A stretch of 64,000 bases of DNA from a virus: positions 9,131-73,130 of the IMG/VR virus record IMGVR_UViG_3300005077_000572. The stretch is one strand, 5' to 3'. Below, in pieces: positions 1-64,000 of the stretch. The translations under genes and the position numbers were made by a program. A model generated the notes under the pieces. That model worked only from the letters and a program-made list of their open reading frames with translations. It was not told the origin of the DNA and did not search any database. Each line of letters begins with the position of its first letter. Within the stretch, counting starts at the first letter, position 1.

Positions 1-207
1 CTTATCGGTTATCAACACCAGATCTAGGTCCTGATTATAAGCCAAGTCTTGTGCGTCGCGTGTATACATGATACCCAGTGCTTCTCCGGCTTCATTTTGT
101 ACTCGAACACGAGGAAAGCGAATACGGTCATTGGCGATCACGCCGTTATCTCTTGATTCTCTGTTATTGAATCTGTCGTATCTGGGATTAAAGTTTTGAT
201 TTCGCAT
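1..207 (-). CDS. infC: Translation initiation factor IF-3, N-terminal domain (runs off the left edge; absent from the ORF track)
   Basis: Hand translation from ATG at 207: MRNQNFNPRYDRFNNRESRDNGVIANDRIRFPRVRVQNEAGEALGIMYTRDAQDLAYNQDLDLVLITDK. It matches the IF3-N pattern N.RIR...VR.....GE.LGI....A...A....LDLV.I. Confidence 0.85.
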   Translation of the reverse strand, partial: MRNQNFNPRYDRFNNRESRDNGVIANDRIRFPRVRVQNEAGEALGIMYTRDAQDLAYNQDLDLVLITDK

Positions 208-229
208 GTAGTTTATCTAGCAATTTATT

Positions 230-676
230 TTATGAGTGTTGATCGATGCCAATGTCTGCAATGGCAACCAATGCTAGATCTTCAGTGTTGTTACAGATAA
301 TGTGTCCATAACTAATTAATAGCTTGCACAATGTATTGTTTGTTCTGTTTTCAGCGATCCAATACACCGCGGCGCCGTTTTTATCATGAATCAGATTTGT
401 GCCTATGTATGTTTCAGCAACATTACAGGTATCTGCATTAATTATGGTGAAATCCACCATGTTAGAAACTGCTCGAGCCCAGGGGGCTGTGGTTTCATTA
501 ATATTATTTGTATCGTAATAATAGGTGATACTGTTTTCCGGAAACAGTTTATCAAAAACCTGACTTATTTTTTTAACTTGAGAATCGTCAAAACCCATTA
601 GTAGTAGGCTTGGTCCGTTGTCATTTAAAAATAAGCTAGGTGGGGTAACGCTGTATACGCTGTTTTCTAATTTCAT
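230..676 (-). CDS. Hypothetical protein
   Basis: 148-aa ORF tightly packed between neighbours; no recognisable motif. Confidence 0.6.
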   Translation of the reverse strand: MKLENSVYSVTPPSLFLNDNGPSLLLMGFDDSQVKKISQVFDKLFPENSITYYYDTNNINETTAPWARAVSNMVDFTIINADTCNVAETYIGTNLIHDKNGAAVYWIAENRTNNTLCKLLISYGHIICNNTEDLALVAIADIGIDQHS

Positions 677-677
677 A

Positions 678-1661
678 TTAGGTGTTTAACCAACTATTTT
701 CAGGATTGTCTTTTTTAGTTTTTCTGTTGCGTGTAATTTTAGATTCATCAATGATGTTGACAGTATTGTCAATTTGAGTAGTGTCATCATTAACCACGGG
801 CTTTTCTTTTTTAATTTTAACACGTGTCTTTTTATTTACGATAGGTTTTTTCTCAGGTTTCGGTTTTTTTTCTAAAACTCGGCCTAGTTGTGGTTGATTG
901 ACTTGTTCATGTTCCCAACGTAAACTCTGCTGTGCTGCCAATATTAGTACCAGAGCCAGCGGGTCAAATACCAGAACAATCAATATAATAACCCAGGACA
1001 CGGCTTTTTCAAGAATGTTGGCGTCTGGGTTATCGCCGTAGATTAGTTTAGCAATATACTTTATTGGTCCAACCTCTGCCTCCACCTTTCGTACCTCGGC
1101 GGCAATAGGCGCACGGGCATCGTTAAGTTGCGCGATAGACTGTTGCGACTGTGATATTTCTTTTTGTAAGCGAGCACGTTCTTTCTGCTGGGAGCGACGC
1201 AAAGCCACAGCTTTGTCGGCACCGTTTTCATCCGTTGAGCGGCCCAATACCTGGTCCACTCCTTCATCCATCTGTTTAAGTGCACGACGGTTTGCTTCAA
1301 TATTCTCTTTTTCGGTTTTGATCTTTTCGTCATATATTGCAATCTTGCTTTGCACATCCCCACTTACTAGGCTCTGATCACTGTGTGCTTTACTCAAGAA
1401 CCCAAAAATACCCATGCTGGTCAGCATCATCAAAAATGCCACTGCAGGCACCAGATACAGTTTATAGGTCCAGCTGGCACGCTGCCAGTTTAATTTTAAC
1501 CAGACTGCGGCTACAACTTTGCCAATTTCCAGGGCGGCACCCATGACAACGATAGGGACAACAGCCGCGGCAAAAATAGCTGTTAGTCCACTGATGCTAT
1601 AGTACGCGGCCACTAGGCTGATAATAATGCCCACCGCCATGGTAAGAATGCCAAGCTTCAT
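678..1661 (-). CDS. Membrane protein with long coiled coil
   Basis: Three N-terminal hydrophobic helices, a central coiled coil and a C-terminal TM helix. Start moved to MKLGIL (1661) to avoid overlap with the upstream gene. Confidence 0.7.
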   Translation of the reverse strand: MKLGILTMAVGIIISLVAAYYSISGLTAIFAAAVVPIVVMGAALEIGKVVAAVWLKLNWQRASWTYKLYLVPAVAFLMMLTSMGIFGFLSKAHSDQSLVSGDVQSKIAIYDEKIKTEKENIEANRRALKQMDEGVDQVLGRSTDENGADKAVALRRSQQKERARLQKEISQSQQSIAQLNDARAPIAAEVRKVEAEVGPIKYIAKLIYGDNPDANILEKAVSWVIILIVLVFDPLALVLILAAQQSLRWEHEQVNQPQLGRVLEKKPKPEKKPIVNKKTRVKIKKEKPVVNDDTTQIDNTVNIIDESKITRNRKTKKDNPENSWLNT

Positions 1662-1662
1662 A

Positions 1663-2025
1663 TTATAGTTGTTCTTTGTTGACTTCATACCTGGTTGCAG
1701 TTCCTTCCGCAACTAGTATGTCATTAATGCATTTACGATTACCTTCAGCGTCTTCAATGTAGATATATCCCAGAACACGACCAAACTTGCCGCGTTTGTT
1801 TAACACTGTCTTGACAATGAATTCTTTAGGTAGTAATTCCAAAAGTCTATTCCTGGCAACGTGTGCCTGTTCCTTGACAAGCGGATCATTTGTCTGCAAT
1901 GTGGCTGTTTCAATACCGTATAATCTAATTCGTTGTTTGACGCAGATATTAAAGCCAAGATCGAGCTCGGCATCAATGGTGGTGCCGTCTACCACACGCT
2001 CTAAACTGCATTTATATTCGTACAT
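1663..2025 (-). CDS. Thermonuclease/SNase-fold protein with degenerate active site
   Basis: MYEYKC..RVVDG(T)TID..LDLGF, RIRLYGI(E)T and KFGRVLG are typical of phage SNase homologues. Confidence 0.8.
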   Translation of the reverse strand: MYEYKCSLERVVDGTTIDAELDLGFNICVKQRIRLYGIETATLQTNDPLVKEQAHVARNRLLELLPKEFIVKTVLNKRGKFGRVLGYIYIEDAEGNRKCINDILVAEGTATRYEVNKEQL

Positions 2026-2068
2026 CCGTTAATCCAAAATATCTGCGTGGTTAAAATACGCATTTTCG

Positions 2069-2076
2069 TATTTATA
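2069..2076 (-). promoter_or_regulatory. T4-type late promoter TATAAATA
   Basis: Exact T4 late consensus upstream of the SNase-like gene. Confidence 0.5.
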
Positions 2077-2080
2077 AGAT

Positions 2081-2632
2081 TTACTTAGTTTCTCGATAAT
2101 AAATGTGCCCGGATGTAGTAGATACTTGCTTAAAAACGTCCGCCCAGGCTGGTGTTACTCTGTGGTTGTGGAAGTGCGTAGCTCCTGCAGAAATTCCGCG
2201 ATGCTTGCCCTCGACTATCATAACTCGAGCAATTTTGTTAGATTCTGACCATTTGCGTGATTCACGTGGGGCGTCTGATCTACCATCACAGTACCAGCTA
2301 AACTGGCACATATTAGGTACTAGATTTCCCTGACGGTCAACACGAGCTTGTTTGACTACTCCGCAGACGGTTTCAGGATAGCGTTTGTTGGCAACGCGAT
2401 TGAGTACCACGTCCGCGACACTGGCTTTATCCTTGAAATCACTACCACGAGCTTCGTGATAGATGGCCATGGCCAGACATTGAATTTCTGAATTTAAAAA
2501 TTCCACTGCCGGATCTTTTACATTATCGTCAGCAGTTTTAATTTCAGTTTTAATTTCTTTAATATAGAACAAACTGACATATGATATTAATGACAGGAAA
2601 ATTATAGATAAAATTACTGAAAGTTTTTTCAT
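2081..2632 (-). CDS. SleB-like cell wall hydrolase (Hydrolase_2) with N-terminal signal anchor
   Basis: CLAMAIYHEARG, V.DVVLNRV..KRYPETVCGVVKQ, CQFSWYCDG, GATHFH, GHIYY. Confidence 0.9.
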   Translation of the reverse strand: MKKLSVILSIIFLSLISYVSLFYIKEIKTEIKTADDNVKDPAVEFLNSEIQCLAMAIYHEARGSDFKDKASVADVVLNRVANKRYPETVCGVVKQARVDRQGNLVPNMCQFSWYCDGRSDAPRESRKWSESNKIARVMIVEGKHRGISAGATHFHNHRVTPAWADVFKQVSTTSGHIYYRETK

Positions 2633-2635
2633 AAA

Positions 2636-2737
2636 TTAAAATAAAATAGCAATAATTATTACACCAGCAATAAACCCCAGAATATATCCGCCTAAAAAGG
2701 ACAATATATGCTGAATTAGTCCGTCTATCATTGACAT
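2636..2737 (-). CDS. Small membrane peptide (33 aa, not in ORF track)
   Basis: MSMIDGLIQHILSFLGGYILGFIAGVIIIAILF, directly downstream of a sigma70-like promoter and abutting the hydrolase start. Confidence 0.5.
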   Translation of the reverse strand: MSMIDGLIQHILSFLGGYILGFIAGVIIIAILF

Positions 2738-2767
2738 AATTATACCATTTCCAGTAAAACAAGTATA

Positions 2768-2796
2768 ATTGTAACACCAAAACGTTTTACTTGCAA
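2768..2796 (-). promoter_or_regulatory. sigma70-like promoter
   Basis: TTGCAA-N17-TACAAT. Confidence 0.55.
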
Positions 2797-2823
2797 GGTA
2801 AGACACTCTGGTTAGTTGTTTTT

Positions 2824-3543
2824 TTACAACTGCCAGTGATATACTACTAACACACCATTTTCACGACTGATGTTGTATTTTGGCTTAACTTGCCCAATAC
2901 GAATATCACACCCATCTTTGATCATGCGATCAAACATAAATCTAAATGGACTGTCACCACGCAATGTTAAATCGTAAACGGCATCTGTAGACGAGCACAA
3001 ATAATGTATAGTAGACTTGTGCGTGTACGAACGCTCTAATTTAAGGTGTCGTCGACGATCATCAGCAATAATGATGTCCGGGCTGTCGGTGTTAAAGTAA
3101 CTGGGGCGTGAGGCACTGAACTTACTAAAGTTATTTAGTTCAGCACGTAATTCTTCCAATTTCGACACATTAAAGGATCTTTGATCGTATAGTGCATCAA
3201 CTAGACTGTCAATTTCATACTGTAATCTTATATAATTTAGCATGCCAGTATTGATGTAGGATTCAATACCATCTTCACTACCCTGTATTTTAATTCTTGT
3301 ATAGTCGGTATCCGCCAGAGAATATAATATGGAATTAGTGTGTCGAGTTTGACTGCGTTTATTTGCTAAATTGAAATGTACTAGATTGTCCAGATCTTCA
3401 CGGTAACCAGTGGGGGCAATACCTTTAAGTTTTGCGATCAAAAATTGTTTCTGATAGTAATCAAAAATTTCTTCAGCTTTCTCTTGGCTGACGCGATTGA
3501 CTCTAACAAATGCTTCTAGTACTAGATCTTTTACTGATGACAT
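2824..3543 (-). CDS. Hypothetical protein
   Basis: 239-aa ORF in gene-dense context. Confidence 0.65.
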   Translation of the reverse strand: MSSVKDLVLEAFVRVNRVSQEKAEEIFDYYQKQFLIAKLKGIAPTGYREDLDNLVHFNLANKRSQTRHTNSILYSLADTDYTRIKIQGSEDGIESYINTGMLNYIRLQYEIDSLVDALYDQRSFNVSKLEELRAELNNFSKFSASRPSYFNTDSPDIIIADDRRRHLKLERSYTHKSTIHYLCSSTDAVYDLTLRGDSPFRFMFDRMIKDGCDIRIGQVKPKYNISRENGVLVVYHWQL

Positions 3544-3555
3544 ATATTATATAAT

Positions 3556-3855
3556 TTATTGATCACACTCGGGGAACAGTTCCACCACAAAGTCAGTCAC
3601 ACGCTCAACATGCTTGGGCTGCCAACGTCGTTGAACAATATCGTAGGGCGCATGAACCCCATATTCTCGAATGGTTTCCTTGGCTAACTGATATATTTGT
3701 CGTTTATTGAGTTTCTCAATTCCGTGCATGGGATTGGCGTATTCTTGTAGACTGGGATGTCCAATCGCATAGACAGCAATCTGCTTGCCATCGATCGGTA
3801 CTTCTACCTTGGCGATCATACGGCGCTTACCATCATCACATACTGCGCTTCTCAT
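3556..3855 (-). CDS. Hypothetical protein
   Basis: 99-aa ORF downstream of a sigma70-like promoter. Confidence 0.6.
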   Translation of the reverse strand: MRSAVCDDGKRRMIAKVEVPIDGKQIAVYAIGHPSLQEYANPMHGIEKLNKRQIYQLAKETIREYGVHAPYDIVQRRWQPKHVERVTDFVVELFPECDQ

Positions 3856-3935
3856 TTAATAGTCCAGTGTCAGGCTGACACATTTTAATTTAGTTTAATA
3901 CACGGGCATCCACTAAGAAGCCCACCTGTATATGA

Positions 3936-3964
3936 ATTTTAAAGTAAAGTGTATTACCTGTCAA
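3936..3964 (-). promoter_or_regulatory. sigma70-like promoter with GTAA-N6-TTAC inverted repeat in the spacer
   Basis: TTGACA-N17-TAAAAT; inverted repeat at 3944-3957. Confidence 0.65.
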
Positions 3965-3994
3965 CCAATATTTTTTATCTACTAGATAAAAAGT

Positions 3995-6340
3995 TTAGAA
4001 TGCCGGTAGGATTTCTACTTTGATTTTCCAGGACACAGTTGTTCCCGCACCACCGGTTACAAATACTTTGAACTCGTTGGATTGAACATAAGCATCTAGA
4101 TTCCAGGAACTACCGACGTTGTTACTGAATACAACACGGTTATGTTGATTACTGATCAACGACAGAGTACCTGTGGTATTGTCCAGCATGCCTTCAATTT
4201 TTGCTGAAAAGCTACCAGTTGTACTAGTGCTGCGACCCACAGCCGTTATACTTACAAACCAGGTATTATTGTTACTGGGTAACAGACGGGCACCGTCAAA
4301 CAATACCTCTGTCGGGGCACTGCCATTGGTCACAGCGGTTGAGTATCGTATATTCTGATCACCGCTGATGACAACGGTGTCTGAAGATTCCGAAACTGTT
4401 ACATTATTTGTTCCGGTTATTTTCTTAAACTGAAGGTCATTGGTCTGGCGCTGTTTGAATACACCTATGCCAGAACTGCCAACATTACTCACGGTAATAT
4501 TATCGCTTAAAATAATATCCTGCAGGTTCGTACTGATGGCAATCGCACCGGTGGCCAATAATGTTTTAAATTCCAGAGTACCATTGTTGTTCTGGAAATA
4601 GATTCCTGTACCAGAACCCACATTGGCTCCGTCGGTGACACTACTAGTACCAGTGGCTATTGATCGCCAACCGGGATCGCTACCAGTGTAGTAGGCTTCA
4701 TAAAAGTTAGTAGTGGTGTTATATCTAATTTCACCAGCAACGTTACGAATGCGCTGTGAGGTTGATCCGGCAGGTATTTTTAATGAACCTGTTCCGTAAA
4801 ATCTAGGATTTTCAGTTATACCAATAGTTACATTGCCTGCACCACCACCACCATTTATCACATATATCTGATCAGCAGTACCAATAATGGATCTGGTGAC
4901 GCTGGTATCCCCGTCTTTAACAACAAATCCATTAGAAGTGGAATTCAAAGAATTTGCAGATCGCATAAACGGACTCAGCGATGTATTCATGGCGGCAAAA
5001 TCCGCCAGGGTTCCAGTGCTAGTACCAGTTTTTACAAAACTTGAGGTTAGGTCACTACGAACCACTATATCACCAACGTTGGTAAATGCTGATAGCTGAG
5101 CTGCTTCACTACTGACTACTTTTACTGTGCTACCAGTTATATTGGTGGTTGTCTGGTTGATAATCGTAGTTGATCCTGTCCCACCTTCGCTGGTTTCAGT
5201 GGTGTCAAAACCACCAGCATTAAATCCAGGTAATCCAGATATATCAATTACAGTACCATCTTCACCCGGGCTGCCGGGCTCAAGTCCATTGCTGACTTCA
5301 CCTGACGTTTGCTTAAACGCCTGCGTATAACCAACAATCTCTCCACAATAATTGAACACTGGCTGACGTTCTGATACGTCGGGACTGGGATCTACTAGGC
5401 GATCCAGTAGATCAATTAATCCAGGCTCTAAAAATAATTCAAAAATGTTCTTATAAACTTTACCGTTTTCATCGATCACCGGATATCCGGCTAGCCGATC
5501 ATATGAGGCTTTGAGCTGACTGGCAACACGTGTATTACCCTGAATACCAGCAGCATCAGCATTGTGTAGTACCCCAAGTCCAGTGTTGACTTCCCTGCTG
5601 GCGTCACCTTCAAATTGGCTTCCGCCCAGTGTAGTAGCTCCACGAACACGAGATTCCTTGGCACGTAAATTTGACAATGCACTGGTCGCCGCATTTATTC
5701 TAGCCAGGAATGCATTTAATTCGTTGGAATTGAGAGCGCCACGTCGAGCACGATCCCAGACTTTTGACAGATCACCCAGTATACCACCATTGAACAGATT
5801 CAGATTAAAATCCTGACCGTTAAATCCCAGACACCCACCAACCTGGCTGGGGATCATATTACCAATATCATTAATTAGTCGCTTGCCAGCACCCAGGAAA
5901 CTGCCCATGGTTTCTTCCAAAACCTTGGTGATGTTCAGTGGTATGATGGGCTTCGCACAGAAGTTAATCATGTTGGCAACCTGAGTTACTTCGGCAATGG
6001 CGTCGTTAATCCTGCCTAGAACATTTTCTACCTCGGTGTGTTCCATGAATCGATCAAATTCACTGTCTAATTCAGCAAGGGCATCCTTTAACTCGGCCTG
6101 TAGCTCGGGAACATTCAGAATGGCCTTTAAATTTACACTCAGACATACTTGAACATTGGGTAATTTTAGTCCTCGCCCTGCTAGCAAATTACAGATAATT
6201 TCACGTAAAGTAAAATCGTACTCAGATTTTACAACTACGCGAGCATTTGGTCCCTGCTCTCCCACCACTTCAGTTTTACTGTGGTGGCGAGTATCCAAAT
6301 ACTCGTTTATTTTTTTAGCTGTGTCGCCGATATCACTCAT
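3995..6340 (-). CDS. Putative virion (baseplate/tail) structural protein
   Basis: 781 aa; helical N-terminal half and Gly/Thr/Ser-rich beta C-terminal half with the tail-protein motif GTGSLKIPAGSTSQR...GEIRYNTTTNFYE; follows the PAAR gene. Confidence 0.6.
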   Translation of the reverse strand: MSDIGDTAKKINEYLDTRHHSKTEVVGEQGPNARVVVKSEYDFTLREIICNLLAGRGLKLPNVQVCLSVNLKAILNVPELQAELKDALAELDSEFDRFMEHTEVENVLGRINDAIAEVTQVANMINFCAKPIIPLNITKVLEETMGSFLGAGKRLINDIGNMIPSQVGGCLGFNGQDFNLNLFNGGILGDLSKVWDRARRGALNSNELNAFLARINAATSALSNLRAKESRVRGATTLGGSQFEGDASREVNTGLGVLHNADAAGIQGNTRVASQLKASYDRLAGYPVIDENGKVYKNIFELFLEPGLIDLLDRLVDPSPDVSERQPVFNYCGEIVGYTQAFKQTSGEVSNGLEPGSPGEDGTVIDISGLPGFNAGGFDTTETSEGGTGSTTIINQTTTNITGSTVKVVSSEAAQLSAFTNVGDIVVRSDLTSSFVKTGTSTGTLADFAAMNTSLSPFMRSANSLNSTSNGFVVKDGDTSVTRSIIGTADQIYVINGGGGAGNVTIGITENPRFYGTGSLKIPAGSTSQRIRNVAGEIRYNTTTNFYEAYYTGSDPGWRSIATGTSSVTDGANVGSGTGIYFQNNNGTLEFKTLLATGAIAISTNLQDIILSDNITVSNVGSSGIGVFKQRQTNDLQFKKITGTNNVTVSESSDTVVISGDQNIRYSTAVTNGSAPTEVLFDGARLLPSNNNTWFVSITAVGRSTSTTGSFSAKIEGMLDNTTGTLSLISNQHNRVVFSNNVGSSWNLDAYVQSNEFKVFVTGGAGTTVSWKIKVEILPAF

Positions 6341-6346
6341 GGGTGC

Positions 6347-6613
6347 TTATCCAATGAAAACATTAGGACTTCCGCTGCCACGGGCGTGGCCACAGGTATC
6401 GGCGTCGCCGGTTCTATTCACCGGAATTCCGTTTATGAAAACAGTAGTACTACCGCTGGCAGTTTTTGGCCCAATGTGTATAATATTATGTGATTCCACC
6501 GGGCTACCATTGACTGCAGTGAGTTTACCGTTAGTAAAAACACTGGCTTGCAATGTACCGGTTATAGCTGCTCCGGCGGTGTTGGGGTCTCCAATGCGGT
6601 GTACTGCTGGCAT
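6347..6613 (-). CDS. PAAR-repeat spike tip protein (T4 gp5.4-like)
   Basis: MPAVHRIGD, SxxVFxNG repeats, PVNRTGD..TCGH, GSPNVFIG. Confidence 0.9.
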   Translation of the reverse strand: MPAVHRIGDPNTAGAAITGTLQASVFTNGKLTAVNGSPVESHNIIHIGPKTASGSTTVFINGIPVNRTGDADTCGHARGSGSPNVFIG

Positions 6614-6614
6614 T

Positions 6615-6920
6615 TTATCCTAAAATTAATTTCTTTTCTGGTACTCTGATACCAGTGGTTGCTTCAATATACTTCATTTTTACTGCGTCTTCAGTTAGTG
6701 CAAACATAGTAACTGCTGAAGTATTTAGTCGTATAACCTGCTTGGTGTCGGCGGTAAACATGCTGGGTACCAATCCCATACCCTGTGGGCCAGGAGCAAT
6801 ACTAACTGGTTCCTCGATGATGATCCAGGTATCGTCAGCTTCAGTGACCTTGGTAATTAGTTCCCCACCACTGTTTAATTTAAATGTGTATACTTCGCCA
6901 GTTTTAATATTTAATTTCAT
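6615..6920 (-). CDS. Hypothetical protein (small beta-barrel, possibly Sm-like)
   Basis: TFKLNSGGELITKV pattern; co-transcribed with glutaredoxin. Confidence 0.6.
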   Translation of the reverse strand: MKLNIKTGEVYTFKLNSGGELITKVTEADDTWIIIEEPVSIAPGPQGMGLVPSMFTADTKQVIRLNTSAVTMFALTEDAVKMKYIEATTGIRVPEKKLILG

Positions 6921-6921
6921 G

Positions 6922-7143
6922 TTAGTTCAATCGTTGTTTAAGTTCAGTAAATCCACCAATGTATTCTGAGTCTAGAAAAATTTGTGGTAGTGTTCTGGCA
7001 GTTGGTACTGCTTCTAATAGTTGTTCTTTGCTCCAATCACGCATGATATTTCGTTCTTCAAACTCAATGCCTCGTGATTTTAATAAATTTTTTGCTTGAT
7101 CGCAATAGGGACACAGGTCCTTGGACCAGACGATCGCCTTCAT
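6922..7143 (-). CDS. grx: Glutaredoxin
   Basis: CPYC active site, TLPQIF, YIGGFTEL. Confidence 0.95.
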   Translation of the reverse strand: MKAIVWSKDLCPYCDQAKNLLKSRGIEFEERNIMRDWSKEQLLEAVPTARTLPQIFLDSEYIGGFTELKQRLN

Positions 7144-7152
7144 AGTTTTCCT

Positions 7153-8253
7153 TTAAATTGTTGGTAATTCGTTATAGTCGATTGAGTCGCTCATGACACC
7201 GATGACATAACTAGTTGATTCTGTTTCTTGCAGTGCGCTTTGTTTCTTACTGGTGTCACTGTGCTTGTTAAACCAGGGAATAGGTGTAACTTTAGGAGCA
7301 GTGTTCCAGTACTTGATACCAATTTGCTTCAATGCGTCAGCGGCGGTATAATCTACAAAGTCCTTGAGAATATTAGCGTTAAGACCAATTACTGGACCTT
7401 TCTTAAACAGATAGTCCGCCCAGGCCTTTTCTTCGGCGATAACATCTCGATAAATTTGCAGGACTTCTTCTTCACAATCCCGAGCGGCTTGTGCAAAACG
7501 AGGGTCTTCTTTGACTACCTGGTTGATAATATAAGCAGTCCAACCCTTGTGTAGTAATTCATCTTGTAAGATAAGACTGATGATGTTACCGTTACCAATG
7601 TAGATTTTATTTTCCACCATGGCCAGGCTTGTGGCAAAACTTACCATAAAGCGGAATGCTTCTAGTCCATAACTAGCATGTAAGGCAAGATAGATCGCCC
7701 GGACATGTTCCATTTCATCAATGGGTTCGCCTAGTTCTTTGCGGCAGTTGATTAAGTGTAGTTGCTCATAGTAACGACCAATGCTTGACGCCATGTCGAC
7801 GATTTCTTGTGTGTCGTGAATTGTATTAAACACATCTTTGGGTACATTGTAGACATTACGAATGATGTGACTGTAACTACGGCTGTGAATATTGGTTTCA
7901 AAGAACGTCCAGCAGTAGACCAGTGCTTCCAGTTCAGGCAGACTCACAACTGGTGTAAAGATCTGACTAGGTGCACGACCTTGTATGCTGTCCAGTGCTG
8001 TCTGACGTAGTAGATTGCTGGTAAAGATGTGCTTAACTGCGTCGCTGGCTTCTTTGTGGTCCTGCGCATCTTTGGTGAGACTAATTTCTTCAGGAACCCA
8101 AAAGAAGCCACGACCGGTGGTTTCGTAGTCTGCGATCTTTTTATATTTGGTTTCTTCAAATCGCTGAATGGTTACAGGACCTGCAGGGTCTAGAAACATT
8201 TTGCGTGACAGATAGTCTGTTTTTGTACTTAAGTCGTATTGTGCTTTTGACAT
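7153..8253 (-). CDS. nrdB: Ribonucleotide reductase class Ia beta subunit
   Basis: Iron ligands and radical Tyr present: QTALDSIQ, ETNIHSRSY, LEAFRF, QDELLH. Confidence 0.97.
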   Translation of the reverse strand: MSKAQYDLSTKTDYLSRKMFLDPAGPVTIQRFEETKYKKIADYETTGRGFFWVPEEISLTKDAQDHKEASDAVKHIFTSNLLRQTALDSIQGRAPSQIFTPVVSLPELEALVYCWTFFETNIHSRSYSHIIRNVYNVPKDVFNTIHDTQEIVDMASSIGRYYEQLHLINCRKELGEPIDEMEHVRAIYLALHASYGLEAFRFMVSFATSLAMVENKIYIGNGNIISLILQDELLHKGWTAYIINQVVKEDPRFAQAARDCEEEVLQIYRDVIAEEKAWADYLFKKGPVIGLNANILKDFVDYTAADALKQIGIKYWNTAPKVTPIPWFNKHSDTSKKQSALQETESTSYVIGVMSDSIDYNELPTI

Positions 8254-8266
8254 TTAATTATTCCGT

Positions 8267-8596
8267 TTATACTCTAAAACTTTCGCCGCATCCGCAGCGA
8301 TCACGTTCGTTGGGATTGGAAAATTCAAATCCCTCATTTAGTCCGCGGCGTTGCCAGTCCATGACCAGTCCATCGACATAGGGCATGCTTTTACCGTCTA
8401 CCCAAATCTGTACACCTAGACAATCAAAGACAAATTGGTCTCGGGTCACTGGCGCTGTATCTACGTATTCTAACACATACGCCAATCCGCTGCAACCAGT
8501 GGTCTTAACACCTATTCTCAATCCCAGGCCACGCCCGCGCCGTGCCAGCTGTTCACGAACCTTTTCTGCGGCTGCTTCAGTTAGTGTTACTGCCAT
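8267..8596 (-). CDS. iscA: Fe-S cluster assembly A-type carrier
   Basis: TLTEAAA, GVKTTGCSGLAY, RCGCGESF. Confidence 0.95.
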   Translation of the reverse strand: MAVTLTEAAAEKVREQLARRGRGLGLRIGVKTTGCSGLAYVLEYVDTAPVTRDQFVFDCLGVQIWVDGKSMPYVDGLVMDWQRRGLNEGFEFSNPNERDRCGCGESFRV

Positions 8597-10002
8597 ATTT
8601 TGCTCGATAATCTGCTATAGCAGCCTTGACACAATCTTCGGCTAGGATACTACAGTGTATCTTAACCGGGGGCAGTGCTAGCTCTTCTGCAATTTGGCTA
8701 TTTTTTATTTCCTGTGCCTGATCCAGGGTGCGACCTTTGAGCCATTCTGTGACCAGGCTGGATGACGCGATTGCACTGCCGCAATTGTGAGACCCTACCC
8801 TATTAGTAAAATACACATGCGCACCATCCTCTAGTTTCAAATCATAAACTTTGGCTTGGCCAGCATTATTTTTTTCAACACCACGTAATTCATTACCATG
8901 TGTTATTGGTTTTATTGAAACTATTTTCATTCCGTTGTGAATAAAATTTTGTGCCTGTTCCACTGCTGAATCAATATCTTCTACAGCCAGACACAATGTA
9001 TCGTAGCCTGCAGTTTTTAACTGCGCAGTTCTACGGCTTACATAGTCTGAAGTGTCAGAACGATCTTCCATGAGTTTTGGCATGTTTTTTGTATATACTT
9101 CAATACATTTTTTCTTGCCTGGTACTATAAAATCTGGACTGGCAGGTCCAGTGCTGGTTTGAATCCAAATTTTCCCAGCCGAATATTTAACAGCCAAATC
9201 ATGTGCAGAAAACAAATCAATAAATTTTTGTTCCAGCGCAGTCACAGCAGATCTATCTATCTTTGACATTCCACTTTTCCATTTTTCCACGTAATCCGGA
9301 TTCTGCCAATTTTTAAATGACGCCATAGATTGACGTTTACTCCTAAGTTCTGGATCTTTTGGGATATATCCAGCCTGGTTCTGCGGTAACATCGAATGAT
9401 CAAATGTGCTGTTAAACTTACGCATACGTTGTGAATTTAGTTCCTTGATATAGTCGCGATGTCGAACGTTAGTGAGTTTGCGTAATTCATATTCTGTAAT
9501 TTCGTACAACTCCTGGTCGGCTACTAGGTCTTGAGCCAGTACCGGGTTATTATCGTGATTCCAAAATACATGTTCTTTAGTGCATATAAGTTTGAAGGTG
9601 CCAGGAGTCATACCAGTACGATGGGATTCACGCTGGAATTCAACGATTAACAAATCATCAATATCAACATAACGTGTGACAATTTCTTTAATCTTATTTG
9701 GTACTATATCAATTCCATTCCACGCCAATACTTCGTCGCCCGCCGATAAATCTTTTATTTTAACAGAGTGTGTTGGGGTATTGACATAAGTGTTCCCTAC
9801 AAAACACCCATAGGTTTTGAAGCGAGCATCTTCGATGATACCCTGTTCATTTACTTTGATCTGTAGTTTCATTACATCGCCGGTTCTAACCGCACGCTGG
9901 AGCACCGACCATGCCGGTGCCAACGTGCGCTTCCTCCTTTGAAAAAGATCCTACATTTCTAGGATGTTCATAATGATCGATTACGGCTGCTGAATATGCC
10001 AT
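8577..10002 (-). CDS. iscU: Fe-S scaffold IscU, interrupted by a 10-nt coding gap and an intein
   Basis: True start is ATG 10002 after GGAG: MAYSAAVIDHYEHPRNVGSFSKEEAHVGTGMVGAPACG, then TAG. It resumes in another frame as DVMKLQIKV...FKTYG, intein, then CGSAIASSS...LPPVKIHC. Removing both interruptions gives 130 aa with C37, D39, C63, H105, C106 in E. coli register. The ORF-track N-terminus (MAPAWSVLQ) is out of frame and spurious. Confidence 0.93.
8784..9806 (-). mobile_element. Intein (341 aa) with PD-(D/E)xK / Vsr-DUF559-like endonuclease domain
   Basis: Block A CFVGNTYV..; block B CTKEHVF (TxxH); block F KVYDLKLE; C-terminal HN followed by Cys+1. Internal TALEQKF...PDFIVPGKKKCIEV...AGYDTLCL. 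Confidence 0.92.
9879..9892 (-). other. 10-nt coding gap / hairpin in iscU (candidate translational bypass site)
   Basis: mRNA reads UGC GGU UAG AAC C GGC GAU. CGGTT-AG-AACCG at 9881-9892 is a perfect inverted repeat enclosing the stop. Confidence 0.6.
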
Positions 10003-10013
10003 ACATCTTCTCC

Positions 10014-12350
10014 TTAAAGTTTACAGGCTTCGCAATCGGCGTCCTCTAACTCAACTTCAGGCTGTACATAATTACTGCTGATGGTCGCAGGAGCGTCTTC
10101 TGCTACTTTAGCGCCTTGCTTGTTAATCAAACTATAGTAAAAAGTTTTCAGACCCCAGTGATGTGACAACATTAAGTTTTTAGCAATCAATGTTGTCGGC
10201 ACTTTGCGTCCAGGAAAATGTGCGGGATTGTAAAAAGTATTGGTGCTGATACTTTGGTCAACATAAGCTGCTAATACCGCGGCTGTTTTTAAGTAGCCCA
10301 CACAATCAGTCTGATCCCACATCAATTGATATTTATTTTTTAACTTGTGGTATTCAGGAACTACCTGTACTAATGAACCTGCTTTGCTTTCCTTGGTGCT
10401 GATCAGGTTCATGGGCATTTCAATACCATTGGTACTATTGATCACAACACTGGAGCTTTCCACAGGAGCAATGGCCATCTGTGTGGCGTTGCGTACACCA
10501 TGTTTTTTCATATGTGTTCGCAATGTTTCCCAGTCTAGTTCAGGCGTAAAGTCTGTGAGTTCGTTGGCACCGGCAGCACGTAATTCCCAGGGGAAGGCGC
10601 CTTGACCATAGCGTGTTTGACTGCTGTGTGCGCAGGCTCCACGTTCTTGTGCCAGTTCAACACTGGCTTCAGTTAAGTAATAGGCCTGATGCTCCATCCA
10701 GGTTTTAACTTCAGCTAGTGCATCCTTCTCGCCATACTTGTAGCCACGCTTGGCATGCCAGTAGGCTAGGTTAGTAACACCAATGCCCAGAGGACGAATT
10801 TCTTCATTGCTGAAACGGCTCTGTACGCTGAGGAAATCCTGATAGTCTAGAATGTTATTGAGACTACGATGCAGGATACGAGCAGCGCGGCGCATGTCTT
10901 CGGGATTACGGAACGCACCCCAGTTCAGTGACCCCAGTGTACACAGGGCAATACGGCCGTTTTCATCTTCCAGACGTTTGAAACTACGTGTGGGCAGTAG
11001 AATTTCCTGACAGAGATTACTCTGATAGATAGGATCTACACTGGTATCAAAAGGGCCTTGATTTTGTACGTTGTCGATAAAGGTCAAATAGATACGACCA
11101 GTGTCAGTACGTTCTTTGAGTATGCCGCCCTTGAACACTTCTTCGGCGGGCATAGTCTTAGTACGCAGATCTGTGCGCCGTTCGTAGCGAGTATACATCT
11201 CCTCAAACTCAGCACTGTCACGATAGAATGCTTCGTAGAGTTCCGGAACTTCGTTGGGATCAAAGAAAGTAATGTTTTCTTTGTTTTTAAATCTGCGCCA
11301 GAAGAAAGCACTCAGTACTACGTTGTAGTCCAAGTGTCGCACACGTGTTTCTTCAGTGCCCTGATTGTTTTTCAGTACAATGAGATCATCAAATTGATAG
11401 TGCCAGATCGGATATGTAACTGTACAACTGGCATTACGGATACCACCTTGGCTGCAACTTCTTAGGTCGCCGAACCACTTTTTCAAGAAAGGAAGCATAC
11501 CAGTGTGCATGATCTCACCACCTCGGATAGGACTACCTAATGGTCGTAGGCGACCAATCTCAAGACCAATACCAGCACGTTTGGCGGCGTATTTGGCCAT
11601 CATTTCTCCACTGGCAAAAATGCTATCTAGATCATCGTCGCTCCTGATAAGAACGCAACTACTAAATTGCTTAGTGGGAGTTCCAAGGCCAGCGAGAACA
11701 GGAGTAGCAAGAGTGAAAAGACCGTCACTAGCCGCGTTGTAGTATTCTTTAATATAACGCATACGAGCCGAGTTAGGCTCTTCACGATGGAATACTGTAG
11801 CAGCGGCAACCATGTAACGAATTTGAGGCGTTTCATATATTTCTTTGGTGGCACGATTGCGCACAAGGTACTTTTCAATTAGCTGCTCGATAGCGGCATA
11901 GCTGTACTGCTCATCTTTACTATGATCCAGCATATCGTTCATCTTATTCCAGTCTGCTTCTGTGTACCATTCAAGAAGTTCTGGAGTGTAAAGTCCAACT
12001 GCAACGTTCCGCTTTACAATTTCGTAAATGTGTGGCACCCGATATTCACCGTAGACGTCCTTACGCAACATTGATAGTCGCTGTTTACCAGCTACGTACT
12101 GGTAGTTCACATTACCTACATCAGGATTTGACTCTACATCAATCAAGTTAACAATAGCACGCAACGTAATTTCGTCGATTTCCTTTGTAGTAATACCATC
12201 GTAAAAATGAGGTTGACTCTTAATTTCCACCATGCTCTGACTTACGTCGGCTACTCCTGAACAAACTTTTGATATCTGCGCTTGCCATTTTTCAATTATC
12301 AGTGGTTCAATTGAACCATCTCGCTTAACTACATTAATGTTAGATGTCAT
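10014..12350 (-). CDS. nrdA: Ribonucleotide reductase class Ia alpha subunit with ATP cone
   Basis: VVKRDG ATP cone, FSSCVL, SNLCQE, ALCTLG, KTFYY, C-terminal CEAC. Confidence 0.98.
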   Translation of the reverse strand: MTSNINVVKRDGSIEPLIIEKWQAQISKVCSGVADVSQSMVEIKSQPHFYDGITTKEIDEITLRAIVNLIDVESNPDVGNVNYQYVAGKQRLSMLRKDVYGEYRVPHIYEIVKRNVAVGLYTPELLEWYTEADWNKMNDMLDHSKDEQYSYAAIEQLIEKYLVRNRATKEIYETPQIRYMVAAATVFHREEPNSARMRYIKEYYNAASDGLFTLATPVLAGLGTPTKQFSSCVLIRSDDDLDSIFASGEMMAKYAAKRAGIGLEIGRLRPLGSPIRGGEIMHTGMLPFLKKWFGDLRSCSQGGIRNASCTVTYPIWHYQFDDLIVLKNNQGTEETRVRHLDYNVVLSAFFWRRFKNKENITFFDPNEVPELYEAFYRDSAEFEEMYTRYERRTDLRTKTMPAEEVFKGGILKERTDTGRIYLTFIDNVQNQGPFDTSVDPIYQSNLCQEILLPTRSFKRLEDENGRIALCTLGSLNWGAFRNPEDMRRAARILHRSLNNILDYQDFLSVQSRFSNEEIRPLGIGVTNLAYWHAKRGYKYGEKDALAEVKTWMEHQAYYLTEASVELAQERGACAHSSQTRYGQGAFPWELRAAGANELTDFTPELDWETLRTHMKKHGVRNATQMAIAPVESSSVVINSTNGIEMPMNLISTKESKAGSLVQVVPEYHKLKNKYQLMWDQTDCVGYLKTAAVLAAYVDQSISTNTFYNPAHFPGRKVPTTLIAKNLMLSHHWGLKTFYYSLINKQGAKVAEDAPATISSNYVQPEVELEDADCEACKL

Positions 12351-12373
12351 CTTTTTACCTATTTTGTTATTGT

Positions 12374-12850
12374 TTATTCATGATACTTAGTAGATTTTAC
12401 TACATCATCGCAGTTCCAGCTTTGCTGTACTGTAAATTTTTCTTTTACTGACTGCCAGTCAACTACTTCACCATATTCATAATTCAACAAGAATTTGTCA
12501 TCGATCAACACAGCCATGTATATATCTTGATTTTCCAAATCTCGCAATCTTAATATATTATTTTTAATATTTTCATTACAGTAAAAAATAGTATATGCCA
12601 TGCCAAGACCAATACTGTATCTACAATAGTTGCCTTCGTCCAGCAGTTCCCAGGCAGTGGGCCAGGTTTTTACGTCGTAGGGATCAATGGATCTAGGTCC
12701 AACTGGAGCAGTGCCCCACCAGGTGACGACATTGTTTACGATATCTAATGTCGATTCGGTGGACATGCGTTTTCTAAAATCTCGCCAGGTGGCAAGACGT
12801 CGATGTGGTGCATCAAACCACATCATTCTTAATTGGTTTACATTTTCCAC
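12374..12850 (-). CDS. Hypothetical protein
   Basis: 158-aa ORF overlapping the upstream stop; no confident family. Confidence 0.65.
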   Translation of the reverse strand: MENVNQLRMMWFDAPHRRLATWRDFRKRMSTESTLDIVNNVVTWWGTAPVGPRSIDPYDVKTWPTAWELLDEGNYCRYSIGLGMAYTIFYCNENIKNNILRLRDLENQDIYMAVLIDDKFLLNYEYGEVVDWQSVKEKFTVQQSWNCDDVVKSTKYHE

Positions 12851-13518
12851 AGTTTATATGTGAACTTAAAGATTACAGGTAGGGTTTCGGTATTTTCGTA
12901 GGTGAGATTTAATATATTACCAGTGACACTGGCGTCGAACACAAAATTAATAGTACTAGTAATATTAAATTGATCGTCTACAACTACGTTATCAGTCAGG
13001 GGATCTACTAAAATTCGTAGATTACCAACTCGGTATGCGCTGTTATCGCTTAGTTTTAAAGAATACTCAATAAATGCCGTATCATAAATTCGTTTGTCAA
13101 AAGCCAATCCAGTATTGGTTCCGGCCGCCGAGCTGGCATCCAATGTTAGACTAGATGGTTCTGCTACATTAGTTTTTAAAATAATTTCGCTATTCCAGCG
13201 AATAGTGATAACAGAATTCAGTACTGGTGCTGTATCGAAAGTTAGAGTAGTTGATACAATGGTATAGGTACTGGGATTTACCAACACACCATCAACATAG
13301 ACAGTGGGGTTATACAAATTGGTGGCGGGATTATCCGTGTCCAGTGGTAATACAAACACTGTTGTAGTGTCATCTCCAGTACCTACAGTAAACGTACTAT
13401 TTCCGATGAATAGACGATATGCATCAGTTGCATACCCCAATTCACCTTCTTCTAACACTGGCATATCGGTTAACTGACCGCGCCTAACTTTTAATTTTGA
13501 AATTCTTGTATCTGCCAT
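12838..13518 (-). CDS. Virion tail/baseplate-associated protein with Mtd_N-like N-terminus
   Basis: MADTRISKLKVRRG....PVLEEGELGYATD..RLFIG motif; ATAAATA late-type motif at 13538-13544. Confidence 0.7.
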   Translation of the reverse strand: MADTRISKLKVRRGQLTDMPVLEEGELGYATDAYRLFIGNSTFTVGTGDDTTTVFVLPLDTDNPATNLYNPTVYVDGVLVNPSTYTIVSTTLTFDTAPVLNSVITIRWNSEIILKTNVAEPSSLTLDASSAAGTNTGLAFDKRIYDTAFIEYSLKLSDNSAYRVGNLRILVDPLTDNVVVDDQFNITSTINFVFDASVTGNILNLTYENTETLPVIFKFTYKLWKM

Positions 13519-13543
13519 AATATACCTCTATGTGTGATATTTA

Positions 13544-14221
13544 TTATAAATTGTAATATTGTTCCACACGTTTGACCCAACGGTCTTCCCAGACTTTGAA
13601 CTCATCTGGTTCAACTTCAAATAGCTGCCACTGACAATCACGACTACACATAAAAATAGCAGCTCGATCAATGGTTGTACCCCAGAGCTGATTGTGCGCC
13701 AGTGCATAGGCTGCGCACTGCAGGAAATAATCTTCGATCCATTCGCGTTTTTTTGGCTTATTTGTCTGTTTGAAGTCCATGATTGTCGGGTATCCCTTCC
13801 AGACCCCCAGTAAGTCAGCAGTACCAGCATAGACACCGGGATAATACAGTGATACTTCGTTACCCCAGACTTCATTTAAATCAGCCGATACATTAGTTTT
13901 AACTACTTCGGCCATGGCCTTGGCCTGCTGATGTATTAGATTATTTCCGGGATTGTAATCAACATTATTGACCCAGTTTTCTAAAATAGCATGCATCACT
14001 GTTCCAGTATTGGCAGCTTCTGTAGTGATACGCTGTGCTTCTGTGTCGCCCACTCGTTTGCGCCAGTTGGCCAACACTTGTTGCTTTTCAGCTGACTTAG
14101 TTTTATCCAGTATAGTGGTTACTGATGGTAGCGGACCAGTTTCAGTGTCGTAGAGACGACGACCGTCAACAGTGATACGCTTTATTGATTTATAGGGAAA
14201 GGGGGTGGTGACATTCAACAT
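13544..14221 (-). CDS. PD-(D/E)xK exonuclease (Cas4/lambda-exo-like)
   Basis: PSVTTIL, GT.MH..LE, YAGTADL, IMDFKQ, YFLQCAAYA. Confidence 0.85.
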   Translation of the reverse strand: MLNVTTPFPYKSIKRITVDGRRLYDTETGPLPSVTTILDKTKSAEKQQVLANWRKRVGDTEAQRITTEAANTGTVMHAILENWVNNVDYNPGNNLIHQQAKAMAEVVKTNVSADLNEVWGNEVSLYYPGVYAGTADLLGVWKGYPTIMDFKQTNKPKKREWIEDYFLQCAAYALAHNQLWGTTIDRAAIFMCSRDCQWQLFEVEPDEFKVWEDRWVKRVEQYYNL

Positions 14222-14229
14222 ACTGCTTA

Positions 14230-14258
14230 ATAATAACAGATTTGTAACGATCTGTCTA
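14230..14258 (-). promoter_or_regulatory. sigma70-like promoter with ACAGAT-N8-ATCTGT inverted repeat
   Basis: TAGACA-N17-TATTAT immediately upstream of the exonuclease. Confidence 0.55.
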
Positions 14259-14265
14259 TATTAAA

Positions 14266-14883
14266 TTACCAATATATCATCCACTTGAACGTTTTTGCTG
14301 ATGTAGTATTATCGGCCTGTGTTATATTATAACCCAGACTTTCAAAATATTTGACAACTCGCGTCATTTCGTCATCACGCTTGCGATCTGTAGTTATCCC
14401 AGTCCAGACACTGTAATAGTCAACTCCAGTAGTGCTGTTTGCTGAATTGGTGCCTGCAGTGAATCCTAGGTTGGTGTTTGCACTACCGGACCCAAGAGTA
14501 ACTGTCCAGTCAGACTGTGAGCATTGATATGTTAGCACTAGGTGCCCGGCTGAATCTTTGCCGGCAGTTAAATTACTAACACCAGAATCATTGATATCGG
14601 CTATAACTGCATTTAACGAAGTACCAGTGGTGCCCAGTGTAATAGTTGACCCTGCAATAACCAATGTGCTACCCGGAGTTACAGTTGGGTTACTCACAGT
14701 TCCAGTAATGTATACTACTGGTGTGCATTCCGTCATGACCGTACCATCATCAACCACCAGTTCGTATTCCCCAGCGTCACTGGCAGAAATTATCTGCCGC
14801 ATCAGTGCATTTACTTCATCAAATATAACTAGATTGGATCTTGAATGAGATCTTGCTTCTGCGCTGTTTAATTGATATGTCAT
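14266..14883 (-). CDS. Putative virion structural protein
   Basis: Thr/Gly-rich beta insert; within a late-type gene block. Confidence 0.55.
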   Translation of the reverse strand: MTYQLNSAEARSHSRSNLVIFDEVNALMRQIISASDAGEYELVVDDGTVMTECTPVVYITGTVSNPTVTPGSTLVIAGSTITLGTTGTSLNAVIADINDSGVSNLTAGKDSAGHLVLTYQCSQSDWTVTLGSGSANTNLGFTAGTNSANSTTGVDYYSVWTGITTDRKRDDEMTRVVKYFESLGYNITQADNTTSAKTFKWMIYW

Positions 14884-15203
14884 AGACCCAGATCTTTCTT
14901 AACTTGCTTTTGTGCCAGCTGATTTACTCTTCCGGCAGCATCAGGTTGTCGGCCAGTGACGCCTGCAACTGCACTTGTTAGTTTAATTGTTTTTTCATCT
15001 GCTTTGGAAACAATTGGTAAATTTTTTAAAATTGTAAAAATTGTACGGTTGTTGACACTGAACCCCTGATTTTGGAGATCAATTACTAATTGTTCAGTTT
15101 CAACTTCAGACAATCCCTCGCTTCTAACCGCTGTTAATAAATTTATAACAGCGTCCCGTAGATTATCACGATAATCGCTCTCTACCAATTGTCGTAAACG
15201 CAT
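14880..15203 (-). CDS. Hypothetical, probable internal head protein
   Basis: Start MRLRQLVE (15203); 4-nt ATGA overlap with the next gene. Confidence 0.6.
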   Translation of the reverse strand: MRLRQLVESDYRDNLRDAVINLLTAVRSEGLSEVETEQLVIDLQNQGFSVNNRTIFTILKNLPIVSKADEKTIKLTSAVAGVTGRQPDAAGRVNQLAQKQVKKDLGL

Positions 15204-15204
15204 A

Positions 15205-16002
15205 TTACTTGCCTGCTTTAAACTTGGCCAGCGCTTCTTCAAGATCGCGCTTTGAAACCTGACCGGCTTCGTTTACTTTTTTCTGTAATTCACCTAACAT
15301 TGCATCAAAAGCCTCGGCTTTTAATTCACGTCCTTCGGGTTCAGTCTCGGCATTGCTCACTGAGTCATCACCACCAAACGCATCGTCGGCAACATCGTCG
15401 AGATCGTCGCCCATGTCAACATCATCAATACCGATGGTGTCTACAGGCTGTTCCATGTCAACGGCTGGTGCTTGTCCTTGTGCTGCCATGATGGCATTGT
15501 CAACACCAGACTTGGCTGTTTTAATTGCATCAACCAATGCACCCAGTGCAGCATCAACACTGGCGCTGAATGCTTCAGCTTGTTGAACGCCTAGTTCTGA
15601 TTTCATTGCGTCTGCCAGCGGGATTAAATCCTGAACTTGCAGTTCAGCTACATCTTCCAGCATTTCCTGTAATTCGTCTGCAATTTCCTGAGCAGCGATA
15701 ATAACTTTAGCCTGCTCTACACCTTCTTCATCTACACCTTCCTGTACCATTGCTGGTGCAGTCAAGTCAGTCTGTACAGGTGCTGGAGTCCATAACTTGA
15801 GTCCCTCGGCAATCATGTGTAGACGAGTATACTCACGTGGGTCCTGGGCCTGGCGCATTTTTTGTGTAGTGCTGCTGATCATAGCCTGGGCTTTGTCGGC
15901 AGTCATTGAATTCATATCCAGGGAATAACCGTAGTTTTCTTTAAGATATTTCTGAATCTTAGAAAACTTAGCGGAATTAGTTTCAAAGTCTGATAAAAAC
16001 AT
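15205..16002 (-). CDS. Putative prohead core/scaffold-like protein
   Basis: Helical with an acidic low-complexity C-terminal tract; GGAG RBS; TATAAATA at 16032-16039. Confidence 0.5.
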   Translation of the reverse strand: MFLSDFETNSAKFSKIQKYLKENYGYSLDMNSMTADKAQAMISSTTQKMRQAQDPREYTRLHMIAEGLKLWTPAPVQTDLTAPAMVQEGVDEEGVEQAKVIIAAQEIADELQEMLEDVAELQVQDLIPLADAMKSELGVQQAEAFSASVDAALGALVDAIKTAKSGVDNAIMAAQGQAPAVDMEQPVDTIGIDDVDMGDDLDDVADDAFGGDDSVSNAETEPEGRELKAEAFDAMLGELQKKVNEAGQVSKRDLEEALAKFKAGK

Positions 16003-16031
16003 TTGTAATCTCCAAAATTTATGTTATCTAT

Positions 16032-16039
16032 TATTTATA
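16032..16039 (-). promoter_or_regulatory. T4-type late promoter TATAAATA
   Basis: Exact consensus. ATAAATA cores also occur on - at 13538, 20758, 21191, 22448, 41271 and 45393. Confidence 0.6.
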
Positions 16040-16544
16040 AGGTCTTGACAATTCGGTGCTTGGCTTCTTTGAGTTTAGCCACAGCGTTGGAATATTTTGC
16101 TTCATAAACATCGCGGCGCACTGTTTCACTGGTCTGTGACAGGCGCTTTTTATAGGTATAGGCTTCTACAACACAGTTATCATAGTCAGTGTCTAAACGA
16201 GCAATATTGTCGCACTCGATGGAATAGGGATTTTTTAATAGACGCTTGACTATACTCATTGCACTTTCAAATAAACTCAGGTCCTGATACATTATACGCT
16301 TGGAAATTAAATCTTTAATTGTATAACGATTTTTCATCATGCCACCGATGTTTTGTTTTTCAGCAATTATTTCATATCTAGAAACCCTGACTCCTTGCTC
16401 GGTCTTGGCGGTTCTAAGTGCCACTGCTAGGCTAGAATTAGTCTTGCTTTCATCGACAATACGTCGTGTACTAGTGCTGGTTATAGCATCCAATTTACGT
16501 ATCAGCGCAGCCATCTCGCTGGAGTTTGGGTGTCCAATGGTCAT
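16035..16544 (-). CDS. Hypothetical protein
   Basis: 169-aa ORF, translationally coupled to neighbours. Confidence 0.65.
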   Translation of the reverse strand: MTIGHPNSSEMAALIRKLDAITSTSTRRIVDESKTNSSLAVALRTAKTEQGVRVSRYEIIAEKQNIGGMMKNRYTIKDLISKRIMYQDLSLFESAMSIVKRLLKNPYSIECDNIARLDTDYDNCVVEAYTYKKRLSQTSETVRRDVYEAKYSNAVAKLKEAKHRIVKTL

Positions 16545-16759
16545 GTTGTCATCCTGTTAGTATTACGTGTATAAAATACCTGTTGGTCTTTCATATGTTT
16601 ATTTAATACTCCCTTGGATACCAGTGATTGGGCGATGACCTGATCACGATCAGACAACTGATTTTTGTAGACCTGATCTTCGGAATGTGCATCTAACCAG
16701 GCACCTTCGTGCAGAGTGATAAAAGTACGTATGCCGCCTGAAACTAGAATGGTTCTCAT
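16541..16759 (-). CDS. Hypothetical protein
   Basis: 72-aa ORF with ATGA overlaps on both sides. Confidence 0.6.
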   Translation of the reverse strand: MRTILVSGGIRTFITLHEGAWLDAHSEDQVYKNQLSDRDQVIAQSLVSKGVLNKHMKDQQVFYTRNTNRMTT

Positions 16760-17226
16760 TTTATTCCTGCTTTCTTTTTCAAGTCGTCAATTTCTTTTTG
16801 TTTTGTTGCAATTTCTGCATCAATATCGTTATCTGTGGCTCCCGGTGCGACTGATTTAATAGTGCTTGATGATTGATTGTTGGGCGTGGTTGCCTTGCCT
16901 GTGGCAGTTGATGTTGATGATGTTGTTGTTGTTGATGATGCTCGCATCGTTGGGGAGATACGAGAACCTGCGACACTTTTAATGGCAGCCCGTCCAGGTA
17001 AGCTATATTCAAGCTGTATTTCCATGTCAAGTATTCTACGAACAGCGGCTTCATCATTATTTTCAAGTGCTGTATCGAGTTGTAAAACATCACTGAGTGA
17101 CATTTTATTGACCACTGCCTGTGCTTCTGCAGTTGTCATGTCAATATCAAATAGTTCTTTGACTATGGATTGTAATGCTAGGTGCATCGAGTGCCCGTAT
17201 TTGTCTAGATTTTCAGTTAGTTTCAT
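16756..17226 (-). CDS. Hypothetical, probable internal head protein
   Basis: Start MKLTE (17226) overlaps the upstream TGA; Ser/Thr-rich linker. Confidence 0.6.
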   Translation of the reverse strand: MKLTENLDKYGHSMHLALQSIVKELFDIDMTTAEAQAVVNKMSLSDVLQLDTALENNDEAAVRRILDMEIQLEYSLPGRAAIKSVAGSRISPTMRASSTTTTSSTSTATGKATTPNNQSSSTIKSVAPGATDNDIDAEIATKQKEIDDLKKKAGIK

Positions 17227-18179
17227 TTTTGTTTTCCTGACTTCATATTGGCACACCAGTGGGCCATGCGCTGTCGCTCCCCAGAACTATTGCTGGCAAT
17301 GTCTCTTAATTTACTTATACTCTGTGAACAATCAACTCCCATACGCTTGGCTAATCCCCTGCGTCCGGGATTTTTGCCGTCTTTAAAATTTTCAGCAACA
17401 CCGGATGTGGCCTTGGGTAGATCAAATCTATCACGTGGTCCTAGTAATCTAATGGAGTTTTTACTGGGGGCATCTAATACTGTATTTTTATTCCAGTCGT
17501 AGTATATTGATATGAATTTTCCAGAGGACAGGCGATCCCAGAGTTTTTTAGCAAGTGCGCTGTGTTTTCCAGTAGCAAACACCCAGGGTCCGCCCTGCAG
17601 GAATGTAGAATAAATTAAACTACCGACGCCCTGACCCTGCAATTCATCCGCCAGTACCATATGTGGTGTAACAATACTAACTCCAGGTCGTGTCACCGGC
17701 TCGTCCACCAAATCAACGTTGGTTTCTATAGTAAAATTACCCACACACTTTCCAGATTCTAGACTATAGAGGTAATATTCATGATGACCACCGACTCTGG
17801 AATATCTGACTTCAAATTTATTGCTGATGGGTGTGGCGACCCTTTTCATGTCATTTTTGTATAAATCGCCCAGTTTCAGTGGGCCCTGACTATTTAATTT
17901 TGAAAAGGTTCGGTATTCGTCAAGGCTAAGATTTATTGTGTTTTCTTCTAAGGACTCGCTCATGAAATCACTCAACGGATCCACTATCACTAACTGTCCA
18001 TTGGCACGTTGCATGATGTTGGCCACGTTGCCGAGGTCAAACTCATGTTGATCTGCCTGTCCGTTGCCATACAACTGATCCACGGCCCGGACTAGGCTAT
18101 CAACACCGTCTTGACCGTGCTGCCAGGTCATGGGATAGGGTGCAGTAAACGCTTCTGTAATGATATCATTGATTCTCAT
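17223..18179 (-). CDS. Modular putative virion-packaged protein: kinase-like fragment, GNAT-like domain and basic C-terminal domain
   Basis: MRINDIITE leader; DLGNVANIMQRANGQLVIVDP; ELQGQGVGSLIY (acetyl-CoA motif A); ENFKDGKNPGRRGLAKR tail. Confidence 0.55.
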   Translation of the reverse strand: MRINDIITEAFTAPYPMTWQHGQDGVDSLVRAVDQLYGNGQADQHEFDLGNVANIMQRANGQLVIVDPLSDFMSESLEENTINLSLDEYRTFSKLNSQGPLKLGDLYKNDMKRVATPISNKFEVRYSRVGGHHEYYLYSLESGKCVGNFTIETNVDLVDEPVTRPGVSIVTPHMVLADELQGQGVGSLIYSTFLQGGPWVFATGKHSALAKKLWDRLSSGKFISIYYDWNKNTVLDAPSKNSIRLLGPRDRFDLPKATSGVAENFKDGKNPGRRGLAKRMGVDCSQSISKLRDIASNSSGERQRMAHWCANMKSGKQK

Positions 18180-18180
18180 A

Positions 18181-20466
18181 TTAGCCCATCTCCGGTACTA
18201 CTTCTACACCAGCCTGCATCTGTGATGGATTTTGTCGTAGCCACTGCATGGCAATACGATTGGCATCACTCTGACTGTTGCCCACGCCACCAAATCTATA
18301 GATAACTTGATTCTGTGGGTTCAGTACCAGCCACTGTCCAGTAAACTCACCAAGGCCAGTTGGTGTGTATGTTTGTCCAATTTGATTACCACTGCTGCGC
18401 TCTAATCGCTGACGTTGTAGGTCTAGTGTGCTACCAGGAATAGGCTGGTCAGTTCCTGTGTTATCAGCAGCACTGGGTTGTTCAACTTCAACGCGGCGTA
18501 CAGTAAATCTACGTGCGGCTTCGGCACTGCTGAGTCCATGATTTCCAAAGTTTCTATAGTCATTGAGTCTAACCATGGCCTGGCCGTCGCTGGCCAACTT
18601 GAAGGTGTCACCAATACGATGTCTAGTATCTCGGTCAATAATTTCGTATTCTATTTCACCTTCACTGGAAAGTCCCACAGGTAAGTCATTGGTGGCCATG
18701 ACACGCAGTCCGTGCCCTGAGCGTGTCAGACCATTATTGGCCAACCAGTTTAGTGCCAATTCACGAGCCATGTCATTGTCAGCGGCCCAGAAACGATTGA
18801 TTACCTGACCACCGTCTGCTTTGAAAATTTCATAACGCTGACTGCCACCAATCTGTGTAGGTTCTCCATCAACGGGTTCATTGGAGGTTCCACCGCGAGC
18901 AATCTTGCGCTGTAGTTGTGTCTGCTTGATAAAACTCTTTAGGGCCTGTTTGGGCATTTCACCAGCAACATAACGAGCAAAATGTGTGATGGGATCATCA
19001 TTATTTCCTTCGGGTGCCAGAGCCTTGTAGAGTTTCTTTAGATACTCTTGACGATATTTCTTAGGATCCATGGCAGCATCCAAGGCCACTACAAATCGCA
19101 TCATAGTAGGAACAATCAAATCAAAATTTTCGTTGAGCCAATCACCACCGGCACTGCGAAATTCCACGTAGTTGCCCTTGGTATTGATGCTGGTATACTT
19201 GCTGGTTTCTCCAGTGTGTATCAGTTTAGTTGCCAGCGCACCCATGTGATCACGCATTTGATTTAATAATTCTTGTGCGGACTCTGGGTTTCGTTTGATT
19301 TTATCTCGAACAATACGCATGGCACTCTTGGTATAGTTGTTGCTGATACGGCCAAATTCGTTCAATACTCGCTCATCGCCCAACAGCATGGCCAGTTTAA
19401 CATAGTCCAATTTGGCAGTGCTGAGGTTGGGTACACTGACGTTGATGTGTAGACCGGTACTACGGTTGGTATAGGCGCCTTCACGATCGGCCCAGGCCTT
19501 GACCTTCTTGAGATCCTCCATCATTTCTTCCAGGGTCATTGGAGGGCTGACAAATTCCAGTCCAGCGTCGTCGGGGCTGTTGCCTTCTAGACTGCCATCG
19601 GGTTCCACTACATAAGTACCAGGTTCACGACGACCACCATGATAACTGCTGCTGTAGTTCACAGGTTTGCCAATGGCATTTTCAAAATCGTCAGCAACGG
19701 CCTGACCGTCAATTTCACCATCGCCGCCGCCCACAGGAATCCAGTGTGGCCACGTCAATTCAAAGTTGTTTCCAATGTCGGTCATATAGGGATAGTTTTC
19801 CCGCAGCCAATCGCGTTCATCGGCATTGGACATCTCAGTGTCCATCCAATCGCTTCTGGCGTCGTCTACTACCGCTGATTCATCTTTGATGGCCTGGTCG
19901 ACATAATCATTTATTTTTTCACTGTGGAACTCTGGATCGTTGTTAAAACGTTCAATGTCTTCGTCGCTTAGTTCCAGCGAGTCAATGATGTCGGAGTCGC
20001 TGATGTTGTCCACCACATAGTCATAGACGATGGTGAATGAATCGTCGTTGAATTCACGATACAACCGATCGTCAAGGCTTTCAAAGAATTCTTCACGCAG
20101 ACGTTGGATCACACGCTCAACCTCTCGGCTACTGTTGTAGTCATAGTCGCTGAAGAAATTTTCAATGTTGCCGAAACTACGAGTCCACTCGTCCTCGTCG
20201 TAGTCGGGCTCCATTTCCGCATCTTCGTCGCTGCGCAGATTGGGTATGATCATTTCGAATTCCATGCCAGCCAGCGCACCGGGAATATCTCTAACCAAAC
20301 GAGACAGGTTAGTGGGACTCATGTTGATTTCAAAAAGTTCTTGACTATCAGGCTCCCAGCTCTCGCTTAATTTTTTTGTAAAACTTTTACCAAGTTTTGC
20401 AAATACACCGGGATAGCTCACAGTATAAGGTCTTGATGATTTACCAAAAATATGCGACGATTTCAT
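18181..20466 (-). CDS. Putative amidoligase (Amidoligase_2 / COOH-NH2 ligase type 2) with C-terminal repeats
   Basis: GMEFE, EPDGSL, GLEFVSPP, TNRSTGLHINVS, KYTSIN, VEFRSAGG. Confidence 0.8.
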   Translation of the reverse strand: MKSSHIFGKSSRPYTVSYPGVFAKLGKSFTKKLSESWEPDSQELFEINMSPTNLSRLVRDIPGALAGMEFEMIIPNLRSDEDAEMEPDYDEDEWTRSFGNIENFFSDYDYNSSREVERVIQRLREEFFESLDDRLYREFNDDSFTIVYDYVVDNISDSDIIDSLELSDEDIERFNNDPEFHSEKINDYVDQAIKDESAVVDDARSDWMDTEMSNADERDWLRENYPYMTDIGNNFELTWPHWIPVGGGDGEIDGQAVADDFENAIGKPVNYSSSYHGGRREPGTYVVEPDGSLEGNSPDDAGLEFVSPPMTLEEMMEDLKKVKAWADREGAYTNRSTGLHINVSVPNLSTAKLDYVKLAMLLGDERVLNEFGRISNNYTKSAMRIVRDKIKRNPESAQELLNQMRDHMGALATKLIHTGETSKYTSINTKGNYVEFRSAGGDWLNENFDLIVPTMMRFVVALDAAMDPKKYRQEYLKKLYKALAPEGNNDDPITHFARYVAGEMPKQALKSFIKQTQLQRKIARGGTSNEPVDGEPTQIGGSQRYEIFKADGGQVINRFWAADNDMARELALNWLANNGLTRSGHGLRVMATNDLPVGLSSEGEIEYEIIDRDTRHRIGDTFKLASDGQAMVRLNDYRNFGNHGLSSAEAARRFTVRRVEVEQPSAADNTGTDQPIPGSTLDLQRQRLERSSGNQIGQTYTPTGLGEFTGQWLVLNPQNQVIYRFGGVGNSQSDANRIAMQWLRQNPSQMQAGVEVVPEMG

Positions 20467-20741
20467 TTATTCAGCTGCCTTACTATTTTACTTGTTGGAT
20501 TAAATTTTTTGGTGCGCTTGGCTTTTCTTGCCATTCTAGCACCGATTTGTGCTTTGGTTTTTTTAAGTACGAAGCGTTTTTTAAGATCCACAGGAGCAGA
20601 ACACTGGCTTGGTTCAGCAACTACACGCCCTTTACGGTTTCCCATGGTGCACCGATATTTTCGTGTAATCTTTTTATCTTTCCTGGCCCAGACTAACTTT
20701 GCTTCCAGTACTGGTGTGGGAAGAACTTCGTTTAATAACAT
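20463..20741 (-). CDS. Basic hypothetical protein
   Basis: AAGGAG RBS before MLLNEVL; RKYRC..G.RKGRVV..PSQC. Confidence 0.65.
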   Translation of the reverse strand: MLLNEVLPTPVLEAKLVWARKDKKITRKYRCTMGNRKGRVVAEPSQCSAPVDLKKRFVLKKTKAQIGARMARKAKRTKKFNPTSKIVRQLNK

Positions 20742-20813
20742 AAAAAACTCCTTCAAATATTTATCTTATTGTAATATAAGATATATCCGAAGGAGTATTT
20801 GGTTCGTTTTAAA

Positions 20814-21062
20814 TTACAGGAAGGCTATTAAAATAGTAATAATTGTACCAAGCAGCCCGCTGATGATTGCGCCGGCAGTAGTAATAAGAATTTTATTACT
20901 ACTCTGATGCTGGCGAATATTTTCTTCGCGCATGGCCGTGACGTCTCGACTGAGGCGTTCAAGTCCGTCCGCGACACGATTTACTTTTTCTTCCAAAACT
21001 CTGTACCTTTCTTGACAAAGGTCCACATGAGCTTCTAGGTTTGTCCGTTCTAAGTCTGACAT
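20814..21062 (-). CDS. Coiled-coil protein with C-terminal TM helix (XhlA/holin-like architecture)
   Basis: LEAHVDLCQERY coiled coil followed by a hydrophobic C-terminus. Confidence 0.55.
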   Translation of the reverse strand: MSDLERTNLEAHVDLCQERYRVLEEKVNRVADGLERLSRDVTAMREENIRQHQSSNKILITTAGAIISGLLGTIITILIAFL

Positions 21063-21228
21063 TTTCTCACCTATTTTATCGCTTACGGCTTTATCAGTTC
21101 GCCTGCTTGCCAGTAAGTGTATTAATCAGTTGAGTTTATTGGTATTGCCTGAGTATGCCTAGTTTATATGTGCCTAAAATTTTATATTAATATTTATGTA
21201 CGACCCAGCGACAAATTAACACACTGTA

Positions 21229-21708
21229 TTATAGATTGTCGTTGCGTACAAAGTATAAATTCTTAACAGTAGCTGAAGTGGTATCAAACACGACTGGGCT
21301 GAAAGTTTCAGTTTCTTCAAGTCCAGCAGTAATAGCCACTGAATGACAATCATTTATTAGGTGATATGTTTGATCACTGGCATTGGCCCAGGCACCCTTA
21401 TACTCTGTGGCAAATTTTACAATCCAGAGCGTAGCGGACGCATTGACAAAATTACTGCCGAAACTATAATCTGCCAGGTCTTGGTTTTCTCGACGACTTA
21501 TACTAACAATAATTGGCTGCGCACGAAGGCTGACTAATTGTAGTAGTACATTAAGGTTCTGCGCTTGATTATATCCAGTTACGTCTGCACTTCTTGGGTC
21601 AGTGATACCACTGTCGGTAATATCAACCAAGGTATAGGCTGTAAAATATTCAATATCACCAGTTATGTGCTCTCCTGAGCGTCCAGTTCCATTAATCTTC
21701 GTTGTCAT
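21229..21708 (-). CDS. Putative virion structural protein
   Basis: 159 aa with AAGGA RBS in the late block. Confidence 0.55.
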   Translation of the reverse strand: MTTKINGTGRSGEHITGDIEYFTAYTLVDITDSGITDPRSADVTGYNQAQNLNVLLQLVSLRAQPIIVSISRRENQDLADYSFGSNFVNASATLWIVKFATEYKGAWANASDQTYHLINDCHSVAITAGLEETETFSPVVFDTTSATVKNLYFVRNDNL

Positions 21709-21716
21709 AAAATTCC

Positions 21717-22442
21717 TTAAACCAAACTACGCCCAAGTGCACGGCCAGCATGGAACCCAGCGTACCCAGCTGCACCCAGTGCGGCGGCCTTGGCGATGGT
21801 ATCCAGTGTTTTGCTCTGTGGTACTTCTGCATTGTTGGCATTTTGTATTTCTAATTTTTTAGTTCTGGCCAGATCTTCCAGGAACGCAAATAATTCACTG
21901 CGTCTAGCGTGGGCGCGGTAGAACTGTAAGAGTCTGGTTACCACCAGTGCACGCTGTGTTTCGTTTATACGTGGCCAATCTTGTGCTAGTCGTCGAGCGC
22001 TGCGATAACCACTACTGTCTATGGCTAGACGCTTTTCTAAATCCTGCAATGTCTGTCTAGCATACGTGCTATTAAGTTGATTCAACGACATCTGATCAAA
22101 AAACATTTTAAGACGACGATCATCAATCCGTATACGATTTAACAGCGTCTGATCAGCACCATCACCGGCAATGAGGTCGGCGTTTTTTGCTGTTAGAACA
22201 TGTAGTGTCATATATAAGTCTGTACCACTTTGACGATATTTGCGAAAGTTACCATACATGCTAGTTTTATCCGCATAGCGCATGGCAACTGGCGCAAAGT
22301 TAAATTCGTTATATAAAATCCAGAGTGTTATCATGTCAACAAATGCGTGATCAGCAATAACACGTGCTGACGATTGTATCAATTGTTGACGTGTGCGATA
22401 CTGACTACTTTCGTTTAGATCTTTGATTAATTCTAGTTTCAT
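21717..22442 (-). CDS. Hypothetical, probable internal head protein
   Basis: MKLELIKDLNE leader; ATAAATA at 22448-22454. Confidence 0.6.
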   Translation of the reverse strand: MKLELIKDLNESSQYRTRQQLIQSSARVIADHAFVDMITLWILYNEFNFAPVAMRYADKTSMYGNFRKYRQSGTDLYMTLHVLTAKNADLIAGDGADQTLLNRIRIDDRRLKMFFDQMSLNQLNSTYARQTLQDLEKRLAIDSSGYRSARRLAQDWPRINETQRALVVTRLLQFYRAHARRSELFAFLEDLARTKKLEIQNANNAEVPQSKTLDTIAKAAALGAAGYAGFHAGRALGRSLV

Positions 22443-22450
22443 AATAATAT

Positions 22451-23758
22451 TTATTTTGCAAAGTTGGCTGCACTGAATTCCAGACGGTCCACGATCTTCA
22501 TGGCACGACCATTGTTGCTGACAATGACAAACCCCTCGGGATCAGTCACTTTAAAGTCACCATTGGGCTGTTCAATAAAACTGTCAATGGCTTTGATATG
22601 GCGCATTTGTCGCTGAAACATCATCTTAATTGATTCTGCTTTTAAATATGCACTGTACATTTCAGCAACTGTCTGCTTATTGCTTTCTAAAAACTCCAAA
22701 ACTGAGTTCATCTGCTGTGTCTTTTTCTGACTGGCAGAATCAGTCTTTAATCGGTCAATGGCATCTTGAAATTTATCACGTATTCTATTAATAAACCCAG
22801 AAGCAAACTCTGCTGGGTCTGCAATCAGGCCCTGGCCTGATCGTATGGGTAGATTTGCGTGTGCCTTGAGTTCAACCACTAGGTCAATTCCGATTTTCTG
22901 ATCCAGTAACTTGAATGCCGACGCATCAGGACTTGTGGATTTTAAATCAGCAATGGCCTTTTTAATTGCATTTACCACCCGAGGTGACATGTTAACCTGG
23001 CCACTAACATCACGAATAATTGCATCAGTCACCCAGATATTCTTGGTTTCCGGCATGTCACTAGCATCAAATCCAAAGGTGGCCGACATGTTTTCAATGC
23101 TGTCACCGGAATAGCTAGTATGGAAAACTATACCCATTTGGCTGGCCAGTATACGGCGACCCAGGCGGCTGTTTGTCGGTACAGTGTAGGTTATTGTATT
23201 AGGTTTAAATGCCACATGACGCACACCGTCAATGTTGACCATTCTTAGATCTTCACGAGTATACAATAGGTCTCCCTGTAGTACACCAGTGATTCCTAGC
23301 TCGGGTAGATACTTTAATACAGTGTTTAATTTGTTTCTGAGACCACTTTTATCTACAGTCTCACCAGTTCGAGACACATCTGCATGATTTTTTTCAATGT
23401 CTGCAGGTGATTTATTTAACTTGGCATTTTTAGCAAACACGCCCTTGGTGCCTACAAAAAATTTACCGTCAGCGGGATCAAGTCCACAGAAAATAGCAGG
23501 GCTACCGTCCCACTTGGTGGTAATAGCGTCGCCAGAAGCACGCCCATCAAGTTGATCTAATAATTTTGTATAGCTGTCTACTAGACGATCCACACCGGCA
23601 CGGCCGTAGAGAAACACTAGTTCCTCGGCATGATCTAAATGTGTGTTTTTACCTTCGGCTTCACCGACTAAGTCACGGCCGTGAATTTTTCTAGGAACTC
23701 GTGGGCCGCGATGTCGTCGATTGTGTGGGTTAATTCCCAGTATGTCTTTTATCTTCAT
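22451..23758 (-). CDS. DUF6267-like conserved T4-like phage protein (KxDG nucleotidyltransferase/ligase-like)
   Basis: KNTHLDHAEE, TTKWDGSPAIFCG, FFVGTKG.F, LQGDLLY, FKPNTITY, EGFV, KIVDRLEFS..NF. Confidence 0.7.
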   Translation of the reverse strand: MKIKDILGINPHNRRHRGPRVPRKIHGRDLVGEAEGKNTHLDHAEELVFLYGRAGVDRLVDSYTKLLDQLDGRASGDAITTKWDGSPAIFCGLDPADGKFFVGTKGVFAKNAKLNKSPADIEKNHADVSRTGETVDKSGLRNKLNTVLKYLPELGITGVLQGDLLYTREDLRMVNIDGVRHVAFKPNTITYTVPTNSRLGRRILASQMGIVFHTSYSGDSIENMSATFGFDASDMPETKNIWVTDAIIRDVSGQVNMSPRVVNAIKKAIADLKSTSPDASAFKLLDQKIGIDLVVELKAHANLPIRSGQGLIADPAEFASGFINRIRDKFQDAIDRLKTDSASQKKTQQMNSVLEFLESNKQTVAEMYSAYLKAESIKMMFQRQMRHIKAIDSFIEQPNGDFKVTDPEGFVIVSNNGRAMKIVDRLEFSAANFAK

Positions 23759-23993
23759 TCGCTTTCCTAATACCGCGTTGGAATTTGCTTCCGTCACCGG
23801 TGCGAATACTATTGATAAAACGCTTGATCAAATCCTGTGAGGTTTCAGTATCATAGGTTTCATTGATTAAATCAATCAAGTTGCTGGCACTGGCCACTAG
23901 GTTACTGGCAGTGTTTTCAATCAGATATTTTTTATCGTGGCTGGCACTTAGGCTGTTGATTTCCTCTAAAAGTGATCGTGTACGTTTTTTCAT
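23730..23993 (-). CDS. Hypothetical protein
   Basis: 87-aa helical ORF. Confidence 0.6.
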   Translation of the reverse strand: MKKRTRSLLEEINSLSASHDKKYLIENTASNLVASASNLIDLINETYDTETSQDLIKRFINSIRTGDGSKFQRGIRKANEDKRHTGN

Positions 23994-24063
23994 AATATTT
24001 GTACCTTTTACTGTAGTATTTAGCGTTTTTCTGATAATTATATTTTGAGAAGAAGGATTTGCT

Positions 24064-24390
24064 GTGTCTAATATAAACCAAGAACTACGCTCGATAATTG
24101 ATAGACTCCATACAATACAAGAAACTGATGGGATGGATGACTCACAACTTAATAAACTGGCAATGCTTGCTAGAGACGGGCTTATACCCGACGATCAAGT
24201 TGTCCAGGTGAGGACGGCAATGAGAGCTATGATGGGCGGACGGCAACCTAGTGCTCAACAACGACAAATTCTGTTGAACATGCTGGGCTCCCTTGCTGAC
24301 ATTATAACCAGCGACATGGGCATGTATCAGAGAATTAGAACTAGTGTTAAACAACATACGCAAAATTCAGAAGGTGATCAAGGACATTAA
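24064..24390 (+). CDS. Hypothetical protein
   Basis: Lone plus-strand gene filling the gap, with AAGGA RBS. Confidence 0.6.
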   Translation: MSNINQELRSIIDRLHTIQETDGMDDSQLNKLAMLARDGLIPDDQVVQVRTAMRAMMGGRQPSAQQRQILLNMLGSLADIITSDMGMYQRIRTSVKQHTQNSEGDQGH

Positions 24391-24395
24391 GTAAA

Positions 24396-25784
24396 TTATT
24401 CAGCTCTTTTTAGAATACTACGTAGACGATCAGTATTGTTGACAACTGACGCCACAACGTTATTTGTCGAATTTATACTAGACGCTGTAGTGGTTTCACT
24501 CTGACGTTTTAGTCGATCATAAATCGAGCTAGTTGTATTTTCTGCCTGTTGTTCGTCTTCTTCAAGATCAGTAATTCGTAGACTGTCGATGTTAAACGCC
24601 AGATCTAACTTCTGGCCGACGCCACTACTGGATCGGGTCTTCATAAATTGTATCTGTGCACGGCCGCGCTCACGCATCTGTCGGCTAGTAAAAATACCCA
24701 CCACGTTGTCAGCAGTATTAATTTTACTGATACCACCACTGATGTGGCTGTGATCAAATTCAACCTCGTCGACACTGCTACGGTTTAGCTGGCTGGCTGT
24801 AACAAACAATATGTCATTCTCAATGGCAAAGTTACGAAGTTCCTCACTGACATATTTGTCCTTGATAAACAGGTCACTGGCACTGATCTTTTTACCTGCG
24901 GGGCTCATGAGGTCTAGATAGTCCACACACATAGCGTCAACTTTAAGATTGTGCTGTATCTGATATTCTTTAAGATATGCCTTTAAGTCATTGACATTAC
25001 ATCCGTTGGGTAACTGTACAATTTGCAGGCGGCCGGCTTTTTTACTAGTCATGCGGATTTTTAGATCGACGTCGTCGATATTTTTAAATAAATCGCGTGT
25101 ACTATAACCAGTAAGCATACTGTCAATACGCATACTACAAAGTTCTTCGCTGAGCTCAAGACTTACGTAGACCACGTTGAGTCCTGCCAGCACCCAGTTC
25201 AATGCAATATTCTGCATGAACAGTGACTTACCAGAACCCGAGCCCCCGGCAAAGATGTTGAGTTCACCTCGGTTAAACCCACCATATAGGAAGCGATCAA
25301 AACTCGTCCATCCAGTGCTGGTTCCACCCTTTTGTTCTTTGATCTTTGCAAGTCGCAGTGCCGGATCCGACCAGTAATCCGTGCCTAGATCCTTGGCCAG
25401 ACCAATCTGTACAGCTTCTTTGATCAGTTTTTCCACAGTACCATACTCGCCCTTTTCCAGTTTATCAGTACTGGCCAGGATAGCACGTTCCAGACCTTTA
25501 TGTCGACAGAATTTTTCAAATTCATCTAGAAACCATTTCTGATGCGCGGCAGTATTGTCTCGTAGATCTTGTAGTGCTACTCCAGTTTTGGCTTTAATCT
25601 GCTCAAATGTCGGCATATCGCCGTACTTCTCTACGTGCTCCTGCATGAACCTAACCACTGGTCGCAGACTACGATCAAAGTAATCAGCATTTAAAATTGC
25701 ATTACATCTGACAAACAACTCACGATCGGCTTCTAAAAACTCCAGGTAGAGTTTCTGTTCTTCTAGGCTGTATTCTTCGGCCAT
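24396..25784 (-). CDS. Replicative DnaB-like helicase (T4 gp41-like)
   Basis: Walker A GGSGSGKS, YVSLELSE, VDYLDLM, TASQLNR. Confidence 0.95.
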   Translation of the reverse strand: MAEEYSLEEQKLYLEFLEADRELFVRCNAILNADYFDRSLRPVVRFMQEHVEKYGDMPTFEQIKAKTGVALQDLRDNTAAHQKWFLDEFEKFCRHKGLERAILASTDKLEKGEYGTVEKLIKEAVQIGLAKDLGTDYWSDPALRLAKIKEQKGGTSTGWTSFDRFLYGGFNRGELNIFAGGSGSGKSLFMQNIALNWVLAGLNVVYVSLELSEELCSMRIDSMLTGYSTRDLFKNIDDVDLKIRMTSKKAGRLQIVQLPNGCNVNDLKAYLKEYQIQHNLKVDAMCVDYLDLMSPAGKKISASDLFIKDKYVSEELRNFAIENDILFVTASQLNRSSVDEVEFDHSHISGGISKINTADNVVGIFTSRQMRERGRAQIQFMKTRSSSGVGQKLDLAFNIDSLRITDLEEDEQQAENTTSSIYDRLKRQSETTTASSINSTNNVVASVVNNTDRLRSILKRAE

Positions 25785-26206
25785 TTTTTAACCGCCACTC
25801 CACATTTCTTTAAAAATTCCACACCATCAGTGGATCTATAATCTTCAGAATAATATACTTCTTTGATGCCCGACTGATATATTAATTTAGAACACTCCAT
25901 ACAAGGCTGGTGTGTCACAAGTATTGTAGCATCACGACCGCTTTCAGTCGAGCCGGCCAATTTCGAAATGGCGTTTGACTCTGCATGCAAAACTTCGGGT
26001 TTAGTTACAAGTCCACTGGAACCATCTTGTTGAAAGAGTTCGTCTTCACAGTTGTTGTCCCAGCCTGCGGGCATACCGTTGTAGCCAATACTGATAATTC
26101 TATCATCTTTAACTACAATAGCACCGACCTGTAGTCGTCTAGCACTGCTGAGTTTACTGAACCTGTATGCAACATCCATGTATGCATCTATAAATTTATC
26201 TTTCAT
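25763..26206 (-). CDS. dCMP deaminase
   Basis: RLQVGAIVVKD, GYNG, HAESNAI, PCMEC. Confidence 0.93.
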   Translation of the reverse strand: MKDKFIDAYMDVAYRFSKLSSARRLQVGAIVVKDDRIISIGYNGMPAGWDNNCEDELFQQDGSSGLVTKPEVLHAESNAISKLAGSTESGRDATILVTHQPCMECSKLIYQSGIKEVYYSEDYRSTDGVEFLKKCGVAVKKWPKNTA

Positions 26207-26409
26207 ATTTTACCAGTTAATTTTAGTTCGACGTATTCGGATTCTGAATAAATGTTGGTAACTTCAGTTTCCATGGGGTACGGTGAATAGATTGTCACCA
26301 AAAGCCTAACACGATGAAAATGGCTCAACCAAATTAGTTTACCAGTTGTAGATCGTCGAGGCCACCAGGAAAATTCATGACTTGATGCTATTTCTTTTTT
26401 TCTTTTCAT
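26203..26409 (-). CDS. Hypothetical protein
   Basis: 68-aa ORF coupled to primase and dCMP deaminase. Confidence 0.5.
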   Translation of the reverse strand: MKRKKEIASSHEFSWWPRRSTTGKLIWLSHFHRVRLLVTIYSPYPMETEVTNIYSESEYVELKLTGKI

Positions 26410-27424
26410 TGATTTTACAATATTTCCTGGCCATGACCAGTGCTTTGGTTCCGTTATTTACTGCTGAATCAATAATAGTCTTCAGCGTAAATAATTTACC
26501 ATAACGAGTTACTGCATCGTTGGCATCTTTGACATCCAGATCCCAGGGCGGGAAACTAACTGACCACCCACGCTTGACTGCCTGCTCGACCAACTGATAA
26601 CTAGAAGCGTCAGCATCGGGCAGTAGTATCACTTCCTTTTTTAAATTCTCAATTATACGGCATTGGTCATGACTTAGATTGTTGCTGCCAATTCCCACAC
26701 CGTCTACACTTAGTGCATCGAGCTGGCCTTCGGTTACAATGACATACCGGTGACGTTTTAACTGCATGTCTAGATTGAATACAAAATTTTTGGGCTGATG
26801 TGTAAAGTACTTTGACTCGTTTTCACCAGGCTGGCCAACCCAGCGTGCGGTGTATCCCACAATCTGATTTTTATATCTAAAAGGCAGTATGATTCTATTT
26901 TTAAAATGACTAAAAGAACTGTAATACCAGTCGGGATAATCCAGTAATCCACGATCTGCAATGTATTCACAGGCAGCCACAAATCGTTCAGGGTCTGCGA
27001 TTTCCGAAACCGGATACCCAAAAATAGAATGGCTTTTGGGAGGTAGTTCCATGAGTGGCCAGTCAATGACCAATGGTGCTTCGGCTTGCTTGGCTGACAT
27101 CAGCAACTCGGCAGTGTCACGCTCACGCATTAGTTCGATCTGCAATCGTTGTATATCTGCTGAATCGACACCGAACACCGAGTACAACTTTTTTAAATTG
27201 TTACTGAGCTGATGACCCGGACTCCAGCCTGTGGTATAACCGCAGTTAAAACAATGATATCTAAACTTGTCAGATTCAAACAAAAATCCGCCACGACCTT
27301 TTGTGTCAGGTCGTGTTTGTCCGTGATGTGTACACATAGGGCAATTCCCACTGGTCCAGCCCGAAGAGCTGGTTTTCCAGTTGGTGGGGATTAGATTTTT
27401 AGTAAAGTCTAACAGAAAGTGCAT
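26375..27424 (-). CDS. DNA primase (T4 gp61-like)
   Basis: Zn finger CPMC...HCFNCG; Toprim VTEGQLDA, PDAD, KDAND. Confidence 0.92.
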   Translation of the reverse strand: MHFLLDFTKNLIPTNWKTSSSGWTSGNCPMCTHHGQTRPDTKGRGGFLFESDKFRYHCFNCGYTTGWSPGHQLSNNLKKLYSVFGVDSADIQRLQIELMRERDTAELLMSAKQAEAPLVIDWPLMELPPKSHSIFGYPVSEIADPERFVAACEYIADRGLLDYPDWYYSSFSHFKNRIILPFRYKNQIVGYTARWVGQPGENESKYFTHQPKNFVFNLDMQLKRHRYVIVTEGQLDALSVDGVGIGSNNLSHDQCRIIENLKKEVILLPDADASSYQLVEQAVKRGWSVSFPPWDLDVKDANDAVTRYGKLFTLKTIIDSAVNNGTKALVMARKYCKINEKKKRNSIKS

Positions 27425-27430
27425 AGCACT

Positions 27431-27459
27431 ATATTAATTGCGGTATGCGATTTTGTCAA
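27431..27459 (-). promoter_or_regulatory. sigma70-like promoter for primase/helicase
   Basis: TTGACA-N17-TAATAT. Confidence 0.5.
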
Positions 27460-28216
27460 TCGTGCCCGAACTAACATTGATTACGAATCGCAGCCAGTAG
27501 AAGTTACCATCAAAAATAAATGCTTCTATACCGCTGAAGTTGTTGAATTCGGCAGCACCAGTGATAGTCAAATTTACATCAAACCAGTCGGATTCCTGTG
27601 GATTGGATTCCAGTGTAGCCTGGACGCGAACTGTGCCAGTCGCATTTGTGGCATACACTGCCATGGTGTTTAATCCATTGGGTATATCTTTCTGTGCGGT
27701 TCCAGGTACTCCGAAACTTATCTGGTCACTGGAGTTTTCGGATGTGATGAAGTCACTGACCACGTTGTCGCTGACTGATTCAGGCAATAGGTTATTTTCT
27801 ATTTCTACAACATATTCACTGCGATAATTTAAATCGCTGTATAGCGCAGTTTTAGCATTACTCTGATCAGTATAAGTAAGTATTAGATGATATAATCCGG
27901 TGTCTAGACCGATGATTTCAGAACCACGAATGGTCAATGTTGCATTACCAGTAGTGTAATCGTTTATTCTTAGATTTTTATTAAGAACACTCGTGGTACT
28001 TGAACGTCTAACTAGCTGTGCCAGTATATTTTTATTCTGAAGCTGCACTGGTTTACCGTCGGAGTCTCTGATAAAAAATGTCAATGACGTATCAACGCCC
28101 TTGAAAACTCTGAAAGGTTTATAATTAATAGGTGTATTGCGTGTTGTTCCACTGCGTGTTGTTAGTACAACATCACCACGCTGTGTGTAATTATATCCAG
28201 TACCTTGTTGTGACAT
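27434..28216 (-). CDS. Putative virion structural protein
   Basis: All-beta composition; GGAG RBS. Confidence 0.55.
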   Translation of the reverse strand: MSQQGTGYNYTQRGDVVLTTRSGTTRNTPINYKPFRVFKGVDTSLTFFIRDSDGKPVQLQNKNILAQLVRRSSTTSVLNKNLRINDYTTGNATLTIRGSEIIGLDTGLYHLILTYTDQSNAKTALYSDLNYRSEYVVEIENNLLPESVSDNVVSDFITSENSSDQISFGVPGTAQKDIPNGLNTMAVYATNATGTVRVQATLESNPQESDWFDVNLTITGAAEFNNFSGIEAFIFDGNFYWLRFVINVSSGTIDKIAYRN

Positions 28217-28260
28217 ATTAGTGTTCTCCGACTACTATTTATTAAAAGATAAGTATTTGT

Positions 28261-28638
28261 ATGACTATGCCAAAACAATACCAAGAGCTGTTGGAAAAAT
28301 TCCCATTTCTAACTTTAGCTACATATGCAAACTACGAGTATGTGGGTATAATTCAAAATATCGACAACAATGTTGTCAGCATGTACCTCTACGAAAAGAT
28401 CAGAACCACTGAAGATCGAAAACTGTTTCTAGACCTTGGTAATGAATGGTGGTGGGAGACAAACCGTCAAATTCCCATCAATATCATCATGGGCACTAGA
28501 TTTAAACCGTTCCGTGAATCATTGGTGACGTTCACAGTCAAAGATTTTGAAATACTACACGGCCCCAGTGTTTGTCTGCGTGACATTATACAAAAACGTG
28601 TCAAACGCAAAAATGTGCAGCTTATACGTCGCCTTTGA
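28261..28638 (+). CDS. Conserved hypothetical protein
   Basis: FPFLT...YVGIIQN...GNEWWWETNRQIPINI. Confidence 0.7.
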   Translation: MTMPKQYQELLEKFPFLTLATYANYEYVGIIQNIDNNVVSMYLYEKIRTTEDRKLFLDLGNEWWWETNRQIPINIIMGTRFKPFRESLVTFTVKDFEILHGPSVCLRDIIQKRVKRKNVQLIRRL

Positions 28639-29218
28639 CTGTGGCGGATAGCCGATCACAGATCAAATTCATCTGCACTACCACGGCAGCGGCATAGGCC
28701 ACTGAGTGACTCTTTTTAAAGAAATACTCATCATTTTCAGGTCTAACCCAGACTTCACGCATAATAGTATCCCAGTCAGCTGTCAACAGGTATCGCTTGG
28801 CTGGACGTATCACTGCCAGCACTGCGGCTAGTTGTTCTATAGATCTAGGTTTCAGTTGTCTTAGAATATCACCATGACCATTTACGTGGAACAACTGATT
28901 TACAAAATCATCATGCTCTAATAATTCCCAGACCGGCTCCTGATTCATTAAACGATCTAGATGTTCTGGACTTTCAACGTCGCGATAGATACTGACGTTC
29001 AATATATCCAGTTTAAAAAATCCCAGATCTTCGGCCGCTTTATGATCAACTGTGGCGTAACCGGTCTGTGGGTCTGCTGGCATTTTGTGGAAGTAAACGC
29101 CGGTGTTGTGTTTGATCATTCTACCATCACGATCAATGCTAGCTGGAACATGTGGGAACAACGCTAGAATACGCTTTCTATCTGCGGTATCAATATCAAT
29201 ATCGGTTGCTGGTATCAT
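28622..29218 (-). CDS. Minimal DNA polymerase III alpha (family C palm) fragment
   Basis: TDIDID, HNTGVY, GFFKLDILN, LAAVLAVIRP, FKKSHSVAYA. Confidence 0.8.
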   Translation of the reverse strand: MIPATDIDIDTADRKRILALFPHVPASIDRDGRMIKHNTGVYFHKMPADPQTGYATVDHKAAEDLGFFKLDILNVSIYRDVESPEHLDRLMNQEPVWELLEHDDFVNQLFHVNGHGDILRQLKPRSIEQLAAVLAVIRPAKRYLLTADWDTIMREVWVRPENDEYFFKKSHSVAYAAAVVVQMNLICDRLSATVKGDV

Positions 29219-29874
29219 CCAATGGCCTCGTTTATAAATTTTACTTCTTTAGGAAATACACTAGTTTTGCGATGCCAGAATGCCGGATCCAGTGTATCAG
29301 CAATTTGCTTGAGTAGATCCGGCGGGACTGTATCTAAAAACCTCTGTGCACGATCACTACAGTAGATAATCCAGGGGCTTATTTTACCCATGGCAATGTG
29401 GTTAATGATAACATGTGCTGGTGCTTGATCAAAATAATTGCTCCAGTGGCTGTTATGTGCCTGGGCCCACTCATCGGCCAGTAATATAAATCTTTCAAGA
29501 GCTCGATCTGCAGTTTCAGTTTTACTGGATTCTGCTAGATAACGATTGTACTGGCTGTCCTTGGTCCAGTCACTGAGACGGACTTTGTTTATAGTCAACC
29601 ATTTGATATAGGATTCGGGATTAACTGCTCGAATATCCAGTACGTAACGACCAAATTTAACAAAAGAACTGTAGTAACGACTGCTGGCAAAATCGTCATA
29701 GGTCTTGTCTTTACATGCGCCCATGGCCAGTTTATACCAGGTGTTATAGGCATTAAACCCAGCAACTACGTGTTTGTCGTTACGACCCAGATGTCGGCGC
29801 TTGGGTTCGCATACATGCACTGCCAGAGAACTTTCGTTTTTAAAAGTTTTTTTACAGAATTCGCAGGTATACAT
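29215..29874 (-). CDS. Hypothetical protein with N-terminal C2H2-like zinc finger
   Basis: YTCEFCKKTF....LAVHVC. Confidence 0.7.
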   Translation of the reverse strand: MYTCEFCKKTFKNESSLAVHVCEPKRRHLGRNDKHVVAGFNAYNTWYKLAMGACKDKTYDDFASSRYYSSFVKFGRYVLDIRAVNPESYIKWLTINKVRLSDWTKDSQYNRYLAESSKTETADRALERFILLADEWAQAHNSHWSNYFDQAPAHVIINHIAMGKISPWIIYCSDRAQRFLDTVPPDLLKQIADTLDPAFWHRKTSVFPKEVKFINEAIG

Positions 29875-30338
29875 TATTTAAACAATGATTTAATCTCTTT
29901 ATCTGAAAGTCCCGATTCATTGGCCAACTCTTGTAGATCATCCAATGTATTCTGCGACAAAAATATTTCCAGTTCATCATCATTGAAACTGGGATAGAGT
30001 GTCAATAGCCATTCAGCGATTTTATCTTTCTTTTCTCGTCGACCAGGAGCAATCCAGGGATGATACTGTGTTTTACCAATGCCCACTACTTGTAGAAGAC
30101 GATGCTGTAGCTGTGGGTGATTTCTCAGTGTATTAAAGTGCACATTGACTAACTCATTAGTCATGGTCAGGTAATGATCTCGTATATCATCATGATTTGT
30201 GTCACAAGCACTAGTGTATCGCATCAACAACCAGGGACTAATTTTTGATTGTTCTTCGGGTGTCAGAGTGTCCCACCATTTCGTATCTCTACAGTCAATG
30301 GCACGCATTTCTTCTTTGATACTGAGTTTGTCTACCAT
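29874..30338 (-). CDS. Probable clamp loader small subunit (T4 gp62-like)
   Basis: PWLLMRY, YHPWI, replisome context. Confidence 0.6.
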   Translation of the reverse strand: MVDKLSIKEEMRAIDCRDTKWWDTLTPEEQSKISPWLLMRYTSACDTNHDDIRDHYLTMTNELVNVHFNTLRNHPQLQHRLLQVVGIGKTQYHPWIAPGRREKKDKIAEWLLTLYPSFNDDELEIFLSQNTLDDLQELANESGLSDKEIKSLFK

Positions 30339-30344
30339 AATTAT

Positions 30345-30373
30345 ACTATATTACCAGAGGTTACTGGTGTCAA
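30345..30373 (-). promoter_or_regulatory. sigma70-like promoter with ACCAG-N6-CTGGT inverted repeat
   Basis: TTGACA-N17-TATAGT; inverted repeat at 30353-30368. Confidence 0.65.
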
Positions 30374-30851
30374 GAACTTCCGGTACTTTACTAACTTCTT
30401 TGACGAAAAATGCACAATCGCTGCCGGGTTCATCACTAAGTGGTACGGCAAGTATATGGCCGTATTTTAGTCGTGGGAAATACCACTTCACGTCCTGATA
30501 GATGTTAACAATATCAACGTCTAAAAATCGCGGAATAATACTGCTGATAGGGTTGAAGGTAAATGCGTGAAACCCTCGATCGTTCAGGCTGGTAATGGGT
30601 ACTATTTCAGGTTCTCCGGCGTCGGGTTCGCAGATAATCAGACTCCAGTCCAGGGGCATTTTTACCAAGTGTTCTCCGATTTTCAGAACTGCCGCCGGCG
30701 CATTAAATATTTCCAGAAATACCAGCGGCACAAAAAAGTAATCGGCATCATTCTTGTTGCTGTAGTCCAGTACACAGTACCGGATGTCGTCGATTTCCTC
30801 GGGAACATACTCCATTTCATAGGAGATATTTTCAGATGTTAATATTTTCAT
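30351..30851 (-). CDS. Conserved hypothetical protein
   Basis: 166 aa, coupled to the UvsW-like gene. Confidence 0.7.
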   Translation of the reverse strand: MKILTSENISYEMEYVPEEIDDIRYCVLDYSNKNDADYFFVPLVFLEIFNAPAAVLKIGEHLVKMPLDWSLIICEPDAGEPEIVPITSLNDRGFHAFTFNPISSIIPRFLDVDIVNIYQDVKWYFPRLKYGHILAVPLSDEPGSDCAFFVKEVSKVPEVLDTSNLW

Positions 30852-32302
30852 TTTCTATAACTAACTTTATCGATTGTGAACGGGTAACGTGCTTCTTCGT
30901 AGAACTTTTTTCGTTCACGTAAATGTCGCTTGCTGAATTTGGCCGAACTGGTGACATCCCAGATCTCTACATGATCTTTGTCTTTGGCTCGGCGAATTCC
31001 ACGACCAATTGACTGTATGACTCGAACAAAGCTCTTGCCGGGTTCCACTAATACTAGATTAAAGATACGTGGGATGTTAATGCCCACAGCGGCTACACCG
31101 TAGGTGGCAATGATGATCTTGTTGTTGGCTTCACTGACTTCATCATATTCATCTTTGCGATCTTTGCTTTTCATTGCGCCGCTGATAAACACTGTCTCCT
31201 CGGGTAATCGTTCAAGTAATCCCTGACCGGCTTTGAGTCTGTCCACTAACACAAGTGTGTTTCCTTCGGCTGCCAGCCCACGGATTAGCCGTGCCATGTA
31301 GTCCAGACGCTGGCTGTCAGTGGTCAAATAGGTAAGCTCTTCCTGATAAGACGGGTATTCCACAGTATCCTGTAGTTGTAAAACATTAACGGTGCAATTA
31401 GCCAGTACACCCATGTCCTGTAGTTCGCTGGCAGACAATTTATTAATTACATGACCCAGTGATATAATTAAACCAATCTTATCACCAGCATCTTTGGGAA
31501 TAGTGCCAGTCAGCCCCCAGCGAATGGGCACACGTGCGAACGGACCAGTCAATAGTTTCTTTAGAACGTCAGCCTTGGCCTGGTGCACCTCGTCCACGAT
31601 TACACAATTGACACCTTCGGCGAAATCCACGACACTGATATTACTTTCACCGTCACGGAATCGCTTTTCCATGCTGTTCAAACTCTGCCAGGTACAGATG
31701 GTGTGTGTTTTACCAAATTCTTTACGATCACCAAAATAAACACCCACGTCCAGTCCCAGATTGCGATAATCGGTTTCAGTTTGTATGACTAGGTCTTTGT
31801 TGGGCACAATAACAATACTTCGCCCGTAGGGTTCAATTAGATTACTCAGCGCGGCCGTAATCAGTGTTTTACCAGCACCAGTGGCAATTTCCTGCAATGA
31901 TTGCGGATTAGAAAGAAACTGATTTATAATTTCTACCTGGTAGTCGCGTAGTCGAATGGGCTCACCAACTGCAGGGTGGCCCATGGGCCAGACACGATCA
32001 CTGAAGTGATCTTCGGTAATTAGTGGGAATTCCAGTTTCAGTGGCTGACGTCGATCTTCAATCTCGACCTGATAGCCACTGTCAATTATAACTGGCAATA
32101 TTTCTTCCAGAAGATTAATGTAAGTGGATCCACCGACATTGAAGTAGTTTACTTTGCCGTCCCAGCGACCCAGTTTATAGGCCGGTACGTGGTAGGCATA
32201 GGGTAACATAAAGCTAAATTTATTAACTAATTTTTTACGTGTGTCCAGATCCAGATCTTGAACTGAACAATTGACTTCGTCTTTTAAAATTATTTTAGCC
32301 AT
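30848..32302 (-). CDS. uvsW: SF2 DNA helicase (UvsW-like)
   Basis: LRDYQ, ATGAGKT, VDEVH, GLTGT, QSIGRGIR. Confidence 0.93.
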   Translation of the reverse strand: MAKIILKDEVNCSVQDLDLDTRKKLVNKFSFMLPYAYHVPAYKLGRWDGKVNYFNVGGSTYINLLEEILPVIIDSGYQVEIEDRRQPLKLEFPLITEDHFSDRVWPMGHPAVGEPIRLRDYQVEIINQFLSNPQSLQEIATGAGKTLITAALSNLIEPYGRSIVIVPNKDLVIQTETDYRNLGLDVGVYFGDRKEFGKTHTICTWQSLNSMEKRFRDGESNISVVDFAEGVNCVIVDEVHQAKADVLKKLLTGPFARVPIRWGLTGTIPKDAGDKIGLIISLGHVINKLSASELQDMGVLANCTVNVLQLQDTVEYPSYQEELTYLTTDSQRLDYMARLIRGLAAEGNTLVLVDRLKAGQGLLERLPEETVFISGAMKSKDRKDEYDEVSEANNKIIIATYGVAAVGINIPRIFNLVLVEPGKSFVRVIQSIGRGIRRAKDKDHVEIWDVTSSAKFSKRHLRERKKFYEEARYPFTIDKVSYRK

Positions 32303-32308
32303 TTATAC

Positions 32309-32337
32309 ACTATAGTTTATTTTTGTCTGTATGTCAA
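32309..32337 (-). promoter_or_regulatory. sigma70-like promoter
   Basis: TTGACA-N17-TATAGT. Confidence 0.65.
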
Positions 32338-32346
32338 TATAAAGGT

Positions 32347-32373
32347 GAGGGGAGATTGTTTCCAATCCCCCCT
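32347..32373 (-). terminator. Putative intrinsic terminator hairpin
   Basis: GAGGGGAGATTG-TTTC-CAATCCCCCTC stem (one bulge) downstream of the ATPase gene; short U-tract. Confidence 0.45.
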
Positions 32374-32428
32374 CAATTAATTGGCCAGCTAGGAGTGAGA
32401 GTGACGTAGACAGAGGAAGCTGGGCCAA

Positions 32429-33433
32429 TTAAACTCTACGCATGCATGTACTTTCGGCGTATGACTTCCATTTTTCAGGATTCATTTTCATAAGATCGGC
32501 GATCTTAGTTACCATACGCAGGCTCAGTTCACGCAAGCGATTTTTATTTTCATGAACATATTCCAATAATTCAGCTTGTTGTTCAGGCTTGAAATCGTAT
32601 TCATCGAGCATGCCATCATCAACAATTTGCCGGCAACGAAGAAACTTTTCTCGCATAGAGTCCATGGTCAGATCCAGGTAGTGACAACGACTCATGATCG
32701 CTGCCAGGTGATCCGACAACTTGCCGCGTGTCTTTTCAAATTTCAAGTTGGTGATAAAAATCACACTGCCATGAAATTCAAAACTGTCGGGAATTCCCTC
32801 CTGACGTAGCACACGACTTTCTGACTTCCAGCTGATGCGGCGCTTCTTACCACTATCCAGTGCCGCTTTAAGCAGGTTCAGCGAAGTTTCATCATACAAT
32901 ACAGTATCACAGTCATCCAATACCAGAACACTGCCATCATAGGAATATTCGTACAACAATTTATACAAACCAATGGCACTGGCGGCACCTTTTTCGACAC
33001 CATATTTTTGCCGTCCACTGGTCATTTTAACAGCAACCGCGGCATTGTCAAGCACTCGTTCAACACCGAATGATTTACCAACACCCGGAGGACCAGTGAC
33101 CACCATACCACGCACGACACCATCAATGGCAGCGTCAGCCATTTCTTCTAGAATAGAGAATCGTTCACGCAGACGATTCATAATTTGCTCATCGGATTCC
33201 GTTTTAGCAGTTGAGGCTGGGCCTACTGGTGTATCTGCAGATACTTCCTCAAAACTGCGTGGGCTTTCCACCATGATGCGAACATTTCGCTCGGGCATGC
33301 CGGGGATATCACGGGCACAGACGGTGATATAACCGCCTCGTTTGCCTAGCTTAAATCCACGCTCCAGTTTAAACACGGTATCTTTGACTTCGGTTTTACC
33401 GTGCATGCCATTCAAAACTCGAACTTTTTCCAA
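32429..33433 (-). CDS. P-loop AAA+-like ATPase
   Basis: Walker A GPPGVGKS, Walker B VLVLDDCD; TTG start after AGGAG. Confidence 0.8.
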   Translation of the reverse strand: MEKVRVLNGMHGKTEVKDTVFKLERGFKLGKRGGYITVCARDIPGMPERNVRIMVESPRSFEEVSADTPVGPASTAKTESDEQIMNRLRERFSILEEMADAAIDGVVRGMVVTGPPGVGKSFGVERVLDNAAVAVKMTSGRQKYGVEKGAASAIGLYKLLYEYSYDGSVLVLDDCDTVLYDETSLNLLKAALDSGKKRRISWKSESRVLRQEGIPDSFEFHGSVIFITNLKFEKTRGKLSDHLAAIMSRCHYLDLTMDSMREKFLRCRQIVDDGMLDEYDFKPEQQAELLEYVHENKNRLRELSLRMVTKIADLMKMNPEKWKSYAESTCMRRV

Positions 33434-33467
33434 TTACTCACTCCTGGGTTACTGTCTAAGTATCATA

Positions 33468-33496
33468 ATAATAACATGACCATCATTTAATGTCAA
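33468..33496 (-). promoter_or_regulatory. sigma70-like promoter
   Basis: TTGACA-N17-TATTAT. Confidence 0.65.
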
Positions 33497-34191
33497 ATCT
33501 TGCGTTCTATTTTTACTCGATTGATTACTGTTTCTTTACAAGAACTAAATTTACTGACACTTTGCTCTTTGACAGTTCCAGTTACATACATGGTGTTACC
33601 CACCAATAAATCACTGACATCGGGATCACGACTCCAGAAAAATTTGACTAGGTTACGTTCAGATTCAACTGCAGTGACTAAGTGTATACTATATTTGGCA
33701 ATGTATTTTATGTCTTTGATGAATAACTGAAACCGCGCTCGTTGGCCAAGTGTCCCTACATATTCACTGACATGGCGCATGTTATCGTAAAATTCATCCA
33801 CTGAGTCTCGCTGCCGTTGAATTCTAAGACTGTTGGGCAGGCTAGCCAGAATACTAATGCCGTAGTCGTCCACTGTTGATCCAGCGAGAACCTTGCCCAC
33901 TTGATCTTCAAAACCGTTGATACTGCCAGTGACTTTTTTCATAACCAATAGGCTGTCAAAGTAGTCTTTGAGCTTCATGGCCTCGTCACGATCCTGCTCG
34001 GTGATGTCGACTCCGTTTTGTGATTTACCCGACATTAGCAGTCGCACTGCAGTTTTATTGTCGGGTATTTCTACTTTGAGCTCAAAGTCATAGTACCCAG
34101 ATCCACTCTTGATAAACCCGCGAACGCGATCCACGGCAATTGCCGCGGTCAGTGCGTCCATCATATCATAGGTCGTCGACTTCTTTGTCAT
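33493..34191 (-). CDS. Hypothetical protein (C-terminal OB-fold-like)
   Basis: YVGTLGQR...VTGTVKEQ...TVINRVK. Confidence 0.65.
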   Translation of the reverse strand: MTKKSTTYDMMDALTAAIAVDRVRGFIKSGSGYYDFELKVEIPDNKTAVRLLMSGKSQNGVDITEQDRDEAMKLKDYFDSLLVMKKVTGSINGFEDQVGKVLAGSTVDDYGISILASLPNSLRIQRQRDSVDEFYDNMRHVSEYVGTLGQRARFQLFIKDIKYIAKYSIHLVTAVESERNLVKFFWSRDPDVSDLLVGNTMYVTGTVKEQSVSKFSSCKETVINRVKIERKI

Positions 34192-34525
34192 GTGATTCTT
34201 TGAGAATTTTCATTAATTCACGATTACGATAGTCTTGTTCAAAACGTTCACGTTTTTTTTCGTGTGTCTTTCCCAACAGCATACGATCGTATTCGCGAGC
34301 CTTTTCAAAACCATCTAGCCAAATACGCATACCTTCCAGTGATCCAATATATAACTCGGCGTCTCGACTATAGATCGGAAACGATTCGTCCTTGGGGAAT
34401 AGGCTTACGAGATCGCCAAACTCTTGACGATAATTGCCGTGTTTGGGGGATCCCATACGGAACCCCAGACTGTCGATTCGTTCTTCGAGTCTGCGTAGTT
34501 CAATAACTGATTGATAGCCTGCCAT
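34166..34525 (-). CDS. Hypothetical protein
   Basis: 119-aa ORF. Confidence 0.6.
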   Translation of the reverse strand: MAGYQSVIELRRLEERIDSLGFRMGSPKHGNYRQEFGDLVSLFPKDESFPIYSRDAELYIGSLEGMRIWLDGFEKAREYDRMLLGKTHEKKRERFEQDYRNRELMKILKESHDKEVDDL

Positions 34526-34526
34526 T

Positions 34527-34910
34527 TTACCAGCTCGAGTTATAAAAAACTTTTAATCCCACAAACAGTTCAGCTCGTGCATTTTTAATGAATTCTAGAT
34601 CCTGATCACGATAGTAATCGTCGGAATCATCGCCAAAAAAGAATCCTGTGGTTTGTGGCAAATCCCCGTTGATGACGGCCTGCTCTAAACGTTCTATATC
34701 CTCCCAAGTCAACTCGAGTTCAACACCGTTGAAAGTATTGTCATCTGAGTCATTGGTACACTCGTTATTTTTTAGTTTACGTAGCCAGAGTTCACGCATC
34801 CAACCTTGAAGATTCGGGTGCTTTCTTCGATACGCAAGTTCACGTCGACTAGTGTCGTCCCACGCCGTTCCTGCTTTAGCCGCTACATACATATACTGAT
34901 CTAATCCCAT
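34527..34910 (-). CDS. Conserved phage hypothetical protein
   Basis: MGLDQYMY..YRRKHPNLQGWM..LPQTTGFFFG..FYNSSW. Confidence 0.75.
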   Translation of the reverse strand: MGLDQYMYVAAKAGTAWDDTSRRELAYRRKHPNLQGWMRELWLRKLKNNECTNDSDDNTFNGVELELTWEDIERLEQAVINGDLPQTTGFFFGDDSDDYYRDQDLEFIKNARAELFVGLKVFYNSSW

Positions 34911-34911
34911 T

Positions 34912-35658
34912 TTATTTGCTCCGTCCTCTAGTCCAACCAAGATTTATAAACGTATCAACTTCGCTCTCGCTCACTAATTTAGATTGACCCGAAATTTCAT
35001 TATGGATCCATTTTTTTCCAACACGTTGTTCTCTCATTATTGCTTTTGCTTCTTCAGAATGCTTTTTACCAAAAAATGGATTTTTGTATCCAGACATGTC
35101 GGCATGATTTTTGGAAATATTTTTTTTATGCTCTTCAGAGATTGTTCTGCCAGAAAGTGCTTCTTTTATTTTGTTCTTAGTTTCAGCAGTATGAGTTCTC
35201 CCTAGTACGATATTACGCATTTTTTCACTGAAACCCACTGGCATCTTTCCTCGTTTCTTTCTGCTTTTTTCACCGATGATACGTTTTGTTTCAACAGAAT
35301 GCGAAGTACCAAATCTCGGTGATAGTTCACCTGTTTTACCGTACATTGCATTTAATGGCCCTGGCATAGGAAAAATTGATTTATTATCCGTTTTATTCAA
35401 CCATCTACTAGACTCAACGACCTTCATACGACGAAGGACTTTGTGTTCCCAAGACCTTGCTTTTTCAATGGTAGAAAATGTTTTTCTTATCTGAATAATA
35501 TCAGGATTGCCGTATTGCTCTATCATTTTAGTCACTTCTTTACTACTAGTAAAGTAGTTAATCATTAATTCTGTTGGATTGCAATTTTTTGCATATCTAA
35601 CTCCATAATAATATTTGTCCTGTATTTTCCATCCTATCAAGTAAGTATAAGGCATCAT
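34912..35658 (-). mobile_element. Free-standing GIY-YIG-like homing endonuclease with NUMOD3 repeats
   Basis: YTY-x10-YYG, YFTSS, repeated G..H(S/T).E(T/A)K..I motifs; AT-rich. Confidence 0.8.
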
Positions 35659-35703
35659 AATTTATCTCCTATAATATTTATCCTTACTTACATGAATGGA
35701 CGA

Positions 35704-35970
35704 TTAATCTCCCCGATTACGAATTCGATCGATAGCAGCCGACGCTTCAGGAAAGGCTGTTATGTCTGCAGTAGCATCATTAAGCATATCCAATGCCACG
35801 GACTCTAGAAGGGCTAGACCATAAAATACATCATCGGCGCCTACAGCCTCAATCCAATCACGCATTTCTTCACGTGTGTTTAAATTCAGCATGATGTTGA
35901 TATCCTGTAATTGCGCAGGAGTATACCGGTACTGATAGTTATTGAAGGCCGGAAATTTCTCGTATTCCAT
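35704..35970 (-). CDS. Hypothetical protein
   Basis: AAGGAG RBS; 88 aa. Confidence 0.55.
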   Translation of the reverse strand: MEYEKFPAFNNYQYRYTPAQLQDINIMLNLNTREEMRDWIEAVGADDVFYGLALLESVALDMLNDATADITAFPEASAAIDRIRNRGD

Positions 35971-35980
35971 GCTCTGCTCC

Positions 35981-36259
35981 TTAGACTAGGTCAACTTGGA
36001 TTTCGTATTCTTCAGTAGTCTGGCGCTCAGTATAGACCCGCTTGGTTGTCGCCATACCCTGCACACCTTGACTGGCTAGACTGTAGAGCACGGCCTGAAC
36101 TGCAATACGCTGGCTGGTGAAGCACATTTCCTCAGTGCCACGAACTGTGGTGTAGAAACCAACGCCGTCAACGATGACACGAATTTTCTGGCTATTTTTC
36201 AATCCCGGAACGATCTGTTTAGTACGCATCTTCAACCCCTTGTTTCTTACTGTACCCAT
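35981..36259 (-). CDS. Hypothetical protein
   Basis: Downstream of a promoter; start may be MRTKQ (36229). Confidence 0.55.
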   Translation of the reverse strand: MGTVRNKGLKMRTKQIVPGLKNSQKIRVIVDGVGFYTTVRGTEEMCFTSQRIAVQAVLYSLASQGVQGMATTKRVYTERQTTEEYEIQVDLV

Positions 36260-36288
36260 AGTATAGCAAATCGACGATTTTCAGTCAA
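36260..36288 (-). promoter_or_regulatory. sigma70-like promoter with AAATCG-A-CGATTT inverted repeat
   Basis: TTGACT-N17-TATACT; inverted repeat at 36268-36280. Confidence 0.65.
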
Positions 36289-36295
36289 ATACCGA

Positions 36296-36511
36296 CTAAA
36301 TTAACTTATAAGCCAATGCGGCGACTCCGGTAACGCTCATAACCAAATTGGTTACAATCAACGAATGTTCGCGCCACATAAGTGCCACTGCCACTGCCAG
36401 CCAAATAAATCCACCCACTGCTAGAATTATAGGACCCAGGGGATAGTATCCAGTCCATTGACTGCAGTTCCAATGATTAATGTGGCGGTTGCCAACCACT
36501 TCAAATACCAA
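36296..36511 (-). CDS. Small membrane protein
   Basis: Two hydrophobic helices; exact start uncertain. Confidence 0.45.
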   Translation of the reverse strand: MVFEVVGNRHINHWNCSQWTGYYPLGPIILAVGGFIWLAVAVALMWREHSLIVTNLVMSVTGVAALAYKLI

Positions 36512-36531
36512 TCTAGTTTCTTCATATCATC

Positions 36532-36560
36532 ATTGTAGCAAATCTGCGAATTTAGGTCAA
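36532..36560 (-). promoter_or_regulatory. sigma70-like promoter
   Basis: TTGACC-N17-TACAAT; 22/27 nt identical to the 36264-36290 promoter. Confidence 0.6.
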
Positions 36561-36561
36561 A

Positions 36562-36882
36562 TCATGTATGTTCGACAATTTCAATGCCAGCGTGTTTGAT
36601 TGCTAACTGGCATATTTCACAGGGGCATGCCGACACTGGATTACCATCATTATCATAGCGTTCAATGACGATACGGTGTGCACGTGTCCAGTCTTTGAGT
36701 CGCACAAGTGCTTGAATTTCAGCATGCAAATAGATGGCTTTGTCCCGACCGGCACGTTTAGCTAGACGGCTCTGGAGGGGGTGGGTTTTATTGTAGGAGT
36801 TTTCACCAGTTGAAAGAACTCTACCACGCTTGTCGTAGATTGTGGCAGTCAACTTGAATTTTTTCTTGGAACGATTACACAT
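36562..36882 (-). CDS. Zinc-dependent cytidine/deoxycytidylate deaminase-like protein
   Basis: LHAEI and CPCEIC motifs. Confidence 0.8.
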   Translation of the reverse strand: MCNRSKKKFKLTATIYDKRGRVLSTGENSYNKTHPLQSRLAKRAGRDKAIYLHAEIQALVRLKDWTRAHRIVIERYDNDGNPVSACPCEICQLAIKHAGIEIVEHT

Positions 36883-36890
36883 ATAGACAC

Positions 36891-36919
36891 AGTATAAAGT
36901 AAAACGTTTTACTTGTCAA
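36891..36919 (-). promoter_or_regulatory. Near-consensus sigma70 promoter containing an 18-bp perfect palindrome
   Basis: TTGACA-N17-TATACT; AAGTAAAACGTTTTACTT at 36897-36914. Confidence 0.75.
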
Positions 36920-36923
36920 ATCA

Positions 36924-36951
36924 GAAAAAAAGGCAGTATACAATACTGCCC
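36924..36951 (-). terminator. Intrinsic terminator
   Basis: GGCAGTAT-N3-ATACTGCC followed by a U-run on the minus strand, after uvsY. Confidence 0.75.
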
Positions 36952-36955
36952 TGAA

Positions 36956-37414
36956 TTATAGACTTACATCCTCGAGGCCGGCGGCACGTAATTTTACAAT
37001 ATTGTTAATCTGAAATTGTTTTGCATCCAGACCCTTGGATATACCCATGAATTTATTTCTTAGCAGAGCAAACTCATTGATTAGATGTTGTTGATTTACC
37101 ACATCAGGATCACCGTCGACATACTTTTCAGCGTCACGACTTGTAAGTTGTCGATTATAATGCTCTAGAAATTTTCTAAATCGTTCACTGCGCAGTTTTC
37201 TGAGTTCAATATTTAAATATTCAAGAATACTTTCAATTTCCTGTAGTTGCCCAAATCTGGACTCCACTACACCCGGCATGTCACGACTATGTTTTTCAAT
37301 ATTGCCATGCAACGAAAGTTCTCGCCGTGCATTGGCTAATTCAGTTTCATAGTAATCGATAGCTTGGATTATATTACCTAGATCTTCTTTAACACGCAAC
37401 AGCCAGTTAGCCAT
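36956..37414 (-). CDS. uvsY: Recombination mediator UvsY-like
   Basis: Helical; YLE.Y...LTSRDAEKYVDG; KGLD.KQFQINNIVKLR.AG. Confidence 0.8.
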   Translation of the reverse strand: MANWLLRVKEDLGNIIQAIDYYETELANARRELSLHGNIEKHSRDMPGVVESRFGQLQEIESILEYLNIELRKLRSERFRKFLEHYNRQLTSRDAEKYVDGDPDVVNQQHLINEFALLRNKFMGISKGLDAKQFQINNIVKLRAAGLEDVSL

Positions 37415-37416
37415 TT

Positions 37417-37665
37417 TTACCACTCGTCATCTTCGTAATCTTCAACTTCATCAAGTTCAGGAGCATACTCACGCAGAGCGCGGTCTAGTGTACTGCACAT
37501 GCCGAACATTTCTGATGCTGAAGATTCTAAATCACACAGTGCAGTTTCTTCAATAGCACTTAAAAAATGTTCGGCTGCCTGAGCACGATCCTTGGATGGT
37601 ATATAATTTTTCATGCTAACCCAGAGTTCAGCTAGGCTAGCGGCGTCATTATTGGACAGTTTCAT
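37417..37665 (-). CDS. Hypothetical protein
   Basis: 82 aa between uvsX and uvsY. Confidence 0.6.
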   Translation of the reverse strand: MKLSNNDAASLAELWVSMKNYIPSKDRAQAAEHFLSAIEETALCDLESSASEMFGMCSTLDRALREYAPELDEVEDYEDDEW

Positions 37666-38791
37666 CGTTGGTAAATTCCTTTTGATCTACCGAATCAGTC
37701 TGATTCGAATCATCAAGGTTATTTACCACTTCACCGGCTTCAACATCGGTAGAAACAGTGATATCGTTATATTCTGCCATGATTTTGTCAAGGCATCCGT
37801 TATCATTACGTTCCCAGCCTTTGCGGAACGAGCTAGTTACTTCACCAGTGACCAAGCTCACATATTCCAGTTTATTACCGGATTTTTTAAGAATCCCAGC
37901 ACGCTCAAAGAAGTCCACCAAACCACTGTAGGGACTCATACCGGTTTCATAGGGGATTTCGACCTGAACACTTTCGAAAGGTTTAGCATAACGTGTCTTC
38001 ATGATTTTACATGCGGCACGAATACCGTGTACTTCTGATGTCTTGTTGCCGTCGGCATCGGTCTTGAGCTTCAATTTACGCATGGCAACTACAATACTGC
38101 TGGCATAGATAAAGCCCTGTCCACCGCTGATTTTATCATCGGGATCAAACATGTCCTGACTGGCGTATGTGTGGTTTGTCACTACCATACCAACATTATA
38201 ATCGCCAAACATGTTTACACAGTTACGAACCAGAGCGGCCAGTGCCTTGGGTTTACGACCCATGTCACCTTTGAGGTCACCGCGACTGAATTGATCCACG
38301 TCTGTGGGTGTCAACAACATACCTAGACTATCAATCACAAACAGTATCTTGGGCCTGTCCTCGGGATCTTTGTCGGCATAGTCCTTCTTGTACTCGGTCA
38401 TAAAATCATTGATGACCTTGGCTACATCGTCGATCATAGCCATGTTGAGCTTCAGCAGTTTTTCTTCGGAAGTATCTACTTCCAGGGCATGCAACCACTT
38501 CTCGTCAAGAGCGTTTTCTGTATCAACCAGAACAACAAAGATACCCTGCTGTTGAGCATTGCGTACAATGTTACCGCTGGCAATATAACTTTTACCAGCA
38601 CCGGATTCCCCGGCAAGAACAGTTACCTTGCCCAGTGGAATTCCTTTGTGGAAATCGCCACTGATTAGTTTGTTTAATGTGTAATTGCCAGTGCTTACCC
38701 AGGTATCAGGATCGCGAAATCCCACGCTCATACCCGGAACAGACTTTGTGATAGATTTTCTAAATTTACTGGCGTCAAAAGGTTTAGTCAT
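37649..38791 (-). CDS. uvsX: RecA/UvsX recombinase
   Basis: GESGAGKS, VDTENALD, VIDSLGML, VTNHTY, SGG.GFIYASS. Confidence 0.95.
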   Translation of the reverse strand: MTKPFDASKFRKSITKSVPGMSVGFRDPDTWVSTGNYTLNKLISGDFHKGIPLGKVTVLAGESGAGKSYIASGNIVRNAQQQGIFVVLVDTENALDEKWLHALEVDTSEEKLLKLNMAMIDDVAKVINDFMTEYKKDYADKDPEDRPKILFVIDSLGMLLTPTDVDQFSRGDLKGDMGRKPKALAALVRNCVNMFGDYNVGMVVTNHTYASQDMFDPDDKISGGQGFIYASSIVVAMRKLKLKTDADGNKTSEVHGIRAACKIMKTRYAKPFESVQVEIPYETGMSPYSGLVDFFERAGILKKSGNKLEYVSLVTGEVTSSFRKGWERNDNGCLDKIMAEYNDITVSTDVEAGEVVNNLDDSNQTDSVDQKEFTNDETVQ

Positions 38792-38806
38792 GAATATCTC
38801 CAGAAA

Positions 38807-38829
38807 TGGTGGCAGATTTACTGCCACCA
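38807..38829 (-). terminator. Hairpin between ssb and uvsX (terminator or processing site)
   Basis: TGGTGGCAG-ATTTA-CTGCCACCA perfect 9-bp stem; short U-tract. Confidence 0.5.
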
Positions 38830-38841
38830 ATACAGTTATAA

Positions 38842-39822
38842 TTAACCGTTTTTACGAGCACGAATTGCTGCTAGAATGTCCTGTGCGCTGGGGCTTCCTG
38901 CTGTGGCAGGGCGCGGCGCTTCTGCAGTGGCGGTGGCCACTGGTGCAGATTGGGCAGGGGCTCGTGTTACTGGCTCATCATCAACATCGTCCATCACCGC
39001 TGGTGCGGTAGGCTTGCTGGCACCGGTGTCAATTTGAACACCTGCTGGACGATAGAATGTACCCCAGCGAGCTGGATCATACAACTGACCATCAACACTG
39101 GCTTCGAACATTTCGAAAATTGCATGAAGTTCTTCAGCGTTGGGTTTCTTGGGCATGAAGTCATTGAGGTTAAACAATCCATGTTCGACAATGGCGTTGC
39201 GCTCAACTTCATTTAGACTACGCTCACGACGAGCCCAGTTACTGGTGCTGTAGTCAGCGTACTGACCTTTAGTAGTCTTGGTAAGTTTAAAGTCTGTGCC
39301 TTGTTCGTAATCTGTGGGGATTTCAGGGAAATCTGGATCCATCAGAGCAGACTTAATGATGTTAAAAATGCTGGGATTAATAACAAACCGACGGATGGGA
39401 TTTTCTGGAGTTGAATCTTCCTGGACGGGGCTGTCAACAACGAAGCCCTGGAACAAGTATGATTTCTTTTTCCAGTATTTACGGCCAAGATCTTCCATTG
39501 CGGGATCTTTAAACCAGGGACGAATTTCTGCATGGATCGGGCATGTCTCACCCCACATTTCCATACAGGGCACCGTGACGATCACGGGCTTATGTTCATC
39601 ACCACCTTTGACTCCGCTGAAGGGAATACGAATCATCTGACGCTCACGCCAGAAATAGGTATTTGATGCATCTGAGTCGGGTAGGAAACGGATTGTTGCG
39701 GTCTGACCTTCGGGAATGTTCCAGAATGCGTAGACGCCATTGTCACCGCTAAATTGTGCTTTGCCAGCACCACGATTTTCTTGTGCAAGTAGTTTTGCAC
39801 GAATTTCAGCCAAAGTTGCCAT
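38842..39822 (-). CDS. Single-stranded DNA-binding protein (T4 gp32-like)
   Basis: IRFLPD, PC.EMWGETCPI, YWKKKSY, GTDFKLTKT, YSTSNW. Confidence 0.9.
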   Translation of the reverse strand: MATLAEIRAKLLAQENRGAGKAQFSGDNGVYAFWNIPEGQTATIRFLPDSDASNTYFWRERQMIRIPFSGVKGGDEHKPVIVTVPCMEMWGETCPIHAEIRPWFKDPAMEDLGRKYWKKKSYLFQGFVVDSPVQEDSTPENPIRRFVINPSIFNIIKSALMDPDFPEIPTDYEQGTDFKLTKTTKGQYADYSTSNWARRERSLNEVERNAIVEHGLFNLNDFMPKKPNAEELHAIFEMFEASVDGQLYDPARWGTFYRPAGVQIDTGASKPTAPAVMDDVDDEPVTRAPAQSAPVATATAEAPRPATAGSPSAQDILAAIRARKNG

Positions 39823-39902
39823 AGTTTTCTCCTAAATAATAGCCTATAAAAATTGCCTAAGTTTTTTGCCTAGTGTATCTGGTAAACTTATGCGTACCAC
39901 AT

Positions 39903-39931
39903 ACTTTAATGTAATTGATAATTTATGTCAA
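39903..39931 (-). promoter_or_regulatory. sigma70-like promoter for ssb
   Basis: TTGACA-N17-TAAAGT. Confidence 0.6.
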
Positions 39932-39933
39932 TA

Positions 39934-41265
39934 TCAATTTAAGAAATTTTGTGTGTCTAACTTCTTAAGTGAATCTTCAATCGCATCAACTACACTGGTC
40001 ACAGCGTCCTTGACAGACTCTGTTGTTCTAGACTCTTGTACTTTAACACTGCTGTAAAGATATGTCAATAGCTTTTCAACAATTGTCAATTGACGAGCAT
40101 CTAGATCGGCGATGTCTTCACCAAGCTGACCAAGCATGGATCTGATATCTTCATCGACGACATACTGCGACAAATACGCTGATGATCCCGACAGTCTGTC
40201 GATCTGGTTCTCAAATTGACGGTTGTCTGGATGATCAGGATCTGCTGGATTGAGCGGTTCGCTTAGTGCGAACACCGCTCGTTCCATGACTTTATTAACA
40301 AATGATTTTAATCGATCTGATCGATTTTTATTATCTGATAGTTCTCTCACTACTCGAGCAACATGCGGTAATGCTTGGGAAATTTCTTCATCAAATACAG
40401 ATTCTGAAAATTTATCAGTGATTATGTTTACATTTTCTTCTTCTAGAGAATGTTTTGTGTCACGATAACTTTCGCGATACTGCTTGTATCCCTTAGTGCT
40501 ACTGAGTGATTTGAATTGTTTTCGGATGCTGTCGAGGCGGTTGCTCACCCCTTCAAACACTCCACCTGTGTCTTCACTAATGAGTGAATTTCGTTTTGCA
40601 AAGCTTCGGAATTTCTGAAGCTGTGCATGTTCTTCTGCGAGTCTGGTAATATATGATCCAAACTGATCATAGGGATTTCCGCCTTCGCGTATATGACGCA
40701 ACATTGCACGTGCGCCGTTTAAATTGATATAGGGAAACTTGTAACGTTCACCTTCGGCATTTTCAATAAAGATAGCATTTATATTACGACTGCGTGAACC
40801 GCGTACTTCTTCATCAACGTGTTTGCGGTGACGTATAATTATACGAGCACTTTCTAACGTCTGATAACTACTGCGGGTACTGCCGTAGGGTTTACTCAAA
40901 CTTTCCTGAACTGGTTCTGCGGCCGCGGCTTTTGCTTGATAGGCAAAATCACGTGGTTCAATATCCTTGCCAAATGTTCTCAGTGTATACTCTATAATGT
41001 TACGAGATGCTAGATTTCGTAGATTGTTTAGCAGTGGTTTAATAGATTCAATGTCAGTACTGGCACTGACACTTACTTTTAATTCTGTTTTTTCGTCAGT
41101 GTCTTCGATGTTGACCATCACTTTGGTGTCTTTGCAGTAAAATCTGCGTGCTTCAGCTGGATCTACGGTGCTACGACCATCATCGGTAAACAGCTCAAGT
41201 ACAGCGCCGTGGCCCTTGATTACCTTAAAAACTTGTTCACTAAACTTATCTAAATTAATTGCCAT
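39934..41265 (-). CDS. Conserved jumbo-phage hypothetical (probable head) protein
   Basis: 443 aa directly after terminase; late motif at 41271-41277; SRSRNINAIFIEN.EGERYKFP. Confidence 0.65.
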   Translation of the reverse strand: MAINLDKFSEQVFKVIKGHGAVLELFTDDGRSTVDPAEARRFYCKDTKVMVNIEDTDEKTELKVSVSASTDIESIKPLLNNLRNLASRNIIEYTLRTFGKDIEPRDFAYQAKAAAAEPVQESLSKPYGSTRSSYQTLESARIIIRHRKHVDEEVRGSRSRNINAIFIENAEGERYKFPYINLNGARAMLRHIREGGNPYDQFGSYITRLAEEHAQLQKFRSFAKRNSLISEDTGGVFEGVSNRLDSIRKQFKSLSSTKGYKQYRESYRDTKHSLEEENVNIITDKFSESVFDEEISQALPHVARVVRELSDNKNRSDRLKSFVNKVMERAVFALSEPLNPADPDHPDNRQFENQIDRLSGSSAYLSQYVVDEDIRSMLGQLGEDIADLDARQLTIVEKLLTYLYSSVKVQESRTTESVKDAVTSVVDAIEDSLKKLDTQNFLN

Positions 41266-41281
41266 ATTATTATTTATGATT

Positions 41282-42841
41282 TTAAATCAGACCAATGGGC
41301 ATTGGCATTAACATTTCATCATCAGCAAAACTGTCCCTGAGATCGTCAAACGTTGTTTCATCATACTGACTGACCACCATGGTCATGCGAACTACTAGCA
41401 GTGTTGCCATGACTAAGTCGTCGGTTTCGCCGGGCTTGGCTGCATAACTGTTCGAAGCACTTGCCACAAAGTTTTTAACTTCTCGCAGAAGATTTTTGCT
41501 TTTAATTTTTAATTTGTTACCTTCGACCCACTGTTTGAACTTCGCGCAGGCAGTTAACTTGCTTCGGTTAGTGGTGTTGAATCCTCGTCTAAGACTACGG
41601 GCGGCGCCGGGTTTCTTGGGTTCGCTCAGGAATGTTCCAGGTATGTTTTCCTCGCCCATTTCACTGACCACCACAAGTGCTGCTTCGCCAAGAGTATTGT
41701 TTTCAATACTCCAGTAAATTTCACTTCTGGGTGCACGCTCCTGTATCTGTTCGCAGATGTCTTTGAGTACACGTATCTGTCCCTGCACTGGAGTTTTATT
41801 GTGTTGCCACTCGGCTACCTGTGTCATACCAGGTAGTGCGTATACTTGTATCGCGGCCGCATCACCACCAGTGCCCAGACTGGGATCTAGCCCCACAACA
41901 TAAGTGTGACCATCACGTATGGTATCATACCAGCGTATCTGACCAGTTTTGTGTAGTGGTTCCTCTGCCGTCATATTAACCAGGTGTAGACTGTTGATCA
42001 ACGTTTCATCAAACACAATAAACTCGTTCAAATGCTCGCGACGAAAACGTTCTTCACCAATCTTACCTCGCTCAACACTGGCCCAGATTTCATCACGATC
42101 CGGGTGCGCAGTCCAGTCTGCACTGAAACCCTTGAATCCGTTTTTGCCCACTGCAGTGGTGTTACCATATTCGTCCACACATTTAATGGCGTCCTTCCAG
42201 ATCTGTGCGAACTGGTCGTCATCCTGATTAGGGGTACTGGTAATAATACATTTACCGCCGGTGGACAATGTAGGCGACAATGATGTCCAGAATTCCTTGG
42301 CGATATTGGGTCTTACGAACGCAAATTCGTCCAGATAGGCCAGTGATATAGAAAGACCACGGCCAGTGTTTTCTGTAGTGGCCTGTGCAATGATCCTACT
42401 GCCGTTGTCAAATTCAATACTGCCTTTGTTATAACTCACAGCACCGGCACGCAAATAGTCTGGCAGTGTTTCATAGGCAAATCGTATTCGGCTCATGATT
42501 TCCTGGGCACCACTGTATTTGTGTGCTGCGATCAGTATAGTCTGATCGGGGTTAAACATAGCGTACCAGAGTAGGTATCCGGCCGCGGCCGTGGACTTAC
42601 CCATCTGTCGGCTAATCAATGCAATACTGTAGCGGTAATTGTGATAGGTATCAACTAGTTCTTTCTGATAATCAAATAGCCCGAATCGCATGCGACCCTT
42701 TGTGGGATGCTGAATCCAGCAATGATTAATCATAAAGTATTTTGGATCCATGGCGCAACGTGCTATTTCTTGAATTTGTTGTGAAGACAACTTATCCAAT
42801 CGATAGGGTTTTTTGACTAGATCTGTATTGGCAGTGCTCAT
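41282..42841 (-). CDS. terL: Terminase large subunit (T4 gp17-like)
   Basis: LFDYQ, SRQMGKS, YLDEFAFV, ITSTP, GLDPSLG.GGD, DDLVMA. Confidence 0.97.
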   Translation of the reverse strand: MSTANTDLVKKPYRLDKLSSQQIQEIARCAMDPKYFMINHCWIQHPTKGRMRFGLFDYQKELVDTYHNYRYSIALISRQMGKSTAAAGYLLWYAMFNPDQTILIAAHKYSGAQEIMSRIRFAYETLPDYLRAGAVSYNKGSIEFDNGSRIIAQATTENTGRGLSISLAYLDEFAFVRPNIAKEFWTSLSPTLSTGGKCIITSTPNQDDDQFAQIWKDAIKCVDEYGNTTAVGKNGFKGFSADWTAHPDRDEIWASVERGKIGEERFRREHLNEFIVFDETLINSLHLVNMTAEEPLHKTGQIRWYDTIRDGHTYVVGLDPSLGTGGDAAAIQVYALPGMTQVAEWQHNKTPVQGQIRVLKDICEQIQERAPRSEIYWSIENNTLGEAALVVVSEMGEENIPGTFLSEPKKPGAARSLRRGFNTTNRSKLTACAKFKQWVEGNKLKIKSKNLLREVKNFVASASNSYAAKPGETDDLVMATLLVVRMTMVVSQYDETTFDDLRDSFADDEMLMPMPIGLI

Positions 42842-42846
42842 ATAAT

Positions 42847-42854
42847 TATTTATA
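42847..42854 (-). promoter_or_regulatory. T4-type late promoter TATAAATA
   Basis: Exact consensus just upstream of terL. Confidence 0.65.
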
Positions 42855-42855
42855 G

Positions 42856-42885
42856 ACAGAAAAGGGGCCCAGCCCCAGTTTCTGT
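42856..42885 (-). terminator. Intrinsic terminator
   Basis: GGGGC-N3-GCCCC core with flanking ACAGAAA/TTTCTGT and a U-run on the minus strand. Confidence 0.65.
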
Positions 42886-42899
42886 ATCTTGTGTATTAA

Positions 42900-43847
42900 T
42901 TATTTGTCGGAAATTTTATGTTTAGTAACTTTTCCTGACCACTTGGGTAACTTGATATCTTTACCGGTGGCACCGAATGGTGAAAAATCCCAGTTCTTGA
43001 CTTCGCCAGTGGCGCTGTCGGCACCCTTTTTAGGACGGCCGCGGCCTTTCTTCACACCAGTGTCTTTCTTGGCCAGTGCCTCTTTTTCTTCGTCACTGGG
43101 GTCATAGCTAGTACCGTAAGTGCCTTTATGACGATAAACTTTAGACTCGGCTTCAGCCATGGCTTTAGTTTTCTTAAGATCAGCGGGTGCATACTTCATG
43201 GTCTTACCGTCTTCACGTTTGACATGATAGTACTTACCGACTTCTGGTTTATCTAATTTAACTACTTTGCCAGTCATTCCGCTGGCAACACATTTAACAT
43301 GATCGCCGACCTTGAAATGATCTTCCATAACGGCTGCTTCACCAATTTTTTCTGATTTTTTCTTCTTGTCGGCAACTGCCTTCTTCATTGGTTCAGTCTT
43401 ATCGCCGTCCTTGTCCATGTCCAGGAAATCGGGTTTGGCTTTCTTGGACTCTTTGAAAATTCTGTATTCAGCACTTAGGCTTTCAAAAGTATGATCTTTG
43501 ACTGAACCGTCGTCGATGGTAACAGGATGTCCACCAACGCCAAGGTATCGACGCAGGCTAGTGTCTACTGGAGCACCAGTGGGTTGATCCATGACACGTG
43601 ATTCTGGTTCGCCGGTTTCTGCTGGAGTATTTGCCCACTCACCCATGGCATCAGCACCACATGCGACTTCAGCATCGTCAGCGTGTACACTGTCTAATTT
43701 TGCCAGTCTGCCTAGGATCGCATGGATGTCGTCAGGACCCTGTGTTACCATTGGTGATTCAGCTGGTGTTTCTGCAGGAACTGCTGCCTGTTGTGTTTTA
43801 ACAAGACCAGCAAGTCTGATCAGATCGTCGATATTATTAATGTTCAT
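42900..43847 (-). CDS. Probable internal head protein with DxDxDG motif and KOW/Tudor-like module
   Basis: LIRLAGL leader, PDFLDMDKDGD, FKVGDHVKC..SGMTGKVV, Lys-rich tail. Confidence 0.55.
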   Translation of the reverse strand: MNINNIDDLIRLAGLVKTQQAAVPAETPAESPMVTQGPDDIHAILGRLAKLDSVHADDAEVACGADAMGEWANTPAETGEPESRVMDQPTGAPVDTSLRRYLGVGGHPVTIDDGSVKDHTFESLSAEYRIFKESKKAKPDFLDMDKDGDKTEPMKKAVADKKKKSEKIGEAAVMEDHFKVGDHVKCVASGMTGKVVKLDKPEVGKYYHVKREDGKTMKYAPADLKKTKAMAEAESKVYRHKGTYGTSYDPSDEEKEALAKKDTGVKKGRGRPKKGADSATGEVKNWDFSPFGATGKDIKLPKWSGKVTKHKISDK

Positions 43848-43848
43848 T

Positions 43849-44370
43849 TTATTTCACCTTGTATTCTTTGGTTAATTTTTTACGTGCCTTGGTTAATTCA
43901 TCAATGAATCTTGTTTTATGACGTTCGCCATAAAACTTGTCGGCTTTGGGATTCTTTACTTCTGAATAAGAATCATTGGTTAATAAAGCATCGGCACGGC
44001 GTGCAAGATCTTCAATACTCTCCATGCTTTCAACGTCGGCCTGCTCACCGGGTTCCAGTTTGTTTCTAACACGAATAAACGCCTCACCGATTTCTAGTTT
44101 TTCAATTAATTCATTTACTAGTACAGCAGGGCTCAGTGGCAGTCTTGTTTTAAAATCAATGATGTAGATTTCAGCAGCATTTAAATTATAAAAATCCAGT
44201 GGTGCTCGCTGAAGAATTGTTCTTTTAGGTGTTTCAACATCAAAGGCGTCGTACTTGCGCAGGTGCTTTTCCAATAAATCCAATTGATCATCAGAAAGTT
44301 CAACTGCAGTCTTGAGACGGAACTCATGAACTTTTGCGCCTTCGGCCAAATATTTTTGTAAACTTTTCAT
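43849..44370 (-). CDS. Putative prohead core protein
   Basis: MKSLQKYLAE resembles the T4 capsid-targeting leader MKTYQEFIAE. Confidence 0.5.
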   Translation of the reverse strand: MKSLQKYLAEGAKVHEFRLKTAVELSDDQLDLLEKHLRKYDAFDVETPKRTILQRAPLDFYNLNAAEIYIIDFKTRLPLSPAVLVNELIEKLEIGEAFIRVRNKLEPGEQADVESMESIEDLARRADALLTNDSYSEVKNPKADKFYGERHKTRFIDELTKARKKLTKEYKVK

Positions 44371-44407
44371 AGTTTTACTCCAGTACGTTACTATTTAGCA
44401 TAAATTA

Positions 44408-44938
44408 TTATTTTTCCTGCTTCATCTGATTCATAATAGCACTGATAATTTCATTTCTATCAACTACTACTTCACCAATGCCCTCGATTGGGGATTCCTC
44501 AGCGTCGCTGGCTTCTCGAGACATCTGCCATTCTAGTTTTTTTTCTTCAAGATCTAATTTTTTCTTCTGCATCTGCATCTGAATTAATTTTAATTTTTTG
44601 TCTAGTTTAGATTGCTTGGCAGTTATTGCATTAGACATCATTTTGGCTGCGGCTTCAAACACCGAGGCTGCGTGGCGATCCTCTACGTTCTGTCCCAGAT
44701 CCATGAGGTCCTTGAATGCACCCATGGCTTGATCAGCATATGTATCCATGTCAAGGTCCAGTTGTTCAAGTCCCTTGACTGGTGCTAGTGCTCGATCAAT
44801 CTTGTCGGCTTCCTGTAATGCAGACTGTAGTACGTCAATGTCAGTGGTTTCTGGAATGGCAAAATCAGAATCATTTTCCGACTCATTGACACTATCCAGT
44901 GGTGGTAGGTTAAACACTTGCTCTAATTTTTTAGTCAT
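44408..44938 (-). CDS. Coiled-coil protein, possible terminase small subunit
   Basis: Helical, close to terL and gp4; assignment is positional only. Confidence 0.4.
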   Translation of the reverse strand: MTKKLEQVFNLPPLDSVNESENDSDFAIPETTDIDVLQSALQEADKIDRALAPVKGLEQLDLDMDTYADQAMGAFKDLMDLGQNVEDRHAASVFEAAAKMMSNAITAKQSKLDKKLKLIQMQMQKKKLDLEEKKLEWQMSREASDAEESPIEGIGEVVVDRNEIISAIMNQMKQEK

Positions 44939-45387
44939 TTTCGTTTACTTTTTTTCTTACTACCCTGTGGCGAGCGAAATATTTCATTTTCAGTAATGAT
45001 ACGAAACCCCATACCCTGCTGGCCAGCCCACTGCCGTGCCATTTTCCATTTTGCTTCATTAATAATAGCGTGTGCTTTATCATAATTGCTAGTAGCGTTA
45101 CCAACAATTTGTTTGCTGGGTTTTATTTCTACGATTTCAGCATGTTTTTTTCCAGCCATGTCTTCATAAATTATAAAGAAGTCAGGAACATAATTTGTGG
45201 GTTTACCGCTGAGTGGGTTAATATAGGGTATACGATGACTTTCGCTGGCCCAGCCTAGTATATTGGGGTGACGATCACACATACGCATGAACTGTAATTC
45301 CCAACCACTGCGATATCTTGGTAAATGTTTACCTAGATATTTTTCTTTATTGATTGGTTCATACACACCCTGTTGGAATTTGGCCAT
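44935..45387 (-). CDS. Head completion nuclease (T4 gp4 / TnsA-like)
   Basis: YRSGWE, WASE, YVPDF, EIKP, AKW, FRIITE. Confidence 0.9.
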   Translation of the reverse strand: MAKFQQGVYEPINKEKYLGKHLPRYRSGWELQFMRMCDRHPNILGWASESHRIPYINPLSGKPTNYVPDFFIIYEDMAGKKHAEIVEIKPSKQIVGNATSNYDKAHAIINEAKWKMARQWAGQQGMGFRIITENEIFRSPQGSKKKSKRK

Positions 45388-45407
45388 GCAGATATTTATT
45401 GTTGTAA

Positions 45408-46031
45408 TTACAGATCGTTTTCAATCTGTATATTTTCAGGAGTCAGTGACACTTGCCAGGTCACTGGTGCGCTTTCGCTGTAATCCAGTGTGTCGCCGTT
45501 AACAGCAGTTAACATGCAATTGTTCATAATTGTCTGGCGTGTGTGGCCTTCGATGCCTAATTGCTCGATTATCACCTGTCGTATGTAATAACGATTAGTA
45601 GCCAGATACAACCCCATGCCAGTGTCAATATTGGGGGAGGTTACACTCTCGTCGCCACCGAGCGGATCTGTATAATTTCTGATACCGTAGGAGCTATTAT
45701 AGTACTGTTCAGTATAAGGTTGAATTATATTTGCATAAAATTCGTTGTCGTGCGTGTCATAGACTGTGAACGTTGCAGGACCGTAGTTCATCCTGGATTG
45801 AACTACACGTTTTTTGTTATATTGATTTAATGTCTGTGTATCAAATGTAATACTGGGTAATGTTACATTGGCGATTCTTTCGAACACGTAAGTATTGCTA
45901 GTGATTTCAGTGTCCACAACAAAACTAACACGAAAATTAAACTTTAATCGTGGTAGCAGTGTTAGTTTAGTGGATCCACCAGCGCCGTTACCAACGCTGT
46001 AGATCTCACTAGCAAAATTACGGAAAGACAT
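45408..46031 (-). CDS. Tail-tube-like paralogue (gp19/gp54 fold)
   Basis: PRLKFNFRV, LNQYNKKR, Y.P.TFT.YDT, LDYS.S.PV...V. Confidence 0.7.
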   Translation of the reverse strand: MSFRNFASEIYSVGNGAGGSTKLTLLPRLKFNFRVSFVVDTEITSNTYVFERIANVTLPSITFDTQTLNQYNKKRVVQSRMNYGPATFTVYDTHDNEFYANIIQPYTEQYYNSSYGIRNYTDPLGGDESVTSPNIDTGMGLYLATNRYYIRQVIIEQLGIEGHTRQTIMNNCMLTAVNGDTLDYSESAPVTWQVSLTPENIQIENDL

Positions 46032-46051
46032 TGACTATCGTAGTCCAGTTA

Positions 46052-46657
46052 TTAGTTGGTTGTTGCCAGAGCTGAGTCACTGAAACCGATGTTACCTTCT
46101 AAAAGGTCAGTTGCAGTGTCATCATTATGCATGGCGTTGTCGTAACGTAATGTAACAGTAATTAACTGAGCATCACTGGTAGCATAGTTACTTTCACCAT
46201 AGGAAATGTTCTGAATGTAGCAACCCTGTAGAACCCACTGGTCAACATACTGAACAAAATCTCCGTTTGAGCCATCTAGAGTTTCGATAGTAGTGGTGAA
46301 TTTATAATCAACACCGCTGCGAGCAGCTGACTGTGTTGCCATGTCTACCTGACGAGCCATCTGTGCATCAAGTGCTTTGATCACATTGTTGTTTAAATCG
46401 TCACGAATCGTAATGGTGACTGGTTCCCAGGAATGTTTACCAGCCAGGTAAATTCTTGAGTTATATGTATCAATTGTCATTTCATCGTGAGTCAATGTTG
46501 GACGTGTAACGCTTACTACGTTTGCGGTCAACTCGGTCCCGTCGGGATCAGCCACAAATGTAAATCCCACTCTGAAACGATACTGTAATTTTGGCATCAG
46601 TGTACCAGTCTGAGCACCATTTGTTGGTGGTACACTTAATGATGTTAAAACAGCCAT
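46052..46657 (-). CDS. Tail tube protein (T4 gp19-like)
   Basis: PKLQYRFRV, YLAGKHSWEP.T.T.RDD, W.L.GC; AAGGAG RBS before MAVLTSL. Confidence 0.9.
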   Translation of the reverse strand: MAVLTSLSVPPTNGAQTGTLMPKLQYRFRVGFTFVADPDGTELTANVVSVTRPTLTHDEMTIDTYNSRIYLAGKHSWEPVTITIRDDLNNNVIKALDAQMARQVDMATQSAARSGVDYKFTTTIETLDGSNGDFVQYVDQWVLQGCYIQNISYGESNYATSDAQLITVTLRYDNAMHNDDTATDLLEGNIGFSDSALATTN

Positions 46658-46686
46658 GTCTTTCTCCTTAAAAAGTCGTATACATA

Positions 46687-46694
46687 TATTTATA
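46687..46694 (-). promoter_or_regulatory. T4-type late promoter TATAAATA
   Basis: Exact consensus upstream of the tube gene. Confidence 0.65.
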
Positions 46695-46703
46695 ATATTT
46701 TTC

Positions 46704-46732
46704 AAAAAGAAAGACCGCCCTAGGGCGGTCTT
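46704..46732 (-). terminator. Intrinsic terminator after sheath gene
   Basis: AAGACCGCCC-TA-GGGCGGTCTT perfect stem (46711-46732) followed by a U-run on the minus strand. Confidence 0.85.
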
Positions 46733-46752
46733 GTTTTATAAGCTAACCTAAA

Positions 46753-49164
46753 TTAACTTAATGCACCGGTATTAACGATGCGGATCGGAATGTATATAAA
46801 TTCTGCTGCTTTTGTTGGTTCAACGGCAACATCAACATACAATTCATTGCGATCAATACGTGCAGGTGTATTATTGCTTTCATCACAGACAACAGCAAAG
46901 TCGTTTAATCCACGCTTGGCTAGGATATCTGCTAAGAAGCCTTCAAATACCAATTTAATTCTGGCACGTGTTGCAGCGTCATTGGGTTCAAATAAGAACG
47001 GACGGCTGATTTCATCAAATCGCTCACGCAAGTAAGCAACTAGACGTGCAACGTTGACACGATCAAGAGCACTTGTTGTGGCATGCAACGTTTTCTGACC
47101 CCAGACAACTACACCTTCAGCTGGGAAAGTGGCAATTGGGTTGAGTTTGTTGCTATACATGGCATCACGTTGGCCTTGATTTAGTGCAACTGCCTTGAAT
47201 TCGCCTTCGCTGGTGATGTAACCAACAGCGCTGGCATTTTGCACTACACCGCGTGTAGTACCGGCTGGAGCGAACCAGGGGTAAGCGATGTTATCATTAT
47301 ATGCATACTGATATAATGCCATGTGACTGGCCGGAACCGTAACAGTGACACCAGCTGGTGTAGTAGCACGGCCTGCAGGATAGTATACTGCACTGTATGT
47401 GTTTTTAGTAATCAAACCATCTTCGCCATTTTCTGATGCAGTGTTGCCCTGGACCCAGGCCACGGCCTCAGTGGGTGTCTTACGCATAGGTGCATCAATG
47501 ATGATGAAACCAGTTTCACCACGATCGCTGTTTAGCGTCACTAACTCATCAGTTAATTCTGGGAAGTTAGGAGCAGTCAACAATGTAAAGTTGCGCATTG
47601 GATCACGCAGGTCTTCATTGCCGGCAACTGCTGCTTGCATGGCGACTGTAATTACTTTGCGCTGTGCTAGACGACCGAATGCACCACTGCCGTCGGCGTG
47701 ATTGCTGGCAGCATTTCTCCAGGCACCGGCTGTGGCATTGTATGCACGAACGGTGTTGGCACTCTGAGTCATGTTAACAGCCAATATACCCGAGGGGTAC
47801 AGCTGATAATCAGGAGCGTCTGCAATTAGTGTTAATGTACCAAATGGCACATCTGTGCGGGTTTCATCAGAGAAATCAGCAAATAATACGCCATCTTGTG
47901 TTGTCTGATCAGTATTATCATGTAACATCCAGGCACTGCCGTTCCACTTGTTGAGTTTGGGATAATCACGCTCGTTAGCGCTGGTATCAACCCAGACATC
48001 GCCAACATTTAAGCTAGAACCATTTGAACGTGTAACTGGCTCTGTGGCGCTATATTGGATAGCTTCACTGGCAATTCTGTCCCAGCCAAAATGGCCACGA
48101 ACCAGAATGTCCAGATCAGTCTGCGCATCATTAAACCACAACACACCGTCAGCAGGAGCACCAGTAGGCTCAGCATCTTGTGCATAAATGGTGCTGGTAA
48201 TAGGCGTAGCAGTGCCGGCTGCAGTGTTGTCAACGGTAAATCCACCAACCGATGCAGCTCGCAATGAAAGCTGTAGATTTGTGTTAGTGAGTGGACTTAA
48301 TGCAGCGATGCTTGTACCGTCTTGTAGTACATAAACTGAGCCACCAGCAGTGGTGGTTACACCTTGTACTGTTTCTAGACCAAATACACCTGCAGAGTTA
48401 GTCTTATAAACTGCTAGACGAACACCATTACCAGCACGGGTAGTTTTAACCCAGACATCACCAGTGACTGGGGATGCTGGTGCTGCATAGTGCTGACTAT
48501 AAGTAACAGTAAATGTTGCGCTAGAATCTAAACGCACCCAGGAACCAGATACGCCGCGATAGTAAGTAACAGATACGTCTGTGGCACCATCGCTTAATAT
48601 TGTTACTAGATAATCACCGTTGGTAACGGTGGTTGTTGGTGTATATGTACCCGCAACTTCACCAGCAGTGGCATCAGTGTTAACTTCTACGATGACATCC
48701 TGTAAAATCCAGGTACTACCATTCCACTCATGAACGCCAAATGCGCTGCCATCAGTGTCAATCCAGTAAGTGTTACCTGCAACTGGACCTGTGGGAGCAT
48801 CTGCAGATGATACTAGTTCAGCTAGATCAATGTTGGCACGTACAACGTAGGCTTGTGAACCTTGACCTAGATAACTGTAGGCCGCTAGTAAACCGTATTC
48901 GCTTGTTTCGGCGCCTTCGCCGTCGGTAAACACTGGGTCACCGAAAAATTGTGTCAGTTCTCGCTGACTTGTTACTGGTACAACTGCACCAGCGACTGCA
49001 GATTTAGTATATTTCGCAATACCATCTGATTCTGTTCCTGTTGGGTCGATCTTGTCCTGACGTGTGGCAACAATCAATAATGGGATTGTTCCTGTGCCGG
49101 GTGACGCATATGCGCTCTCGTCAGTTACTGATACCGCAACACCTGGGGAAACTAAAGTAGCCAT
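46753..49164 (-). CDS. Contractile tail sheath (T4 gp18-like)
   Basis: LVSPGV.V...DES, YPWFAPAG..RG, NPI, WGQKT, LDRVNVARL, FLFEPND..TR, IEFIYIP-like end. Confidence 0.97.
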   Translation of the reverse strand: MATLVSPGVAVSVTDESAYASPGTGTIPLLIVATRQDKIDPTGTESDGIAKYTKSAVAGAVVPVTSQRELTQFFGDPVFTDGEGAETSEYGLLAAYSYLGQGSQAYVVRANIDLAELVSSADAPTGPVAGNTYWIDTDGSAFGVHEWNGSTWILQDVIVEVNTDATAGEVAGTYTPTTTVTNGDYLVTILSDGATDVSVTYYRGVSGSWVRLDSSATFTVTYSQHYAAPASPVTGDVWVKTTRAGNGVRLAVYKTNSAGVFGLETVQGVTTTAGGSVYVLQDGTSIAALSPLTNTNLQLSLRAASVGGFTVDNTAAGTATPITSTIYAQDAEPTGAPADGVLWFNDAQTDLDILVRGHFGWDRIASEAIQYSATEPVTRSNGSSLNVGDVWVDTSANERDYPKLNKWNGSAWMLHDNTDQTTQDGVLFADFSDETRTDVPFGTLTLIADAPDYQLYPSGILAVNMTQSANTVRAYNATAGAWRNAASNHADGSGAFGRLAQRKVITVAMQAAVAGNEDLRDPMRNFTLLTAPNFPELTDELVTLNSDRGETGFIIIDAPMRKTPTEAVAWVQGNTASENGEDGLITKNTYSAVYYPAGRATTPAGVTVTVPASHMALYQYAYNDNIAYPWFAPAGTTRGVVQNASAVGYITSEGEFKAVALNQGQRDAMYSNKLNPIATFPAEGVVVWGQKTLHATTSALDRVNVARLVAYLRERFDEISRPFLFEPNDAATRARIKLVFEGFLADILAKRGLNDFAVVCDESNNTPARIDRNELYVDVAVEPTKAAEFIYIPIRIVNTGALS

Positions 49165-49250
49165 TTACCATCTCCTCTAGAAAATATTTGTGTTTTAGCA
49201 ACTCAGATATTTAGCAGATCACTACTTATTCACCGAAGATAAGGTATTAA

Positions 49251-49868
49251 CTACGTATTTAATATACTAAATACATGCTGTTTTAGATCTTCAAGATCTG
49301 AATCATTTGTAATAATATGATCAAAATGTTCGCTGGGTGATGCCCAGCGATATTCACTTTCATGAATATTATACTTGGCCATTAAATTTGAGCCGGTAAT
49401 ATTATCAGTGATGGCATCTGAATACCAGACTGGAGGGGCTCCACGACGTACTTGCCAGAGTTCTCCATGAAGGCCACGAACTGCGGAGATTTCATTGTAA
49501 AATCTAACGTCAGGAATCACCCAGTTACATTCCGGATTTTTTAATATTTCTTGTTTTACTAGGCTGATCCAGATCTGATCACTGAATCCTCGACGCATAC
49601 AATCAGTACCGAAAAGTTGCAACACTAGTCGTGGAGTAATAGTGCGACCAGTTTCAGCAGTCCAGAAATCGTCTACTTGTTCACGCCAGTGACGACTCTC
49701 TACTGTATCACCCTCAAGTAAGGCACGATCCCAGCCAAAAATTGTACTAACACCGTCTTTAAGACGATCTGCAAAACTTATTTTTTTATAGCCAGTTTCA
49801 ACTAGAATATCAGCAACTGTACCCTTGCCGCTGCCGATTAATCCGCAAATTCCAATAATTTTACCCAT
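49251..49868 (-). CDS. Deoxynucleoside monophosphate kinase (T4 gp1-like)
   Basis: IIGICG..GSGKGT, SFAD.LK, PR..LQ.FGT, DVRF.NE, H.SE. Confidence 0.92.
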   Translation of the reverse strand: MGKIIGICGLIGSGKGTVADILVETGYKKISFADRLKDGVSTIFGWDRALLEGDTVESRHWREQVDDFWTAETGRTITPRLVLQLFGTDCMRRGFSDQIWISLVKQEILKNPECNWVIPDVRFYNEISAVRGLHGELWQVRRGAPPVWYSDAITDNITGSNLMAKYNIHESEYRWASPSEHFDHIITNDSDLEDLKQHVFSILNT

Positions 49869-49894
49869 GATTATAACCAAAATTTAATATTTTA

Positions 49895-49922
49895 ATTATA
49901 ACAAAAAACCAAAAATAGTCAA
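49895..49922 (-). promoter_or_regulatory. sigma70-like promoter for dNMP kinase
   Basis: TTGACT-N16-TATAAT. Confidence 0.5.
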
Positions 49923-49924
49923 AA

Positions 49925-50662
49925 TTAGCCGATGACAAATCCCAGTCCCGAGCTGCCTTCGGTGTACAATCTTAGATCTTCTTCTAATTTTTCTAGATCG
50001 GCCTGGGCATCAGCTCGCAGTGCATCGGCATTTAGGCTGGTACCGCCCTGTGGGCCAGCTACTTGTGCAAATTTTCCGCGTGCTTCAGCCAGCATTAGAC
50101 GCAACTGTGCAAATGAGTAGTCGCTGAGCCAGGGTTTCGCATAGGGATCAGTCAGTAACTCATCTTCGGATCGCTGTTTGAATACATGTAGATAGACATC
50201 ATCATCAGAACGTATTCTGCGATGAATTAATAATTTATGTGTAACTGTGTTCCAGGTAAATGTATACTCGGCGCCAAATAGTCTGCCTAGGGACTCTCGC
50301 TGTTGTGCCAGCGCATCATAGACGGCCAGGCCGCCGGCACGTCCACTGTTATAGAGATAGGTATTAAGATACTGTGCTTCAAACGGTTCGAAATCATTGC
50401 TGCTGGTACCACTAACCCCGCTGCTGCGACGATATATGTCATAGACTTCAATGACGTCACTGGATAGTGTATATTCGCTCTGGTCGGTGATCAGACGCAG
50501 TGGTATAAAACTTTCCTGTACAGCATTTTCACTGCGCTGACGGAACTTGGCTAGAGCTTTATCAATAGCTAAATCGTAGTGCTCGGGGTCGGCTTCGACG
50601 TCAACCATCTGTCCACCTAGACGTAAAAACATTTCTTTAACTAATTTATCTCGCATAGTCAT
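49925..50662 (-). CDS. Neck protein (T4 gp13-like head-tail adaptor)
   Basis: LRLG..MVDVE, LAEARGKF....GPQGG..LN; AGGAG RBS before MTMRDKL. Confidence 0.85.
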   Translation of the reverse strand: MTMRDKLVKEMFLRLGGQMVDVEADPEHYDLAIDKALAKFRQRSENAVQESFIPLRLITDQSEYTLSSDVIEVYDIYRRSSGVSGTSSNDFEPFEAQYLNTYLYNSGRAGGLAVYDALAQQRESLGRLFGAEYTFTWNTVTHKLLIHRRIRSDDDVYLHVFKQRSEDELLTDPYAKPWLSDYSFAQLRLMLAEARGKFAQVAGPQGGTSLNADALRADAQADLEKLEEDLRLYTEGSSGLGFVIG

Positions 50663-50686
50663 AATATGATCTATCTCCTGTACCAT

Positions 50687-50725
50687 TATTTATAATAGTT
50701 CGTAACATTGATGTTCTGATAAATA
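50687..50725. promoter_or_regulatory. Divergent pair of late promoters
   Basis: TATAAATA on - (50687-50694) and ATAAATA on + (50719-50725) between gp13 and gp14. Confidence 0.6.
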
Positions 50726-50742
50726 TCATAAAGGATTTTAGC

Positions 50743-51900
50743 ATGCCACGACTAAGTTTATGGAAACCCAGTAAAACCAACGACTATTATTTTTTAGACA
50801 GAACTATCCGTGAACAATTTCAGATTGGTGGTACTGGCGCCTATATTCACAAATATATAGGGCCACAGAGTCAGGGCGAAACCGGAGATCCTGCTAGACC
50901 CAATTATGCCAGCGGACTTGAGGTTGATCCCATCACTGGCGATTACACCAATCCTCAGGGCGTAGTCAATGAAACAAAAATTCAGGATTTATTGTTCATG
51001 GAGAACCGCGATCGCCGTTACGATCCCGACGTCTATGAACTCCGCGGAGTCTACAACGTCAGTGACAACGATTTTGATCTAACACAATTTGGTTTGTTTT
51101 TAACCAACGATGTGTTGTTTATGACCTTTCACATGAATTCCATGGTGGAAATAATCGGACGTAGACTTATGCCCGGAGACGTTCTGGAACTTCCACACTT
51201 ATTGGACGACCTAGCACTGGATGCTGGAAGAAAACCCATACCGAAATTTTATGTGGTCCAGGATGCCAACCGTGGCAGCGAAGGATTTAGTGCTACCTGG
51301 ATGCCGCACATCTGGAGAGTAAAATTATCTCCGATCACCGACAGTCAGGAATACGGCGATATACTGGGCGATGCTGGTGATGCTGACAGCCTTAAGAACA
51401 CTGTCAGCAGTTACAAGAAAGAGCTGGACATCAGCAACGCCATTGTCAAGGCAGCGGAAATTGCTGATCCCAATGGCATGGCGCTGATGGACCATCTGTT
51501 TGGCATTCAGCCCGAGTCCACTGCCAGTGACTGGAACTATGGCGAAGATATTCCCAACGGTACTAGTTTCCCACAGGGTGCAGCCGAAGGAACTTATTTT
51601 GTGCGCACTGATTTCAGTCCCAATAGATTGTTTGTTCGACGCGGCACTAAGTGGCATCGTCTTTATGATGAAGTCGCTGCCAGTACCTGGAGTGACAGGA
51701 CATACAATGCCAGCACGTTTATCAATAATCCCGACAGTACTACTGTGGTCGCCGACGGATCAGAATTTCCCGAGCGTCAACCACTAAGTCAGACAATACT
51801 ACCACAAGCAGATCTAGGTACTGCCAGCACAGACCCGCTGACTGACCAATTGGATACTGATTACACTAGTGACGATTACACCGATCCCGATTATGTTTAA
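50743..51900 (+). CDS. Neck / head closure protein (T4 gp14-like)
   Basis: IQDLLFMENRDRRY, QFGLFL..D, GDVLELP; position next to gp13 and gp15. Confidence 0.8.
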   Translation: MPRLSLWKPSKTNDYYFLDRTIREQFQIGGTGAYIHKYIGPQSQGETGDPARPNYASGLEVDPITGDYTNPQGVVNETKIQDLLFMENRDRRYDPDVYELRGVYNVSDNDFDLTQFGLFLTNDVLFMTFHMNSMVEIIGRRLMPGDVLELPHLLDDLALDAGRKPIPKFYVVQDANRGSEGFSATWMPHIWRVKLSPITDSQEYGDILGDAGDADSLKNTVSSYKKELDISNAIVKAAEIADPNGMALMDHLFGIQPESTASDWNYGEDIPNGTSFPQGAAEGTYFVRTDFSPNRLFVRRGTKWHRLYDEVAASTWSDRTYNASTFINNPDSTTVVADGSEFPERQPLSQTILPQADLGTASTDPLTDQLDTDYTSDDYTDPDYV

Positions 51901-51914
51901 AAATACCATGGAGA

Positions 51915-52290
51915 GTGACAATGACTATTAAATTACGATTAAGCAAAGGTTCCAAGCTATCTCATATAGAACTAGATAGTAACTTTGTTGAGTTAGATAA
52001 CCGCGTAAGTGCGCTGGAATCAGCGACGCCTGGTGGGGGTGGAGAACACTATGTTATGGCAGATATCGCAGATCCTTTGCAGTTAAACGGTGTTTTGACC
52101 ACAACAAACATTATCGAAAACGGTGTAGTTTCTTCAGAACTTGTAACCAGTTATGCGTTAGTCGGCGGCAGTACTTATAAATTCTATCTGGAGGGGTGCC
52201 ACTGAACCATGGAATACTTTAGAAACTTCCACTCTACAAGTCGTACCTAATATCTGGCGTCGTGTGGCCTGGAGTGCGGATACTTGGTAA
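51915..52290 (+). CDS. Small tail-associated protein, apparently frameshifted (+1) near 52191-52197
   Basis: Frame 0: IKLRLSKGSKLSHIELDSNF..., stop at 52203-52205. The +1 frame continues GATEPWNTLETSTLQVVPNIWRRVAWSADTW to TAA at 52288-52290. Confidence 0.55.
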
Positions 52291-52318
52291 AACGGTAAAT
52301 ATACTAAAGCGAAAAATT

Positions 52319-53671
52319 ATGCAATACTTTTACGACAGACAGATTAGACGTTACATACAACAATTTATTCGATTATTCAGCGGATTTAGTGTTGAAATGG
52401 GTACTAACTCTGATGGCACTAAAATATATCAGACAGTGCCAGTACGTTACGGTGATGTCAGTCGTATGGCTGCACACATTGTCAAGGACAACAGTGAAAA
52501 CGTGGTGAATGCCACGCCGTTTATCAGTTGTTATGTCAGCGACATGGCAATTGCGCCGGATCGCCGAACACACAGTCAGTATTCCGACAAAGTTCAAGTC
52601 TACGAAAAAAAGGTCGACGAAGCCACGGGTGCGTACATTGACGAAGTTGGTAACACCTATCAGATTACTCGGTATCAACCGGTACCCTATGATTTGACCA
52701 TGCAGGTTGACATTTGGACCAGTAATACTGAACAGAAGCTACAGTTGCTGGAACAAATATTGGTATTATTTAACCCCAGTCTAAACATCCACAGTACTAA
52801 CAATCCCTTTGACTGGACCAGTCTAAGTTTAGTTGAACTAACCAACATGACCTGGAGTGTACGTGCTATACCCAGTGGTGCTGACGAAATCATTGATGTG
52901 GCTACACTACAATTTGAATTACCGATTTTTATCAGTCCGCCGGCCAAGGTCCAACGTCAGACACTGATACATACTATTCTTAATAATTTAAGCAGTGTAG
53001 ACGATGAGAACCTGGACAATTTTAGAATTGGTGAGGAATTTTCCGCAAACTATCAATCTTATAAAATAGTAACACTGGAAAATTTTAAATTGAGATTCCT
53101 GGATGGTTATGCTTATATACTCAATCGTGCCGGTGGCAACACTGACGCCGACGGCAACGTATTAACCTGGCGTGATGCACTAACCAGTTACGGTGCACTG
53201 AAACCCGGCATCAGTCAGATACGCCTACGTCAGACTGCTGATCCCACTGACACCAGCGAAGATGTCATTGGAACTATTGAATTTGACGACACTGATCCCG
53301 GTCGGTTAATAGTCAGCATTGACTCCGACACACTACCGCCCAATACTCAGGGCACAGTCAATGCCATTATTAATCCCGGAGTTAATTATCCCGGAGATGG
53401 TCAATTACCGGCTGCAGCCGTTGGTCAACGTTATCTGATATTGTCGGATGTACCCAACTCCGATGTCTGGGGTTTAACTGCACAGGCTAATGACATTATT
53501 ACTTACAACGGCAGCAACTGGACTGTGGCATTCGCTGCCAGTTCTAATACCCTGGGCCGTGAATTTATTGTAAACTTGTCCACTGGAGACCAATTTGAGT
53601 GGACTGGTACTAACTGGCAAAATAGTTATGAAGGCGTTTACCGAGAAGGCTACTGGCGACTCTACCTCTAA
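52319..53671 (+). CDS. Tail terminator / sheath stabiliser (T4 gp15-like)
   Basis: MQYFYDRQIRRY..QF.R.F, VP..YG, PVPY.L...VDIW, LLEQILVLFNP. Confidence 0.88.
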   Translation: MQYFYDRQIRRYIQQFIRLFSGFSVEMGTNSDGTKIYQTVPVRYGDVSRMAAHIVKDNSENVVNATPFISCYVSDMAIAPDRRTHSQYSDKVQVYEKKVDEATGAYIDEVGNTYQITRYQPVPYDLTMQVDIWTSNTEQKLQLLEQILVLFNPSLNIHSTNNPFDWTSLSLVELTNMTWSVRAIPSGADEIIDVATLQFELPIFISPPAKVQRQTLIHTILNNLSSVDDENLDNFRIGEEFSANYQSYKIVTLENFKLRFLDGYAYILNRAGGNTDADGNVLTWRDALTSYGALKPGISQIRLRQTADPTDTSEDVIGTIEFDDTDPGRLIVSIDSDTLPPNTQGTVNAIINPGVNYPGDGQLPAAAVGQRYLILSDVPNSDVWGLTAQANDIITYNGSNWTVAFAASSNTLGREFIVNLSTGDQFEWTGTNWQNSYEGVYREGYWRLYL

Positions 53672-54128
53672 GCATGTATCTGCCAGTGGCTGCATATTTT
53701 TAGCACTGGATACTGGCAGAATTTGTCTACAGTTAAGGAACAGTCAGAGTTTCCATGGAACCTGGAGTTTCTGGGGCGGGCGTGCTCGGCGCGGGGAACG
53801 TCCAGTGGAGACACTGCTACGTGAACTGCGTGAAGAGATCGGCCTGTTACCGGATTTTGAGAAAATATATCCCCTGCATAAATTCACTAGTCTGGATCAG
53901 CACTTTGAATACAATGCATTTGTAGTCACTGTATTCGAAGAGTTCACCCCCAGTACCAACGACGAAACTGCTGGTTATGCCTGGGTCAACTATCACATGG
54001 TGCCGCGTCCACTGCATCAGGGAGCCAAGTTGGTTTTTGAAAATCCCGAGATGATTAAAAAAATCACCACTATACTAGAGACGCACACCAATTCTGGTGA
54101 TATCAGAAACTGGCTGGATACGTTTTAA
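53628..54128 (+). CDS. NUDIX hydrolase
   Basis: WSFWGG....GE.PVETLLRELREEIG Nudix box; LHQG. Confidence 0.88.
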   Translation: MKAFTEKATGDSTSKHVSASGCIFLALDTGRICLQLRNSQSFHGTWSFWGGRARRGERPVETLLRELREEIGLLPDFEKIYPLHKFTSLDQHFEYNAFVVTVFEEFTPSTNDETAGYAWVNYHMVPRPLHQGAKLVFENPEMIKKITTILETHTNSGDIRNWLDTF

Positions 54129-55200
54129 CTGACTGACGTTCCTGTTGGCGTTGCTGGAAACGTTCACGCTGCCAGACTTGACTGCGATAATTTTTTAGTA
54201 TGTAGTTCAGGTCGTTTCTGTAAGTTTCAACGTCAGACAGCGCAGTCTGACAGCCATCTTTAATATAGGTCTGTAGACGAGAGTTGGTGTTGGTGGCCAC
54301 TCCACCAGTTTGTAGATACACCTGTTTGGTTAGGTAATAGTTGTAGTCGTCCAGGTAACTTCGTAGAATTCGTTGTTTGACGCAGTCATCGTAAAGATCA
54401 GGGATCAATTCCATCTGAATAGTATTGGTATATGAACTGACCCAGGCCTGATAGGGATCTACGGCATCATCAAATTCACCAAATTCATACTCTTCCAGAA
54501 CCTGTATGTCTAGTCGTGTGCGTCGTTGCAAATATCGTTTTAGATAGTTGCGATGAATATACACAGCATTGCCGTCTGCGTAGGTGATACCGTTGCTGCG
54601 ATGATTAGTCTTACAAAAAACCAGAGCATCGTCAATGTCAATGTCAGGGTGTTCAAATTTAGCGATGTCAATCTGTACATTGATGTCAAAAACATAGATG
54701 TGCTCAGTCAGTAAGTCGGGATTTAGTTGATCTATGGCATCACGCAGGCTGTCAGCATTGGTAACTAGTCGAGCATTCCCAAATTTAAGCTGGTGTGCAT
54801 TAAATTTTTTACGAGCACGTTCGGGATTAGTGTCCGCAGAGAAAAATATCATAGAGAAATTTTCCAGCGTATAGCATGCCGGCAACGGTTGTTGTATCTC
54901 CTGTTTGCGCATTCTAGGATCTGTGCTGACTAATTTAAGGACATTCCAGTTCATGGGCTGGCGTGTAGAGCTATTACACATCGGAAAACAGTGCACACAA
55001 TCACGTTGATTCTGATTAGGCCTCCAGCTCCAGTCAAAATCTTCACGTATTTCCATGCGATGATTCTGCAACCAGACATAGGGGTATCGATCTTGAAACT
55101 GGTCTGCAACCGAGTAGTCTAAAAGATCATAGACTTTGATTATTGGTAAATTGTTCAGGCGGCGTAGTGTAGCGCCGAAGGCAAGTTCTGTTTTAAACAT
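54103..55200 (-). CDS. Glycosyltransferase-like (degenerate GT-A) multidomain protein
   Basis: YVW....E..EDFDWSWRP repeat-like N-terminus; central MIFFS...A...F....KF.NARLV..., HIYVFD domain; adjacent to a GT2 gene. Confidence 0.45.
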   Translation of the reverse strand: MFKTELAFGATLRRLNNLPIIKVYDLLDYSVADQFQDRYPYVWLQNHRMEIREDFDWSWRPNQNQRDCVHCFPMCNSSTRQPMNWNVLKLVSTDPRMRKQEIQQPLPACYTLENFSMIFFSADTNPERARKKFNAHQLKFGNARLVTNADSLRDAIDQLNPDLLTEHIYVFDINVQIDIAKFEHPDIDIDDALVFCKTNHRSNGITYADGNAVYIHRNYLKRYLQRRTRLDIQVLEEYEFGEFDDAVDPYQAWVSSYTNTIQMELIPDLYDDCVKQRILRSYLDDYNYYLTKQVYLQTGGVATNTNSRLQTYIKDGCQTALSDVETYRNDLNYILKNYRSQVWQRERFQQRQQERQSVKTYPASF

Positions 55201-55789
55201 TGGATAATCTTAAATCAACAACACCGGTGTGGCGACATTCCTGGCTGGCATCAACATCCACATAAACTGTTATACCGTACTCGGCCAGTGTTTTACAAAA
55301 TCCCAGATCCTCGCCCTGATAACTACCGGTCTTGTAATCATAACTAAACGCGAACCAGGGCGCTGGAATGGTTTTAAAAACACTGACATCAGTTAACATA
55401 CAACCCATGCCCACGGCATACACTGGATGTAGTCCAGTACTACTGGCTAGGCGTTGTGACAGATCAAATTGATCAGTAAAGGCAGTACTCTGGTAGGGCT
55501 GTGTTCGTGTACTGTAAGCACAGGCAACTACCGGTGACTGATGTCGCTGCAGTAGTTGATATATTGTTGCTGGAAATACCATGTCACTGTCTAGCCAGAG
55601 AATTTCACTACAGTTGGCTGCTAGCGCACTGTTTACTAGACGCTGACGTTGATCTGGTAGTATACTGCCACTCTCAAAAAACAACATAAATGGCTGTCGT
55701 TCTGTCGATAGTCTGGCAGTTAACTGTGCCAGACTATATGCAAACCCAGTGGTGACATCGTTCCTGACTGGTACGCAGATTGCCAACAT
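55193..55789 (-). CDS. GT2-like glycosyltransferase
   Basis: ICVPVR, LWLDSDM (DxD), VGMGCML, PWF, GED.GFC. Confidence 0.8.
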   Translation of the reverse strand: MLAICVPVRNDVTTGFAYSLAQLTARLSTERQPFMLFFESGSILPDQRQRLVNSALAANCSEILWLDSDMVFPATIYQLLQRHQSPVVACAYSTRTQPYQSTAFTDQFDLSQRLASSTGLHPVYAVGMGCMLTDVSVFKTIPAPWFAFSYDYKTGSYQGEDLGFCKTLAEYGITVYVDVDASQECRHTGVVDLRLSNV

Positions 55790-55810
55790 ATGAAATGAAA
55801 AAGTTGTTGA

Positions 55811-56251
55811 TTATTTCAGCAGATGTTCAGGTACAATGTCCTGCGGAGTAACCGTCTGCTCGGCTTCCTTGGTAGCGTTGTTGATGTTGGTGGCGAAGAT
55901 TGTACTGTAACGAACGCACTGTGCCTGATCTGCTGGACTTAGGCTGGCCATCTGCATCATAGTGTCGACGTCCACACGACCTTGACTCACCAATTGAACT
56001 GCACTGAGTTTTGCCAATGACTTAATGAAGGCAGCACGTTGCGCTTCCTGGTCCCAGGTTAATTCCGCAGTGGTATGATTTTGAATTAATTCTTGCTCGA
56101 GTTGTTCAAGAACGCCTAGAAATTCTGCTTCAGCGATAGTTCTAGACTGTGTTGTTCTAAGTCTATCAAGATCTTCTTGAACTCGATTTAATTTTGCCGC
56201 TGGTGTAACCAGTGGGCCCAGTACACGAGTCTGATACTCGAATTTATACAT
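55811..56251 (-). CDS. Hypothetical helical protein
   Basis: AAGGA RBS; 146 aa. Confidence 0.6.
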   Translation of the reverse strand: MYKFEYQTRVLGPLVTPAAKLNRVQEDLDRLRTTQSRTIAEAEFLGVLEQLEQELIQNHTTAELTWDQEAQRAAFIKSLAKLSAVQLVSQGRVDVDTMMQMASLSPADQAQCVRYSTIFATNINNATKEAEQTVTPQDIVPEHLLK

Positions 56252-56271
56252 ATAACATCCTTGTTGTCTGA

Positions 56272-56433
56272 TTAATGTCCGCCAAAACTGGCGCTTAGAT
56301 AAACTGTATTACCGGCAGTGATACCTACATAAGTACCCAGCTGACTGAGTGTACGCTGTGATCCACTGGTGAAGCCATAGTAGACCTGAATCTGGTTCAT
56401 GCTAATTTGACTGCCAGTTGATGGTAACGCCAT
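56272..56433 (-). CDS. Small Gly-rich tail-fibre-associated peptide (53 aa; not in ORF track)
   Basis: GGAG RBS; MALPSTGSQISMNQIQVYYGFTSGSQRTLSQLGTYVGITAGNTVYLSASFGGH, resembling the MALPSSG.IS adhesin N-terminus. Confidence 0.7.
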   Translation of the reverse strand: MALPSTGSQISMNQIQVYYGFTSGSQRTLSQLGTYVGITAGNTVYLSASFGGH

Positions 56434-56486
56434 GTAAATTTACTCCGGTATTTCTTTATTAATAGTAACGCACAAGAATGATTCTG

Positions 56487-58175
56487 TCAAGTATCATGTA
56501 CGTTGTATTTATGCCGTTTAACTACTACAATATAGACACCGTTCCACCATTGGTTAGGGTCTTCTTGTTCATTTAACAATATTTTTTCATAAAGTATATC
56601 AAAATTTGATTTAATAATTCCACTTCTAGCACCGTCCACTACACCCTGCCAGTTTGCATCATCAAATACTAAAATTGCAGTATCAGATATACATTCTTTG
56701 TAATAAAGTATTGCAGATTCTGTAGTTTGTTGTTCATGAGGCCCATCATAAAAAAATAAATCAATGTTTCGTATTTCAGTCACATCAACGTTAAACAAAT
56801 CACTATCAAACACCGATAATTCACGTCCATTTTTTACTGCACGTATGTTTTCAATAAAAGAATCTTTGGAGTTTTTTGGCAATAATATTTTATGATCAGC
56901 AGGTTGTATATTTTCAATCCATTGATCTACAAAGTATGCAGACTTTATACTATTTGATCTAAGTACTGCTGTGGCAGTAGCACCTAAAAATGATCCAATT
57001 TCCAGATAGCGAGTCGAAAGATTGGCAAGTGATGTCAACAAAGATTGTACTCGAGTAGAGGTCAACCCTGGAATCATTACTGGTGTATATTCTTGGTTAT
57101 CATGATATGCTATAGCATCAGATACTGCATTTACTAGTGGGTCAGAAGTAGTTCCACCTTTACTAGCATAAACCTTATCACAAAAGTTGCAATCCCAGCA
57201 ATCAAATTTACAGTTTTTTATGATACTACGCCAGGCATTTATTGGGCGTTCTTCAAGATTATTGTCAGAAATGTATTCATTGAAATTTGGAAATAATATT
57301 TCATGACCTTTTACAAATTTTTCAATAATAGACATTGATTCAAATAAACGATTAATACTTTCTCGTCCGTGCAGTTTAAACGTATCAATGCCTAATTCTA
57401 GTAGTTCAACCCAATCAGATCTCCATGGAGGCAAATTGGCAGTTTTTAACATTATTGCCGAGTCATCAACGTCCCATTTCTGGCAGGAAATTCGAGCAAT
57501 GCTTGAATTAAAATATTGCGGGTCATGCATTGTGCGTGTGCAATTGTACTGATAATGTTCGGTCATGATCGGACAATTTCCCGCACACCCCTCATTTGCT
57601 AGCAAACTTATCTTGAGATCAGGAAAAAGTTTCTTAACTCGTATAATTTTTTCCAGTTCGTCGCGATCCCTCATCAAATCACGATCTAAATTAATATAAT
57701 GAAATCCAGCCTTCGCCTCGGAATAAACTTGATTAGCTTTATATGTATCACGCAATATTGTATTCTTTATTAAAAGTTCAGGGAATTCTGATTGTATCTT
57801 ACCGGTCAATAACCACTGCGTATGCGGGATAGTTGCACTCCGCACGCCAGCGTGATACAATGGTTTGAAATTTTTAATAAATGTATCTAGATTTTTCTGA
57901 TCAGATCTAACATATATATTATTAAATGTTGCTGAAATTTCAACACCAGTTTGTGATTTAATAAACAAAGCAGAGTCAATTACTGACTGGTGATATTCTT
58001 CAACAACAAAAACATCCCCCATTGCATCCTGCGTAAAGGGTGCAATGCGAGACGTGAAATATATGTCGTAAATATAGTCTTTGTACCGCTGTACAAAATT
58101 TACAAAATACTCAAATTGTTTGTGATTTAATTTTGGGTTCAGCGGTAAGCTGAATATTTTCTGATTTATTGGCAT
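56487..58175 (-). CDS. Peptidase U32-like (Fe-S) domain fused to a class I SAM methyltransferase
   Basis: LDRDLMRD, LLANEGCAGNCP...H, FKLHGRE, CKFDCWDCNFC; then YLEIGSFLG, FFYDGPH, LVFDD.NW (Methyltransf_24-like). Confidence 0.75.
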   Translation of the reverse strand: MPINQKIFSLPLNPKLNHKQFEYFVNFVQRYKDYIYDIYFTSRIAPFTQDAMGDVFVVEEYHQSVIDSALFIKSQTGVEISATFNNIYVRSDQKNLDTFIKNFKPLYHAGVRSATIPHTQWLLTGKIQSEFPELLIKNTILRDTYKANQVYSEAKAGFHYINLDRDLMRDRDELEKIIRVKKLFPDLKISLLANEGCAGNCPIMTEHYQYNCTRTMHDPQYFNSSIARISCQKWDVDDSAIMLKTANLPPWRSDWVELLELGIDTFKLHGRESINRLFESMSIIEKFVKGHEILFPNFNEYISDNNLEERPINAWRSIIKNCKFDCWDCNFCDKVYASKGGTTSDPLVNAVSDAIAYHDNQEYTPVMIPGLTSTRVQSLLTSLANLSTRYLEIGSFLGATATAVLRSNSIKSAYFVDQWIENIQPADHKILLPKNSKDSFIENIRAVKNGRELSVFDSDLFNVDVTEIRNIDLFFYDGPHEQQTTESAILYYKECISDTAILVFDDANWQGVVDGARSGIIKSNFDILYEKILLNEQEDPNQWWNGVYIVVVKRHKYNVHDT

Positions 58176-58941
58176 GCGAATCTAGTAGATCTGGAATAGA
58201 CATATTTTTAGATTCAAGATATTGATTTACTTGATCTTGTGTGTTCAAGCTGATTTTATGTAGACCAGCCTGAATTAGGCCTGAATATTCAACGGCAACA
58301 GTTAACGCTTGTAGCTGATCTTCTTGCGCCATCATTGCGATGCTATCCATGTTTCCAGAACCAACCCGGCCGTAAGATATAATATCCAGAGCTGCTTGCT
58401 TGCCCATTCGGGCGATCCAATACTGGCGTTCTTCTTCTTCGTTATTCTGGAGGTAGTAGTCAAGATCACGATCTTTAGTTATATACTGCTTGATTACGTC
58501 CAGAAATGCCTGCATTTCATATTCACTCTGCCTGAGTTTACGCTTCCAGATAGTGATATCGTAATCATTTTTATCAATATCAATCTGAATTAATTCTCGA
58601 TCCAGTGGGTCAGTTGTGTGCTCTTGTTGTTGCAACCATTTTAACCTCATAATTTCAGCACGTCTTAAACTGGCCTTAATTTCTTGATAGGCATGATACC
58701 TAACCTCTAATTCCATTAGACTTTGACGTACCTGTTTATAAGGCGTAATCTGACTGTTTGCAACAAAATGCTTACACTGGTATTGGGTCATTCCAGAATC
58801 AGCAATTACGGCATTAGTTATGATGTGCCGATCTAATTCGGAAAGTTTATAACGATCGACAAAATCAGGATCTAATTTAATTTCTCTGACTTCGCTTGAT
58901 ACTATGTTATGTTCGTTGATTATATTAGAAGTAATATCCAT
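58111..58941 (-). CDS. Coiled-coil hypothetical protein
   Basis: GMTQYQC..FV..SQITPYKQVRQ...ELE; YWIARMGKQAA.D....G..G.GN. Confidence 0.7.
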   Translation of the reverse strand: MDITSNIINEHNIVSSEVREIKLDPDFVDRYKLSELDRHIITNAVIADSGMTQYQCKHFVANSQITPYKQVRQSLMELEVRYHAYQEIKASLRRAEIMRLKWLQQQEHTTDPLDRELIQIDIDKNDYDITIWKRKLRQSEYEMQAFLDVIKQYITKDRDLDYYLQNNEEEERQYWIARMGKQAALDIISYGRVGSGNMDSIAMMAQEDQLQALTVAVEYSGLIQAGLHKISLNTQDQVNQYLESKNMSIPDLLDSHANKSENIQLTAEPKIKSQTI

Positions 58942-60133
58942 TACCTTTAACTCTCCATTCTTCTTTTCGATTATAGTCAGTATCGCTTATAGTTCTACCC
59001 AAGGCAGCAGCCTGTTTAAGTGGCATACCGATTCCCAAGTAGTCTTCATAAAGAATATTTAAATCCCAGACGCTGGAACAAGATTCAAATTTCTTTAAAA
59101 TAATCTGCATTTCAACCAATAAGCGAGACAGTTTGTCATTAAACTCTTCAGACTTTTGTAATATTTTATTGGATAATGTAGTTTTGTCAATATTTCGTTG
59201 TACGGATATATAATCTAAAAATGGGGTCACGTGCCCAGGAACTTCACCATAGGTTAGCCACTCCTGTGCTTCATGTCGCTGTATCTGCCAACTTTCAGTT
59301 TCCAGCTGACTAGCACTGCGCATTGTTAGGTAACGGCGCTCAAATTCAGTTTCAATTATTTCACGAGCAAAGATTTTCATTACTGTTAAAATATAACCAG
59401 CGATTTCTGGTGTAATTTCAGTGGGTATTTTCTCTCCATACCAGCTGGTACGTGCTTCCCAGACTTTAGCCACCGGGCGTATTTCTCCAAAAAATGTTGT
59501 GCCATAAAATGCCGTGTCTTCGTCGATTTCAATAATTTCTTCAGCAACCCAAACTGCCTTCATGGTCTGATAAAGACCTTCACTCATCTTCACACATGTG
59601 TAATTCATCAAACTATACATTTCCTGACATGTCATGTTATAATCTCCGCCGGGATTACCATGCAATAACCCTTCAACTGATCGGTGTTTGACAATAATAT
59701 AACGATATGGTGGTTGCTGTAGTTCTAACCCAGCATCGTCCGAAAACACCGTTTCAGCATATAAATTTAATAGTTCGTTGGTATAGGTCATCACTGAAGT
59801 TAATATAGTGACACTTCTACCTTCGGAATCGATTGACTCGTCTGCAGTTGTAACTATATCAATATCTGGATTAGTGACTGCTGGATTTGCTTGAATGCGC
59901 ACATTTGAGTCTGTTGTTTTAACTGTAGTTGTTACTGTTACTAATCCCGGTATTGATTTTTCATAATCAGTGAGTGTAACATCTTCTTGAGTGGAAATTT
60001 CAATGTCTGAATCCACTGAAGAGATATCTATAACAAGTATAGCATTATATATTACTGATGGTTGAATAGTATTGATATCTGAATCAGTCAATATTATAGT
60101 TGTTTTATTTCTATAGTTAACAAGTTTGCTCAT
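58925..60133 (-). CDS. Putative tail-fibre assembly-like protein
   Basis: C-terminal E.ESW..Q..EA..W...TPFLD.I...R....L..KIL.K; acidic Thr-rich N-terminal extension. Confidence 0.55.
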   Translation of the reverse strand: MSKLVNYRNKTTIILTDSDINTIQPSVIYNAILVIDISSVDSDIEISTQEDVTLTDYEKSIPGLVTVTTTVKTTDSNVRIQANPAVTNPDIDIVTTADESIDSEGRSVTILTSVMTYTNELLNLYAETVFSDDAGLELQQPPYRYIIVKHRSVEGLLHGNPGGDYNMTCQEMYSLMNYTCVKMSEGLYQTMKAVWVAEEIIEIDEDTAFYGTTFFGEIRPVAKVWEARTSWYGEKIPTEITPEIAGYILTVMKIFAREIIETEFERRYLTMRSASQLETESWQIQRHEAQEWLTYGEVPGHVTPFLDYISVQRNIDKTTLSNKILQKSEEFNDKLSRLLVEMQIILKKFESCSSVWDLNILYEDYLGIGMPLKQAAALGRTISDTDYNRKEEWRVKGNGYYF

Positions 60134-60142
60134 TTTTTTACC

Positions 60143-61246
60143 TTATATTGCTACTGTTTGGCCACAGACTGTGGCGGCAGCGCTACTGCAACATCCGGAA
60201 CTTTGGCCAAAATGTCCCTTGGGCTGTGCTGCTGTACCTAACTGTGTTAATGTATCGTTTAAGTAATTATATTTAACTGTTTGATTATTCTGCTGTCCGT
60301 CATAATTACCCAACATGTATCCATGATCCTGACCCATTTGTAAATTTTCTTCGCCACATGCCCTGACTTTTGTCATTGTGAGAATATTGGTACCTGTAGA
60401 GTCACTAAATTTAGTAATACCTGTAGTTACGTTGCCCCCGTTGCCAGCATAATGGTACCCACGCTTTGTGGACAATATTTTACTCCAAGCATCAGGTGAA
60501 ACTGAAGCACTGAATGACGCCCAGCTATCATTACTATACGTAATATATTGTTTCGATCCGGCAATTGTAAAATACCCACGTGTTTCTCCGTGACACCCGG
60601 AAGTAAACCCTGTACCAGCTGGGTTACTTGTGGTGGTAAACATAATTTCGCTAGGCATGTGAAATTTCTCTGTTACAGCAGATCCACCACCAGTTATATA
60701 ACCAACTTGCCCAATTTGATTAACTGCTGCGCCTTGATAAATTCTAGCTACGCTCATATTCCAACCCCCAATACCAGATGTACCAGTGTTAGTTGGAAAC
60801 CCAAACCCTGATCCAGGTGGGCTGTGTGTGCCACCTCCGCGTGTTCGTAATGTGCCATTGGCTAGGCTATAGCTTTGTGTTCCAGCATTTGTAGTTGCAT
60901 ATGCATCCGCCGCATTATGCACATAACCATTCAAATCACTAAAAGTCCCTTCAAGGTAGTTGGCAGCATAGGCTAGTTGCTCACCACAGTACATGGTAAT
61001 ATCAGTAGCATGCCATGTTCGATTGAGTGCACGCCAAGGGTTGGATCCTTTATACCCGCCAGCCAGATACCCATGTGTAAATATACTACGATACAAAAAC
61101 CCGGACTGCGGTATCATTGCGGCGTTTCCTGGATAGTTCCAATAGGCACTGGAACCATCATTGAATAACGCTCCTCCCACTGCGGCGGCAGATGGCGCCG
61201 GATACATACCGGGAAAAACATTTGTTGAACCTGAATAAAATGCCAT
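60143..61246 (-). CDS. Gly/aromatic-rich putative beta-propeller adhesin, paralogue 3
   Basis: THGY.AGGYK...PWR..N.TWH.TD.T.YCGEQ ... GEEN.QMGQ..GY.LG.Y.G.QNN ... PKGH.G.SS..CSS. Confidence 0.65.
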   Translation of the reverse strand: MAFYSGSTNVFPGMYPAPSAAAVGGALFNDGSSAYWNYPGNAAMIPQSGFLYRSIFTHGYLAGGYKGSNPWRALNRTWHATDITMYCGEQLAYAANYLEGTFSDLNGYVHNAADAYATTNAGTQSYSLANGTLRTRGGGTHSPPGSGFGFPTNTGTSGIGGWNMSVARIYQGAAVNQIGQVGYITGGGSAVTEKFHMPSEIMFTTTSNPAGTGFTSGCHGETRGYFTIAGSKQYITYSNDSWASFSASVSPDAWSKILSTKRGYHYAGNGGNVTTGITKFSDSTGTNILTMTKVRACGEENLQMGQDHGYMLGNYDGQQNNQTVKYNYLNDTLTQLGTAAQPKGHFGQSSGCCSSAAATVCGQTVAI

Positions 61247-61247
61247 G

Positions 61248-62399
61248 TTAAATATAATTCGCAGTTACTGTGGCGGCAGCGCTTGAGCACAATGCCGAAC
61301 TCATTCCAACGTGTCCTTTAGGCTCTGTTAAATATGTCATCACCGTCATCACATCAGTATTATACATTACTTTAAATGTATAATTGTTCTGTGAACCGTT
61401 GTATTGGCCTAGACAATAGCCCCATTCTTGTCCCATTTGCATGTTTTCTTCTCCAAGTGCACTGGGTTTGCTTAACGAAGCAGTAATATATGTGCCACTC
61501 GAGTCACTCCACTTACCGAATCCCACCGTAACATTGCTACTAGTACCACAATAATGATATCCTTTTTTAGTACTCAATACCTTAGTAACACCGTCAGTAG
61601 AAAAACTAGTACCAGGACTCCAAGTTGACCAAGCATCGCTACTATAAGTCTGATATCGCAAATTACCACCTAAAGACCAATAAGATCGCTCAGCACCGTG
61701 CGATGCAGTTGCATGTGTTGATGTAAATCCAGGGCCAGTGGTGGTGTACATTATTTCTGTGGGCATATAAAATTTATCGCACCCTGATGATTCTGGTCCA
61801 CCAGTTATGTATCCAATTTGACCAGTTTGATTTACGGCACCAGCAAAATAAGTTCTAGTAACGCTCATATCCCAACTGCCAGTGCCAGCTACAGAACCAC
61901 TACCATAAGCTATTCCTTGCCCATCATTGGCCGGGTCTTTACCAGTATATCCAAAAGGACCACTGGGAGATGCGCCAGTGAATCCTGTCCCCATGTTCCG
62001 ACCTATTCCTGTTGCAAGACTGTAACTAGATGTACTAATACCACCAGTATAACTACCATCAGCACCGTGCACATACCCGTTAAAATCACTAAACGTGCCA
62101 CCGCTGTAAGCACTTGCCGCATACAGTTGCTCGCCACAATATGCAGTCACATCAGTTTGGTGCCATGTTTTGTTTACTGATCTCCAGGGACTCCCATCTT
62201 TGTATCCGCCAGCAGTATAACCGTGTGTGAAAATGCTACGTGTCTCTAATGCGCCAGATGGAGTAGATTTTGAACTACCAGGGTATGCCCAAAATCCCGC
62301 ACTTGTACTACTAGATACTAGATTAGATCCGCGTGACACCGTGTTGGGAATAGGGTATATTCCTGGTAAAAAATTTATTGATCCAACATAAAAAGCCAT
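61248..62399 (-). CDS. Gly/aromatic-rich putative beta-propeller adhesin, paralogue 2
   Basis: Same conserved blocks as its neighbours. Confidence 0.65.
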   Translation of the reverse strand: MAFYVGSINFLPGIYPIPNTVSRGSNLVSSSTSAGFWAYPGSSKSTPSGALETRSIFTHGYTAGGYKDGSPWRSVNKTWHQTDVTAYCGEQLYAASAYSGGTFSDFNGYVHGADGSYTGGISTSSYSLATGIGRNMGTGFTGASPSGPFGYTGKDPANDGQGIAYGSGSVAGTGSWDMSVTRTYFAGAVNQTGQIGYITGGPESSGCDKFYMPTEIMYTTTGPGFTSTHATASHGAERSYWSLGGNLRYQTYSSDAWSTWSPGTSFSTDGVTKVLSTKKGYHYCGTSSNVTVGFGKWSDSSGTYITASLSKPSALGEENMQMGQEWGYCLGQYNGSQNNYTFKVMYNTDVMTVMTYLTEPKGHVGMSSALCSSAAATVTANYI

Positions 62400-62400
62400 G

Positions 62401-63564
62401 TTAAGTCCTATTTACCCCGCATACTGATGCGGATGCGTGACTACAACAACCTGAACTTGTACCGTAATGCCCTTTGGGCTGCGCCGCAAATCCCAGTGTT
62501 ACTTCAGTATCTGTACTATACGTTGTTTTAGTAGTCCAGTTGTTCTGTTGCCCATTATACATGCCCAACATGTATCCCCAGTCTTGTCCCATTTGCTGAT
62601 TTTCTTCACCAAAATTCCCTAATTTATTCCAACCAGCCATATAGGATGTAGTGGCGTCACTGAATTTCCACCTGGTAGAGTTGGTATTACCGTAGACACC
62701 AGCATAAAAATGTCCATATTTACTCATCAGTGACTTATTGTTGCCGTCGGAATATCCACCGTTAAAACTCCAGTAAGTAAAAGAATCATTGCTGTATGTC
62801 ATATAATAACCCTGTGAATTGGAACTGTTACCATTACAATATGCACGTGTCTCTCCACCAATTGCATCAGTTGCACCCCAGGTTACTGGACTGCTAGTTG
62901 TTGCATACATTACTTCTGAAGGGAAATGAAGTTTATTTGTAACTGCTGAATTGCCACCAAATATGTAACCTGCACCATTCACTTGCGTACTAGCACAGCC
63001 AATATTCATGCGCGATACACTCATATTCCAGCTTCCAGTTGAATTAGGGCTGGATTGGCCGCTACCGTAGGTTAGGCCATCAGCCACCGGGTTATGGCCT
63101 TGATATCCATAAGGGGCGCCACCAGATCCAAAAAATACACCAACGTCACTATTACGTTTTCTGTTAACACCATTAAATAGGTTATAACTGGAGGTGTTTG
63201 CGTATGCTCCTTGGAATGCTGGACCGGTGCCATGAACATACCCGTTGTAATCACTGCAAGTACCATCAATGTAAGATGCCGGTCGATCTATCTGCTCACC
63301 GCAATACACCGTAATATCAGTCTGATGCCAGGTTTTATTTACCGATCGCCAGGGACTTGAGCCTTTGTAACCGGCTGCCGTATAGCCATGTGTTAGGATT
63401 GTTCGATATCGCCAACCAGAGCCTGTGGCGGCTGAGGAATTGCCCGGATACGCCCAGAAACCAGATGTGCCATCATTGCTAAGTGGTGACCCACGCGATG
63501 TTGCATCAATTACCGGCATGTAACCATTGGGGAATACTGTAGTTTCACCGATTTTGAAGGCCAC
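62401..63564 (-). CDS. Gly/aromatic-rich putative beta-propeller adhesin, paralogue 1
   Basis: Same conserved blocks; GTG start after GGAG. Confidence 0.65.
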   Translation of the reverse strand: MAFKIGETTVFPNGYMPVIDATSRGSPLSNDGTSGFWAYPGNSSAATGSGWRYRTILTHGYTAAGYKGSSPWRSVNKTWHQTDITVYCGEQIDRPASYIDGTCSDYNGYVHGTGPAFQGAYANTSSYNLFNGVNRKRNSDVGVFFGSGGAPYGYQGHNPVADGLTYGSGQSSPNSTGSWNMSVSRMNIGCASTQVNGAGYIFGGNSAVTNKLHFPSEVMYATTSSPVTWGATDAIGGETRAYCNGNSSNSQGYYMTYSNDSFTYWSFNGGYSDGNNKSLMSKYGHFYAGVYGNTNSTRWKFSDATTSYMAGWNKLGNFGEENQQMGQDWGYMLGMYNGQQNNWTTKTTYSTDTEVTLGFAAQPKGHYGTSSGCCSHASASVCGVNRT

Positions 63565-63952
63565 GTACCTGCTCCTTGAGATCGGTGATCTGCTGTTGTT
63601 GTTCTTTTATTGCTTCAATTAGCAAAGCCACAGTGTTTTGGTAGTTGACGGATTTTGTTTTCATGTCGTCGAGTCCCTCATGAACTAGCTGCGGTAACAC
63701 TTGCTCGACTTCTTGGGCTATTAATCCAACTTGATTATCACGGCCGTCTTTTGTATACAGTCTACCGTTCAATGCACACACCAATGTCAGCGCACTTTCA
63801 ATCGGCCTAATGTTAGATTTTAGTCTAACATCTGAATTGGTGATAATATCACCACTGGCTGTTATATTACCAGTGACTGTTACCGACGACTGTATATCCA
63901 CTTTAGTAAAATCATTGGAGTAATTTAATATCATATCTCCAGTGGTGGCCAC
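63545..63952 (-). CDS. Peptidase S74 intramolecular chaperone domain (tail fibre C-terminus); 5' end uncertain
   Basis: SDVRLKSNI, L.G..Y, GLIAQEVEQVLP.LV, VNY....ALLIEAIKE coiled coil. Confidence 0.85.
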   Translation of the reverse strand: MATTGDMILNYSNDFTKVDIQSSVTVTGNITASGDIITNSDVRLKSNIRPIESALTLVCALNGRLYTKDGRDNQVGLIAQEVEQVLPQLVHEGLDDMKTKSVNYQNTVALLIEAIKEQQQQITDLKEQVRGLQNR

Positions 63953-64000
63953 AATACAGCGTTTGCCCCTGCCCAGGAAGTCCTGTCCAGCCGTCTAGGG

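Follow-up and report, generated by a model that had tools for sequence, protein, structure and literature searches.

The window, a 64,000-nucleotide stretch (positions 9,131 to 73,130) of the 75 kb IMG/VR record IMGVR_UViG_3300005077_000572, carries the following genes.

56487..58175, (−): U32-like/O-methyltransferase fusion gene, 562 aa (P0001), from the ORF list and its translation; member of phrog_1458
58111..58941, (−): phrog_1409 gene, 276 aa, helical (phrog_1409, E = 1.4e-65); 65-nt overlap with the start of the fusion gene
58925..60133, (−): phrog_1604 gene, 402 aa (phrog_1604, E = 1.1e-39); third member of the module

The fusion gene is a genuine open reading frame. It encodes 562 aa, and every motif quoted in the initial annotation was found at the checked coordinates: NEGCAGNCP at residues 194–202, C212 after a further nine residues, C231 after another 18, FKLHGRE at 266–272, and CKFDCWDCNFC at 322–332. 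The protein matched phrog_1458 (E = 6.9e-166, spanning residues 52–554), is acidic (pI 5.5), and has at least 2008 collinear homologs in public data. The public gene call (P0002) starts at M52 and is 511 aa long; β1-α1-β2 of the barrel are missing from it. Because residues 8–16 of the 562-aa form are kept among the homologs, the long start, with its overlap into the upstream gene, is correct. The gene is also AT-rich, as had been estimated from spot counts: its GC content is 34.5%, whereas the window as a whole averages 42.6%, and among segments of its length (SD 2.4%) it falls in the lowest 0.2%. The two genes upstream have a GC content of approximately 37%.

No tRNA genes were found within the window. 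The region from 53.5 to 64 kb contained no match to the T4-type late promoter (TATAAATA), and its sigma-70 promoter and terminator signals did not exceed chance. A search of the fusion protein against NCBIfam returned nothing relevant, and phmmer found no match in the PDB to the entire protein.

A conserved gene module

The fusion gene is located in a late structural gene string, with a GT-like gene 0.7 kb downstream. The same gene order, running from an S74 fibre gene through Gly-rich paralogs to phrog_1604, phrog_1409 and the U32-like gene, is shared by the window, a 400 kb relative, and a distant T4-like lineage. The U32-like family was present in 126 of 50,697 phage records, almost all of them from marine T4-like cyanophages. 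phrog_1409 was present in the same 126 records, with an identical taxon breakdown, and its gene adjoins the U32-like gene in the phages P-SSM4 and RP12, on a bacterial chromosome, and on a contig of 400 kb. Cultivable carriers of the U32-like gene include S-RIM2, P-SSM4, and Syn19. In locus L025 and the bacterial locus L023, the U32-like gene adjoins a homolog of phrog_1604, a family carried by 92 cyanophage records. Ralstonia phage RP12 and a 6.4 Mb bacterial chromosome each carry a DUF401-like gene immediately downstream of their U32-like gene, and the two DUF401 products are 36% identical (E = 7e-59). A faint DUF401 match follows the fused gene on the 400 kb phage contig; no DUF401 gene was found in the 75 kb record, which is a fragment. 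The U32-like gene is thus part of a conserved module with phrog_1409, phrog_1604 and, often, a DUF401 membrane protein, a module that marine cyanophages share with jumbo phages and at least one bacterium. The exact co-occurrence of the U32-like gene and phrog_1409, and their travel with phrog_1604 and often DUF401, are new here. In other lineages, tailoring enzymes are encoded nearby, namely Trp halogenase, 2OG-Fe(II) oxygenases, radical SAM proteins, and ferritin. The bacterial copy follows a gene for a 1511-aa Laminin_G_3/DUF2341 protein.

Relatives were checked for split and fused arrangements, and both exist. RP12, the 432-aa forms, and the bacterial copy are methyltransferase-free. Since many members do without this domain, O-methylation is not intrinsic to the job of the family. 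Two candidates for a split methyltransferase beside the stand-alone forms were rejected: RP12 ORF140 is not a methyltransferase, and the four small genes after the 432-aa homolog weakly resemble 2OG-Fe(II) oxygenases instead of methyltransferases. A Rosetta-stone test with the N-terminally extended proteins P0137, P0222, and P0237 was negative: their extensions matched neither phrog_1409, nor any PHROG, nor the methyltransferase domain. Complex prediction for the N-domain and the phrog_1409 protein gave a score of 0.00 and a mark of 0.32, which speaks neither for nor against binding. An ESM Atlas search with phrog_1409 yielded sub-threshold leads only (KfrC-like, 0.80), and Pfam was uninformative for the phrog_1604-type and phrog_1409-type proteins.

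The N-terminal domain and its cysteines

The N-terminal half of the protein contains the following features.

57141..58175, (−): predicted U32-like (β/α)8 TIM-barrel domain, residues 1–345 (AF2 model, PDB fold comparison, hhalign)
57483..57596, (−): Cys region after β7, residues 194–231, N-E-G-C197-x3-C201...C231 (at least 90% conserved in 59 diverse members)
57360..57380, (−): β8 motif FKLHGRE, counterpart of the U32 'FKIEGR' (K267, G270, and R271 invariant)
57180..57212, (−): extra Cys box after the barrel, C322-x3-C326-x2-C329-x2-C332 (invariant in 59/59 diverse members)

The initial annotation had staked its assignment on the N-domain modelling as a U32 TIM barrel. The AF2 model (pLDDT 94, pTM 0.92) has this fold: its best match among 48,161 PDB chains was the U32 protein Mk0906 of Methanopyrus kandleri (5d88; Z = 17.0, rmsd 3.1 Å, 226/247 residues). 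The runner-up had a Z of 12.9, which puts 5d88 four Z units above generic TIM barrels, and 5d88 again ranked first in a second fold comparison using the full-length model. Mk0906 is a minimal U32 protein and is covered from β1 to α8, at a sequence identity of approximately 10%; the phage domain differs in having a 70-residue excursion between β7 and β8 and a 60-residue C-terminal extension with four more Cys. The model also matched an Atlas cluster in which 99% of members carry PF01136 (TM 0.73 over 310 residues). The ESM features of the protein led to viral clusters, 20% of whose members carry PF01136 (score 0.92).

Profile–profile comparison gave a consistent picture. Using hhalign, a 59-sequence family profile aligned to a profile of 14 canonical U32 sequences with a probability of 96.5% (E = 9.5e-10) over 143 columns, from α1 to α6; the reversed control gave 0.2%. 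The value was 66% against the four E. coli U32 paralogs only and insignificant against UbiU alone, so detection of the homology needed the richer profile. The Pfam model PF01136 found no match in P0001 (E ≤ 0.1) or in the 75 kb record translated in all six frames (E ≤ 10), and it never appeared among 59 diverse relatives (E ≤ 5). As a control, the same model recovered all four E. coli U32 paralogs. An hmmsearch of the N-domain profile against the PDB also returned no match. The U32 label proposed initially is thus upheld at the level of fold and remote profile–profile homology, but it could not have been read from the sequence by standard models, as PF01136 is silent and both fold and profile–profile comparison were needed. 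Taken together, the model and the alignments support the N-domain as a probable, highly divergent member of the U32 superfamily and a remote homolog of its canonical proteins.

The cysteines of the domain required some revision. The cluster had been described as NEGCAGNCP-x9-C-x18-C. Three of its four cysteines, C197, C201, and C231, are conserved, whereas C212 is not: the consensus residue at this position is Asn. The conserved pattern is therefore C197-x3-C201-x29-C231 followed by C322-x3-C326-x2-C329-x2-C332. In a low-stringency hhalign, C197, C201, and C231 fell on canonical U32 cysteines 1, 2, and 4, in a stretch aligned with low confidence, and position 3 was absent. A conserved Glu at the start of β7 (E162 in TrhP, E161 in RlhA) is essential for activity. 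TrhP E162 aligned to Ser190, again in a low-confidence stretch, and the invariant Glu195, two residues before C197, may or may not substitute for it. FKLHGR aligned to the U32 K-I-E-G-R motif with high posterior values, with His in place of Glu. The C322–C332 box had no counterpart in the U32 alignment and is absent from canonical U32 proteins.

The canonical four-Cys motif after β7, CX6CX15CX3/4C, is thus not kept in the phage family, which lacks ligand 3 and spaces its cysteines differently. UbiU and UbiV deviate from this motif as well, with one ligand relocated in each (C232 in UbiU, C39 in UbiV) (Pelosi 2019), a plasticity also seen in the phage family. In the same low-confidence alignment, C197 and C201 correspond to the first two cluster Cys, which are essential in TrhP and RlhA (Sakai 2019; Pelosi 2019).

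The C-terminal methyltransferase domain

The C-terminal half of the protein contains the following features.

56508..57110, (−): predicted class I cation-dependent (COMT/CCoAOMT/TrmR-type) O-methyltransferase domain, residues 356–556 (Pfam, PDB sequence and fold matches)
56973..57008, (−): putative SAM-binding motif I, YLEIGSFLGATA (E392, G394, and G398 invariant)
56736..56756, (−): FFYDGPH, D477 invariant (in the HMMER alignment to 5zw3, the first metal-binding Asp of TrmR, FIDA)
56649..56669, (−): VFDDANW; D505, D506, and N508 invariant (in the HMMER alignment to 5zw3, the TrmR 'ITDN' metal motif)

The Methyltransf_24-like domain proposed from the sequence was recovered by Pfam (PF13578, residues 391–506; E = 5.6e-6), with a score of 27.6 bits that slightly exceeds the 26.3 cut-off. 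Methyltransf_24 is also precomputed on nearly all homologs, for which the JGI name is 'O-methyltransferase YrrM'. When the C-domain profile was searched against PDB sequences, the sole significant match was B. subtilis TrmR/YrrM (5zw3; E = 7.2e-5), over 86 columns that run through the metal motifs. From established knowledge of class I methyltransferases, we take YLEIGSFLGATA to be SAM motif I (E-x-G-x-x-x-G). It is accompanied by the acidic residue after β2 and an Asp/Asp/Asn-type metal triad; D417 is invariant as well.

Fold comparison pointed to the same class. The nearest neighbors of the C-domain were TomG, Rv1220c, COMT, and MeT1 (Z = 16.0–16.4), and nearly all of the top 25 methyltransferase matches were cation-dependent O-methyltransferases (Z = 14.6–16.4, approximately 170–180 residues). 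Although TrmR is the nearest solved relative by sequence, it ranked 19th by structure, behind small-molecule O-methyltransferases (Z = 14.9 versus 16.4). Relative to known class I enzymes (COMT, CCoAOMT, TomG, SafC, and MeT1; Z = 14–16.4 over approximately 175 residues), motif I and three acidic/amide metal ligands are kept, whereas the phage metal motif is DDxN instead of DN. Because the model ranges of several alignments start at approximately 213–221, the N-terminal helices of free-standing O-methyltransferases appear to be partly supplied by the U32 domain here, although this is only a hint. Overall, the alignments and the model support the C-domain as a likely cation-dependent, COMT-type SAM O-methyltransferase that shares its structural class with TrmR.

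Proposed chemistry and candidate substrates

U32 proteins are a young enzyme class of O2-independent hydroxylases that take oxygen from prephenate. The characterized members (UbiU/UbiV, TrhP, and RlhA) are [4Fe-4S] enzymes that act on aromatic or pyrimidine rings, and to our knowledge only three substrates are established: tRNA U34, 23S rRNA C2501, and ubiquinone precursors. Enzymes of the COMT/CCoAOMT/TrmR class methylate hydroxyl groups that a divalent cation holds in place, and in ubiquinone synthesis UbiU/V hydroxylation alternates with O-methylation. The trmR-trhP1-trhP2 operon of Bacillus, correctly cited in the initial annotation, pairs U32 proteins with an O-methyltransferase (Sakai 2019).

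Because the fusion places a U32-type barrel and a TrmR-class O-methyltransferase in one chain, it suggests hydroxylation followed by O-methylation. We consider this the best reading of the fusion and judge it somewhat more probable than improbable. The U32-like domain, carrying a putative Fe-S cluster, would hydroxylate an sp2 ring carbon of the substrate. The fused metal- and SAM-dependent domain would then hold this hydroxyl on a divalent cation and turn it into a methoxy group, in parallel to the action of TrhP1/TrhP2 and then TrmR in mo5U34 synthesis. The enzyme would probably work in a module with the co-inherited phrog_1409 and phrog_1604 proteins. Several points count against this reading: PF01136 is silent on the family, the canonical Cys motif is not kept, the position of the essential Glu appears to be taken by Ser190 (low confidence), and many family members carry no methyltransferase. 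Of the earlier proposal that the fusion performs both steps, the suggestion carried by the domain pairing stands, with Fe-S binding, hydroxylase activity, the order of the steps, and the substrate treated as conditional here.

Two characterized systems provide the closest comparisons. In B. subtilis, TrhP1/TrhP2 (YrrO/YrrN) and TrmR (YrrM) convert tRNA U34 to ho5U34 and then mo5U34, also using a U32 fold and a cation-dependent COMT-type O-methyltransferase. The first two cluster Cys, which are essential in TrhP, appear to have counterparts in the phage protein. The latter differs in being a single, acidic, phage-encoded chain with other gene partners; it has no PF01136 match, Peptidase_U32_C domain, or canonical Cys 3, appears to lack the essential Glu position, and adds the CX3CX2CX2C box. 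UbiU/UbiV of E. coli, which with UbiT are O2-independent, prephenate-dependent hydroxylases of the ubiquinone ring, are likewise U32 TIM barrels with a [4Fe-4S] site formed by Cys after β7. Their pathway resembles the proposed one in alternating hydroxylation with SAM-dependent O-methylation and in requiring an accessory partner protein. In the phage family, however, the partners are phrog_1409, phrog_1604, and DUF401, with no SCP2/UbiT-like protein, and the methyltransferase is fused and of the COMT type rather than the UbiG type.

The same chemistry could act on C5 of a pyrimidine in nucleic acid, although we consider this substrate unlikely. The enzyme would then be a phage analog of TrhP-TrmR whose product is 5-methoxyuridine or 5-methoxycytidine in the tRNA or rRNA of host or phage, tuning wobble decoding for an AT-rich phage, or it would protect phage DNA from restriction by marking it with 5-hydroxy or 5-methoxy pyrimidines. 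TrmR is the sole significant solved sequence relative of the C-domain, the mo5U operon is the one characterized pairing of a U32 protein with a COMT-type methyltransferase, and the U32 proteins TrhP and RlhA are the two known RNA hydroxylases. For DNA, cyanophage S-B43 sets a precedent by redirecting xo5U-pathway chemistry (CmoA, Cx-SAM) to cytosine (PMC12783734). Against these points, the acidic fusion protein has no Peptidase_U32_C or other RNA-binding module, its gene lies among late structural genes in a window free of tRNA genes, and TrmR is structurally no closer than the small-molecule O-methyltransferases. Moreover, a co-inherited membrane protein and helical partners would be unexpected for a tRNA enzyme.

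A small aromatic metabolite or a membrane lipid, such as a quinone-like compound handled as by UbiU/V with UbiG, has a similarly low probability as the substrate. The role of the DUF401 membrane protein would be to provide this compound or to export it, in keeping with the DUF401-like genes downstream of the U32-like gene in RP12, the 6.4 Mb bacterial chromosome and, faintly, the 400 kb contig. The nearest fold neighbors of the C-domain, natural-product and catechol O-methyltransferases, and the tailoring enzymes encoded beside the gene in other lineages are consistent with such a substrate. In addition, the aromatic ring that the U32 proteins UbiU/V hydroxylate is lipid-anchored (Pelosi 2019). 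Conversely, the 75 kb fragment carries no DUF401 gene, DUF401 is without a known function, and no biosynthetic pathway is recognizable around the gene in the window.

The initial annotation read the position of the gene in the tail-distal module as a hint of virion modification. Conserved synteny, with fibre genes in phages and with the Laminin_G_3 giant protein in the bacterium, lends this hint a degree of support, but virion protein is one of three substrate classes, and we regard it as very unlikely. All or part of the same chemistry would here hydroxylate and O-methylate the neighboring Gly/aromatic-rich fibre proteins or the phrog_1409/1604 proteins. The gene always ends the tail-fibre module in the window, the 400 kb relative, and the distant T4-like lineage; a GT-like gene lies nearby in the window, and prolyl-hydroxylase-like 2OG oxygenases cluster with the U32-like gene. 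Position is weak evidence, however, because T4-like genomes gather accessory genes between structural modules. Furthermore, we know of no U32 protein that hydroxylates a protein, and the action of COMT-type enzymes on protein side chains is not established.

Finally, the N-domain may not be a hydroxylase at all, its invariant CX3CX2C(X2C) box instead binding a radical-SAM-type or structural (Zn or Fe-S) site on the TIM barrel, and methyl transfer being coupled to radical or some other chemistry. C322-x3-C326-x2-C329 has radical SAM spacing, and ThiC provides an example of a C-terminal cluster. In addition, one Atlas Radical_SAM cluster matched the model (TM 0.75), and one stand-alone homolog overlaps a radical SAM gene. 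The Atlas proteins are 622 aa long, however, and the match may involve a different domain of theirs (TM 0.44 by target). This reading is improbable in view of the location of the motif after the barrel (residues 322–329) and not after β1, the lack of a match to Pfam Radical_SAM (PF04055), the absence of radical SAM enzymes from the top 50 PDB fold matches, where U32 stands alone at Z = 17, and the hhalign support for U32 homology over α1–α6.

Returning to hydroxylation followed by O-methylation, we tentatively propose, as a rather improbable but broader hypothesis, that phrog_1604, phrog_1409, and the U32-like enzyme, with or without the fused O-methyltransferase and DUF401, constitute an unrecognized modification system of globally abundant marine cyanophages, jumbo phages, and bacteria. 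In this system, an oxygen-independent, prephenate-type Fe-S hydroxylase with a second metal site would lead to a methoxy group on a macromolecule, as a new 5-methoxypyrimidine base in phage DNA or RNA or through a new hydroxylation and O-methylation of fibre proteins. If true, this would widen the reach of U32 chemistry past tRNA, rRNA, and ubiquinone. In the literature searched, we found no published work that links U32 proteins to cyanophages or describes the fusion.

The family appears to be a branch of U32 that standard models miss, in which the layout of the metal ligands differs and the fused O-methyltransferase suggests what becomes of the hydroxyl. The proposal offers a concrete, testable chemistry for the cyanophage 'hypothetical proteins' T4-GC351-354, unannotated since 2010. 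It would mean that viruses of oxygen-producing hosts have kept an oxygen-independent hydroxylase. Be it a nucleic acid, a metabolite, or a virion protein, the substrate of the conserved four-gene module could represent a new phage modification.

Gene, start codon and surroundings

The gene under study, U32-MT, was confirmed as a real ORF of 562 amino acids on the minus strand (56487..58175). The motifs quoted in the initial annotation were all located in its translation: NEGCAGNCP at residues 194-202, with C212 and C231 following, FKLHGRE at residues 266-272, and CKFDCWDCNFC at residues 322-332. The record's public gene call starts at Met52 and yields 511 amino acids. The long start is correct, since homologs conserve residues 8-16, the segment that forms β1 in the barrel. 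This start overlaps the upstream phrog_1409 gene by 65 nt, which suggests translational coupling. Like the 511-residue call, the annotation of the P-SSM4 homolog, PSSM4_035 (521 amino acids), begins too late, and β1-α1-β2 is missing from both (window 58022-58175; P-SSM4 locus L001:6001-6133).

The AT-richness previously noted for the gene was borne out: its GC content is 34.5%, versus a window mean of 42.6% (SD 2.4%). It is the most AT-rich 1.7 kb of the window, in the bottom 0.2% among equal-size windows. The GC content of the two upstream genes is also low, approximately 37%. The low-GC block (56272-60133; ~34-37%) spans U32-MT, phrog_1409 and phrog_1604 between flanks of 43-46% GC, as would be expected if the whole module had been acquired in one piece from a phage lineage richer in AT.

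Gene order around U32-MT in the window
1. Minus strand: S74 fibre C-terminus
2. Minus strand: three Gly-rich paralogs
3. 58925-60133, minus strand: phrog_1604, helical
4. 58111-58941, minus strand: phrog_1409, helical
5. 56487..58175, minus strand: U32-MT
6. Minus strand: 53-residue ORF
7. Minus strand: phrog_1409-like gene
8. 55193-55789, minus strand: glycosyltransferase (GT)-like gene, 198 residues, phrog_1574
9. Minus strand: 365-residue gene
Beyond gene 9, opposite strand: NUDIX, gp15

The phrog_1574 protein, encoded 0.7 kb downstream of U32-MT, gave a weak, below-cut-off match to Anp1-type glycosyltransferases (E 8.9e-5). The fragment derives from a large uncultured myovirus and has a CheckV completeness of 18%. 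Its tail sheath (window 46753-49164) is nearest to those of PA5oct-type Pseudomonas jumbo phages, at just 42% identity, and close homologs sit on contigs reaching 400 kb. A ~400 kb uncultured myovirus, rather than a classical cyanophage, is the probable source of the window.

Structure and homology of the two domains

Sequence searches of Pfam, NCBIfam and the PDB returned no match for the N-terminal domain (residues 1-345). The Pfam U32 model detects all four E. coli paralogs but, with the threshold relaxed to E ≤ 10, matched nothing anywhere in the 75 kb record. The fold was settled by structure. AlphaFold2, using a diverse 59-sequence alignment, predicted a β/α barrel with eight strands (pLDDT 94, pTM 0.92). 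The top match among 48,161 PDB chains was the U32 protein Mk0906 (5d88; Z 17.0, rmsd 3.1 Å, 226/247 residues), followed by generic TIM barrels from Z 12.9 down, and Foldseek likewise ranked Mk0906 first, both by TM and by rmsd. One ESM Atlas cluster, 99% of it PF01136, matched the model at TM 0.73, and viral clusters with PF01136 on 20% of members matched at TM 0.9; a language-model feature search recovered the same viral clusters (score 0.92). Finally, hhalign aligned the family profile with a canonical U32 profile of 14 sequences (ten divergent U32 ORFs added to the four E. coli paralogs) over 143 columns, from α1 to α6, with a probability of 96.5% and E 9.5e-10; the reversed control scored 0.2%. 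Together, the structural match and the profile alignment bear out the U32-like label of the initial annotation and indicate a remote yet genuine U32 homolog outside the Pfam model.

Conservation was computed over 59 members sharing 22-58% identity. N85, G110, K267, R271, C322, C326, C329 and C332 are invariant, and C197, C201, C231, E195, E206 and H207 are at least 90% conserved. The earlier cysteine cluster thus stood for C197, C201 and C231 but not for C212, which is mostly Asn. The canonical U32 motif after β7 is CX6CX15CX3/4C (Pelosi 2019), also visible in the U32 sequences compared here. When the hhalign alignment was extended at low stringency, C197 and C201 fell on canonical Cys 1 and Cys 2, both shown to be essential in TrhP and RlhA (Sakai 2019), C231 ('SCQKW') fell on Cys 4 ('CRW'), FKLHGR paired with U32 'FKIEGR' at high posterior values, and Cys 3 had no counterpart in the family. 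An extra invariant CX3CX2CX2C box sits behind the barrel. Ligand plasticity has precedent, as UbiU and UbiV each have one relocated ligand (Pelosi 2019). Two layouts are compatible with the seven conserved cysteines. In one, a box cysteine would complete a cluster and a second site would have three cysteines; in the other, a three-Cys cluster would be site-differentiated, alongside a separate Fe-S or Zn site with cysteine ligands only.

The spacing of the box, C322-x3-C326-x2-C329, matches that of radical SAM enzymes, one radical SAM cluster of the Atlas matches the model at TM 0.75, and the gene of one stand-alone homolog (P0130, 346 residues; Logan SRR19514067) overlaps by 4 nt an upstream radical SAM gene of 333 codons; however, with the motif behind the barrel, no such enzyme among the top 50 PDB matches, no Pfam Radical_SAM match and independent support for U32 homology, a radical SAM-type domain in place of a U32 hydroxylase is improbable.

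The fused SAM methyltransferase, also proposed earlier, was corroborated. Pfam Methyltransf_24 matched residues 391-506 at 27.6 bits, barely over the 26.3 cut-off. The single significant sequence relative of solved structure for the C-domain profile was B. subtilis YrrM/TrmR (5zw3/5zw4; E 7.2e-5), in an alignment pairing 'FIDA' with 'FFYDG' and 'ITDN' with 'VFDDAN'. Structural neighbours are cation-dependent O-methyltransferases (TomG, Rv1220c, bacterial COMT and MeT1; Z 16.0-16.4), with TrmR at Z 14.9, so that all span ~1.5 Z. The invariant positions of the domain include those of motif I (E392, G394, G398), D417, and the metal-binding D477, D505, D506 and N508.

Distribution and gene neighbourhood of the family

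At least 2008 collinear homologs were found in a set of 5.8 billion proteins. The N-domain alone comprises 458 clusters at 50% identity, many being stand-alone forms of 330-440 residues; split and fused arrangements both occur in the family. PHROGs places U32-MT in phrog_1458 over its full length and in phrog_36869 over the N-domain alone; neither family has an assigned function.

Of the 50,697 phage records searched, 126 have a hit to the U32-like protein and 126 a hit to phrog_1409, and the two sets break down identically (Synechococcus 77, Cyanophage 38, Prochlorococcus 8, Ralstonia 3); phrog_1604 is detectable in 92. Ralstonia jumbo phage RP12 has the order phrog_1409, U32-like, DUF401, and a 6.4 Mb bacterial chromosome carries, in this order, a Laminin_G_3 giant protein, phrog_1409, phrog_1604-like, U32-like, DUF401 and patatin genes. 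On the 400 kb contig of P0021, a homolog with 64% identity shares the layout of the window, with a DUF401-like gene directly behind the fusion. A 68% homolog is flanked by phrog_1604, a 2OG-Fe(II) oxygenase and a phrog_7084 gene, versus gp13/gp14 on the opposite side. The shared gene order and matching distribution indicate that U32-MT belongs to a conserved, co-inherited module.

The phrog_1409, phrog_1604 and U32-like module was seen in cyanophages, jumbo phages and the bacterial chromosome (L001, L002, L023 and the phrog_1604-adjoining relative L025). In three unrelated contexts, the gene directly 3' of the U32-like one encodes a DUF401/CitMHS-like membrane protein:

L002:6016-7053: RP12 ORF138
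L023:6071-7177: bacterial chromosome
Contig of P0021: 400 kb phage contig

The RP12 and bacterial DUF401 proteins share 36% identity (E 7e-59), and the window's 75 kb record contains no copy.

A distant 432-residue member from a T4-like phage lineage (L008:2679-11289, also L009-L011) has no recognised methyltransferase. Ahead of it lie an S74 tail-fibre gene, three Gly_rich_2 genes and a strong Trp-halogenase homolog (E 1.7e-104); after it come four tandem ~193-residue paralogs, weakly 2OG-Fe(II) oxygenase-like, ferritin and gp13. This locus is a dense cluster of redox or tailoring enzymes adjoining fibre genes.

Proposed chemistry and substrate

Enzymes of the COMT/TrmR class methylate a hydroxyl bound to a divalent cation beside a second oxygen (catechol; 5-OH/4-oxo of ho5U). 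In anaerobic ubiquinone synthesis, hydroxylation by UbiU/V alternates with O-methylation. A second precedent is the mo5U34 operon of B. subtilis, trmR-trhP1-trhP2 (Sakai 2019), in which separate genes encode the U32 and COMT-type proteins, whereas in U32-MT the two are fused. By analogy, the U32-like domain would hydroxylate a substrate that the fused domain would then O-methylate, as proposed initially. This is the simplest reading of the fusion and, on balance, somewhat favoured: the fusion and both precedents support it, while for U32-MT itself we infer Fe-S binding, prephenate use, activity, step order and substrate.

A nucleic acid substrate is possible at low odds; in its favour are the TrmR match and the recent demonstration that a cyanophage redirects xo5U-pathway chemistry onto DNA (PMC12783734). 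The module context, the acidity of U32-MT (pI 5.5), its lack of a Peptidase_U32_C domain and the absence of tRNA genes from the window argue against a simple tRNA enzyme. The module context leaves room for a lipid or small-molecule substrate, with DUF401 involved in its handling, a reading as tentative as that of a nucleic acid, and also for a fibre protein, which is doubtful.

Within the literature library searched, no paper joins U32 with cyanophages or reports this fusion. GenBank and PHROGs label the family hypothetical, and in Sullivan et al. (2010) the block T4-GC351-354 consists of hypothetical proteins, with GC353 overlapping GC354. Automatic names on some relatives, 'Peptidase U32 (fragment)' and, from JGI pipelines, 'O-methyltransferase YrrM', indicate that both halves had already been glimpsed. 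What is new is the demonstrated U32 homology of the family, its altered seven-Cys layout, the TrmR/COMT-type assignment of the C-domain, and the conserved module of the U32-like gene with phrog_1409, phrog_1604 and DUF401.
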